This document shows, in pieces, positions 1 through 64,000 of a stretch of DNA of 64,000 nucleotides. The stretch's first letter is position 1, and every line of letters starts with the position of its first letter. The stretch covers positions 99,884,001 through 99,948,000 of the forward strand of contig NC_086097.1 in NCBI RefSeq assembly GCF_963921235.1, given 5' to 3'. Below the pieces are notes generated by a model. It had not been told where the DNA came from. It did no database searches and saw nothing but the letters and a program-made list of their open reading frames with translations. Source of the stretch: Mobula hypostoma (lineage: Eukaryota). A program made the translations under genes and the position numbers.

Positions 1-82
1 TTTGCTAGCCCTTTCTACATCTGATGCCTCAATGAGGACTGCCTCATGGACCTCCAGTTTCCTCCTCCTGAAGTCAATAATC

Positions 83-703
83 CCACAATATCAAGATCGG
101 AAATACAAACATCAAACAAGTCAACAAATTCAGATATCTTGGCAGCCTAATAACAAGTAATGGCAGGTGTGACACAGATATCAAATACAGAATAGCAATG
201 GCGAAAGAAGCTTTCCAAAAAATGAGGACCATATTAACAGACAGAAAGATGAGCATGTACACTAAAAACAGAATACTGCAGTGCTACATTTATTCTATCC
301 TGACTTATGGAAGTGAGTGCTGGATCATTTCTCCAGCAATGGAAAAGAGACTAGAAGCAGCTGAATTATGGTTCTACAGGAGAACATTAAAAATATCATG
401 GACCACACACACATCAAATGAAGAAGTTCTCAGAAGAGCCCAAACAGTTCGATCACTCATACCAACAATAAGAGAAAGACAACTCAGATTCCTAGGACGC
501 ATCATGTGGAAAGATGAGCTAGAAAAACTCATACTCTCTGGAAAGATTGAGGGGAGTAAACCTAGAGGAAGACCTCGGCTTATGTACATCAAAAGCATTG
601 CCAGGTGGCTACACATTGAGGAAATGGAAGTCATCCAAAAAATGAAGGATAGATCTATATGGAAAACCATGGTCACCAGATATGGTACCTAGACAGACAG
701 ATG
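83..703 (+). mobile_element. 5'-truncated RTE-clade LINE, 3' end
   Basis: ORF 198-692 has RTE C-terminal motifs (LTYGSECW, FLGRI, GKIEGSKPRGRP) and an (AGAC)n tail. 13-bp TSD gaagtcaataatc at 70-82 and 704-716. Confidence 0.88.
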
Positions 704-1150
704 GAAGTCAATAATCAGCTCATTGATCTTGCTGACATTGAGTGAGAGGTTGTTGTTGTGGCATCACTCAACCAGCATTCCAATCACCCAAATTGTCCAA
801 TGGCAGCGGTGTCATCAGCAACTCAAATATGACATTCGAGCTGTGATTAGCTCACAGTCATGTATAAAGTGAGTAGAACAGGGGGCTAAGAACACAGTCT
901 TGTGGTGCACCTGTGTTGATGGAGATTGTGGAGGAGATGTTGTTGCCAATCTGAAATGACTAGGTCTGTGAGTGAGGAAAATAAGGATCCAATTGCACAA
1001 GGAGGTATCAAGGCTGAGGTCTTGAAGCTTATTGATTAGTTTTGAGAGGATGAAAGTATTGAATGCTGAGCTGTAGTTGATAAACAGCATCCTGATGTAC
1101 AGATCATTGCTGTCCAGATGTTTCAGGGTTGAGTGAAAAGACAATGGGGA
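704..1150 (-). mobile_element. Rex1/Babar-type LINE RT fragment
   Basis: RMLFINYSSAFNT and SLCNWILIFLTHRP motifs; degenerate. Confidence 0.75.
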
Positions 1151-1939
1151 GATGAATAGGTTGCTTGAACCCGCTCTGACTTTTAATAATGAATGACCTG
1201 ATATATGGTCTGAACTCCAGCCCATAATCAATTATTCCCTCTAGTTTTAAAGTACACTGCTTTACTGTCTTATCCCCTTGTCTGTTGTTTCTCTAACATC
1301 AGAATCTAGTGATCTTTGTTTTGAACACAATCAAGGACTGAGCCACCATAGCCCTCCGTAGTACAGAATTCTAAGGATTCACTACCCTAAGAGTCCTGAA
1401 TGTGGACTCCTTATTGACCCCTAGTTCTATAGTCATCATTCAAGGGAAAATATCCTTTGAGTATCTACCCCGTTCTGCCCTTTAGTGATTTTGTGTGTTT
1501 CAAATCACACCAGCTCCCATTCTTCCTGACTAAAGTCTTTAAGTCAGTCAATTCAATCTCCCCTCATATGACAGACCTGCTATGCCAGGAACCAATATCA
1601 CTACACTCTACCTAAAATAAATATAAACTGGTTTTAATTAAGGAAACATAAATTGTACACAATTCTCCAGATCCTGTGGAATTGTATAAGACATTTTTTA
1701 CTCAAATCGTCTTGTCATTAAATCATGGAGGCATACAACATGGAAACTGGGATGTTAGCCCAACGCATCCATGACAATCAAATTACTTACCAGTCCCTGT
1801 TGCTTGCTTTTAGCCCAAATCCCTCTGAATCTTGCCTACCCATGCATCTGTCCAAATGCCTTTTAAATATCACAATTGAACCCACTTGTATCACTTGCTT
1901 TGGCAATTCTTTCCACGTACCCAGCATCCTTTGTGTGGA

Positions 1940-3655
1940 CAACACACACCAAAGTTGCTGGTGAACGCAGCAGGCCAGGCAGCATCTGTAGGAAGAGGTA
2001 CAGTCGACGTTTCAGGCCGAGACCCTTCGTCAGGACTAACTGAAGGAAGAGTGAGTAAGGGATTTGAAAGTTGGAGGGGGAGGGGGAGATCCAAAATGAT
2101 AGGAGAAGACAGGAGGGGGAGGGATGGAGCCAAGAGCTGGACAGGTAATTGGCAAAGGGGATATGAGAGGATCATGAGACAGGAGGCCCAGGGAGAAAGA
2201 CGGGGGGGGGAGGCGGAACCCAGAGGATGGGCAAGGGGTATAGTTAGAGGGACAGAGGGAGAAAAGGAGAGTGAGAGAAAGAATGTATGTATAAAAATAA
2301 ATAACGGATGGGGTATGAGGGGGAAGTGGGGCATTAGCGGAAGTTAGAGAAGTCAATGTTCATGCCATCAGGTTGGAGGCTACCCAGACAGAATATAAGG
2401 TGTTGTTCCTCCAACCTGAGTGTGGCTTCATCTTTACAGTAGAGGAAGCCGTGGATAGACATGTCAGAATGGGAATGGGATGTGGAATTAAGATGTGTGG
2501 CCACTGGGAGATCCTGCTTTCTCTGGCGGACAGAGCGTAGGTGTTCAGCAAAGCGGTCTCCCAGTCTGCGTCAGGTCTTGCCAATATATAGAAGGCCACA
2601 TCGGGAGCAATGGACGCAGTATATCACCCCAGCCAACTCACAGGTGAAGTGTTGCCTCACCTGGAAGGACTGTCTGGGGCCCTGAATAGTGGTAAGGGAG
2701 GAAGTGTAAGGGCATGTGTAGCACTTGTTCCGCTTACACGGATAAGTGCCAGGAGGGAGATCGGTGGGGACGAATGGACAAGGGAGTCGCACAGGGACCG
2801 ATCCCTGCAGAAAGCAGGCGGGGGGGAGGGAAAGATGTGCTTAGTTGTGGGATCCCGTTGGAGGTGGCTGAAGTTACGGAGAATAATATGTTGGACCTGG
2901 AGGCTGGTGGGGTGGTAGGTGAGGACCAGGGGAACCCTATTCCTAGTAGGGTGGCGGGTGGATGGAGTGAGAGCAGATGTGCGTGAAATGGGGGAGATGC
3001 GTTTGAGAGCAGAGTTGATGGTGGAGGAAGGGAAGCCCCTTTCTTTAAAAAAGGAGGACATCTCCCTTGTCCTGGAATGAAAAACCTCATCCTGAGAGCA
3101 GATGCGGCAGAGACGGAGGAATTGCGAGAAGGGGATGGCATTTTTGCAAGAGACAGGGTGAGAAGAGGAATAGTCCAGATAGCTGTGAGAGTCGGTAGGC
3201 TTATAGTAGACGTCAGTGGATAAGCTGTCTCCAGAGATAGAGACAGAAAGATCTAGAAAGAGGAGGGAGGTATCGGAAATGGATCAGGTAAACTTGAGGG
3301 CAGGGTGAAAGTTGGAGGCAAAGTTAATAAAGTCTACGAGCTCAGCATGCGTGCAGGAAGCAGTGCCAATGCAGTCATCGATGTAGCGAAGGAAAAGTGG
3401 GGGACAGATACCAGAATAGGTACAGAACATAGATTGTTCCACAAAGCCAACAAAAAGGCAGGCATAGCTAGGACCCATACAGGTACCCATAGCTACACCT
3501 TTAGTTTGGAGGAAGTGGGAGGAGCCAAAGGAGAAATTATTAAGAGTAAGGACTAATTCCGCTAGACGGAGCAGAGTGGTGGTAGAGGGGAACTGATTAG
3601 GTCTGGAATCCAAAAAATTCTTGAATTACCAGCATCTGCAGAATTCCTGTTGTTT
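1940..3655 (-). mobile_element. Penelope-like retroelement (RT + GIY-YIG endonuclease, pLTR), inserted in a CR1 fragment
   Basis: RT motifs GVAMGTCMGPSYACLF and RYIDD; GIY-YIG motif VIYCVHCSRCGLLYIGKT. 16-bp TSD gcatcctttgtgtgga at 1924-1939 and 3656-3671. Confidence 0.92.
2002..2037 (-). ncRNA. Minimal type-I hammerhead ribozyme motif in Penelope pLTR
   Basis: Minus strand reads AGUC-CUGACGA-A-GGGU(CUCG)GCCU-GAAA-CG-UC-GACU: catalytic core, stem I, stem II and palindromic stem III. Confidence 0.75.
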
Positions 3656-4609
3656 GCATCCTTTGTGTGGAAAAGTTTCCCCTCTCCTCTCACCTTAAAC
3701 CTACAGTCTATGTATTCTCGTCATCCTAGAGAAAAGACTGTTGGTATTCACCTCATCTATGCACCTCATGATTTTATAAATCTCGATAAGGTCACCTCAT
3801 CTGTCTCCAATGTTCCAGGGAAAAATGTGCTCGCCTATCCAGCCTCTCCTTGTAACTGAAAACCTCTTTTCCTGGTAATATGCATCCTTTTCAGTTTAAT
3901 TACATCTTTCCTACAGCGGGGTGACCAGCCCCTACACATTGTTCCAAATCTGGCCTTATGAGCATCTTTTACAACTGTAACATGATATGCCAGCTCCTGT
4001 GCTGAATATCCCAATTGGTGGACCACCCTTTCTGCATGTGTTGCCAATTTCACATGGACTTCAATTTCGCTGTGTTCTATACATTTCCCAGGGCCTTACC
4101 ATTTACTATGTAAGTTTGCCTTGGATATTCTGACCAAAATGCAACACCTCATATTTATCTGCATTAAACTCTATTTGCCATTTCACAGAGATCAGATTGA
4201 ATCCCATTGTAATCTTAGATAGCATACTGTAGTGAAGGTCAATGTACCACTTGTCTATAGCTACCTGTTTTCTTTTGGTGACTTACTTACAACACCAAGG
4301 CCCCTTTGATGAGTTCCCACTTTTCCACTTAGTACTCCATCTGCCAAGCTCCTGGTCTGCATCCATTTGAAACCTCTTCATGCTCTCATCGCCACTCACC
4401 GTTGTCACTTGGCTTTGTTTCATCAGTAAACTTGATGTCCCAAGAAAAAACTATTGACATAGGTTGGTGACTTAAGTACTGATTCTGCCTGAGAGGAACT
4501 TGTTATTTTTATTATTTATTGTAGGTCTAATAACCAAGCATTTTGGGGTAGCTTTACCCTCCAATTCCTGTAAGAAACCTTGTTAGAAGTCTCTTAAAAA
4601 TCCAATATA

Positions 4610-5340
4610 TCACATCATTGACTTCAGGAAGCAGGACAATGTACAGTATCAATGGTGCTGAGGTGGAGATAGTTGAAAGCTTCAAACTTCTGGATGTAAA
4701 TATCACCAACAAATTGTCCTGGTCCAAATACATGGACGTTGTGGCCAAGGAGGCATCCTAACGCCTCTACTTGCTCAGTAGTCTGAGGAATTGCAACAGG
4801 TTCCTCATGACTCTTAACAAATTTTACAGAAACACATCTGATGCAATTTTTACAGATCTGGATGCACCACTGTCAGAATGGCAGTGGCTCGGGCCAGAAC
4901 GTCAAAACAATTGCTGAGAATTGTGAATCCAGCCCAATGTATCACACAAACCAGCCTTCCCTCCATGGGCTCTGTCTGTACTTCCCTTGGGTGAGCTGAC
5001 AACATAAACAAAGACTCTTCCCACCTCAATCATTCTCTCCTCCCCACTCCCCTCATGTCAGGAAGAAGATGAAGAAGCTTGAGAGCACTTACCATTAGGC
5101 TCAAGGGCAGCTCTTATCCCGCTGAGTGGATCCCTCGTATACTGAAAGATCAACTCTTCATCTCCCAATCTTCTTCGTCATGACCTTTGCACTTTATGTG
5201 CCTACCTGCATTCCCCTTTCTCAGTGACTGTAGCACTATATTCTACATTCTGTTTTATGTAATGATGTTTGACATGATCAGAATGGATGGTGTTTCACTG
5301 TATTTCAGTACACGTGACAATAATAAACAGTTCAATGTTC
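4610..5340 (+). mobile_element. Rex1/Babar LINE 3' fragment
   Basis: Degenerate FKLLDVNIT, RLYLL and RLKGS motifs; 3' end tgacaataataaac. Confidence 0.65.
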
Positions 5341-5959
5341 AAAGTGAATTTTACCATGAAAGTACCTGTCACTGTATACAACTCTGAGACTCATTCTCTT
5401 CTGGGCATACCCAGCAAATCTACAGAACAGTAACTATAACAGGATCAATGAATGATCAACCAGAGTGCAGAAGACAACAAACTGTGTAAATGCAAATGTA
5501 ATAAATAGCAATAAATAATGAGATCATGAGATCAAGAGGGATATATAAATAATGAAGGGCAAGTGAAGTTGACTGTAGTTATCCACTTTTATTCAAGAGC
5601 CTGATGGTTGAGGGGTAGTAACTGTTCTTGAACCTAGTCCTGAAGCTCTTGTACCTTCTATCTATACTGATACTAATTACTATATGTCTCAATATCACAT
5701 TATTACGGATTGTTGGTTCTTTGTTTTCTATCCCTCCTTTCCTAAATAGTATGGTCACATTTGGTCCAATCTGTAGAGGTGATGATAATCAGAGTGTCCA
5801 TTGCCCCCATAACCACCCATTTCAAAGGGATCAAGTCATCAGGTATTTGGGATTAATCAGTTTTCAAGATCATTAACTTCATTAATAGCATTTCTTTATT
5901 AACATTAATTTATTTTACTTGCTTGTTTTCATTGGTCCCTTGGTTCTTCAATTTTCCCA

Positions 5960-6235
5960 GGCCTCGATTCTGACCTCAAGGGTTGTCCGTGTGGAGCCTG
6001 CACATTCTCCCTGTGAGCACTTGGGTTTCTTCCAAGTACTCTGGTTTCCACCCTCATCCCAAAGCCTTGGGGCCAGTAGATTAATTGGCTGCTGTAAGTT
6101 GTTCCTGGAGGGTGGGTGAGGAGTAGAATCTGGAGGGAGAATAAAATGGGATTGATGTGAATGGCTGATTATTGGTTAGCAGAAACTTGATGAGCCAAAG
6201 GGCTGTTCCCATGCCGCAAGGAGTTATGGCTCTAT
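5960..6235 (+). mobile_element. V-SINE (HE1-like), degenerate
   Basis: V-domain-like gtgtggagcctgcacattctccctgtg...ctggtttccaccc followed by a CR1-like tail. Confidence 0.65.
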
Positions 6236-6545
6236 GTTGCGGCAAAATAAAGCTGAGAGATCAGATCAGTAGGTAATTCAAAAATGCTCAACGGGTCAGG
6301 CTACAGCTGTAGGGCATCTATTTTTATAGCCTCCCAAGAGTTGAAATGAGTACTCTCTGGAATGTTTTGCTGTGATTTGATTGAATGCTCTAAGATATTA
6401 AGGAGAAATAATGAAATTCCATTTGGTAGGGAGTATAAGACAAGGGAATGTAGTTTAACAATCTGGAACCAGTCTTTTAGGTGTGAAGGATCATATATTC
6501 AATATGATCTAATTCTGAAGCTCTGATAATTGGCAATGAGATAGT

Positions 6546-6910
6546 GTTATGGAAAGGCATGGACAGAGTGGATGTGGCAAAGTTGTTTCCCATGATGGGG
6601 GAGTCTAGTACGAGAGAGCATGACTTAAGGATTGAAGGGCGCCCATTCAGAACAGAAACGCGAAGAAATTTTTTTAGCCAGAGGGTGGTGAATCTATGGA
6701 ATTTGTTGCCATGGGCAGCAGTGGAGGCCAAGTCATTGGGTGTATTTAAGGCAGAGATTGATAGGTATCTGAGTAGCCAGGGCATCAAAGGTTATGGTGA
6801 GAAGGCGGGGGAGTGGGACTAAATGGGAGAATGGATCAGTTCACGATAAAATGGCGGAGCAGACTCGATGGGCCGAATGGCTGACTTCTGCTCCTTTGTC
6901 TTATGGTCTT
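6546..6910 (+). mobile_element. CR1 LINE 3' end
   Basis: FFSQRVVNLWNLLP...FKAEIDRYL plus typical CR1 3' UTR. Confidence 0.85.
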
Positions 6911-7044
6911 ACAGTTAATAGAAGTTGTTCACCCACAGGACACAATCACAATCACAATCAGATGCACAATCTCAATCAAAAGCACTTTATATCAGATAGA
7001 CCATTGGAATCGATGTTTTCTTCTGTTGTCCATTAATTTTTGAT

Positions 7045-7299
7045 GTTGACTGAGGCCTGGGCAAGGTTGTATGGAAGACCAGCAGTTGCCCATACTGCAA
7101 ATCTCCCCTCTCCACGCCACCAATGTTGTCCAAGGGAAGGGCATTAGGACCCATACAGCTTGGCACCGGTGTCATCGCAGAGCAATGTGTGGTTAAGTGC
7201 CTTGCTCAAGGACACAACACGCTGCCTCAGTTGAGGCTCGAACTAGCGACCTTCAGATCACTAGACCGACGCCTTAATCACTTGGCCATGTGCCACACA
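7045..7299 (-). mobile_element. tRNA-derived SINE
   Basis: Same family as 25745-26051, with A box TGGCCAAGTGA and B-box-like AGTTCGAGCC on the minus strand. Confidence 0.8.
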
Positions 7300-7611
7300 T
7301 TGGAATCAGTGTAGGATCAAGACAAATAATGAGGATTAATGCAGCCATCCACCAGTGTCTTAGTTGCGTAGCGCCAAGTCAATCAACATTCATCTGTAAC
7401 TTCACTGGTGGGCAGACAGTGCCTCATAGAATGCTACTAAAAGGGACAGTGAAGTGAAGTGATATGGGACACAAGTTCACAGGTGTGCTTCATAGATGAG
7501 CAGTGGAAAACTAGGCACTTACCTGGAGTTAATCTGAGGGATGGCTGGTAGGTAGTAGAGCTACCTGAGGCATTACAGCCTGTGGCAGCCAATGGTGCAA
7601 GCATGCCATAT

Positions 7612-8190
7612 TGAATTGAATTGACTTTATTTCTTACATCCTTCACATACATGAGGAGTAAAATTCTTTACATTACCTCTCCATCTGAATGTGCAATGTG
7701 TAAATTATAGTAATTTGTAATAAGTAGTATGTACGGTAAAATATACAACAGAACAGTCAATATAGCTTAGAAATACAATTGTGTCAGCGTGAATTAATCA
7801 GTCTGATGGCCTGGTGGAGGAAGCTGTCCCGGAGCCTGTTGGTTCTGGCTTTTATGCTGCGGTACTGTTTGCCGGATGGTAGCAGCTGGAACAGTTTGTG
7901 GTTGGAGTGTCTCAGGTCCCCAATGATCCTTTGGGCCTCTTTTACACACCTGTCTTTGTAAATGTCCTAAATAGTGGGAAGTTCACATCTACAGGGCTGT
8001 CCGCACTACTCTCTGCAGAGTCCTGTGATTGAGGGAAGTACAGTTCCCATACCAGGCAGTGATACAGCCAGTCAGAACGCTCTCAATTACGCCGCTATAG
8101 AAAGTCCTTAGGATTTGGGGACTCATGCCAAACTTCTTCAACTGTCTGAGGTGAAAGAGGCGCTGTTGTGCTTTTTACACCACACAGCCA
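7612..8190 (-). mobile_element. Rex1/Babar LINE 3' fragment
   Basis: (CAATT)n tail; very similar to the copy at 53712-54512. Confidence 0.8.
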
Positions 8191-8194
8191 TATG

Positions 8195-11100
8195 TAGGAT
8201 GGGTTCAAATTAGTTTCGCCTGGTGCAAAAGAATTGATCATACTGAAAGGCAGGCCTCTACTCCATCCCATCATTGGATTGAACGTGATTGAACAGATTA
8301 TAAAGGAGAATGATGGAAGAAGATTTAGTGACAGGAGGGGAGAACTTCTATAAGAACAGTAAGAGCTGCATTCCCTAGCCTGAAGAGAAGCAAAATCAGG
8401 GCATTAATCAATCAATCTGATTAGCATTGGGAATCCCTGTGAGTATCAAGTAAAGGCAACAAAGGAGAGAGTTAACATACCAGAACAATGCAGGTTCAAT
8501 GCTATGTACAGTCTCCATACGTGAGAGAAGACAAGATAATGCTCTTTGAGCCAAAAGTGAATCCACCATGGGCAGAAGGCCTTGAGCTGTGTGAAACTCT
8601 CCTAACACCCCAGAGGGGTGCATGTCCGTACATTGTTACTGATGTGCACAACAGAACAGACCTTGATGTCATGCTTGATGAGAAGACAGTGGTCAGGATG
8701 TTGCAACCAGTTATGTCAGTGTTCCCTGTCACTGCGCAGGAAGGCGCTATATTCGACCCAGCCACTCAACACCAAATAGAGGATGATAGGGTGAACTCCA
8801 CTCTAATTTATGGGATCTCCCAGTCGGTATGTGACCCACCTAAATATACAACAGCAGCAAATTGTTAGGCAGATGCTACAAGAAGAATGTCACTTCTTTT
8901 CAAATTCAGACAATGACATTGGATGCATCAAAGGTTTGCAGCGAAGATTCTCTCTCAAAGATTATGAACCAGTTGCCCGCTCTTATATTTAAGTTCCAAA
9001 ACCTCTCTACAACGAAATAAAGGATTACCTTCATGACTTAGTTATCCTTGGATGGATCGAGAAATCTAACTCACCTTACGCTTCGCCAGTCACGTGTGTT
9101 AGAAAGAAAGATGGAAGCCTTCGTCTTTGTATTGATTATAGGGACCTGAATAGGAAAATGATTTCTGAATGCCAGCCCGTTCCTTGAGTGCAAGACATTA
9201 TGGACAGCTTAGGGGGTAATGCTTGGTTTTCGTTACTTGACCAGGGGAAAGCATACCTCCGAGGATTCATGATGAAGGAAAGCAGGCGACTAACAGCCTT
9301 CATACCCCCTGGGGATGTATGAGTTGGTTGGATTTCCTTTTGGACTCATGAATGTGCCTGCAGCCTCGTAACGTTTCATGCCTGAAGGATTAAGAGACGA
9401 AGTCTGTGTACCACACCTGGATGACACACTGGTGTTCACTGAGACCTTCGATGAGCATGTTGATGCGGTGAGAGGAGTGCCACAGCGATTGTGGGTGCAT
9501 GAAGTGAAACTTAAACCCAGCAAGCGTCAGTTCTTCAAGGCAGAGGTTGGCTACCCAGGCAGAATTGTACCAGCAGAGGGAAACCAGATGGACTTTACAG
9601 ACACCATGGCAGTAGCAGCACTGAAGGAGAAGAGGCCAGGCACAGTGGGAGAACTGAGGAAGATTCTGGGTCTATCAGGCAGTACATTAAAGATTTCTCC
9701 TGGATGGCGACCACTCACCCCATGACCTGTTAAAGAGCAGAGATGACTGTGACCAAAATCATTTCAGTAGGGGTAGCATCAGAACGATAAATATGAAGAG
9801 GAACTGTGTGCCCTCTTGCAAACCGATCACTTGGACGGAGACACAACAAGAAGTTTTGGAGAAGTAGATTGACTGCCAAGTACAGCCACCTGGACTTGGA
9901 CCCCCAGACTTTGTACAACCATTTATTTCCACATTGATGCCTCCAATCAGGGGTTGGCAGCAGTTCTGTATCAAAAGCAACTTGGCAAATTAAGAGTCAT
10001 AGCCTATGGTTCACGAACATTGACGAATGCAGAGAAAAACTACCACCTACACAGTGGGAAATTGGAATTCCATGCATTGAGTGGGCAATTACTGAGAAAT
10101 TTAGGGATTACCTTTACTATGCCCTGACATTCACAGTTTGTAACAACAACCCCCTCACGTATGTTCAGCAAAGTTGAATGCAACCGGATATAGATGGGGT
10201 GCTGAACCGGTCGATTTCTACTTCACTATCCTTATTGCCCAGAAAAGAAAATGTTGATGCTGACTCTTTGTCCTGAATGCTGGTAGCCATGGACACGATC
10301 ATGAGTGAGTGCACGGAAGGAATCTTGTCTGATTCAATGGGAGCCACAGTCCAGACCATTGAAGTAGATCACTGAGGTTGTCCATAGATATATTCTTTGG
10401 CCTGAACACTGACATAAGTTCTGCAACCATAGTAAATACTTGGAAAGATGGAAAAGAGGGATGCAAGAAGCCCATCAAGTAAATGCAAAAGGTCTTGGGG
10501 AGAAATAAGAGAAATTATGAGAGCAGAGTGAGATCTACAGAGTCACAGCCTGGGAATTGTGTCCTGGTAAAGAATCTGACACCCCACGGAGGCCTGGGAG
10601 AGCGTCGAAACTATTGGGAGGATTGCATCCATATTGTTGCATGAAAAGTTGGGGAGGATGTGCCAATCTATGAAGTAAAACTTGAACAAGGGAAGGGAAG
10701 ACCCAGTGTACTACATCACAATCTTCTCATGTCATTTGGACCCCTGCCTTTGGATGCTGAACCACAAATAGATACCGCAACAAAGCAAGGGTGCCTGCCG
10801 AAACGGAGCACCCGGCTCGCCCGCCTAAAGAGAGGGAAGAGAGTGAGCCAGCCAGCGACAGTGAGGATGAATATTACTACCAAGTCGAATGTCCCAACCT
10901 CACAGTAGCAAGGACAGCAAAAGTTTTGAAGTAGAGCCTATCCAACCTGCTGAGCAGCAAATGAGGGTTGAGCATTCACAATACTTCCAGCAACAAATGC
11001 CCGAGGAGAAACAGTGGTGGAGTTTGCCTGCATGTGGATGCTGTACCTTCATCAAACCAAGTGACCCAAGTGATTCTCCTGCCAATACCAGTTCCTGTAT

Positions 11101-11500
11101 TTACTCCTGCGAATGATAAGCCAGACAACCAGATGGAGCAACGACAAGGGAGCTCAAAGTTTCCTCAGAGAGAATGACGACCACCAAAATGCTTTACTTA
11201 CGATAGGGTTGGGACCCCCACACGTCACAGCATATAGACTGTAGACTGTTGGCCACATCAGTATCAGGCCTTGCCTTATAGATGTGCAACGTCAATGACT
11301 TCATGGCTAACTGTGCCTCAGTTCCTACATCAACTACCTTTTGCCGACTAGAAACCAAGGAATTGTTTCATACAAGGAAAGTAGTGGTTGCAGGTCTAAC
11401 ACTGGGAAGAGATGTTGGGACAACATCTACTTTTGACGGGGAGTGTGTGACAAGGTTGAAATCTGTTCAGTTTAGCTATAAATAATTGCTTAAGTATTCT
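8195..11500 (+). mobile_element. Degenerate Ty3/gypsy LTR retrotransposon (pol fragments, PPT, start of 3' LTR)
   Basis: Motifs SPYASPVTCVRKKDGSLRLCIDYRDLN, LLDQGKAY, HLDD, RNase H HIDASNQGLAAVLYQ and integrase C-terminus PIYEVK..VLHHNLL. PPT ggggag at 11438 followed by TGTGAC. Many stops and frameshifts. Confidence 0.88.
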
Positions 11501-14500
11501 TTTTGAGAAGTTAGAATAATTTATTTCATGTGAATATCATTTCATGTTGAGAAAAGAAAATGGATATTACTTGAAGAACATGCAAATGTATTTAGTTGAA
11601 AGTTCTGAGGATCTTTATGCAAGGTATTCTCTTATAGTATTGAGCGCTGAATCTTCCATCAACTTGTAAGGGCTTGCATTCAGTCTTCAGCACGCGATTG
11701 ATTGCTGATGCCTGCCAGAATGCCTGGGGAGGGGCTGTACACGCCGTACTCGTTTCGTAAAGTGACTGATGCACGAAGGTAGCGTATCTATGTTTCATTT
11801 GCCATCTCCCTTTCACAGGGGTACTGCACAAACAGCTATGAGCAATCAACAATTAGCAGAACGTACACATGCGCAATTAGGATGGCACTGTAGTTGCTGA
11901 ATATGATCTATGTATTTTCTTGGCTACGGTGTGAAAGAGGTAGACAAGGCAATGTGGAGAAATTGTGGGACAACGGAGCCAGCCTGAGTAATAGCATCCA
12001 TTATTTTGGACAAATTACTTCCTTCTTGGGATTGTATTCATACGAATATGAATGCAAACTTAATCAGATCTGTCGAGATCGAAGTCTGTTTGCAATGAGT
12101 TTGAAAACAAGTCGGAGTCATAAAGGACTGATAAGGCTCTGTGCCTGTCGGAGATAAGCACATGGAATAATATCCGTCATTTCTCAGCAAGGCAAATACT
12201 CAGAAACAGAATCAAGCTTAATATGTCATGAAATTTGTTGTTTTGCGGCAGTGGTGGATTGCAATACTAAGTAATTAAAAACTAGGTTACAATCAGAAGC
12301 GCATATCAAAATATAAATTACATAAGTACTGCAAAAATGGAGGGGAAAATTACTGAGGAAGTGTTCATTGTCTGTTCAGAAATCCGATGGCGGAGGGGAA
12401 GAAGCTGAAACGTTGAGTGTACCACCTCCCTGATGGTAGAAATGAGAAGACGGACGTCCTGATGATGGGCGTCCTTAATGATGGACGCTGCCTTTGTGAG
12501 GATGCCCCGGGTGCTGGGGAGCCTGGTGCCCAGGATGGACGATGGAGTTTACAACTTTCTGCAGCTTTCCCCAGTCCTGTGCTGTGGCCCTATATTTGAC
12601 AGTGATGCAACCAGTTAGAATGCTCTGTAGAAATTAGCGAGTGTTTTTGGTGACATACCAAATCTCCTAAAACTCCTAATGAAATATAGCCGCTGCTCTG
12701 CCTTTTCTTTGTAATTGCATCAATATGTTGACTGAAGGTGGGGCCACAAGAGACTGCAGATGCTGGAATCTGGAGCGACATGCAACCTGCTGAAGGAACT
12801 CAGCAGCTGTGGAATATGCAAGGAGCTGGGGCAGGGTTTCAACTCGAAACATTGACAATTCCTTTCCTCCTACACATGCTGGCCAACTCCCTCCAGAGGT
12901 TAAAGAATTTCAGCAGGTCCCCGTTGACTCTTGCCAATTTTTATTGATTTACCAGAGAAATGGATAATGGCAACTGCTCTGCATGTGACTGCAACAGACT
13001 GCAGAAGTGTGGGTACAGCTCTGCACATCACAGCGCAGGAACCAGCCTCTCCTCTTTGGACTCCGTCTATACTTCTCTCTGCCTCAGTAAAGCAGCCAGA
13101 ATAAACAGAACACTTCAGCAACCCTGGCGTTCTCTCTTCACCCCTCTCACACTGGCAGAAGATACAGAAGCCTGAACAGACATACCACCAGGCTCAAGGA
13201 CAGCTTCTGTCTCACTATTATTAGACTCTTGTATGATAAAGTAGATTCCTGGCCTCACAATCTACAGTACCTAGTTATGATCTTGCATGTTATTATTTAC
13301 CTGCTCTGCACTTTTTCAGAAGCTCTTACACTTTATTCTGTGTTGTTATTGTTTTGCCTTATTCTATCTCAATGCACTGTGTAATGATTTGATCTGTCCA
13401 AACATTATGCAATTCAAGCTTTTCACTGTATCTTGGTGTACGTGACAATAATAAAACAAAACCTGCTGAGTTCCTCCAACAGTTTGTTTGCAACTACTAA
13501 AGACATTCTTCTTGAAATACTGATCAGGGTCTGAGAATGGCGAGTTCTTTAGGGCTGCTCGGGAGGTTAACTAAATCAATGCCAGAATCTCCATGCAGTA
13601 TCCGGGCCAATGTACAATCCAGCACACCCAGGGCTTTTGTGGATTAGCAGATTTTCTGCACTGTTGAATGTTATTCCTAAATTACCCTAATACATTTTAA
13701 TTTTATTTAAGATGTTTCACAGTATTACAATAAGTTTTGCAGTACGTTTAAAGGGAGCTCAGGAAATGGGACCCTGATCAGTTTAAAGAGAGTGTAGGAA
13801 CTTGGGCTCCTGGTGTTGAATCGAATGGGAGAACCATTCTCCCTGGTAAATTGGAAGTAAATATACCAGGTATCAATACGTAGGTGACCCACCCCCATCC
13901 TGCCCCTCCCCCTGCATTACAACCATTTGGGTTACAGAAATTCACCAAATCACTACCCAAAAAAATTGAGATATGGAATACAATTTTCTTTTATAGAATG
14001 TAATGGAAGTAAACCAATGGAAAGTTTATCCTTTTCTTCAATTGCTGTTTCTTGTGCAGACAATGCAGTTTTACAATACGGAAAATCATGATGTGAATGA
14101 TTTTCTCTAAACGCATCCTCCTCTGATGTGGGGGCGGGGGGGTGGTCACAAGTATTGGATGTTATGGTATTATGTACAGTAGGGAAGGCCTTGAAGTGTA
14201 AAACTGCACAAGGGGCATTCCTCTGTCGTCTCTCTTGGGGGAGAGCACTGATACTGGGAAGATTTGTATGAGTTCATGCACACTCAGTTATAAAGATGAC
14301 CTTCGATCAATAGCAACAATTCCAGATTCTCCATCACTTTTGCTCTCAGTTTCTTAATACTCTTCATTTTAATTCTTTAAAATGTATTCCTCACATGGAT
14401 TCTGGCAAAGCCAGGGTCTATATGACTTCCACTTCCAGTCCCAACTCATGTACACGGGAAAGAATCTTAACCCAACCTCTCTGGAAGGGCTTGAAGCAAT

Positions 14501-15439
14501 ATTAATCAGACTGGATGAGCTGTCCATCTTCTACTGAGCCTGATTCCTGTAAGGAGAATGGTGTTTAGATGAATCCCCTACATATCTGGTCAACATGCAC
14601 GCACAGTCAAACATATGCTAAATACTCAACAGAAGGGACAGCAAATTCATACAGAAAAATGGAAGGGCAATGACATAGAAAAGGAAACAAGTTTACAGAC
14701 AAATATTCAGTTGAAGGTCGAGCTCTGACAGACCATTAAAAAGAAGACTCATTTTACAAGGTGATGTCATAACACAAAATTTTCACAGAAATTTCAATTA
14801 GCTCATGAGTTCTACCTACTCAGATTATCTTAAATCCACCCTTCTATCCATCCTGATACAGGAGTTTTAATAATAGAACCTGATAAAAATCCATTTGAAT
14901 CTACGTTGAATACATTCTATAATTAAACAATACCAGTCCCTTGAGTCTGACTGTTTGGGATTCTCCTTCAAAATGCTTCACTTTCCTTGGAAAGCTTATA
15001 ATTGTTTCCACTCTAATGATCATACCAATCAGTGATGTCAATGTCACATCTAAGCAAACAATCCTCCTAATAGAACACTTTTCATCTCAGTAATATGTTG
15101 ATAAACTTGCATTGCATCCTCTCAGAAGGCTCACTACAATTTGGGCCAACAACAGTCTGTACCTGAGCAGCACCCACTCTCATTTAATTGTTAACCCCAG
15201 CAAGAGTGGCTAAAATGTTAACTCTCTTTCTTCCTCTACAGATGCCGAGTATTTCCAGCATTTTAGTTCAGATTTCCGGCATCCGCAGTTTTATTCTGAA
15301 TTGTCTACTCATTGCAGTTCCTAATTTCACTTCACTGAGAAAGTACTCTGTTCTCTCTGTACTTTACAAAGTCTAGCTAGGCCACACATCAATATCCCAT
15401 TGCAGACGTGCTGGCCACCCAGTATTGTACCCCATTGTT

Positions 15440-18400
15440 GGAATCAGAATAAGAATCAGATTTAATATCACTGGCATATGTCAAGAAATGTGTTCTTTTG
15501 CAGCACAGTACATTGTAATACATAATAGTAAAAACTACAAATTACAGTAAGAAATACATATAAAAATAAATTTTAAAAGTAACGTGGGAAGAGAGGGGGA
15601 AATAGTGAGGAATTGTTCATGGGTTCAATGTCCATTCAGAAATCTGATGGCGGAGGGGAAGAAGCTGTTGAGTGTGTGTCTTCAGGCTCCTGTACCTGCT
15701 GTCTGATGGTAGCAATGAGAAGAGGGCTTGTCCCAGGTGGTGGGGTCCCTGATGATGGATGCTGCCTTTTTGAGGCATCGTCTTTTGAAGGTGTCCTGGA
15801 TGCTGGGAAGGCTCGTGCTCACGAAGGGGGTTACAACTCTGCAGCTTTTTCTGATTTTGGTGTGGCCCCTCCACACTTGATGGTGATGAAACCAGTTAGA
15901 ATGCTCTCTGCAACACATCTGTAGAAGTTGTGTCTTTGGTGACATATCAATTCTCATCAAACTCCAATGAAATATAGCTGCTGTCATGTCTTCTTTGTAA
16001 TCGCTTCAATATGTTGAACCCAAGACAGATCCTCAGAGATTTTGACACCCAGGAACTTGAAACTGCTCACTCTCTCCTCTTCTCATCCCTTGACTTACCC
16101 TTCCTGAAGCCCACAAGTAATTCTTTGGTCTTATTGATATTGAATGCAAGGTTGTTGCAATTGCAACACTCAACCAGCTGATCTATTTCACCCCTGTATT
16201 TCTTCTCATTACCATCTGAAATTCCTCCAATAATGGTTGGGCTGTCAGCAAGTTTTTAGATGGCATTTGAGCTATGCCTAGACATACAATTGTGGGTGTA
16301 GAGAGAGTAGAGCAGTGGGCTAAGTTAGATAGTTAGATACTTCATTGACTCAAAAGGAAATTACGGTGACACAGTAGCATTACAAGTGCATGGATATACA
16401 AATATTAGAAGAGAAGTAAGAAAGAATCAAAAATAAGTTACCTTAAACATAAGATGAACAAGATTTCCAAGTCAAAGATTATAAGATTTTCAAGTTTACA
16501 CTGATTAGATTAGATTCAACTTTATTGTCATTGTGCCAAGTACAGATACAAAGCCAATGAAATGCAGTTAGCACCTGACCAGAAATGCAAAGAATAGTGT
16601 TATTTATAAAATAACTGTGAATTTAAAGTAAGTGCTACAGCACACAAATATAAAAGTACTGAGACAGTACAATATGGATGCAATACTGCTTAGCGCTGTG
16701 ATGTGAGGTTCAGCAGGGAAGAAGCTCTTCCTGTGCCTGCTGGTGCAGGAGTGGAGGATCCTGTAGCACCTACCGGATGGAAGGAGAGTAAAAAGTCCAT
16801 GGTTAGGGTGAGATGCATCCTTGATAATGCTTCTCGCCCTGCCCAGGCAGTTGGTAGCGCAAGAATTACCATAATATTATACAATAATGGGTGCACATTC
16901 ACACCATCCAGATAAGAAGTGATGGTAGCATTGCACAGTATTGCACAGGGCATCTGCAATAGCAGGGTCTGGTAAACAGAGGCTAATAACAGTCTAACAG
17001 GAGGGGTCATCACTTCCCTGGCTATAGGTTGACTCTCAATGGAGCCTAATGGCCAAAGGTAAGAATGGCTTCATATCACACTCTTTGGAGCAGCACAGTT
17101 GTCTTAGTCTTTAACTGAAAGTGCTCCGCTGTTCAGCCAAGGTGACATGCAGGGGGTGAGAAACATTGTCTAGAGTTGCTGGGGTTTTCCGGAGGGTTCT
17201 TTGTTCTACCACAGATTCTAGTATGTCCAGTATGACCCCTATAACAGAGCCAGTTTATTGAGCCTGTTGGCATCATCCATGTTGATGCCATTGCCCCAGC
17301 ACACCACCGCATAGAAGATTGTACTGGCAACAGCAGACTGGTAGAACATGTGAAGGAGAGGCCTGCAACCTCCAAAGGACATCAGTCTCCTCAGGAAGTG
17401 GAGGCGACTCTGGCCCTTCTTGTATACCACCCGTGTTGGTGCTCCACTCAAGCCTGTCATCCAGGTGCACCCCCAGGTACTTGTAGGTCCCCATGATATC
17501 CACGTTGTCACCTTCAATAGTACAGAGAACAGTGCGGGCTTAGCCTTCATAAAGTCTATCACCATCTCCTTTGTCTTACTGATGTTGAGCTGCTGATGAT
17601 GCAGCTTGTACCACTTGACAAAGTCCTCCACCAGGGCCCTGTATTCATCCTCCCGTCCTCCCTTTATACACTCAACTATTGCTGAGTCATCAGAGAATTC
17701 CTGCAGATGACATGTCTTCTCAGTGTTGTATCTGGAGTTTGAGGTATACAGGGCAAACAGGAAGGGAGCCAATACAGTTCCCTGTGGAGCCCCGGTTCTG
17801 CTTATAGTCATGTCTGACACACAGCTCTGAAGCCCCACACACTGTGGTCTGCCAATCAGGTAGTCCATTATCCAGGATACAATGGAAGTGCCAACCTGCA
17901 TTGAATGGAACTTTTCCCCCGGCAATGAGGGTTGCGTGGTATTGAAGGCACTTGAAAAATCAAACAACATGATCCTCACAGTGCTGCCCTGCTTGGGTCC
18001 TAAGCACGTATCCTTGAGGTGACCAGAGTTGATTACCAGGGAGGAGGAAATGCTATTTCTAGTCCTACTGACTGGTCTCCCGATGAGGAAGTCAAGGATC
18101 CATTCGCAGACGGAGGTAGAGAGGCCCAGGTTCTGGAACTTTTTGATTAGAACTGAGGTTATGATTGTGTTGAACGCTGAGCTGTAATCAATAAACAGCA
18201 GCCTGAGATTGGTATTGCTATTGCCGAGGTGATCCAAGACCAAGTGGAGAGCCAGTGAGATTGCATCCTCCGTAGACCTATTGTGGCGAAGGGCAAATTA
18301 CAGTGCGTCCAGGTCCTTGCTGAGGCAGGAGTTGATTCTGGCCAGGACCACCCTCTAAACGGATGTGAGTGCCACAGGGCAATAGTCATTGACGCAGCTC

Positions 18401-18560
18401 ACCCTGCTCTTGCGAGCACTGGTACGATTGTCCTCTTGAAGCAGGTGGGAAACTCAGGCTGCCGCTGTGAGAGATTGAACGTGTCCTTGAACACTCCTGC
18501 CAGCTGGTTGGCACAGGTTTTCAGAGCCAGCCAGCTGCTCCTGACATCTTGCAAGGTTTC
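15440..18560 (-). mobile_element. Cluster of nested Rex1/Babar-type LINE fragments
   Basis: Several separate 3' tails (about 15442, 16325, 16503) and two RT pieces ([10 protein letters not shown] and FDFSSAFNT...[13 protein letters not shown]...FSDD) joined in ORF 17239-18243. Confidence 0.8.
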
Positions 18561-19449
18561 ACCCCCTTGAAAGGTGTTCTGACGTTGGCCTCTAAGTCAG
18601 AGGTCACGGGGCCAATGGATGTTGTAGGAATTCTCCCTTTCAATCAGAATCAGAATCAGAAGCATGTCAAAACTGACTGTGGGCCAGTTCCAAACATAAA
18701 ACACCACAACAGACAACACACAATTTACAATCCGGTACTGCACAAAGCTGCGAGCAATCAACAATGAGCAGAGTGGTCACATGCGCAAGCTCAATAATCA
18801 AACTTCAATAAGTGTGAAAATGTGAACAAATAGTGAACAGAACACGGAGAGCAGGAAAGACCATTGAAGGGATGTTGTTTAGGGGCAGTCAGGGTACCAC
18901 ACATGAGTGAGAAGCTGGGCAGCTACAGGAAAGAAGCTTCGGAGATGACGTGGAGATGGAGTGGTGATGGACTTCCCTTCATGGCAGTTTGGTGAATAGG
19001 TGGCTTCTAGGGTGCACGGAGTCAGCAGTAATTTTTCAAGCAACACACACACAAAATGCAGGTGGAACTCGGCAGGCCAGGCAGGACCTATGCAATTTTT
19101 TTCAGCTCTGGTGGTGAATAGGTCTTTTAACATCGGCAATTGACAGCCAATGATCTTCTCCGCTGAGTGAACTACTTGCTGCAGCCTGGACTTGGAGAGG
19201 GAGGAGGTGGTGGGGAGGCAAACGGTGATAAAAGTGGTTGTAACACTCTCAATGATGGCTGATTAACAATTCATCAGGGTACATCCGGAGGTGTTAAGTT
19301 TCCTCAGCCTATGTAGGAAGAGCAATCTCTGCTGGGCTTACCTAATGATATTGATTTCACTAATGATAAAGAGTTTGAACTGCAGCCAATCAGTAAACAG
19401 GAGCATGAGAAGAAGGGGCAACTTCACACAGATTGGCGATTGAAGATTA

Positions 19450-20060
19450 AAAAAGCAGCACTTTGCGGCAATTAATGAATTGGATTATTTAGCAAGGGCA
19501 AATATAAAAAACGCATGGGCAAGCATGTGCGGCCATTGTTGGAGTGGGGCAGTGTTAGAGTGGGGAGGCTTTTGGCTTTGGCTCATCATGCAAGGTAAGT
19601 ATTGGGTAGGTTTCTTCTTCTTTTTCTTTATTCTTCATTCCTTGTCTGTTTGGGCACAATTAGAGTAGTGAGAATGACTCCAGGGGCAGTGTTCTGTTCT
19701 TTGTGTAAGATATAGGAATTCTGCAAGACCAGATACAGTAACCACACCTGCAACAGGTACACCAAGCTGTAGCTTCTCTGAGAGCGCGTGAAGGAACTGG
19801 AGCTGCAGCTTGATGACCATTGACCCAGATGGGAGACTGAGGAAGTGATAAGGGGGAGCTACAGGGTGGTGGTCACCCCTGGGTTGCAGGGGGCAGGTAA
19901 CTGATAGACTGTCAGAAGGAAGGGAAATGCACAGCCAGTGCAGAGTGGCCCTATGGCCGTTCCCCTCAATAATTAGTACTGTATACTGTTTTGGATACTG
20001 TTGGGGGGGGGCCGATCTACCAGAGGGGACACTCAGTGACTGAATCTCTGGCACTGACTC
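19450..20060 (+). mobile_element. CR1 LINE 5' UTR/ORF1 fragment
   Basis: Zinc-finger/coiled-coil ORF1 start (TCNRY..L..RVKELELQLD); similar to 57540-58700. Confidence 0.7.
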
Positions 20061-21650
20061 TGGTGGAATGCAGCAGGCCAGGTAGCATCTCTAGGAAGAG
20101 GTACAGTCGACGTTTCGGGCCGAGACCCTTCGTCAGGACTAACTGAAGGAAGAGTTAGTAAGGGATTTGAAAGTGGGAGGGGGAGGGGGAGATCCAAAAT
20201 GATAGGAGAAGACAGGAGGGGGAGGGATGGAGCCAAGAGCTGGACAAGTGATAGGCAAAAGGGATATGAGGCTGGGGAAGGGAGAGGATCATGGGATGGG
20301 AGGCCTAGGGAGAAAGACAGGGGGGGAACCCAGAGGATGGGCAAGGAGTTATAGTGAGAGAGACAGAGGGAGAAAAAAAGGAGAGAGAAATAAATAAATA
20401 AATGAATAAATAAACAATGGATGGGGTACGAAGGGGAGGTGGGGCATTAACGGAAGTTAGAGAAGTCAATGTTCATGCCATCAGGTTGGAGGCTACCCAG
20501 ACAGAACATAAGGTGTTGTTCCTCCAACCTGAGTGTGGCTTCATCTTTACAGTAGAGGAGGCCGTGGATAGACATGTCAAAATGGGAATGGGATGTGGAA
20601 TTAAAATGTGTGGCCACTGGGAGATCCTGCTTTCTCTGGCGGACAGAGCGTAGGTGTTGAGCAAAGCGGTCTCCCAGTCTGCGTCAGGTCTTGCCAATAT
20701 ATAGAAGGCCACATCGGGAGAACCGGACACAGTATATCACCCCAGCCGACTGACAAGTGAAGTGTCGCCTCACCTGGAAGGACTGTCTGGGGCCCTGAAT
20801 GGTGGGAGGAAGTATAAAGGCATGTGTAGCACTTGTTCTGCTTACAAGGATAAGTGACAGGAAGGAGATCAGTGGGGAGGGATGGGGGGGGGACAAATGG
20901 ACAAGGGAGTCACGTAGGGAGTGATCCCTGTGGAAAGAAGAAAGGTGGGGGAGGGAAAGATGTGCTTAGTGGTGGGATCCCGTTGTAGGTGGCGGAAGTT
21001 ACGGAGAATTATATGTTGGACCCAGAGGCTGGTGAGGACCAGGGGAACCCTATTCCTAGTGGGGTGGCGGGAGGATGGGGTGAGAGCAGATGTGTGTGAA
21101 ATGGGAAAGATGCGTTTGAGAGCAGAGTTGATGGTGGAGGAAGGGAAGCCCCTTTCTTGAAAAAAGGAGGACATCTCGTTCGTCCTGGTTGGAGGAACAA
21201 CACCTTATATTCCGCCTGGGTAGGCTCCAACCTGATGGCATGAATATTGACGTCTCTAACTTCCATTAATGCCCCACCTCCCCGTCGTACCCCATCCCTT
21301 ATTTTTTCTCTCTTTTTTTCTCCCTCTGTCCCTCTCACTATAACTCCTTGCCCAACCTCTGGGCTCCCCTCCCCCTTTCTTTCTCCCTAGGCCTCCCGTC
21401 CCATGATCCTCTCACTTCTCCAGTCTGGTATCCCTTTTGCCAATCACCTGTCCAGCTCTTGGCTCCATCCCTCCCCCTCCTGTCTTCTCCTATCATTTCG
21501 GATCTCCCCCTCCCCCTCCCACTTTCAAATCTCTTACTAGCTCTTCTTTCAGTTAGTCCTGACAAAGGGTATCGGCTCGAAACGTCGTCTGTACCTCTTT
21601 CTGTAGATGCTGCCTGGCCTGCTGCGTCCACCAGCATTTTTTATGTGTGT
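20060..21650 (-). mobile_element. Penelope-like element with inverted pLTR
   Basis: 20060-21185 is homologous to 1960-3060 (GIY-YIG region). 21186-21650 is an inverted copy of about 20060-20530. Confidence 0.9.
20105..20140 (-). ncRNA. Minimal hammerhead ribozyme motif (best-preserved copy)
   Basis: AGUC-CUGACGA-A-GGGU(CUCG)GCCC-GAAA-CG-UC-GACU on the minus strand. Confidence 0.8.
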
Positions 21651-21651
21651 T

Positions 21652-22130
21652 ACCACTAGTGCAGGGATTGACTCGTCTCCACCAGTTCTATAACCAAGTA
21701 TTATATAATGACAGATGTATGTGCAACAATTTGGTACGCCACTAGCAGATCGTGTAAGCAAGAGTTAAACAGTGACAGACATGTCTCCACCAGTAGTGTA
21801 CCCTAGTGTTATAAAGTGGCAGAACCTTCCCCACCAGTATTGTACACCTGGTTATAAAATGACAGGCTTGTCCCACCAGCGTTTGCAGTGACAATCCCAT
21901 CCCCACAAGTACCATAAACCAGTGTTATATGGTGACAGAACTGTCTCAGTCCTGGTCCCCGGTATTATGCAGTGACAGATATATTCCACCAGTATTGTGC
22001 TTGGTGTTATTCAGTGACAGGCCTGCCTCTACCAGTACCATATCCCAGTGTTATTCAGTAACAGACCTCTCCTCATCGGTTCCATAACACAGAGTTATAC
22101 AGTGACAGACCCATCCCCACCAGTACTTTC
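21652..22130 (+). repeat. Degenerate ~41-bp minisatellite
   Basis: About 11 copies resembling cccagtgttatacagtgacagacctgtccccaccagtactgta. Confidence 0.8.
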
Positions 22131-22395
22131 CCCAAATCTCATCAGAATTCACTGTATGACACCAGGGCGTAGATAGTGAACAGTGTCAGTCTTTTCCCTT
22201 GATGAGAGAGGTGAGAGGTTTAAGATAAGAGGGGAAGGACTTAAAGGGGACATGAGGTACGAGTTTTTCACATAAAGGGTGGTGGCGATATGGAATAATT
22301 GTAGAGGCATGGAGGTTTCTAACGGACAAGAGACATTTGGACACGTACATTGACAAGAATGGTTTTGAGGGATATGAGTTAAACTCAGTGAAATG

Positions 22396-22635
22396 TGTTA
22401 TGTATTTGAGTAATACTGTGAATATACCATATTGTTTGATTAAGCATTCTTTATTGTTTACATATTGCATTGCGGGTTAGATGTAAAAGTACGTAAATGG
22501 CATACGTCATCATGCCACCACATCTATATGTGCACACCTACTCTGCTTTAAGAGAAAACAAAATTAGACTTGCATTCCGGGCTCCTTTGTTTTCCTCTCA
22601 ATTAGTTTTATGTTTTGGAGTTACAAAACATAACA
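22396..22635. mobile_element. Solo LTR (240 bp) inserted in a CR1 3' UTR
   Basis: Termini TGTTATGT...ACATAACA form an 8-bp inverted repeat. 5-bp TSD aaatg at 22391-22395 and 22636-22640. Removing it restores the CR1 tail. Confidence 0.85.
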
Positions 22636-22929
22636 AAATGGGACTAGCTCAGGCAGTGACTTTGGTTGGCATGGCGTGGACAAGTTGAGCTGAAGGGCCT
22701 GTTTCTGTGCTGTATAAATCAATGACTCTAAAGTTATTCAAACTCTGGCCCCTTTCTCCACAAACACTGAGCAACCTGAGTATCCCCAGTGTTTGACACT
22801 TTATTTTAGATTTTCAGCATCTGCAGTTATTATTTCATTCCCTCTCTCCCCCATTGTGCAGAAAATACAAATGAGCATTGAAAGTACATGACACCAGGGT
22901 CCTCCCCACTAACATTGAACATGATGTGG

Positions 22930-24750
22930 CCCCTAAACCTAACCCTAACCCTAATGCCAGTCACTCATATACATCCATCAGCCCAACACTCAAACCTAAA
23001 CCTAATGTCGAAGGGGGTACACACCCCCACAAACCCTAGGCACATCCCGATTATCCCTGGCCATCGCCCCCCACACACCGTAGGCACACCACGATTAACC
23101 TGGGCCACACCACCACAAACCCAATTCACCTTGTCAGGAAGGGCAAGATCCAAGAAAGGCAAGTGTTGGACCCGGTTAATGAAGGCGTGGGCCAGATCAA
23201 AGTGGCAGGGTTGCGTGAAATTGAATATCAAGTGAGGAGATCAAAAAGCACAAGAGGGCTGATTTTCCCACTGCCCGCATACTCTCAACCTAACCTAACA
23301 GTGACACGCTCTTCATTCTCCCGGTCGACAAAATGCCAGTAAAAAAGCCCAGATGCCCAAAAGGCGAGAGAGAACCAGAAAGTTAAACCCAAGCAGGGCC
23401 CACAGAAAACAAGTCACCACTAAACTCAAGTTCAGAGACACCGAATGCCCAGTAGACACTGTCAATTTAACCCATGCAATCCCAGGCATACGGATGCCAG
23501 GTGACGATGTTTAAAAACATCATTACCCTCATAGTTACATGCCTCTCATTATCCTGGTCCATGGGAAAACACAAGACGAGCTTGATCAACTCCGGCTGGG
23601 TCGCCTCGGGGAGGGTGTCTAATGATGAAAGACCCGAAACACCCGATGATCCGAGGATGCATTACTGATGATGTGTCCCAGTGCACACCCGGTTCATTGA
23701 ACCAAGTGGTGTCGGACCACGATAATGAAAGGCATGGGCCAGATTCACCTGGCTTCACCACATGAGCCTATGCGCCATAGCACCTCATACCTCACCACTC
23801 AAAACTCTGCAGCCTTACCTCTCCCAGTCACACACATTCATCTACCAGCCCAACAGTCAAACCTAATCCTAAAGACCAAGGGGGCACACACCCCCACAAA
23901 CCCTCGGCACATCCCGATTATCATGCCACACGCCCACAAACCCGAGGCACACCCCGACTAACCCTGGCCACACCCCCACAAACCCGATTAGCTTTGTCAG
24001 GAAGGGCAAGATCCAAGAAAGGCAAGTGTTGGACCTGGTTAATGAAGGCGTGGGCCAGATCAAAGTGGCAGGGTTGCGTGAAATTGAATCTCAAGTGAGG
24101 AAATCAAAAAGCACAAGAGGGCTGATTTGCCCACTGCCCGCATACTCTCAACCTAACCCTAATGCGAGGGCACACACCCCAACAAACCCTCGGCACATCC
24201 CGATTATCATGCCACACCCCCATAAACCCTAGGCACACCCCGACTAACCCTGGCCACACCCCCACAAACCCGATGACTTTTGTCAGGAGGGGCAAGATCC
24301 AAGAAAGGCAAGTGTTGGACCTGGTTAATGAAGGCGTGGGCCCGATCAAACTGGCAGGGTTGCATGAAATTGAATCTCAAGTGAGGAGATCAAAAAGCAC
24401 AAGAGGGCTGATTTGCCCACTGCCCGCATACTCTCAACCTAACCCTAACCCTAGCCCTAATGCCAGTCACTCATGTACTTCCACCAGCCCAACACTCAAA
24501 TCTAATCTGAACGTCCAAGGGCGCACTCACCCCCACAAACCCTAGGCACACCCCGATTAACCCTGGCCACACCCCCACAAAACCGATGACCTTTGTCAGG
24601 AGGGACAAGATCTAAGAAAGGCAAGTGTTGGACCTGATTAATGAAGGCGTGGGCCAGATCAAAGTGGCAGGGTTGCATGAAATTGAATCTCAAGTGAGGA
24701 GATCAAAAAGCACAAGAGGGCTGATTTGCCCACTGCCCGCATACTCTCAA
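22930..24750. repeat. Composite tandem array: four ~165-bp cores plus C-rich ~42-bp subrepeats and CCCTAA linkers
   Basis: Core ttgtcagg...ctctcaacctaac starts at about 23131, 23994, 24280 and 24593. Confidence 0.9.
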
Positions 24751-24951
24751 CCTAACCCTAAGCCTACCCCTACCCCTAGCCCTAGCCCTAGCCCTATCCC
24801 TAGCTCTAGCCCTAGCCCTAAGCCTAACCCTAGCCCTAGCCCTAGCCCTAACCCTCACCCTAACCCTAGTCCTAGTCCTAGCCCTAGCCCTACCCCTAGC
24901 CCTAGCCCTAGCCCTAGACCTAACCCTAATCCTAAGCCTAACCCTAACCCT
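24751..24951 (+). repeat. Variant telomere-like hexamer tract (CCCTAG/CCCTAA/CCCTAC)n
   Basis: About 33 hexamers, CCCTAG dominant, canonical CCCTAA at both ends. Confidence 0.9.
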
Positions 24952-24954
24952 GTT

Positions 24955-25160
24955 ATCGATTACAGCACCGGCGACCCAGGCCCCAGGAGTTTGTACATTC
25001 TCCCTGTGACCACATGGATTCCCCCACCCCGGTGCTCTGGTTTCCTCCCACAGTCCAAAGATGTACACGTTAATAGGTTACTTGGCCACGTGGGTGTAAT
25101 TGGGTGGCATGATCTCGTTCGGCTGAAGGGACTTGTAACTGTGCCATATCTCTAAATGAG
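24955..25160 (+). mobile_element. V-SINE (HE1-like)
   Basis: ggagtttgtacattctccctgtgacc...gtttcctcccacagtccaaagatgt V-domain. Confidence 0.7.
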
Positions 25161-25202
25161 TTCCCTGGTATCTTTTTGACATCAGAATCAACCTCGTAAA
25201 AA

Positions 25203-25677
25203 GATAGAAACATAGAAAATAGGTGCAGGAGTAGGCCATTTGGCCCTTCGAGCCTGCACTGCCATTCATTACGATCGTGGCTGATTATCCAACACAGAAC
25301 CCTCTACCTGATTTCTCTCCATACCCCCTGATCCCTTTAGTCACAAGGGCCATATCTAACTCCCTCTTAAATATAGCCAGTGAACTGGCCTCAACTGTTT
25401 CCTGTGGCAGAGAATTCCACAGATTCACCGCTCTCTGTATGAAGAAGTTTTTCCTCATCTCGGTCCTAAAAGGCTTCCCCTTTATCCTCAAACTGTGACC
25501 CCTCGTCCTGGACTTCCCCAACATCGGGAACAATCTTCCTGCATCTAGCCTGTCCAATCCCTTTAGAATTTTATACGTTTCAATAAGATCCCCCCTCAAT
25601 CTTCTAAATTCCAGCGAGTATAAGCCTAGTTGATCCAGTCTTTCTTCATATGAAAGTCCAGCCATCCCAGGGATCAA
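25203..25677 (-). mobile_element. CR1 LINE 3' end (well preserved)
   Basis: Open frame LSYEERLDQLGLYSLEFRRLRGDLIETYKIL...FFIQRAVNLWNSLP and a (TTTCTATG)-type tail. Confidence 0.9.
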
Positions 25678-25744
25678 TCAATCATTATGACCTTGCGCCT
25701 TATTGTCTGTCTGCAATGTAATTTCTCTATAACTGTTGCAGTTT

Positions 25745-26051
25745 GTTGGTGCGTGGCCAAGTGGTTAAGGTGTTTGTCTAGTGATTTGAAGGTCGCTAGT
25801 TCGAGCCCTAGCTGAGCCAGCATGTGAATCCTTGAGCAAAGCACTTAACCACACATTGCTCTGCGATGACACTGGTGCCAAGCTGTACGGGTCCCAATGC
25901 CCTTCCCTTGGTCAACATTGGTGGCGTGGAGAGGGGAGACTTGCAGCATGGGCAACTGCTGGTCTTCCATATAACCTTGCCCAGGCCTGTGCCCTGGAAA
26001 CCTTCCAAGGCAGAAATCCATGGTCTTACGAGACTAACGGATGCCTATAAA
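25745..26051 (+). mobile_element. tRNA-derived SINE next to the ZFYVE1 promoter
   Basis: A box TGGCCAAGTGG and B-box-like AGTTCGAGCC. 10-bp TSD gttgcagttt at 25735-25744 and 26052-26061. Confidence 0.88.
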
Positions 26052-26200
26052 GTTGCAGTTTATTCTGCATTCTGGTACTGCTTTACTTTGTCCTGTGTGA
26101 TGAATCTGCATGCAAGATAAGATTTTCACAGCAGCTCGGTTCGTGTAGCCCGGTGGAATGTAGTTACACAAATTCTACCTCCTGCCCTCCCCGGTTGTGG

Positions 26201-26221
26201 ACTACACCTCCCAGAAATCCC
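26201..26221 (+). promoter_or_regulatory. ZNF143/THAP11-type SBS motif
   Basis: ACTACACCTCCCAGAAATCCC fits the ACTACAnnTCCCA core. A weaker reverse-strand ACTACATTCC copy lies at about 26154-26164. Confidence 0.7.
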
Positions 26222-26334
26222 CGCGCGCCCAGTACTCTATGGCGGCTCAGCGGATCTCACGGCTCGCCGTACCGTCGCGCAGGCGCAGAATCGGCGGGCG
26301 AGAACGGGTCTGTCCGCTGAACGCTGCGGAGAGA

Positions 26335-26799
26335 ATGAGTGGCCAGGACTCCCCGGACGGGCCTGATGGAGGCCCGGAGCCGGCGTCCGGCCTGAGATGT
26401 CAGGAGAGCTACGCGTGTAGCGGCTCAGAGGCAGCCTTTGAGTGCGATGAGTGCGGCAGCTTGCAGTGCGCCCGCTGTGAGCGGCAACTCCACGCCCAGG
26501 CGCGCTTCGCCGAGCACGAACGGAGGCGCCTGCAGCCGGGCCACGTCCCTTACTGTGACCAGTGTCGCAGTTCGGCCTCGGGGCCCGCTCCCTCCGCCCG
26601 GCCCAGGGCCTGCGCCCGCTGCCAGAGCTGCCAGCTCAACTTGTGTGTCGATTGCCAGCGCCGCAGCCACGCAAACCGGCGCAAGCACCCGCTGCTCATC
26701 TACCCCCCGCCGCCCGAGGCCGGCCTCAGCCCCGAGGAGCAGCAGCCGATCGAGGTTACCAACAGTTTCTTGCTGGTCGACGAGAAGGAGGAGATCCGG
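26335..26799 (+). CDS. ZFYVE1: ZFYVE1/DFCP1 coding exon 1 (N-terminal Cys/His zinc-binding region)
   Basis: Translates MSGQDSP...LRCQESYACSGSEAAFECDECGSLQCARCERQLH...PGHVPYCDQC...SFLLVDEKEEIR, matching the vertebrate ZFYVE1 N-terminus. ATG at 26335 has A at -3. Donor CGG|gtaaag at 26800, phase 0. Confidence 0.95.
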
Positions 26800-29149
26800 G
26801 TAAAGCGGCCTTGACCATGGCTGGGCGATGGTTGGGGAGAGGGCAGGAGCTGAATCGGCTGCTCCCTCTTGGACTGCGGGCTATTGTGGCAGCCAAGTGT
26901 CAAATCAAAGGCTAGACCGGCCTTAATGTGACCGAACGGGTTAAATCTGTACTTGAACCCTTCAAAGAGAGAGTGTTAATATTGTCACGTAGTAGTTGGT
27001 CTAGTTGAAGACCAAGGATTAGTGGCTGCATTGTTCCAGTGTTGCTAAAGGACAGCCAGTGGCGGTGAACCGTTTGACAGCATCTGTCGAGTGAAATGAA
27101 CAGTCGACGTTTCGGATCAAGATTCCTGAAACGCCGCCTGTTTAGTTCTCTCCATTGGTGCTATCTGACCTTCGGAATTCTACCAGCTTTTTTCGTGCGT
27201 TGCTCCAGATTCTGACTAGTGCAGGCTCTTGGTTCCTTATGTCATTGTGGTGAAATGCTTATTTGTTAGTGAAGGATCTACATCCCCCCCCCCCGCCCAA
27301 CCTTCCCATAGTTTCCCCAGAAAGTGATAGAAGACAATCTGTTGGAGGAACACTGGGTCAAGAAGCAATTGTGGAAGGAAAGGAGTTATTGACATTCTGG
27401 GTCAAGGCCCTTCATTTGGAATCATTACAGAACACAGCAGGTTTTATTTTTGACATACATCAGCTACATTTCTAGGGTGATGACAGAACCTTGCAACACA
27501 ATTGCTTATTTGTCTCATCTCACCCTAGATGGCTCTCTGAAAGAGTTGTGCTCACCAATCCTCTCCTTTTGTCACTCTTCCAACTCTGTTAACACTACGC
27601 ACCATCTTCAGAAAGCATTCTATGTATTTTTTTTCTTTTCAAAGAAAGGATACTGGGTGAAAGTGGAGAACCATAGACCAGTTTGCCTGACAGAATTATT
27701 AGGAAAGCTAATTATTAAGGAATCTAACCTGTATGGTAACTGAGAGAAAGACTGAACTTGCAGTGTTCTGTATTTGGGATTTTGAAAAGCCATTCAATAT
27801 GACATCACACCCGTTATAGCGCAGACAGGTAAAATTTTGTGCTAGAAATCCAGTTTTGATGCTGGTGACATTTGCGTGCAGTTGTGCAGCTTTTTCTGTG
27901 ACCATGTGACTTTCTCCTGTTTCTTCGACAATCCTAAAGATTTACTCGCAAGTTAATTCAGTGTTGTAGATACTTCTAGTGTAGGCTAATGAAAGGAAAT
28001 TGTGGGAGCGTTGCTAAGCGTGTCCAAGAGGGAAATATGTGACTGGAAGGAGTGTTCCAAGAGCTGGATACATTGGCCTGAATGGCCTCTTGAGTGGTAA
28101 GGAACACAAGAACATTTGTCTTCCATTGTGTACTCTTCAATTAACTTATTCCATTCACATTTATGGTATGTTTGTAAATCAGATGTTGGTTTATTTCACT
28201 GGGAATTTCAGGATATAAACTGTATAATGAAGCCATCCATGGTGAAGGTAGGCAGAAACTGCAGGTGCAGTGGTGAGAGTGACGTAGAGTGGAAACAGTA
28301 GGTAAGAAATGGTGTCATTTTGCAAAAGCGTAGATGATCAGAGATTTTAGGGTATGTATGCATGGAAGTGGCATCGCAGTCTGAAAATAAATTTCAAAAA
28401 CAAAATGTGTTTATAAATGAGATCATTATAGATATTTGGTTCAGTATTGTACAGAATTTGGGGCACCACATTTCAGGAATGGCATTAACACCACCCAAAA
28501 ATGTAGAGCACGATTATACCAGGGATGAGAGCAGTTTGCAGAGGTTATTGTGGTTTTTTTTGAACCATGATTAAGAGGTTAATTTCATGAGTAAGTGGAC
28601 AAAAATTATTCTTTGTGCTGTGTCTTTGAATTGCCATTACATTAAATTATCACAATGTAGAAAGGGTACTTGCACAATAGTCTTGAGCTATCTGTGATAT
28701 TAATAGTATTAATTCAACAAATTTCTCAACAAAAAGGAACTTAAGGATAGAGCAGTGCAAATTGACCAGGTTAAGGAGACTTGCAGCATTAGAAAGCTGG
28801 TACGTTAGCACAATAATATGTATGATGACTTTGTTGATAATGTTCCATTAAATTGCTTGCTTTTATAGAGTTATGTTTCAGTACTCTTTGATACAGGGTT
28901 AAACGTTGGAAGGTTTGACTTTAGAAATGTCAAAGAGGTGGCGGTCGGGTGGATAGCTAAAGTAATTTGTGGCAACTTTAGAGCACGAAAGAAAAGTAAC
29001 AGATCCATGTGGATTGGTTAAACTAATGGTTGGTAATATTCTACAGATCACCAACTCGGTAACGGAAAGAGGAGGAAAGATGTCGTGCAAGGTGTTTAGT
29101 TGGGGCAGAATTTTTTCAGTGTATCCAGGAAGGTTTCGGAGGGTAGGAC

Positions 29150-30320
29150 TTCCGTAAGGTATTTGACAAAGTGTGGCATGGGAGGCTAATCCAGAAGATG
29201 AAGATGCATGGGGTCCGCAGTGAATTGCTTGTTTGGAATCAGTACTGACTTGAACATACGAGACAGAAGGTAGTGGTTGAAGGGACTTATTTGAGCCTGA
29301 GGTCTGTAACTAGTGGTGTTCTGCAGGGATCTGTGCTGGGACCCCTGCTGTTTGTGATGACCTGGATGAAAATGTAGATGGGTGGGTTAGTAAATTTGCA
29401 AATGATACCAATTTGGTGGAGTTGTGGAGTTTAGAAGACTGGCAAAGATTACAGCAAGATATAGATCAGTTTACGATATGGGCTGAGAAATGTCTGATGG
29501 AGTTTAACCCAGACAAATGTGAGGCGTTGCACCTTGGCAGGGCAAACACAAGGAGACATACAGTGTTAAAAGGCAAAACCTTTAACAGTGTTGCTGAGCA
29601 GAGAGATCTTGGGATCCAAGTTCATAGCTGCTTGAAAGTGGCAACGCAGGTCGATGAGGTGGTTAAGAAGGCTTATGGAGTACGTGCTTTGATTAGTCAA
29701 GACACTGAATTCTAAAGTCGGGAGGTTATGTTGCAACTTTATAAACTCTGGTTAGGCCAAATCTGGAGTATTGTGTACAGTTCTGGTTGCCCCACTATAG
29801 GAAGGATGTTGAAGCTTTGGAGAGGGTGCAGAAGAGGTTTACCAGAATGTTGCTTGATTTAGGGGGCATGTGCTGTCATGAGAGGCTGGATAAACTTGGG
29901 CTGTTTTCTCTGGAGAGCCAGAGGCTGAGGGGAGACCTGATCGAGGTTTATAAGATTATGAGAGGCACAGATAGTGTAGACAGGGAGTATCTGTTAAAGT
30001 GTCGAATACCAGAGGGCATACATTGAAGGTGAGAGGGGGTAGGATCAAAGAGGATGTGAGGGGTAAATTTTTACTCGGAGTGGTGATTGCCTGGAATGTG
30101 CTGCCTGGTATGGTGGTGGAGGCAAATACATTAGCGGCTTTTAAGAGACGTTTAGATAGGCACATGGATGTAAAGATGATGGGGGGGGCGCGGTGTGATC
30201 TGGACGTGGTGTAGGTGGGAGGGATTAGTTTTTGGATGCTTTTGATTTGCTTTTTAGCTGGTTTGTCCCAACATTGTGGGCTGGAAGGCCCGTTCCTGCA
30301 TTGTACTGTTCTATATGAAC
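29150..30320 (+). mobile_element. CR1 LINE ORF2 3' half
   Basis: QGSVLGPLLF, MEFNPDKCEALHLGR, LERVQKRFTRML and RGDLIEVYKIM motifs. Confidence 0.88.
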
Positions 30321-31121
30321 AAATGTATGGAGTGAGTTATAATTAAATTATGGAAATGTGCACAAAAGCTGACAGGATCAGAAGGCAGCAGGTTATTGGG
30401 TTATTTTTAGTTTGTCCATGCTCATTTCTTAACCTGCATGTCAGAACTCAAAGCAGAGAATCCCTGCTAGTCCTAGTAATGAGAACCCACAGCAGATAAA
30501 AGTATAGAGAAACATCTCGCTGTTAGGAACACATATGTATAATCAAGGGTGTTACGGCAAAGCCTGAAGAATTTGGAAAAGATTGAATGTTGAGTGAAAT
30601 AGAAAGGAAAAGTAATCCTAATGTGTACTTTGACGAAATAGCAGTGGGAAATACAGTTTCCGTGGAACTTAGGAGAAATACCTTTCAAAATAGCACACTT
30701 AACTAATTGCTAATGTGGAGAAAGAGTAAGGAATAGATTTAAGGAGATAGAATTTTGGAATGAAGCTTCGGAATTTTCTGCCCCTGAGCAGTGGTCATTT
30801 AATGTACTCAATGCTGAGATAAATCTTTGGGTTTCAGGAAGCATTGGAGTCATAGGGTCATTAGGATAGTGCAGTATTTCCCAGCCTTTGTTAGGTCAAC
30901 ACCTCCCTAAAGCACTTTCATACTTGCCAACACCCCTCTTAGGCACAATATACTTTCCAATAGTGCATTGGGTAACCCATGATCTGGTTGAATGGTTTTC
31001 ATTGGGGGGGGTGAGGTAGGCTGCATCATTTGCTCATGTTCTTCAGCTTTGTAGAGAAACAAAATTAGATCATACATGAAAGGTTAAGAAAGATGGGATG
31101 ATTGAATCTGCAACCTGAATC

Positions 31122-31889
31122 ACATAAATAACTAGGTAATAGTAATGTGGAATTCAGAGTGTCAGAGGATAGAAGTACATAAATAACTAGGTAATAGTAA
31201 TGTGGAATTCAGAGTGTCAGAGGATAGAAGTACATAAATAACTAGGTAATAGTAATGTGGAATTCAGAGTGTCAGAGGATAGAAGTACATAAATAACTAA
31301 GTAATAGTAATGTGGAATTCAGAGTGTCAGAGGATAGAAGTACATAAATAACTAGGTAATAGTAATGTGGAATTCAGAGTGTCAGAGGATAGAAGTACAT
31401 AAATAACTAGGTAATAGTAATGTGGAATTCAGAGTGTCAGAGGATAGAAGTACATAAATAACTAGGTAATAGTAATGTGGAATTCAGAGTGTCAGAGGAT
31501 AGAAGTACATAAATAACTAGGTAATAGTAATGTGGAATTCAGAGTGTCAGAGGATAGAAGTACATAAATAACTAGGTAATAGTAATGTGGAATTCAGAGT
31601 GTCAGAGGATAGAAGTACATAAATAACTAGGTAATAGTAATGTGGAATTCAGAGTGTCAGAGGATAGAAGTACATAAATAACTAGGTAATAGTAATGTGG
31701 AATTCAGAGTGTCAGAGGATAGAAGTACATAAATAACTAGGTAATAGTAATGTGGAATTCAGAGTGTCAGAGGATAGAAGTACATAAATAACTAGGTAAT
31801 AGTAATGTGGAATTCAGAGTGTCAGAGGATAGAAGTACATAAATAACTAGGTAATAGTAATGTGGAATTCAGAGTGTCAGAGGATAGAA
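31122..31889 (+). repeat. 55-bp minisatellite, ~14 near-identical copies
   Basis: Unit acataaataactaggtaatagtaatgtggaattcagagtgtcagaggatagaagt. One internal substitution seen (ctaag, about 31299). Confidence 0.97.
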
Positions 31890-32461
31890 TCTATGAACAT
31901 GTTAACAAATGTCACGGCACATACTGGTGATAATAAACCTGATTCTGATTTTGACGTGTGTGATCTCCTTTATAAAGTTTAATTGGAGCTGCAATGGCTG
32001 TCAATACTCTAGTAAGCAATCCTTTTTAAAAGAGCCAATGGTATTGCTGTTTATCAGTCTAGTTAGTCTGACGCGACAAAGTAAGAGTTCCATTTTTTTA
32101 AACTTTTCTTACAAGTATCTCACAAGACAGACCATAAAACATAGCAGAAATAGGCCATTCAGCCCATCGAGCTCAGACATGTCACAATTGGAGACAATAC
32201 CAGATATTCTTCTGTCAGGAGAGAGTGAAATTGAAAAGAATTATCCAACCACTTTTGTGGAGGATTGGTATCATGTTGGTGTCATGTGGAATGGAAGGTT
32301 TGTGGGAAGAGGGTGGGGTGCATGTGGCAAAGATGTGATTTTGTCCTCTTCCTGTTACTGACTGTAGAGTCTGAAATGCTATTTTAAAACTCATTACAAT
32401 AAGCAAGGTTATAATTAGACCTTCCAAAGTAATTACTTCATGTCTTTGGCTTGTTCCTTAG

Positions 32462-32966
32462 GTAGCAGATGAAGAAGAATTTATTCAAAAACTTGCTTGC
32501 AAACCAGATGAAAACCTGAAAGTTGTTTCAATTTTTGGCAACACTGGTGATGGGAAGTCTCACACCCTCAATCATACATTCTTCAGAGGTCGTGAAGTTT
32601 TCAAGACCTCACCAACACAGGAGTCTTGCACTGTTGGAGTATGGGTAGCCTATGATCCTGTTCATCACATTATTGTCGTCGACACTGAAGGATTACTGGG
32701 AGCTACTACTAACCTAAGTCAACGAACAAGATTGCTACTTAAAGTACTTGCTATATCTGACACAATTATTTACAGAACTCATGCAGACAGATTACACAAT
32801 GACCTCTTTAAATTTCTTGCTGATGCATCTGAAGCTTACCTTAAACACTTCACAAAGGAGTTGAAAGCTACCACTGCAAGATGTGGGTTGGATGTTCCGT
32901 TGTCTACACTAGGACCATCTGTCATTATCTTTCATGAGACTGTGCACACTAAGTTACTAGGATCAG
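32462..32966 (+). CDS. ZFYVE1: ZFYVE1 coding exon 2 (P-loop NTPase domain start)
   Basis: Acceptor ttccttag| then VADEEEFIQKLACKPDENLKVVSIFGNTGDGKSHTLNHTFF...DTEGLLG...FHETVHTKLLGS. Walker A motif GNTGDGKS. Donor G|gtaggc; 505 nt, phase 1. Confidence 0.97.
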
Positions 32967-34844
32967 GTAGGCTAAACAAAGATTTGTAGTATTGAATCTA
33001 GATATTCCAGTGCGTTGTGTAAATAGATTTTCGTTTTCTGTTCATTCAAAGTGAAACAATATGGTTTAATGTTCGCCTGTAGTGAAACTCCATTTCAACT
33101 CTCTTCATAATGATCTTGTATATAGTCCAAACAATCGGGTGATTGAGGTTATGTATTTGATCATTTGTTCAACAGATATAGGAGCAGAATTGAGCCACTT
33201 AGCTCATTGAATCTGCTCTGCTGCTTATGGATGATTTATTTATACAACTCCTTTTTCCTGCCTTTTCCCTGTGATCTTGAACCCTTACCCTGAACCTATC
33301 AGTCTCTCTCAAATACACCCAACGACTTGGCCTGCACAGCCCTCTGTGGCAGTGAATTCCACAGGTTCACCACCTTCTGGCTGAGCAAATTCCTCATTTC
33401 AGTTTTAAAGTGGTGTCCCTTAAACTCTCCTGCTAATGGAATCATCCTCTCCGCATCACTTTGTCCAGGCCTTTCAGTATTTGATTGGTTTCAATGTGAT
33501 TCCAGCCCACACACCATTCTTCTAAGCTCCATCGAGTCCAGTCTCAAAGTCATCAGATGCACCTTTCATGTCTGTGAAGCTCCTCTGGACCCTCTCCAGA
33601 GCCAACACATTTTTCCTTGTATACAGGGCTCAAAGTTGCTCACAGTATGCTGACTGTTACCTTGAGTTATCTTGAACTTAAAGAAGTCCATAGGTGGAAG
33701 CAGAATTCAGATTTATTGTGATTATACTATATTTTCCCTTCCCAATTTTGTGCTTTTCACTTCTGTTCTAAAGGAATTAATTAGCAGAAAGGTTAAGATT
33801 GTGCTGCATTGCATTACCATGTTTCATTATTTTTCATATTAGCACTGTATAAGGTAGAGGCCAGGAAAGCATCTGTACATGCTTCAAAAATTTTTAAATT
33901 TACTTTTAACATAAGTTTGGAAAGAACACGTTTTTATTCCCTCTCCCATATATTTTTGTTAGTGAGATGTGAGTTCCACAAGGATGAATTTCCATTACCT
34001 GAAAGGCTGTAACATGGGGGTCACCTTTAGTTCTACCCACAGTATGAACATGGCATCTTTCCTTGCTCTCTTGGGTAGAAGATGTGATTCTTTTGACATA
34101 GTATTACTGTAATGGTAGAAATAAAAAAAATACTGCTACTAGGAATCTGAAATATAGTCCTGCTCAACATACTTAGCAGATCAGGCATCATCTATAGAAA
34201 GGGAAATAGTTAACATTTTATCTTGACAGTTCATCAGAATTAAAATACTGCCAGTATTTCAGCAATATACTTGATTTTTAGTTGATGGTTTACAATCAGT
34301 GCAAATGATATCAAAGCAATTTTAGAACAATATGAGCCACTAAGTGGTAATATTATAAATGAAAATGTGGAAAGGTGGGTTTAATAATAACATGCAGTAG
34401 AGGGAAAGGATATTGTGAGGAAATAAATACAGAATCAGATGGGAGTAACAGATCCATTATCAGAAACATTTCTGGTTTGAAAGTTCAATGCCTTACAGTT
34501 TTGGATTTTTGTTGATCTGGCCTAGAGCTGATCTAAACACATTTCTGCCCAAGGTAAATACTCTTCCACTGCTCCTTCAATTTTCCATAGCTGATCTAAA
34601 CTTTATGATGCAGTAATTAGTGTTCCTTGGACTTTTCTCACTAATAGTTGTTTGTGTGACCAGTCGTATTGCTCTAGAACCAGATCCAACAGCTAATTTG
34701 AAAGAGAAACCTGCTGACTAAGTTTGTCATTTGCACTATTACTATTCTAATCTATATTGAGGTGGATCCCGTTAAGACTACTCCTGACTTCCTGCAAATT
34801 TACTATCCCTCCCACTTAATGTGATCCTTCTGTTATTCGGCATT

Positions 34845-34901
34845 TTCACTAATCCGGCACTCCTCAGGTCCCAGTGGTGCCGGATTAGTGAAGGTCGACC
34901 T
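34845..34901. mobile_element. pogo/Tigger-like MITE end with internal hairpin
   Basis: tcactaatccggcac...gtgccggattagtga inverted repeat ending aggtcgacctg. Confidence 0.5.
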
Positions 34902-35064
34902 GAAGCTTTATGGTACTTTACTGGAATATGGTATATTGCTGTGTGTTTGGCATATGTTTCTGGAATTTAGTTAAATAGATTCTGCCCTTGATTTTATCAG
35001 ACATCCTTCCTTGCAACAATGTGATTCACTTTATATTGCTACCCCTACATCCATTGTTTGTGTA

Positions 35065-35335
35065 TTTATTGAGGTACAGCACAGAGCAGGCCTTCTGGCC
35101 CTTTGAGCTGTGCCATCCAGCAACCGCCAGTTTAATCCTAGCCTAAACACGGGACAATTTACAATGAATAATTATCCTACCAGCCCATAGGTCTTTGGAC
35201 TGTGGGAGCACCCAGACATTCTCCCCATGGTCACAGGGAGAACGTACAACCTCCTTACAGACAGCGGTGGGAATTGAACTGGGATTGCTGGTACTGTCAA
35301 AGTGTTGTGCTAATCACTATGCTACCGTGCCACCC
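35065..35335 (-). mobile_element. V-SINE (HE1-like)
   Basis: Reverse-strand tRNA-like head (ggcacggtagcatagtg) and V domain. Related copies at about 49880-50130 and 60045-60300 on the + strand. Confidence 0.75.
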
Positions 35336-38300
35336 TTTCTTTCGTGAACAAACTTTATTTTGGGATATTCAATACCTAGGGCTGTACAGGTCATTGTAAT
35401 AATCGCAGCATCACAATTCTTCATCCATTTTTGCATATTGACTACAAAATTCTCTGAGATCCTTGACAATATCAACCAGTTAGATCCATTTCTCAGGTCC
35501 ACCCCAGTGTGTCTGACGTGGTGACATGGGTCAAGTAGTTGGGAGCAGAACCTGAGTACCTGGCCTGAACTGCATGGGTTTTTTTTTGTAACAGGGTCAG
35601 GAGTACACCCTGATGAGACATCAGCATTCACCTGGTTTGCTTCAAAGTTCAAAATACATTTGTTATCAAAGAATGTGTACAATCTATATCGGAATGATTT
35701 GTTTGTATAATTGTTGTGTCTTCTTTATAATATCTGCGGTTTCATCCTTAAAACAGATCATTAGTAATCTGAAAGGCGCCCAACCTGATGTACATGGGCT
35801 CCTTGCTTAATGGTATTGGTCCATGGTGTAAAAAAAATAGGGTTGGGAACCCGTGCTCTAGATTATGAATGGGTGGGGAGAAGTGTGATTAGGGTTCAGT
35901 ATTATACCCTAGCAGACCAGCTTGAGAGACTTTGGTTTCCTTCTGTGTAACACTGCACCAACTACTTAATGTCTAACTGTTTTATAAAATTCGACAAACA
36001 TTTCCGAAGTAAGTGCACAGCGCACCTCTAAAATTAAAATCTGTGGACATCCATTTTGCAGATATGGTGGTCAGTGCTGGTTAGAAACTCTAGGATCATT
36101 AGAGACAATGATGTCTGCAGTTTTCCTTCAACCTGACCATTGCTCAGTAGTTACAGGTTAAATTTATGAGAGGGTAAAATTAAATAATTAAAACCAATCT
36201 CTCAATCTTCTCTTTGCATTTTCCAAAACTTGGAAAGTTATGCCAGGTTAGGATCAGAATGAGATTTATTATCACTGATTTGTATAACATAAAATTTGTT
36301 GTTTATTTGATATAGTGCTAATGAGTTCATGTTCCATTGAGAAATGTGATGATGGAGAGAAAGCTGTTTCTAACTTGTTGAATGTGGGTCTTCAGGCTCC
36401 TGTACCACCTCCCTGATGGTTAGTAGCAAAAGGGAGGCATGTGCTGGATGGTGGGAGTCCTTAAGGCACTGCCTTTAGAAGAGACCCTTGATAGTGAGGA
36501 GAGTTTTACCCCGAGTGTAGAATCATCTGCAGCATCTTGCAGTCGTCCAGAGATCTCCAGTTAGCTGGAAATAGTATAATTTGTTGTGCTGTTTGAGAGG
36601 TTGTGAATACTGTGGTTGAGGATTGCCTTCAATGAGGGTGGAGGAACAGGAAGGGTTCAATTATTTATGTATGTTTTTATTTAAAGTACATCTCAATAAC
36701 CCTGAAATGTTGGGTTGTTGTAATACCCATGGGAAAGGAAATGTACCATCCTTGTCTGCCTGTGTGACTTCAGAGCCACCAATATGTGTAACTCTTGAAG
36801 CTGCCTCAATTCCAGGGCAATTAGAAATAGACAGTAAATGCTTTGCCAGCAGTTATTAGCATCAAAATAAAACACAAAGCTGCTGTAGTGTTTGCCAAAC
36901 TTTTTGTGTTACAGCCCCCTTGGCTCCCGGACTCAACCCCAGCATCCCCTCTCCCTTTCTGGTCATTGCATTAAAGACTACAGTATAAACCATTTTGATT
37001 TTTGATGCACAGAGCTAGAAAATAGGAACTGCAAATTCAAAGCAGTGACTAAAATTTGCAAAAATTATTCAAATCTATTTAAAGATACAAATAAAATTAC
37101 TTAGAGTCATAGAAAAGTTGAGCACAGAAACAGGCCCTTTGGCCCATCTAGTCCATTCTGACACCATTTAAACTGCCTACTCACGTTGACCTGCACTGGG
37201 AACATAGCCCTTCATACCCCTACTATCCATGTACCTATCCAGACTTCGCTTAAACATTGAAATCAAGCTCGCATGCACTACTTGTGGTGTGAGCTTGTTC
37301 CACACTCTCACGATCTTTTCAGTGAAGTAGTTTCCCCTCATGTTTCCCTTAAATCTTTCACCCTTAACCCACGACCTCTACATTTACTCTTATCTATATC
37401 CCCCATAATTTTGTATACCTCTATAAAATCTCCTCTCAATCTTCTACATTCTAAGGAATAAAAGTCCTAATCTTTCCTCATAATTCAGTGACTCTAGACC
37501 TGGCAAACATCGTTGTAAAACTTCTCTGTACTCTTTCAACTTTGTTTACATACTTCCTATAGGTCGGTGACCAAAACTGCACACGCTACTTCAATTTAGA
37601 CCTCACCAATGTCTTGTACAACTTAAATATAACATCCCATCTCCTGTACTCGATACTTTGATTTATGAAGGCCAATGTGCCAAAAGCTTTCTTTTCTGCT
37701 TATTTAATTACAGTAAAAACATCAATAATTTTAAAGCAGTTCAATTATTCACTACTTCATTGCTTTTTCACCTTTCCATGAGATGGATAGACTTGGTGCA
37801 GTGATATCAGCTTCTCAACAGTACTCTGAAGGAGAATCAGATCACACGGTCAGTAATTTTGCAGTCTGTTTCATTGCTTTCATCTGCTTCAGCTCAAAGT
37901 CATTTTGTAGCGAGGTCAGTTCTTCATCCTTCCTGTTAATTCCTCATTATAAGTTTTCAGGAATGGATTTATTTCCCAATCTGGAATTTGGACTGAGAGA
38001 AGATCTAGAAGTCTCTGTGACGTTTTTTTATGCAGCTCACCCAGTTGGCCACAGTTTACTTGCAGATCATCTTGTATTCTTTCTTTCTCTTCCAACTCAG
38101 AGGCTCAGAAACTGGGAACGGACACAATGGCCAATGTTGTACTTAATTTGGACAGAAATGTGGAAATGGCTGATTTGACTTTGATCAGATTCACATTTCC
38201 TTGCAATTGAAGATCAATTTCATTAAACTTTGTGAATAATTCTGACAAATAAGCAATGTCTTGCCTAATATTCTTGAGTTGATTTTTGAGTGAAGCATTT

Positions 38301-39589
38301 GATTCTTCAAAAATTTTTATTACGGTTTCAAAAAGGCAGTTTCCTTTTGAGAGTCATCTGACTTCTGTGTGCAACAGCAAGCGTTCAAACTGTTCATCAT
38401 GCTTGAACTAGTTGAATTGCGAAGAAGGGATTTGATTTTATTTATCACTGTGATAACAGTATTTAATGATTTGTGCAGCCAATTGCTTAGGTTTTTTTGT
38501 GACAAGATGTTGTATGTGAATACCAGTGAATGGTAAATATGGTACAGTGTTTTTCAAGAAAGTAATTACCCCATGGTGGTGTCATGTCATTGATGGTGCT
38601 CCTTCTGTTGCAAACGCAAGAATGTTAGTGAGTAAAATGTCCTCTTTGAAAGATTCTTTCTTTTTCAATCTTTTTATTAAGTTTCAAATTAATAAACATA
38701 GCAATAATAATAGTGATACAGAGACTGGGATTACATTAATAATAGTTAACACATACAAGCACAGATTCCAAGTAACAAATGTAGTTTAGCCTCCCAATCT
38801 CTTAGTAACTAACCGTGAAAAAGATATTTTATAAAGAGAAAAAAACCCCTAAACTAAAAAAAACAAACAAAGATTGGGCTGCCATATTTCTTTGGCTAAA
38901 ATTATTATTTGTTGTTAACTCCGCTCCTCTATACATGAACAAAAAAATTACTAAAAAGAATCCAGAAAGGGTCAACTTACATCATATGAAAATATTGAAT
39001 AACCGGCCTCTAAGTTTATTCAAATTTAACCGAAGGATCCATAGTACCGTTCCTAATTTTTTCCAAGTTTAAACATGCTATCATTTGGGAAAACCATTGA
39101 AATGTAGTAGGGGGATTGGAATCTTTCCATTTAAGTAAAATGGATCTTCTGGCTGTTAATGTAACAAATGCAATTAGACAACAAGCTGATGCGAATAAAT
39201 GACTGGAGTCTATTACTGATAGTCCAAAGATTGCAGTAATAGGATGAGGTTGTAAATCAACACGCAGAACTACTGAAATAATATCAAAAATATCTTTCCA
39301 ATATTTTCCTCAAAGAGGGCAAGACCAGAACATATGTGTCAAGGAAGCTACCTCAGAATTACATCTATAACAAACAGGATTTATGTGGCAGTAAAAGCGA
39401 GCTAACTTATCCTTTGACGTATGAGCCCTATGTATTGTATCAAAGTGTGTCTGGCACACATTGAAGAAGTATTAACTAGTTGAAAAATTTTCTCCCATTT
39501 CTCTGTAGGTAAAGGTATCTGAAGGTCTCTTTCCCACTCATTCTTAATTTTATCAGAAGTACCTAAGCGTATTTTCATAATTAAATCAT

Positions 39590-40266
39590 GAGGGAGGAGA
39601 AGATGGCGGCGTGACTGCAGCACGTGCGGCCTCTCCGGTGATGAATATCTGTTATCTGTCAAGTAGGGGACTGTGCGCAATTCTGATTTGATGGAGATGG
39701 ACATGAGAGTATGGAGGAACATCTGGAAAACTTCTGAAATGCCCGCTTCGCTGCCGTTGCTACTGTGTGGTAACCGGAATCTCTGGAGCAGAAGGCCCCG
39801 AAATCCTCGGCTTTGCTTGTTTCAGCGGCCGGGGCGAGGTCGAAGGCACTCGGCAGAGGATGGCGCTTGGGAGGCTGTATCGGAGGGGCTGGTCGGAGGC
39901 TCGAAGTTTTCGGACGGTTGGACTCAGGGTCGGCTGCTTCCAAGGCATCGGCAAGTTGACGGTGCCTGGAGGATTATGGCAGGGAGTTTCTCCCTTTTGC
40001 TGCCTGCTATCGGGGACTCGGGAGTTGATCGATTCGGGGACTTCGAGACTTATTTTTTACTGTGCCCATGGTCTGTTCTTCATCAAATTATGGTATTACT
40101 TTGCACTGCTGTAACTATATGTTATAATTATATGGTTCTGTCAGTGTTAGTCTTTGGTTTGTCCTGTTTTCTGTGATATCACTCCGGAGAAACATTGTAT
40201 CATTTCTTAATGCATGCATGCATTTCTAAATGACAGTAAGAGGACTGGGTGTTCTCATAATCTAAT
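39590..40266 (+). mobile_element. Non-autonomous LINE-like element, copy 1
   Basis: Starts gggaggagaagatggcg and ends tctcataatctaat; no credible coding region. Confidence 0.8.
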
Positions 40267-40411
40267 AAATGCTATTAAACTCTTCTGATAGGGATTTAAA
40301 CTATAATTTTTTTTTCTGTAACTTCAATTTGATGTGATATCGGAAAGGTAAGTAAAGTACCATTCAGAAAGTTTCTAATCTGTATATATCTGAAAAAGTC
40401 TGATCTTGGCC

Positions 40412-40980
40412 AGGGGTCCCCAACCATCAGGCCGTGGACCGGTACCGGGCCACGAGGAAACAATATGATTTGGCAATATGAGTCAGCTGCACCTTTCCTC
40501 ATTCCCTGTCACACACTGTTGAGCCATTACGCATGCGAGGTCATTACGCACGCGTTATTCATGTCAGCGCGGGAAGAAGATCAACTCTGAGCTTGCAAAT
40601 GACGGCGGGCTGAGAAGCATGTTTGACATAACATCTCTGCCGGCATTCCAGATCAAAGTCAAGGCTAAATATCCTGAGATAGCCAGGAGAGCACTGAAAA
40701 CGTTGCTTCCATTTCCAACATATCTCTGCAATGAATGCAACGAAAACTAAATTACGGAATAGACTGGACATAAGGAACCTCCTTCGAGTATCGCTGTCCC
40801 CCATCACCCCTCGATGGCACAGTGTGGTTGCAGGAAAACCAGCCCAGGGCTCCCACTGATGCAGTGATATTGGTCTGTTGCAATGATTTTATATGTTCAT
40901 ATGGGGAAAATATGTGCTGTGTGTTTAATATCCAAACGTTACTTAAAATGTTATGATGCTATTGACTTATATAACCATAA
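40412..40980 (+). mobile_element. MER1/Charlie3-like hAT deletion derivative (right end lost)
   Basis: Left TIR caggggtccccaacc and ggaccggtaccgg; transposase C-terminus KAKYPEIARRALKTLLPFPT...RNRLD. Confidence 0.8.
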
Positions 40981-41233
40981 AGAACAGAAAGTAAATCTGA
41001 AAGAGATTTTAAAAATTCAGCTGTATACCCATCCGGACCAGGTGCTTTACCAAAGTTCATCGAAAAAATTGCTTTCTTTATTTCCTCTTCAGTAATGGGT
41101 GCGTCTAATGCTAAACATTCATCAACTGGTGATTTTGGAATATTCAATTTCCTTAAAAATTCATGCATTATGGTAGAATCATCAGGAAATTCTGAGTGGT
41201 ATAAATTGGTATAAAATTCTTGAAAAGATTTTT

Positions 41234-42094
41234 TTAGATTAGATTATGAGGACACTCAGCCCTCGTTTATTGTCATTTAGAAATGCATGTATTAAAAAAT
41301 GATGCAATGTTCCTCCAGAAAGATAACACAGGAGGGGAGGGGAGGGGAACATCGACTCAGACCATGAGAGGCCTGCGTCGCGCAATTTCATGCCTTACAA
41401 GGCGCAGATTGGAAGTCTGTGTGGGGCGCCACTCCTCGCACAGACTAGAGCAATGTGTGATTAAGTGCCTTGCTCAAGGGCACAAACACGCAGCCACAGC
41501 TGAGGCTCGAACTAGCAACCTTGAGGTAACTAGACGAATGCCTTAACCACTTGACCACATGCCCAACACAAAAACACAGGACAAACCAAGACTAAAACTG
41601 ATAAAACCACATAATTATAACATATAGTTACAACAGTGTAAAGCAATACCGTAATTTCATGAAGTGCAGACTATGGGCATGGTAAAAAAAAAGTCTCAAG
41701 TCCTGATAGCCCCATCATCTCAGCAGACGGAAGCGCCACAAACTTGCCGATGCATTGGAAGCACCCAACCGCAGCTGACTCTGAGTCCGTCTGAAAACTT
41801 CGAGCCTCCGACGCCGAGCACCATCTCCGCCGAGCGCTTCGACCCCACCCCGGCTGCCAAGCAGCAAACAAAGCCGAGGACTCGGGACCTTCCTCTCTGG
41901 AGATTTTGGATTGCACAGTAGCAGCGGTAGCAAAACAGGCATTTCAGAAGTTTCACCAGATATTCCTCCGAGCTCTCACGTCTGTCTCCATCAAATCAGG
42001 ATTGTGCACGGCATCCTACTTGACAGATAACAGATATCATTTACCGGAGTGGCCGCTGCGAGCTGCGTCGCGCCACCATCTTCTCCTCCCTCCT
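41234..42094 (-). mobile_element. Non-autonomous LINE-like element, copy 2, containing a tRNA-SINE at about 41333-41573
   Basis: Same ends as copy 1 in reverse. The nested SINE is flanked by acacagga direct repeats. Confidence 0.8.
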
Positions 42095-42589
42095 GATTTG
42101 TTAATTTCATCATGGTCAACCGTCGAATACCATCCCGTTTACGAACTTTAATAATCTGAAGTTTCGCCCAAGCAGCTTTCAATTGGTTAGCCAATAATTT
42201 ACCTGATTTATCACCATGTATATAAAATTAGCTCTTAGTTTTAAGTAATTGATTTTCAATCGGGGATGTTAATAACAAACTATGTTGCATCTGAGGTTCA
42301 ACTCTCTCTTTATAAACCTCCAGATTGGGAGCAATAGAATATTTTTTTATCAATTTCTTTAATCTTATCAACAAATGTACGTATTTCACTATTAATTCGT
42401 TTTTTCAATCCAGCAGAGTATGAAATAATTTGCCCATGGGTATATACTTTAAAGGTATCCCATAATATCCCACTGGAAATTTCTTCCGTTGAGTTAGTTG
42501 AAAAGAAAAATGCAATCTGTTCTTTAAAGAAGTTAACAAAATTTAAATCCTGAAGCAAAATAGAGTTGAACCGTCATTATCTGGTACTA

Positions 42590-43298
42590 AAGATTAGATT
42601 AGATTTGATTAGATTATGAGAACACTCAGTCCTTGTTTATTGTCATTTAGAAATGCATACATGCATTAAGAAATGATACAATGTTTCTCCGGAGTGATAT
42701 CACAGAAAACAAGACAGACCAAAGACTAACACTGACAAAACCACATAATTATAACATATCATTACAGCAGTGCAAAGTAATACCATAATTTGATAAAGAA
42801 CAGACCATAGGCACAGTAAAAAAAAGTTCTCAAAGTCCCGAGTTGATCGACTCCTGAGTCCCCAATAGCAGGCGGCAAAAGGGAAAAACTCCCTGCCGTA
42901 ATCCTCCAGGCACCGTCAACTTGCCGATACCTTGGAAGCAGTCGACCCCAGCCGACCCTGAGTCCATCCGTCCAAAAACTCCGAGCTTCCGAGCAGCCTC
43001 TCCGATACAGCCTTCTGAGCGCCATCTTCTGTCCAGCGCCTTCGACATCTCCCCCGCCGCTGAAACACGCAAAGCTGAGGATTTCAGGGCCTTCAGCTCC
43101 GGAGATTCCGGTTACCACACAGTAGCAGCGGTAACAAAGCAGTCATTTCAGAAGTTTTCCAGATGTTCCGCTGTGCTCTCGTGTCTCTCTCCATCAAATC
43201 AGGATTGTGCATGGTCCCCTACTTGACAAATAACAGATATTCATCACTGAAGTGGCCCCGCGTGCTGTCATCGTGCCGCCATCTTGTTCCCCCCTCCC
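42590..43298 (-). mobile_element. Non-autonomous LINE-like element, copy 3
   Basis: Same body as copy 1 with a (CTAAT)n tail. Confidence 0.8.
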
Positions 43299-46200
43299 AG
43301 GAGGATCCTGGGATACATCATAAAGGTTACATCAATTCATTTAATTGATAATTTCAAAGGCGCATGATGGGAAATGACGATTGCATCATACTCAGTCGGT
43401 GACAGATGAAACTAATCAAGAATCAATAAGTAATGGATTCTAGAATAATTATGATATACATGAGAAAAGAAAAAGAACTCTTTATCATTAGGATATAAAA
43501 ACCTCCAAACATCTAAAATTCTGGAGTCAACTAAAAAGGAATTAATGAAAATAGCAGATTTGTTTGGAAGTACCTGATTGGGCGCAGACCTATCTATCAC
43601 AGGATTCAGACAATTAAAATCTCTGCCCAATATTAACATATATTCATTTAAATTGGGAAGAGATACATATAAATGCTTAAAGAATTCAGGATAGTATTTG
43701 GTGCATAAGTATTAACCAAAACTACTTTTTGGTTATAAATTAAACCAGTAATTAATAGAAATCTGCCATATGGGTCTGAGATTGTATCATAATGAACAAA
43801 TGAGATCGAGGAGTCTATAAAAATAGACTATAAAAAAACCTTTCACTTTAGACGGTGAGTTTGAGTGAAATTGTTCAACTTTCTAAAACCTAAAAAAAGC
43901 TGATTATCCTCCTTCCTCACTTGAGTCTCCTGCGCAAAAAATAATCTGCGCATTCAATCTATGAAAACTTTAAAAATCTTCTTCCGTTTAATTGGATGAT
44001 TCAAACCATTCGTATTCCATGCGACAAAGTTAACAATATTATCCATTTTCCTTAAATAAACCATATAGTATGTAAAAGGTTAACCATATTGCATAGGAAA
44101 CTCGTGAATCAGGAAGAGGGAAAAAAAGTTTAAAGAGGAACCGGAAATTAGGACAATACAGACGTTTTTGTAGTTTCAAATCAGCCCAAATGAAAAACAC
44201 TAAACTAAAAATAGCCGCACCCCCACCCACAAAGATCCAAAACCTGTCCAATAGACAGTCAGAAAAGTATCTAAGAACCTCCTTACCCCCATCTATCTTG
44301 AGGGCACATCTCCAAATTTAAAAAAAGTAAAGAAAAACCCATAGTCAGAACATTGCGAAAGGAATGCTAAACACATGTTAAGGAAAAAAAAGCCATTTGC
44401 AGACCATTTTAGAGGACAAGATCTTAAGAAATGAAACAGAATAGAATCTTAGTAATATTTCAAGAAAAAACAAATAATCACCAAGTCAGAATCTTAATTT
44501 TCAAGAGCGAACAGTTAAAAATAAAAAGGTAAAATAATAAAGGGAAAAGAAAGGGACTTTAACGTAGAAGCATAATAAACATCCGTATACCAAAACAAAG
44601 TACGAGTAAAATCAGCCCAAGGGCAAAGTTCTACAAACTTAAAATGTCCAAATCTATAAGCTGGTTATTAACTAATAAACCAGATGTATACAAACATAAA
44701 GGAACGGTAAATGTATTAGACATCCGAGCTGAAACATAGATCTTCGAGAAATTGTTGTGCTTCATCCACGGATTTAAACCATTTAAATGATTTATCAGGC
44801 AGAACAACCCTTAGAGGAGCAGGGTATAGCAAAGCTGGTTGGAAATTCCTTTGATATAATTCCAACATCACCGTTTTAAAACGCAATCTTTCTTGTATTA
44901 TCTCATGACAATAATATTCAACCAGATGAAACTTAAGATTTTGATGCTCAATAATTCCTTTCGGATGAGCAATTCGAATTAAGTGCTCCTTAGTATTCAC
45001 ATAGTGAAATCGAAGAATTACAGGGCACGGTTTTAACTCTTCCGATGGTTTGGGTCTTAACGCCCGATGCGCACGGTCAGGTACAGGAAGAGAAGAAAAA
45101 ACCTCCGAGCCAAAGACCTCCATTAAGAATTGAGAAAAAAAATAGTAAGATCCCCGCTCTCAATGTCTTCACTGAGTCTTATTATTCGCAAATTCTGTCT
45201 GTGTCTACGACTCTCCAAATCAATAATCTTGCCTTTATACTGCTCCAATGTATGAATGGTCGAAGTTAACTTCTTTTCCAAAGAACTCAATCTGCGATAT
45301 CTCTGTTTCCCAGCTTCGGTAAGCTCTGAAATTTCCGCTGCTGTTTTTCGTTCTTCTTTTCAAGTGCTGCCAATCGACCTTTGTTCTCCTTTTCAAGTGC
45401 TGCCAATCTACCTTTGTTCTCCTTTAACAATACTTCCAAAGTAGCAAATCTTTTATCAAGTTTTTCATCCAAGAGATTCGAGATAGCCTCCAAAGTAAGT
45501 TGAGACTGTTTAGGCTGTTCAAAGACACCTTCTTTCTTTCCATTTCCATTACTGGTTTCCTTGCCTTCAGCTAATCCCTTTCTTCCTCTGGTAGACATTT
45601 CTGTCAATTAAAATTCGGAATTCAAGCATATAGAAGTGGTATCAACACTTTGATATAGATAGTAAAGGGGTGGTAAGTAAATTGAAAAATGAACGGAGCA
45701 AAGCCAAAATGCGACCTACTCCATCTAGCGCCCCAAGAGAGTCCTGTCTTTGAAAAATGGTTGAACAATCCAAAATATTGACTCTCCCTTTGCATCTGTT
45801 TCTAGTCTCCTTGCAAATAACAACTTGTGAACCATGCTTTCATCTTTTATGAAGCAAACATAACTAAGAAGCAAAGATTCATTGCCTGGCAAAGTTGACC
45901 CATCCAACTGCAGAGGGAGTTCTGTTGTCCTAAGTATGTTGCACAGCATGTCTTCCACATTCTCAGACGTTTTATCTATTCATCTTTGAGCAGAGTTGTC
46001 ATTGAGTGGAATTACTTTAATCACCTGGACTGGTGACTTATGCAAAACTATATTCAGAGCCTCCCTTACTGCTGGCAGAATTAGTTCCTTTCCAATTGTA
46101 TGAGGCTTTCCAGATTTAGCAATGAAATGTTGTATGAAGTATGCAAAGCATTGCTAGTTTCTTGTGAAGTGTTTTCCATTTCTGAAAGTTTCACAGTGAA

Positions 46201-47905
46201 TGAAAATGAGCCAAGTTCTTGGTTGCATCTTCAAGTGTTCAAAGAGCCTTCAGATACGATGAAGACCATTTGAAAGTGCAGGCACTGAGCTTTGCCCCAT
46301 TGAATGCCATAATCTAATTCACACAAATTGGTTAACAGGAATTGCATCACTGGGTGATTAGAGTAAGGAGATTGTACCAGCTACACTTACTACAGTAATT
46401 AACGGCAAATAACACGAGCATGAGTAGAATTAGGCCATTTAGCCCATTGAGTCTGCTCTGCCTTTCCACCTTGTCTGATTTATTATTGCTGGCAACTCCA
46501 TTCTCCTGCCTTCTTCCCATAACCTTTGACACACTGACTAACCAAGAACTTGCCAACATCTGCTTTAAATATACTCAGTGATTTGGGCTCCACAGCTGTC
46601 TATGGCAATGAATTCCACAGATTCACCACCCTCTGGCTACAGAAATTCCTCCTCCTCTCTGTTCTAAAGGGATGCTCCTCCGGTTCTAGACTCACCCACT
46701 GTAGGAAACATCCACTCCATCCTGGCCTTTAATATTCAGTAGGTTTCAATGAGATCCCCTCTCATTCTAAACTCCAGTGAGTACAGGCCCAGAGCCATCA
46801 AACGTTCCTCATACATTATTCCTTTCATTCCTGGAATCATTCTTGTGAACCCCCTTGGAGTCTCTCCAGTACCTGCACACCTTTCTTGGATAAGTGGCCA
46901 AAACTGCTCACAATACCTGCAACCTTGGCTTGCCTTCATTGGTGGGTCTGAATTCTGAAAATACTATGAGGGGTTTATTATTTATTATCTTGTGTCCTGA
47001 GGTGCAGTGAAAATCTTTATTTGGCATGCCATCCATACAGATCACTTCCTCATATTGAACTAGTTAGTACAAGGGAAAAGCAATAAGAGAATGACGATAG
47101 AGAAAAAATGCAGAGCTTGCAGACAGTAAGGTGCAGGGCCATGACAAGGTAGATTGTGATATCAAGAGTCCATTGTATTGTACAGGGGATTATTCTATAG
47201 TTGTAATGGTTGTCCTTGAGCCTGGTAGTATATGTTTTCAGGTGTAGAATCAGAAACAGGTTTATTATCACTGGCCTATGTTGTGAAATTTATTATTTTG
47301 TGGCAGCAGGACAGTGCAAGACGTAACTATTAATATGTTACAAAAATAAATAGGGGGAAAAAATAAATAGGCAGAGGGGAAGAAGCTGTTCCTGAATTGT
47401 TAAATGTAAGTCTTCAGGCTTTTGTACCTCCTCTTCCCTGATGATCTAATGAGAAGAAGGCATATTCTGGATGGTGAGGGTGCTTAATGATAGATGGCAC
47501 CACCTTGAAGCGCTGACTCTTGAAGATGTCCTTGGTGGGGAGAGTAGTAGACTCGGACTGTGAGGGAGCTGGCTGAATTTACAGCCCATCGTATCTCTTT
47601 CGATCCTACACATTCAAGTCTCATACCAAGCAGTGATGCAAGCAATCGGAATGCTCTCTACGGCACATCTGTTGAAATTTGCAAGAGTCTTTGGTGATAT
47701 TTAATGCAGACAACTATTAGATATTGCACTTTGGTAGACTTACAGTAATTGGTAGGGCCCTGAGGAGATTTGTGAGTACGGATCCACAATTCCTTGAAAG
47801 TAGCATCATAGTTAGGTAGTCCTAAAAAGTGTTTTTAGCACATTAACTTTTATAAATCACAGTACTGAGTACAGAATTTGGGATGTATGGTGAAGTTGTA
47901 TAAGA

Positions 47906-48098
47906 ACACAAAATAATCTGCAGATGCTGGGGTCAAAGCAACACTCACAACACGCTGGAGGAACTCAGCAGGTCGGGCAGCATCCGTGGAAACAATCAGT
48001 CGACGTTTTGGGCTTGACAAAGGATTCTGGCCCGAAATGTCGACTGATTGTTTCCACAGATGCTGCCCGACCTGCTGAGTTCCTCCAGCGTGTTGTGA
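47906..48098. mobile_element. Penelope pLTR-derived palindromic mini-element inserted in CR1
   Basis: ~70-bp inverted arms; 16-bp TSD gtgaagttgtataaga at 47890-47905 and 48099-48114. Confidence 0.85.
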
Positions 48099-50598
48099 GT
48101 GAAGTTGTATAAGATTTTGGTGAGGCCAAACTTGGAGTATTGTGTGCATTTCTGGTCACTTACTACAGGAAAGATATCAATAAAATTGAAAGAGTACAGA
48201 GAAAATTTACAAGGATTTTTCCAGGACTTGTACCTGAGTTATAAGGAAAGGTTGAATAGGTTAGGACTTTATTTCTTGGAGAGTAGGAGAATGAGGAGAG
48301 ATTTGATAGAGGTACACAATTATGAGCAGTGTACAATACTGTAAATGCAAGCAGGCTTTTTCCACTGAGGTTGGGTGAGACTAGAACCAGAAGTCATGGT
48401 TTGAAAGGTGAAATATTGGTGGGAACTTGAGGGGGAACTTCTTCACTCAGGGTGTCGTGAGTGTGAAACAAGTTGCAGCAGAAGTGGTGGAAACAGGTTT
48501 GATTTCAACATCTAAGAGAAGTTTGGATAGGTACATACAGTAGATGGGAGGGATAGAGAGGGCTACGATTCAAGGCAGGGTAATATTTTGGCATGGATTA
48601 GATAGGCCAAAGGCCCCGATTCTAAGTGCTCTATGACTCTCTATGTTAAATCTGCTCAAACTTCTAATGAAATAGAATCACTGGAGTGCCTTCTTTGTGA
48701 TTGCATCCATTTGTTTGGGCCAGAGTAGATCCTCTGAGATGTTGACTTGCAGCCCTTTAGCCTCTCCACTGTTGACTTCTCAATGAGGAGCGGTGTGTGT
48801 GTTTCCTTGATTTCCCCTTCCTGAAGACCACAAAGTCTTCAAAGATATCAATTAAAATACAGGCTGCATATGGTTAAACTATAGACCTTCATGCAGTTGA
48901 ATTATAGACAGCTGTCGTTGATCTTGTGTTCTTCCTTTGACTGCTGTTTTGTCTTAGTTCAAATTTTTCTGTTTCTAATTCACTGTCCTGCTTCCCATCT
49001 CATTCTTTCTTTGCTCACCTCAATCCACACTTGCATTTCACTGTCTTGCAATCATGGTAAGGTAAATCTCCTTTAAATAAAAATTGAAAGTGGATCAATA
49101 TCTTTGGTCTCTGTCACAAACTTTACTCCTGAACGCCTAAATTCATCCTCTTGTGCCATCTGTCAGAAATGAAACTATGTCATTTGCAACCCCAGTGAAA
49201 GTTGTACAAGACATTGGTGAGGCTGCATTCGGAATGAGTTGTACAAGACATTGGTGAAGCTCATTCAGAATATTATATTCAATTTACATGGCCCTTTTAT
49301 AGGGAAAGGTGCCATTAAGCTAGAAAGAGTGCAGAGCATCTTTATAAGGAAGTTGATGGAACTTGAGGAATCAAATTATGAGGAGTGGTTGAACAAGCTA
49401 GGGCTTTTTTCATTGGAGTAAAAGAGAATCAGAGGAGATCTTAAGAAGGTGTATAAATCATGAGGAGCATTATTTGGGTCAGTGCACACAGTCTTCCCGG
49501 GGTTGGGAATCAAGAACTAGAGGGCATAGGTTTAAAGTGAGAGGGGAGTGATTTAATAGGAACCTGAGGGGCTACTTTTTTTAACCAGAAAGGCAGTATA
49601 TGGAATGAACTGTCAGTGGAAGTGGTTGAGGCAAGTACAATAACAACATTTAAAAGGTATGTGCATCGGGGATATGTGTCAAATGCAGGTAAATGGGACT
49701 AGCTTAGATAGAAATTTTGATCGGCATGAACCAGTTGGGCAGAAGGGCCTGTTTCCTTCTGTATCGCTCCATTGAAAAAAAGAATTAACCACAGGTTGAA
49801 TTTTGGATATCACATCCATAGTATGCAAAGAGTACCTAATGCCATCTGTCTCATATTGATTGCCTCTACCAGTATCGTCATGGTTAGTACAATGCTTTAC
49901 AGTGCCAGTGACCCGGGTTCAATTCCCGCGGTTGTCGGTAAGGAGTTTGGATGTTCTCCCTGTGACTGCATGGATTTCCTCCAGTTGCTCTGGTTTCCTC
50001 CCGCAGTCCTAAGGTGTACCAGTTGGTAGGTTAATTGGTCATTGTAAATTGTATTGTGATTAGGCGAGGGTTAAATCGGGGGCTGCTGGGTGGTGTGGCT
50101 TGAAGGGCCAGAACACCCTAGTCCATGCTCTATTTATCTCAAAAATCTACCTTAACTCATCCATTGCTGTAATCTTCATCCATAGCTTTGTCTAGACTTG
50201 TCCACTTCATTGCACTCTCAGCTAGCTTGCTGTTTCTAAACTTTGTGATTCTGTCAGCCTGCCGCCTTTGTTTAAGGTCATCATAGCTGGGGGTGGTAGT
50301 GGGGATAAGCTCCCACTACCTATTAAATGCTCCCAATGGCGAGCTTTCTTCCAAATCTCAAAGATGTTGGTTGGTAGATTAATTGGCCTCCGTAAATTGC
50401 TTGAATGAGTAGGTGAGTGGAACTGAGAATTTGGGGAAATATTTTTTAAAAAATGATTAATATCAGATTCATGTAAATGGCACAGACTGCCGATCCGAAG
50501 GGCCTGTTGCCACTGCCATCTTCTATGTCTCTGTGACTTGTGACTAAATGCATTCCTGGGTTGGTACTTTGTATTAAACTATTGACTTTTCTCTGCAG

Positions 50599-50813
50599 AT
50601 GGGCCTTCAGAGCTGCCAGAAAAACTGCTACAGGAGCGATTTCATAAGCTGGGGCGCTTTCCAGAAGCCTTTAGTTCCATCCAGTACAAAGGCACCAGAA
50701 CATACAATCCTCCAACAGACTTTTCTGGATTGTTGTGGACTGTTGAACAGCAGCTGAACAACAACACAACTCGCTCTCCCAGACCCCCAGGAATTATCTT
50801 TAAGGCTTTGAAA
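50599..50813 (+). CDS. ZFYVE1: ZFYVE1 coding exon 3
   Basis: Acceptor ctctgcag|, then (D)GPSELPEKLLQERFHKLGRFPEAFSSIQYKGTRTYNPPTDFSG...RSPRPPGIIFKALK, donor |gtaaga. 215 nt, phase matches exon 2. Confidence 0.96.
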
Positions 50814-53711
50814 GTAAGATATTGTTTAAAGTCTAACCATAAACAATAAAATTTCTTGTCAGTTTGAGCTCTGGCATCTGCTATTGAAACTGGTGTAACA
50901 ACCCAGATAAGTGCCACTTAAAATCAGTTTCACCTGGGACAGATTTTACTTGGTGTTGTCTCTGGATTCAGGCAAGCAAGGAACCCTGGTGTATATGATA
51001 ATAACTAATCTGAATCAAAATTTCTAGCCTAATTAGCTAAAAAATTGAAACTTGTTGAGGATGAAAGGAGTTTGGGTTTCTATAAAAATCTGGTTTGTTT
51101 AGAAATGCCTTCCATAAATGTTTGGGGAAATGGAACAAAATAAAACAAGTTTCCAATGTTTGCTGCTAATTGTTGAAGACTTAGATCAGATAATAGTGAC
51201 GTCATCATGAGAGGTCATCAGTTGGTTTAAATTAAAGCCCCTGCTTGAGGCTTAAAAAGAGTTTGGGGCCTTTGAAACTTTTCTGCGGGGGCCAATAAAG
51301 AGAAGGAAGGTGTAAGCGGAGTGGCCAGTGTTGGAACTGGTGCAGAGGTCAACGTTTCAGATTTCTGGATCATTGGGATCGCTTCTGGGGAAGGTATGAA
51401 CTATACAAAAGGTTGGGTTACACCTGAACCTGAGGGGGATCAATATTCTTGTGGGCACTTTTGCTAGAGCTGTTGGGGAGGGTTTAAACTGATTTGGCAG
51501 GGGAATGGGAACTGGAGTGATCGAGCAATTGCTATACAAGTCGGTGCATTCTGTACTGAGACAGTGAAGAAGGACAGATCGATGATAGGGCAAAATTTCA
51601 GTCAGTGGGATGAGTTGAAATGTAACATGGGGACAAAATTGAAACGGGTGATGAATACAGGACTAAGGGTGTTATGTGTGAATGCATGTAGTATATGGAA
51701 TAAAGTAGAAGATCTTGTAGTACAGTTAGAGATTGGCAGGTATGGTGTTGTGGGCATCACTGACTTGTGGCTGAACAAAGATCATAGTCGGGAGCTTAAC
51801 ACTCAAGGATACAAAAGGTGACGTAAGATCCGAAGATGTAGAATCCTTATGGGTAGAGTTAAGAAACTGCAAAGGTAAAGAAATCTGATGCGAGTTGTAT
51901 ATAGGCCCCTGAACTGTAGCCAGGATGTGAGATATAAATTTCAATGGGAATTAGAAAAGGCATATAATGAAGGCAATTCTATGATAGTCACAGGGGAGTT
52001 TAATATGCAGGTAAACTAGGGAAATCAGGTTGGTGTTGGCTCCCAAGAAAGGGAATTTGTAGAAAGCCTGTGAGATAAATGGCTTTGTAGAGCAGCTTGT
52101 GGTTGAGCCTACTGGGGGAAAGGCAGTTCTGGTTTGTGTTTTGTGTAAAGAACCAGACTTGATTAGGGAGCTTAAGGTAAATAAACCCTTAGGAGTCAGT
52201 GACCATATGATAGAATTCACCCTGCACATTGAGAGGGAGAATTTAAAGTCAGTTGTATTGGTATTACAATGCAGTAAAGGGAATTACAGAGACATGACAG
52301 AGGAGCTGGACAAAGTTGATTGGAAGGGGACACCATCAGGGATGACAGCAGAACAGCAATAGCTGGAGTTTCTGGGAGCAAATCTGAAGGTGCAGGATAG
52401 ACACCTAAAGACAGGATGAGGCAACTGTGGCTGACAAAAGAAGTCAAAGTCAGTATTTTTAAAAAAAGAGAGGGCTTATAATGTAGCAAAGTTTAGTGGG
52501 AAGTTAGGGGATTGGGAAGCTTTTAAAAATCAACAGAAGCAAATTAAAAAAAACCATAATGAGAGAAAAGATGTAAAGTGAAGGTAAGCTAGTCAATAAT
52601 ATTAAAGATGATAGCAAAGGTATTTTTTCAGGTATATAAAGAGTAAGAGAGAGGTAAGAGCAGATATTGGAGCACTGAATATGAAGCTGGAGAGGTAGTA
52701 GTGGGGGGACAAAAAAATGGCAAACAAATGGAAGAAGTATTTTGCGTCAGCAGTCACTGTGGAAGACACAGGCACTATGCCAGAATTCAAGAGTGTCAGG
52801 CAACAGAATTGAGTGTCATTGCTATTACTAAGGAGAAGGTGCTTGGGAAGCTGAAAGGTCTGAAGATAGAAATGTCTCCTGGACCCAATGGACTACAACC
52901 CTGGGTTCTGAAAGAGGTAGCTGAAGAGATTGTGGAATCATTAGTATTGATCTTCCAAGAATCACTAGATTCTAGCATGGTTCTGGAGGACTGGAAAATT
53001 GCAAATGTCACTCCACTCTTCAAGAAGGAAGAGAGGCAGAAGAAAGGAAATTATAGGCCAGTTAGCCTGACAGTGGCATGGAAGATGTTGGAGTCCATTA
53101 TTAAGGATGAGGTTTCAGGCTGCTTGGAAGCACGTGATAAAGTAGACCAAAGTCAGCATGGTTTTCTTAAAAGGGAAAATTTTGCCTGACAAATCTTTTG
53201 GAATGATTCGAGAAAATAACAGGATAAGCAAAGGAGAGTCAGTGGATGTTGTTTACTTGGATTTTCAGAAGGCCTTTGACAAGGTGCCACATGAGGCTGC
53301 TTGACAAGATAAGAGCCCATGGTATTACAGGAAAGATAGAAGATTGGCTGACTGGTGTCAGAATAAAGGGGGCCTACTCTAGTTGGCTGCTGGTGACTAG
53401 TGCTGTTCCACAGGGGTCAGTATTGGGACAACCTTTCATGTTATATGTCAACAATCTAGATGACAGAATTGATGGCGTTCTGGCCAAGACTGTGGACATA
53501 TGAAAACAGGTGGAGGGACAAGTAGTGTTGAGGAAGCAGGGAGTCTACAGAAGGACTTGGATTGGAATAGGGATTGGAATATGGATTGAAATCATTAGTA
53601 GATGGAATATAGTGTAGGGAAGTGCATGGTCATGCACTTTGTTGGAAGGAATAAAGGCGTGGACTATTTTCTAAGCGTGGAGAACGCGCAAAAATCAGAG
53701 GTGCAAAGGTA

Positions 53712-54512
53712 TTGAATTGACTTTATTTCTTATACCCTTCACATACGTGAGGAGTAAAAATCTTTACGTTATGTCTCTGTCTAAATGTGCAATGTGCAAG
53801 CATTGTAATTTATAATAAATAGAACAGTCAATGTAACATAGAAATATACTCAAATCAGCGTGAGGTAATCAGTCTAATGGTCTGGTGGAAGAAGCTGTCC
53901 CGGAGCCTGTTGATCCTGGCTTTTATTCTGCGGTACCATTTCCCGGATGGTTGCAGCTGGAATAGATTGTGGTTGGGATGGCTTGGGTCTCCAATGATCC
54001 TATGGGCCCTTTTTACACACCTGTCTTTGTAAGTGTCCTGAATCATAGAAAGTTCACAACTACAGATCCACCACTCTCTGCAGAGTCCTGTGATTAAGGG
54101 AGGTACAGTTCCCATACCAGGCAGTGATGCAGCCAGTCAGGATGCTCTCAGTTGTACCCCTGTAGAAAGTTCTTAGAATTTGGGGGCCCATACCAAACTT
54201 CCTCAACCATCTGAGGTGAAAGAGGCACTGTTGTGCCTTTTTCACCACACAGCTGGTGTGTACAGACCACGTGAGGTCTTCAGTGATGTGGATACCGAGG
54301 AACTTAAAGTGGCTTACCCTCTCAACCCCAAATCCATTGATAGGGGTTAGCCCGTCTCCATTCCTCCTGTAATCCACAACCAGCTCCTTTGTTTTTGCGA
54401 CATTGAGGGAGAGGTTGTTTCTTGACACCACTGTGTCAGAGAGATGACTTCTTCCCTGTAGGCCACCTCATTATTGTTTGAGATTAGGCCAATCAATGTA
54501 GTGTCGTCAGCA
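53712..54512 (-). mobile_element. Rex1/Babar LINE 3' fragment
   Basis: LNVAKTKELVVDYRR, FKFLGIHITEDLTW, KKAQQCLFHLR and ESILTGCITAWYG motifs. Confidence 0.88.
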
Positions 54513-54740
54513 CTTGAGAGTCCTTGAGCAGGTTAACCTGCAGATTGAATCATTGGTAAGGAAGGCAAATGCCATGTTGGTATTCATTTCAAGAGGACTA
54601 GAATACAACAACAAAGGTGTGATGCTGAAGCTTTATAAGGCATTGGTCATACCGCACTTGTAGTCTTGGGAGCAGTTTTGGGCCCCTTATCTAAGAAAGG
54701 CTGTGCTGGCATTGGAGAGGTTCCAGAGGTGGCTCATAAG

Positions 54741-55782
54741 CATAGTTCCCTCTAAGCTGTGCGCGTGTGCAGTGCACAAAAGAAATTAATGTGCGCACAA
54801 AAAGTTAGTTACCTAAAATAATGTAGTAATTAATAATTATACTTATTGAAAATAATCTTTTAGCTAACTGTTTCTGTTAACTAGTCAGTTTTTCATGTAC
54901 CTCAATGCACGGCACTAATTTACATCACCTCACCTATCCTGTTCTGTGGGATGATATTTGGAAACCTGACTTTTTGAAGCTTCATTGGCAAGTAAATCGC
55001 ATTTGGACGGTGTTCAAACGCTCAGGCAACAGAACCCACCATTACTCGTTACAGGAGTGCTACACATGTTACAGTTGAGTGCAGATGAGTGAGAGCGAAA
55101 ACGATCAAACCCACAGGAGATCAAAGTTGAGGTACAAGAATGATCAGCTTCTGATTTCTCCGCAATTGCAGATTGTGAATTCACATTTGGCAATGAGTAA
55201 GTTAATGCCTTATGTCTAAAGTATCATGATTTTCTAGCTGAAAATACTGTAATAGTTAGACAGTTTAATGATTTCAAATTTTCAGTGCAAGAAAAAACTA
55301 AATCCAAACAGATTTCAAACTTTGCTCAAATGGTGGCATTTGTACTTCAAAATGAACAGTTTTGCAACCTTGCACAGTTGATGGACATTGGGGGAATCTT
55401 CCTTGTGTCTACTGCGGACTGTGAGCAAGGTTTTAGCCTAATGAATCAACTCAAAAACAAGCTGAGAAACCGTTTAGGTGAATGTCATTTGGATATGTTA
55501 ACGAGAATCAAAATCTATCAATTGGATGGAAGTTCTATTAGTCTAAATAGAGTTTACAAAGAATGGGTAAATGCCAAAGACGGGAGAGAAAAAATAACTG
55601 AGTGACTTAAATATGTATGTTATTTTGTTGTTATTCTGTGCAGTTTTATGTCAAATATTTTGTAAACCTACATAAACTGTGCCATGTGTGCATTCAGTGG
55701 GCACATACATTTGTCACAGGAAAAAAATTGCAAAACATAATATTTTTGCGCACACTGACCGCTAAAATTAGAGGGAGGATTG
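54741..55782 (+). mobile_element. Internally deleted hAT transposon
   Basis: TIRs catagttccctctaa and ttagagggaggattg; degenerate 8-bp TSD ctcataag/ttcatcag; dimerization motif STADCEQGFSLMNQLKNKLRNRL. Confidence 0.82.
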
Positions 55783-56944
55783 TTCATCAGGATTATTCCT
55801 GAATGAAAGGGTTTACATATAAGGAGTATTTGATGGCTTGGGGCCTGTACTTGCTGGAGTTCAAAAGACTGAGGAGGGATCTCATTAAAAACTTTTGAAT
55901 ATTGAAAGGCCTAGATACAGTGGATTTGAAGAGGATGTTTCTTGTAGTGGATGAATTTAGGACTGGGGGCACAGCCTCAGAATAGAGGGATGTCCCTTTA
56001 AAACAGAGATGAGAAATTTCTTTAGCCAAAGAGTGGAGAATCTGTGGAATTAATTGTGACGGACAGTTTTGGAGCTCAAGTCACTGAGTATACTTAAAGT
56101 AGATGTTGATAGTTTCTTGATTAGTTAGGGTGTCAAAGGGTATGGGGAGAAGACAGGAGAATAAGGTTGAGGGGGATAATAAAGCATCTATGATGGAATG
56201 GTGAAGCAGACTCAATGGGCCAAGTAGCCTAATTCTGCTTCTGTGTCGTATGGTCTTGTGGTCCTTGTCCAACCGAGAAGATGGCTGCTGTATTTTTTTC
56301 CTAAATAGAGGATATGAAACTTCATCGTAGTCTTGGTTCCTGTAATGATCTAACTTGAAGAATTGAGCAGATCACCTGCAGTTCATGACTGGAGTGTTGT
56401 TGTACAGGCAGAACAAATCTAAGCTATTTCATTTGAGGGAATCATTTGAGGAACTGTGACAGCTTTGGCAGAGCTATTGGGATCCATTCATAGGTTAGAA
56501 GTACTTTATCTGTTCTGGCCTCTAGAGGTGCAGTTTGTTTCGTATAGACATCACGTCCTGTACGTAATCTGTCTTTATATAATTCCTCCGTGGGATAATT
56601 TGGATTCAACTTGAAGCATGTGTTGGAAAGACATTCATCTCCATCTCCTCTTTATTTGTCCTTGAAACAGCAATACCTTTTCACAAGTAAGAGCTCGTTA
56701 AAAACTTTAAAGGAAACTTCTGTCTTGAGTGATTTTTTTTTGAGGGGTTTACCTCACTACATAGCTTTGTATGTCTGCACAGTGAGGGCAGTTGAGCCTT
56801 CAAAAGTTTTGCCCGCAGACTGGAGACATGTCTGAATGCTGTACATGGCAATGTCAACTGGAGCACCTTCAATCGCCGAGAGCTGGAAGTCAGGTTAGAA
56901 TGTGGTGCATTGATTATGTTGTTGCAATACTTGAGTGAATCCAT

Positions 56945-57230
56945 GATTAGCAGAGCTGCAGCACGAGCCTGCGCTTGAGCTGAAGCGGCAAGAATGAGAG
57001 CGTTTTATGCTGAATGCAAAGTTGGGATGCAAGTGGAGATAGTTCATACAGTCATGGAGAGAGGGCATGTAGAGGCGACATTAAATGTGCTCAGGGAAGA
57101 GCTTGAAGCTCAGGCTGCCTCAGGGGCAAAGAAGCAGTAGCTGACTTAGACAGTGACGAGTCTACAATTTAAATCAGTTGCTGTCATGCTAATGCAGATT
57201 ACTAAACAATACGTCCAAACACCTTTTGGC
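56945..57230 (+). mobile_element. Possible BEL/Pao gag N-terminal remnant
   Basis: SRAAARACA*AEAARMRAFYAE...EATLNVLREELEAQAA resembles the Ala-rich coiled coil of fish BEL/Pao Gag. Confidence 0.5.
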
Positions 57231-57539
57231 TATGAAAGAAACAGTGCCCTAGCTCTACGAGGAGAAGCTGTCCACACCACACAGCTAGCATGCTCTTCAC
57301 ATAGTCCGGGTATTGACAGTCAAGGTCTACAGTAGCAAACACCCACAACACCCCCTTCTGCACTTTATCACAAGAAAGACCTCAGTCAAGAGTTGCTAAA
57401 GATGTCAACCCTATCTGGACAGTCTGAACAGGACACTTTGATATTTTGTCCACAACAGTCCTGAGGAGACATCAGATTGCTTGCAGGGAGAGAAAGTTTA
57501 AAAGAAGTGAGTGGGGGCAGTCGACATATTTTGCATGTC

Positions 57540-58700
57540 ACAGTCCCGAGGAGATGTGTATAATTAAGTACTTGGCAAGGTCCAATAAAAGGAAGTTAGG
57601 TTTAACCGGAGAGGCCATTGTGTGAGTGGGGAGTTGAGGCTCTTTGAGACTTCAGCGAGGAGAGGCATAGGCCATAATTAGACTTTTTTTTTTGTTATTT
57701 ATTCTTTCTTTTTTATTGCACATTTAGAAGAGTGGGGATGCCAGGCAGGATAGTGGAATGCTCCTCTTGCAGGGAGACCTCCAGTAACACTGATGACTGC
57801 ACTCGCAAGTAGTGCATCCAGCTGCAGCTTCTAACACACCGTGTCAACGTGTTGGAGCTGGAACTGGATGAACTCTGGATCATTTGGGAGACTGAGGGGT
57901 TGATAGACTGCACATACAAGTAAGTACAGTACTGTGCAAAAAGTCTCAGGAACCCTCGCTATATAGGTGCCTAAGACATTTGCACAGTATTGTATTTGCG
58001 CCCATGGTGCAGGACACTGGAAGATGGTGACTGTCAGGTGGGGGAAAGGGAATAGGCAGCCAGTGCAGAGCACCCCTGTGGCTGGTCCCCTCAACAACAG
58101 GTACACCATTTTGGATACCACTGTCGGGTGGAATGACCTGGCAGAAGAAAGCCACAGTGGTCACTGAGGCTTTGTGGCTCAGAAGGGAAGCGGGTGAAGA
58201 GGCAAGCGAAGTGACAGGGGATTTGTTGATTAGGGGAACAGAAAGGATGTTCTGTGGATGAGAGTGAGATTCCTGGCTGGTTTGTTGCCTCCTGCTGGGT
58301 GCCAGGGTCAGGGACATCATCGATAGAGCCCCCAGTGTTCTAAGCTGGAGGGTGAGCAGTCAAAGGTCATGGTTCATGTTGGTACCAATGACATGGGTAG
58401 GAGAGGTGACGGGGTCCTGCAAAGTGAGTTCAAGGTGTTAAGTGCTAAGTTAAAGAGCAGGATCTCCAGGGTTGTGATCTCAAGATTGCTACCAGTGCCA
58501 TTTGCCAGTGAGGCCAAAACTAGGAAGATCGTACAGTTTAACACCAGGGGGGAGGGCTTTAGATTTTTAGATCATTGGGCTGTCTTCCAGGGAATGTAGG
58601 AGCTGTATGGAAGAGATAGTTTGTACCTGAACTACAGGGGGAGCTAATATCCTAGTGGGAAGGTTTGCTGGTGCTGAATGGGGGAGGCAGGGGTTTAAAG
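57540..58700 (+). mobile_element. CR1 LINE 5' part (ORF1 with SGNH-esterase-like domain)
   Basis: Motifs PLNNRYTILDT, VHVGTNDM, RVVISRLLPV and FRFLDHW. Confidence 0.82.
57927..57992. mobile_element. 66-bp Tc1-type MITE
   Basis: TIRs cagtactgtgcaaa and tttgcacagtattg, flanked by TA on both sides. Confidence 0.8.
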
Positions 58701-60599
58701 TCGAGTTTAAAGATCTCATTAAAAACCCTGTTTAACTCACTGCACAGCTTTGTATATGTGCACTGCAAGGGCAGTGGAATACCTCAATCTTTGCCCCTCT
58801 TATAGGGTTTAAAAGAAATTTGCCACAAAAACCCCTTGATTGTATTTTACATCTTCAAAAAGCGAGGTTATTGTTGTAGAACCTTTTTTCAAAAGCTACT
58901 GTGTTACATGAGATTCTGTCGATGCTGGAAAACTGGAGCAACACATACGTAGTGCTGGAGGAACTCAGCAAGTTAGGCAAGATCTGTGGGGGGAAATAAT
59001 AGTCAACGTTTTGGGCTGAAGTCTTTGATCCTTCACCACCGACTTACTGAGCTCCCCCAGTACCATGTGTGTGGTATTTTATTAAATTGTGCACATGAGT
59101 TTGAACCTGTAGAGCAATATTGTATTGGGCTTGCACTGAGAAATGTGGAACCATTCCAATCCTACTGGAGCTGAATATTTGATGGGCAGTGTGGATCATA
59201 ACAATGTGGAATATGCTGATCTTAGGAAAATGTGTAGTTTAGTCCCTAAACAATGGAAAACTGCAGTTGCACAAAACATTAGCTACACTGTAGCTAGAGT
59301 ATTGTATGCAGTTCTGATTGCTACACTATAGGAGGGATGTAAGTAGCAATGGAGGGAGTATCAGGCTGTAATCTTGAGCGTGGAGGGTAGAAATTATAAG
59401 TAGATAATGGATAGTTTTGATTTATTCTCTCCTGAATGTAGGAGGTTGAGGAGATGGCCTCATGGATGTCTGTAACATTGAGGTTTATATATAGCCAGGA
59501 GAGTCCACAACTAGAGGGCATGGGCTTGAGGTGAAAGGGGAGAAATTCAATGGAGATCTGAAAGGCAGGTTTTTCTACACGCAGGGTGAATATTTGGAGT
59601 GGAGGAGGTGGTTGAGGCTGATGCAATTACAACATTTAAAAGATGTTTGGCAAAGCACTTGGATACGAAAGGAGTTGAGGGTCATGGGCCTAATGAAGCC
59701 AAATTGGGGTTGAGTAGGTGGGCATCAAGGCTGGCATGGAAGAGTTGGGCTGAAAGGGCCCTTTTCCAGTATAATTCTGAATCTCTGACTTGTGCTTGAT
59801 TATACTGAGTTGTGATTCTGGCTTGGTGTTGGCTGGATGGAGACCAAGGAATTTATTTAATGCAAGTTATTGCCATCATCCTGTCTATGTGCTTCTACTG
59901 AGGTTGTACAAATTCTTACATCAATAATTGTCCCTGCACTTTCTCTTTCCCACTGCCTTTAAAGAGGAGGACCATTAGGACTGTAAATGTTCTGATCAAC
60001 AATCCTTCGTCAATTTTGGCAGCAGTAACCTTTATCTGGCTATTTAGCATAGTGGTTCGCACAGTATTTAGAGTACAGGCAACCTGGCTTCAATTCCTGC
60101 CATTGCCTGTAAGGAGTTGGTAAGTTCTCCCTGTGACCGTGTGGGTTTCCTCCAGGTGCTCCTGTTTCCTCCCACAGTCCAAAGACGTGCTGGTTGGTAG
60201 GTTAATTGGCTAGGATTAATTTGGGGGTTGCTGGGTGGTGTGACTCGAAGGGCCAGAAAGGCCTGCCCTGTGCTGAATCTCAATTAAATAAAAATAAAAT
60301 ATTCAGTTTGTGAGATTTTTCTGCAGTTCTATTTAGCATGTACCCATGTAACCTTTGTGACAAATTTTGTTCGGTTAGTAAGATGACAATTGTGGTGAAT
60401 GTTGTAAAGTTGATAAGGTGGTACAGAACAATAAGTTCACTTGTAAAGAAATAAAAGATTGCACAAAGACACTAGTCAGTGGAGATTGTAACTGGATGCC
60501 AAACAGTTGATTAAAGTGAAGTGTTGCAGGTTTTGAGAATAGGAGCAGTGTAAATTATCACTGTGGTGCTGTGGAGATGGGTTCTGATTTGGGGATGTC

Positions 60600-61780
60600 A
60601 ACACGGCTTTGTGTATAGAGAAACGTGTCTGACAAATCTCTTGGTATTCTTTGAGGAAGTAACCAAGAAAAAAGGAGAGGTTAGAGTGGTTAGCTATTGT
60701 CTGTGTGAACTTTTGACAAGGGCCTTCATGGCAGGCTAGTCTGGAAGGTTAGATTGCATGGGATTGGGAGGAGATGTCTGACTGGATTCATAATTGGCTC
60801 TCTGGTAGGAAACAGAGCATGATAGTCGAGGGCAGGCCAATGTCTAGGTATGTCAGAGCGGTTGGTGCTGAAAACGTTGTTGTTTTATGAATTACATAAA
60901 TTATTTGGATGTGAATGTACAAGGCATGGTTAGTAAGTTTGCAGATGATGCTAAAATAGCTGGTGTTGTAGATAGTGTAGAGGGTTATGAAAAATCACAG
61001 GGAGATCTTGATCATCTAGATATGTGGGCTGAGGCTAGGCAGATAAATGTGAGGGGTTGCACTGGGGAGATCAAACCAGGGTAGGAGGCGTAGTGAATGG
61101 TAGGGTCTTGTGGAGTGTTATGGAAGAGGGACCTAGGAGTGCGTGTGCATAGTTTGCTGAAAGTGGCATCACAGGTAAATAGGGTGATGAAGGTGTTTGG
61201 CATGCTAGTCTTCATCAGCCAGAGCATTGAATATAGGTGTTAGGATGTTCCATGTGGTTATATAAGACATTGGTGAGGCCACATTTGGAGTATTCTGTAT
61301 AATTTTGGTCACCCTGTAATTGGAAAGATGTTATTAAACTAAAAAGCATGCAGAAAAGATTTACTGCGATGTTGCCAGGACTTGGGAGTCTGAGTTAGAG
61401 GATCTATAGGTTTGGACTTTATTCCTCGAATTTAGGAGATTGAGAGGTGACTTGATAGAGATATACATGATAATTTGAGGCATTGACAGGGTGAAAGTAC
61501 ATAGTCTTTTTCGAGGGTGGGGGTGCTGAAAACAAGAGAGCATAAGTTTAAAATTAGCAGCAAGACTTTTAAAAGGACACTAGGAGTGGCTTCTTCATGC
61601 AGAGGATGTTGTGCATTTGGAATGAATTGCTAGAACAAGTGATTGAGACAGGCACATTAGCAACACTGAAAAGCCATCTAGTTGAGTACATGGATAGGAG
61701 AGGTTTACAGGGCTATGGGCCAAATAGGAGCGACAATCTGCATGGAAGAATTGGGCAGAAAGGCCCTTTTCCGTGCAGAT
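60600..61780 (+). mobile_element. CR1 LINE ORF2 3' half, degenerate
   Basis: SKFADDAKIAGVVDS and downstream CR1 C-terminal motifs. Confidence 0.8.
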
Positions 61781-62189
61781 TTGAAAATGAACATAATAAT
61801 CCAAAAAGTAGATGTTCATGTTTAAAAAAAAGATAAGCAGTATTCCTTTATTTTTTAACATCAAAGCATTGAATATCACTGAAGTAAATAAATATTATGA
61901 AATATGTATTCCAATGTAAAACATAGCAGTTTATTTGTGTTTTAATTCAGACAGAAATAGATGTAGGAGAGAAATGGAAAGGGTACGTTTGGAATTACTA
62001 TAGCATGTCATCCAGAATGGGAACTTCAAAAACCTTTTACGAAAATAATAACCTCTGATAGATTTCCCTGAATTGTAAAACATTTCAGTCGAGGTTATGC
62101 CCACTAGTAACAGTGACTGGGTATTTTGATACCATTAGAGAGGAAAGCAACTCTACTGAATAATCATACTTTCAAAAATTTTTCTTTAG

Positions 62190-62296
62190 GCTTTGAGTGA
62201 GCGTTTCTGTGGAGAAATAGCAGATGACCGAATGGCTTATAGCTGCTTCTTCCCTGACGAATATTTTACTTGCTCCTGCACATGTCTCAGCTGTGG
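62190..62296 (+). CDS. ZFYVE1: ZFYVE1 coding exon 4
   Basis: Acceptor tttctttag|, ALSERFCGEIADDRMAYSCFFPDEYFTCSCTCLSC(G), donor GG|gtaagt. 107 nt. Confidence 0.96.
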
Positions 62297-62499
62297 GTAA
62301 GTGAATATCTATACATCCTGATGCAGGGCTTTGACTGAAAACATTGACAGTTCCTTTCCTCCAGTAGACTCTGCTCAAACCACTGAGTTCGTCTAACAGA
62401 TTGTTTGTTGATAATGATACCAGCATTTGCAGTCTTCAGTGTGCATGTGTGCGTGTGTGTGTATGTGTATGTATATGTGCATGTGTGCATATGTGTATG

Positions 62500-62688
62500 T
62501 GTGATCATTCCATGGTCAAAGTCACTTAGATCACATTTCTTCTCCATTTTGATGTTTGGTCTGAATAACACTGAACCACTTGACCTTGTCTGCATGCTTT
62601 TATGCATTGACTTTCTGCCACACATTTGGCTGATTAGATATTTACATTAATGATCTTTATTTGCATTAAAGTGGCCATTGAGTGTATA
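62500..62688 (-). mobile_element. Tc1-like non-autonomous fragment next to a (TG)-rich microsatellite
   Basis: Ends aaagtggccattgagtg followed by TA; reverse frame KKCDLSDFDHGMI resembles a Tc1 transposase N-terminus. Confidence 0.7.
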
Positions 62689-63313
62689 CTATTTTTTAAT
62701 TGGCCAAAGGAGATTTATTGTGTTGTACATGTGCAGCATGGATGTAATTATCATGAAACCAGAGCATTTGGGGCATAGATATTCCTATAAAACCACACAA
62801 ACTTCAACAGTGCAGTCTCACTTTATGGTTGAGCTCATAAAGCAGTGCTGTTGAATGGGATACATTCATTGAAAGGATTAGTCTAATTTGAGCCCGGGCT
62901 TCTCACATCTTCAGTCAATGGAACTGTAAAGAAAGAGATGGATGCCAGATGCAAGGGTAGCTGTGATTCTTGCAAGTTAAAGAAAACTTTATTGCATTTT
63001 TGTTAAACTGATCATTTTTTAACTTTGTGATTCCAAAAAAGAGCCCAGAGATTTCAGCTAGTCGGTAAATCCAGGTTGCTGCCAATGACTTTCAAATAGG
63101 TGGTGGTGGAAAGACATTGAAGAAGAGTATATTTGTCCCTCTCCAGATGTTTGGAAGCACAGAAGATTTAAAAGAAAATATAAATTGTAATGGTCAAAAA
63201 TGATGGGCATTTTCTCTTAGTCTGGCAATTGAAATTTTGTAGTGACAAAAGGAACCACTTTGAACACCCAGATATGGTGCCATGCTCAGAGTTATGTTGT
63301 TGGTCTGGTTTAG

Positions 63314-63422
63314 GGTTGGCTGCAAGAACAGTATGAACCATGCAAAGGATGGCATTCGTCATGAAGCTCAAAGCCGCTGCAGCTACTCACACCAATATGA
63401 TAACAGAGTGTATACTTGCAAG
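63314..63422 (+). CDS. ZFYVE1: ZFYVE1 coding exon 5 (gene continues beyond window)
   Basis: Acceptor ggtttag|, (G)VGCKNSMNHAKDGIRHEAQSRCSYSHQYDNRVYTCK, donor |gtgagt. 109 nt. Confidence 0.96.
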
Positions 63423-64000
63423 GTGAGTTTGTTTTCCATTATACTTCTGTTGTTAAACCTAGCTTGCTGAAGAGATCAGTGGATATGCAGAGAAAAGGCA
63501 ATAATTCTACATTGTAAAACAGTTCAGGACCAGCATATTTTATAAATTGTACTTGATTCATGCCTCATAATTCCCTTCCAGAATTATGATGTAAACTTGT
63601 GTTTTTAAAAATCCTTATTGATATCTGTAGAATACCTATATTTATCAGTTGGTTTTGACCCTTATGACAACTTCTCTGCCTGGAGATGTGCTGGGCCAGG
63701 CCAGGTGGATTGTTGAGGGATGGTTTCTGTTGTGTGAATTAGGTCACCGGAGAAAGGTACTTGTAGATATGAAGCAGCCTCTTTATTCGACAAAACAAGA
63801 TACAGCAGGATCATATTGAGACGCTTTCATTGCAAAGCACTGGCTGGCCCATGCTACCTGATATTTTATGTGCTAATCATCACAGGACAATTCCATATTT
63901 GCAATTCTTCCACAATGCTTTCTTTGAAACTACACACAAACTTCACACTTCCCGATTTGCATCCACACCAGACATCTATATGAATTTTAATCAGCATTGT

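Follow-up and report, generated by a model that had tools for sequence, protein, structure and literature searches.

Here we describe an array in the genome of the devil ray Mobula hypostoma that we read, with a probability of roughly 60%, as a stack of insertions of a non-autonomous, retrozyme-like ray retroelement (863 nt per unit) that targets telomere-type repeats. The array lies in a 64,000-nucleotide stretch of contig NC_086097.1, hereafter the window, and a preliminary description of it had missed both the 863-bp unit and the retrotransposon-derived, hammerhead-like module that the unit carries.

An array of 863-bp units with telomeric ends

The array contains four 165-bp cores, which start exactly where the preliminary description had placed them (23131, 23994, 24280 and 24593) and share 95.2-97.6% pairwise identity over 165 bases in an alignment of the four; the 64-kb window holds no further core copy. 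C-rich subrepeats, reported as ~42 bp and measured by TRF at 40-44 bp, do lie upstream of every core, and the last core does run into a hexamer tract of about 200 bp, in which CCCTAG accounts for 14 of the 34 six-base steps and CCCTAA for 6, so that the tract is mostly variant repeat. The statement that the cores end in CCTAAC(CCTAA) units holds for three of them, which carry a perfect CCTAACCCTAA at the end, but not for the first, which ends in an imperfect CCTAACCTAAC and runs on into spacer.

The window holds one full unit and three 5'-truncated units (Table 1), and only one of these four copies is long enough to include the module. At all three outer core ends (3/3) the sequence becomes perfect telomeric repeat from the same base, and the internal end departs after CCTAACC. 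The common left end of units u1 and u4, together with an A-block variant that these two have in common and that is unlike the monomer's (71% versus 86%), indicates that DNA-level duplication also shaped the array. No target-site duplication was seen by eye.

The array is internal and lies beside ZFYVE1, as had been proposed: an ORF at 26335-26799, about 1.4 kb from the hexamer tract, is 100% identical to the N-terminus of an M. hypostoma ZFYVE1 protein. The copy may have been moved there from a chromosome end, or may have arisen in place at an internal telomere-like tract. An ESM Atlas query with this ZFYVE1 exon returned B-box leads only. On the right side, a SINE lacking its first ~30 bases abuts the hexamer tract from 24952 onward.

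Several other identities of the core were considered and rejected. The short hairpins noted in the preliminary description can be traced in the sequence, yet neither strand of the core surpasses shuffles in folding (z of 0.89 and -0.09), and the core was dismissed as a structured RNA. It was dismissed as protein as well: its 55-codon frame carries 0 synonymous versus 13 non-synonymous changes, including a stop, and holds no Pfam family, and the one match to the frame among 1.84 billion representatives is a gene model from Hypanus sabinus that has the repeat at its start. A telomerase RNA fragment, an rRNA and a known ribozyme family were rejected on 6 chance-level Rfam matches in 22000-26400, with none at gathering score in the window, and a viral origin on 0 matches in viral contigs to two DNA patterns and one protein.

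Table 1. Features of the array and of the predicted RNA module (positions in the window)
Feature	Positions	Strand	Basis or remark
Left cap, ~4 telomere-type repeats (C-rich strand)	22931..22954	+	Sequence
Unit u1, 5'-truncated: A block, C-rich subrepeats, core 23131-23295	22955..23295	+	Terminates at internal junction CCTAACC, 23289-23295
Complete 863-bp monomer: spacer, retrotransposon-derived RNA module, tail, A block, subrepeats, core 23994-24158	23296..24158	+	Core spacing; contigs of public runs
Inverted repeat bracketing the module, left arm	23538..23560	+	23 bp, 2 mismatches; right arm 23714-23736
3' end of an RT-REL (HERO-like) retrotransposon: last codons, hammerhead-like module, terminal hairpin	23562..23713	+	Homologous loci
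Closing helix, 5' strand	23562..23573	+	Pairs with 23672-23680, just 3' of A9
Stem II, 5' strand	23598..23602	+	Detached from A9; pairs with 23631-23635
Stem I-II interaction helix, 5' strand (23604-23609); kink-turn GA strand (23610-23612)	23604..23612	+	Helix strand pairs with 23651-23656
Block S: stem III strand (23613-23618), C17 (23619), stem I strand (23620-23624)	23613..23624	+	
Block G: stem II 3' strand (23631-23635), GAAA (23636-23639), stem III (23640-23644), kink-turn bulge (23645-23647), GA (23648-23649), interaction helix 3' strand (23651-23656)	23631..23656	+	
Stem I 3' strand (23660-23664), CUGAUGA (23665-23671), closing helix 3' strand (23672-23680)	23660..23680	+	
Unit u3, 5'-truncated: subrepeats, core 24280-24444	24163..24444	+	Preceded by CCTAACCCTAA at 24152-24162
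Unit u4, 5'-truncated: A block, one subrepeat set, core 24593-24757	24461..24757	+	Preceded by ~4 telomere-type repeats, 24438-24460; left end as in u1
Telomeric and variant hexamer tract, 200 bp	24751..24951	+	TRF

The unit is abundant and joined to telomeric repeats at many points

Contigs of four public sequencing runs, bearing four organism codes, were placed on 22600-23990; run X1 (organism A) is DNA by guess, and X12 and X19 are RNA by guess only. Parts of the unit are covered in all four of these runs, and parts of 22955-24740 are present in 20 of the 24 runs listed, none of which has half of it. In X1 the summed contig depth reaches 0.58-1.38 million across 23164-23821, a depth that is no copy number. 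For comparison, a LINE tail in the flank reaches 0.21-0.35 million, and the depth is 0 at 22882-22928, a segment of the left flank without cover in any of the four runs. The depth on the unit marks it as an abundant repeat, and related species carry it as well. A 947-base contig of run X14 (organism G; contig 17) spans 23128-23990 and overlaps itself by 84 bases, and the joint from 23988 to 23132 recurs in X1 and X12, indicating a unit of 863 bp, equal to the core spacing in the window, that is arranged head-to-tail or as a circle. The earlier suggestion of an undescribed mobile satellite fits well with this high abundance and head-to-tail arrangement.

The telomere association that had been noted in the window extends to the sequencing runs, in which telomeric repeats are joined to many internal positions of the unit. 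Among the X1 rows listed (106 + 89 further), telomeric sequence is connected to internal sequence in 9 of 15 joints and in 6 of 12 insert rows, which together reach 13 different internal positions. Their telomeric side is either the cap at 22951-22958 or 23295 plus telomeric letters; the left cap is joined to at least 8 different internal positions, and at least 5 joints depart from 23295 with telomeric letters in between. All telomere-to-internal joints come from the one run, X1, and have short sides of 20-28 letters. CCCTAA-TGC occurs at left junctions.

A fixed 3' end combined with scattered 5' ends is the established outcome of target-primed reverse transcription in non-LTR elements. The fixed right end of the unit, CCTAACC, and its scattered, telomere-capped left ends thus form the pattern of telomere-primed, 5'-truncated retro-insertion, and we consider RNA-mediated telomere priming of the unit probable. 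From the polarity of the unit, the G-rich strand would be the primer and the + strand the RNA. Four of the 13 listed truncation points lie upstream of the cut predicted at 23619|23620 (see below), implying a template that was uncut or rejoined there.

The spacer carries the probable 3' end of an RT-REL retrotransposon

Although the preliminary description had recognized no transposon hallmark in the array, the spacer includes a module at 23562-23713 that is, with high confidence, a retrotransposon-derived hammerhead-like fold. A pattern made from the module found 15 contigs in a metagenome collection, and in all 15 loci identity to the window copy (77-88%) is confined to the module. RT-REL coding sequence precedes the module on the same strand in 8 of the 15; the remaining loci have fewer than 35 bases upstream (3) or the last codons only (4). 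The homologue of the stop codon lies at 23583-23585, and a covariance model whose training set included the window sequence matches 23564-23712.

Frames of the carriers contain RVT_1 (E 2.5e-12 and 2.1e-18) and C2H2, CCHC, RPD and ELTVPWEE motifs, and their best solved relative is an R2 protein (E 6.6e-25). Three carriers (L003, L006 and L011) show the organization of the HERO clade, a single ORF in which the RT is followed by a CCHC motif and a restriction-like endonuclease. Protein relatives come from many teleosts and from Branchiostoma (among the 120 of 172 proteins listed), and the C-terminal 327 aa of a carrier are 60% identical to Tetraodon AAN12398.1, which clusters with BAC82599.1; we take these accessions to be Zebulon and HEROTn, and the link to HERO rests on this assignment.

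Carrier copies end just past the last hairpin of the module, with the whole motif uncut, except in L011, where the end of the ORF is followed by the module and then by the start of the same ORF. Contigs of X12 and X14 match 23583-23685 and then diverge, and HERO-type 3' ends are present in these two runs as loose ends. We detected neither an RT-REL remnant within the window nor an RT frame within the 863-bp unit, and in the runs and contigs searched we found no autonomous ray element with the unit's tail. A protein-based, pattern-free search of prokaryote genome contigs yielded 6 loci, comprising two short eukaryote-like fragments that lack the module and four weak bacterial matches.

The module is predicted to fold as a permuted hammerhead

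Comparison of 16 sequences places the hammerhead parts in the order S, G, C, with the predicted scissile bond at 23619|23620. Because the search pattern itself prescribed GUC plus the first part of stem I, as well as GACCC-GAAA plus stem III, these columns are no evidence. Outside the pattern, CUGA and G8 are present in 16/16 sequences and A9 in 14/16, and N7 is free (U, A or C in the 16, G in an X14 loose end). The core nucleotides CUGANGA, GAAA and UH stand in register with stems I and III (U16.1-A15.1). At least 9 proteins, found without the DNA pattern among the 120 of 172 listed, continue, in a different frame, through the 5' half of the module and terminate in GV, the ending expected from the GUC-stop sequence.

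Pairs 1-5 of stem I are formed in 80 of 80 cells, with pair 2 occurring as G-C, A-U and G-U, and pair 6 is formed in 12 of 16 sequences, as U-A or A-U. Stem II, in which GACCC pairs with an upstream GGGUC, is complete in 75 of 75 cells (2 of them G-U) and has no two-sided change. A six-pair interaction helix links the far sides of stems I and II; it is 92% paired, with two-sided changes in 2 of its 6 pairs. The closing helix changes on both sides in 5 of 10 pairs in the unfitted alignment and in 6 of 10 in the fitted one, and the window copy has three extra A in it. For the structure model as a whole, 93.1% of 547 cells are paired, compared with 33-44% in slid controls, and 13 of 40 pairs show two-sided change versus 6.1 ± 1.7 in shuffles (0/500), contrasts that are both inflated by the relatedness of the 16 sequences and by their use in drawing the model. 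Two-sided change is nearly absent from stems II and III, and the search pattern had predetermined half of each. The ray copy has compensated changes of its own in stem I (G-C to A-U) and in the interaction helix (G-C to C-G), and its core is intact.

In the kink-turn consensus, two helices are separated by a 3-nt bulge and then tandem G-A/A-G pairs. The interaction helix meets stem III through a 3-nt bulge and GA in 15 of 16 sequences, with the opposite GA in 12 of 15; judged by its letters this junction matches the consensus, and a bend is predicted. Stem II does not start within 1-2 nt of A9, as it does in a hammerhead, and the module has neither the unbroken block C nor the open ends between interaction helix and stem III that characterize type SGC. 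Instead, its pairing suggests that the module is a circularly permuted type SGC with the opening placed between A9 and G10.1, where a four-way junction is predicted to replace the base of stem II.

No match to Rfam hammerhead types I-III was obtained at gathering score in the window or in 5 of the 15 loci. In nested-only folding, a model without pseudoknots or kink-turns, the window copy favors a rival 10-bp hairpin in which the core is buried; across 12 full-length sequences, the closing helix is dominant in 8, and the interaction helix together with stem III in 2. The rival hairpin and the three extra A in the closing helix speak against activity of the window copy.

A proposed replication cycle and its alternatives

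Multimeric + strand transcripts of the unit would be cut at 23619|23620. The cut products would remain clamped by the closing helix, stem II, interaction helix and stem III, all of which span the cut (~27 bp), and such clamping would favor joining into a circle. The G-rich telomeric 3' end, made available by a nick from a HERO-type endonuclease or by a free overhang, would anneal to CCUAACC at the end of the core and prime leftward reverse transcription, so that a HERO-type protein would copy the RNA onto TTAGGG ends. Reverse transcription would stop at scattered points and may pass the ligated site and circle more than once; telomeric repeats would follow every stop, and the next round would start on them. 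In autonomous fish elements, the same module would explain both the whole uncut 3' motif and the run-on into the next copy; relative to the unit, however, fish HERO-like copies stop ~440 nt short of its priming site. A fuller version remains tentative: an active hammerhead of new topology would let fish HERO-type LINEs replicate through circular RNA, and in rays it would drive an element that takes turns with telomerase in lengthening TTAGGG ends.

DNA-only amplification, to which the Y' elements of yeast can be likened, would likewise leave the right end fixed and the left ends scattered. A satellite derived from a dead LINE end would be invaded by telomeric 3' ends at the 7-bp CCTAACC, recombination would copy the satellite or its DNA circles, telomerase would cap the stops, and the module would be a relic. 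Such a route accommodates the junction that u1 and u4 have in common, the self-overlapping contig, which fits a tandem array or a DNA circle equally, and the misfolding of the window copy in nested models. It does not account for the whole core kept by the ray family, with compensated changes of its own in stem I and the interaction helix, or for the contigs of organisms G and I, which match the window letters at the three module variant sites listed; together these suggest that the RNA fold has been under selection since the unit came into being. A 7-bp match is, moreover, short for recombination, and we consider amplification by DNA alone unlikely.

RNA-mediated movement might also proceed with a module that does not cut, its hammerhead-derived fold being retained because the LINE protein binds it or because it protects the 3' end. 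Fish copies that end with the whole motif uncut would suit this arrangement, as would the 4 of 13 listed truncation points that precede the predicted cut, but a religated circle would equally give uncut copies. The accessible text of PMC10085705 offers no tested precedent for the break between A9 and stem II, and under the limit of 1-2 nt beside CUGAnGA given by Eckert et al. a helix junction at that position may not support catalysis; in the accessible part of a survey of vertebrate retrozymes, 1 of 9 dimers tested was cleaved (bioRxiv 10.64898/2026.07.22.740005). The exact retention of the core nucleotides outside the search pattern, with N7 alone varying, is however the signature expected of catalysis, which makes a non-cutting module improbable; on balance, the model leads us to expect that the module cuts.

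Our initial reading, a plain type-SGC hammerhead, would pair the strand after CUGANGA with GACCC, at the cost of one extra U and one U-C mismatch, and would make the closing helix an inactive alternative. A descriptor of this fold, written after the motif had been seen, gave 1 match in the window (both strands) and 0 in 12.0 Mb of simulated sequence, and the two strand pairs are near-copies of each other that could exchange. Only 72% of cells in the proposed stem are paired, however, with the second pair in 0 of 15 and no two-sided change, and the strand after A9 instead covaries with the far-upstream strand; we dropped the plain type-SGC reading on this pairing evidence and regard it as very unlikely. 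We give next to no credence to the displaced rDNA intergenic spacer that had been suggested from two short motifs, the pre-rRNA-start-like TGACACGCT at ~23302 (one in the window; 10 of 100 shuffles have one) and the Sal-box-like GGTCGAC at ~23323 (5 in the window, one site being counted on both strands, versus 1.46 expected; 1 of 100 shuffles reaches 5), since both were picked post hoc with counts near chance, the window has no rRNA family, and the region has a different, supported origin.

Relation to known ribozymes and retroelements

The comparisons that follow draw on the accessible portions of the sources cited. The module is like type SGC in its S-G-C order, in possessing all core nucleotides and in the helix that ties together the far sides of stems I and II. 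Cleavage has been demonstrated for SGC hammerheads that combine an interaction helix with a stem I-II linker of ~3 nt (Eckert et al. 2023, PMC10085705), and that text, as far as it is accessible, gives no known hammerhead with more than 1-2 nt between CUGAnGA and the stems. The linker of the module comprises 1-6 nt beyond the paired bases, as opposed to typically 3 in type SGC (PMC10085705). Unlike type SGC, the chain of the module is continuous, by way of the kink-turn, where SGC has open ends, and is open between A9 and G10.1, where it is closed by an extra helix and hairpin. Published SGC RNAs come from metatranscriptomes only and, according to the accessible text, none from the genome of a known organism (PMC10085705), whereas the module sits in animal retroelements and is active by prediction only. 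Eckert et al. assumed the CUGAnGA block to be indivisible, which would explain why pattern searches missed the module.

The accessible part of PMC3088659 lists only short core insertions in hammerheads, and PMC13725137 cites Weinberg et al. 2015 for hammerheads with additional helices, work that could affect how new the opening at A9 is. The accessible parts of PMC10162972, PMC13580325, PMC7650587, PMC5678591 and PMC2684134 hold nothing bearing on the module, and in the literature searched, Weinberg et al. 2015 excepted, we found no permuted hammerhead in an animal genome.

Like the non-LTR retrozymes of vertebrates, whose units range from 51 to 972 bp (PMC7229834; bioRxiv 10.64898/2026.07.22.740005), the 863-bp unit appears to be a non-coding tandem unit with one putative hammerhead, and for both a circular RNA and rolling-circle copying are proposed. 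Retrozymes carry a type I hammerhead and are of Penelope-like origin, whereas the unit has an SGC-like module that comes from an RT-REL LINE, and its priming site is telomeric. Terminons are 5'-truncated by short telomeric repeats and form head-to-tail arrays (PMC6431247). With them, and with Athena and Coprina, the unit has in common head-to-tail 5'-truncated copies, telomeric spacers, a fixed 3' end, a reverse-complement telomeric 3' stretch, a hammerhead motif and the same polarity (PMC8557442, PMC6431247). In those elements the hammerhead adjoins the telomeric stretch and a PLE RT is encoded, whereas the module of the unit lies ~480 nt from the priming site, the unit encodes no RT, and the relatives of the module are RT-REL LINEs. 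By analogy, the unit appears to work like retrozymes and like telomere-attaching Penelope-like elements; it falls outside both groups because its ribozyme is not type I, its source is an RT-REL LINE, and it encodes no RT.

Among LINEs, Zebulon forms partial tandem arrays, and MoTeR1 and MoTeR2 of Magnaporthe and TRAS of Bombyx target telomere repeats, MoTeR2 being a non-autonomous partner. The unit is like MoTeR and TRAS in its fixed 3' end followed by C-rich telomeric repeat, its 5' truncations and its tandem stacks; these are fungal or insect elements that are not known to carry a hammerhead, and they are likened here by description, not by sequence. The carriers resemble HERO and Zebulon in a single ORF with an N-terminal C2H2 finger, an RT, a CCHC knuckle and PD-(D/E)xK-type motifs; the ray unit, unlike HERO, is non-coding. 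HERO is described in the accessible parts of PMC4640811 and PMC3636483 as mostly non-specific and in some cases microsatellite-specific, not telomere-specific. In the literature searched we found no hammerhead in HERO or Zebulon (the original Zebulon description excepted), no telomere-targeting retroelement in rays and, outside Repbase, Dfam and the Zebulon and MoTeR descriptions, no report of the combination of features seen in the unit.

Implications

There is a real chance that the module represents a new ribozyme topology. If it cuts, a stated rule of hammerhead architecture would be broken, and the module would be, among the literature searched, the first non-circularly permuted hammerhead in an animal genome. 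R2 is known for HDV-like ribozymes; a cutting module would add hammerheads to the R2-group LINEs and would suggest a circular RNA stage that explains the partial tandem copies of these elements. Its kink-turn would also answer the puzzle of Eckert et al., namely how the interaction helix reaches stem III. Standard ribozyme scans miss the module, as the lack of an Rfam match indicates, and it may therefore be widespread yet unseen. Cutting would further point to a telomere-repeat-targeting retroelement in a vertebrate, and if the tentative reading holds, in which fish LINEs use the active hammerhead through circular RNA and the ray element extends chromosome ends in alternation with telomerase, the unit would be a vertebrate counterpart of Terminons or MoTeR assembled from different parts.

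The module and its retrotransposon relatives

The module, the 3' end of an RT-REL (HERO-like) retrotransposon, is bounded exactly by an inverted repeat (see table), the right arm of which recurs in diverged form within every copy of the ~165-bp core (repeat family D4). In a covarying hairpin of the module, the stop codon of the ORF lies inside a self-complementary UGAUCA loop, both in the window (23583-23588) and across the matched loci L002-L014. Such a loop could possibly serve as a kissing-loop dimer site.

The autonomous RT-REL carrier L011 (positions 1-3538) lies on a 3,788-base contig that begins within the RT-REL ORF and, at its far end, runs into the beginning of that ORF again. A 3,693-base contig encodes a complete protein with 100% identity to the L011 protein across the 327 residues searched. 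This fits a circular or tandem unit of ~3.7 kb. L016 and L017, both short contigs from assemblies of bacterial genomes, also code for pieces of the fish-type RT-REL protein, with 62-68% identity to a Tetraodon protein; they are likely contamination.

Repeat features of the window
Feature	Position	Strand	Context
23-bp inverted repeat	23538-23560 and 23714-23736		exactly flanks LINE-derived module
Minimal Penelope-type hammerhead-like motif	2033	-	within common ray repeat
Minimal Penelope-type hammerhead-like motif	20136	-	within common ray repeat
Minimal Penelope-type hammerhead-like motif, decayed	about 21560		common ray repeat; found by eye
Tandem array, 14 copies of 55-bp unit, 99% alike	31122-31889		

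The core in another ray

The first 40 residues of XP_059825242.1, a Hypanus sabinus gene model for a gonadotropin-releasing hormone II receptor-like protein, correspond to the translated core at 75% identity. This start is probably a misannotated first exon, and it points to dispersed repeat copies in this ray.

Junctions with telomere-type repeats

To the right of the hexamer tract stands a SINE (24952-25140) that, compared with the window's other copies, is missing ~30 bases at its start as well as an internal segment; a break in this element may be where the tract was added. At the left ends of the truncated unit copies, all three telomere-to-unit junctions (22955, 24163 and 24461) read CCCTAA followed by TGC, and at 24163 the TGC is foreign to the unit sequence. 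Contig joints in the public sequencing run X1 (organism A) depart 1-4 letters beyond the telomeric repeat (22955-22958), into differing sites. The TGC is possibly a copy of the bases just past the telomerase RNA template; if so, UGC would be expected after the template of ray telomerase RNA.
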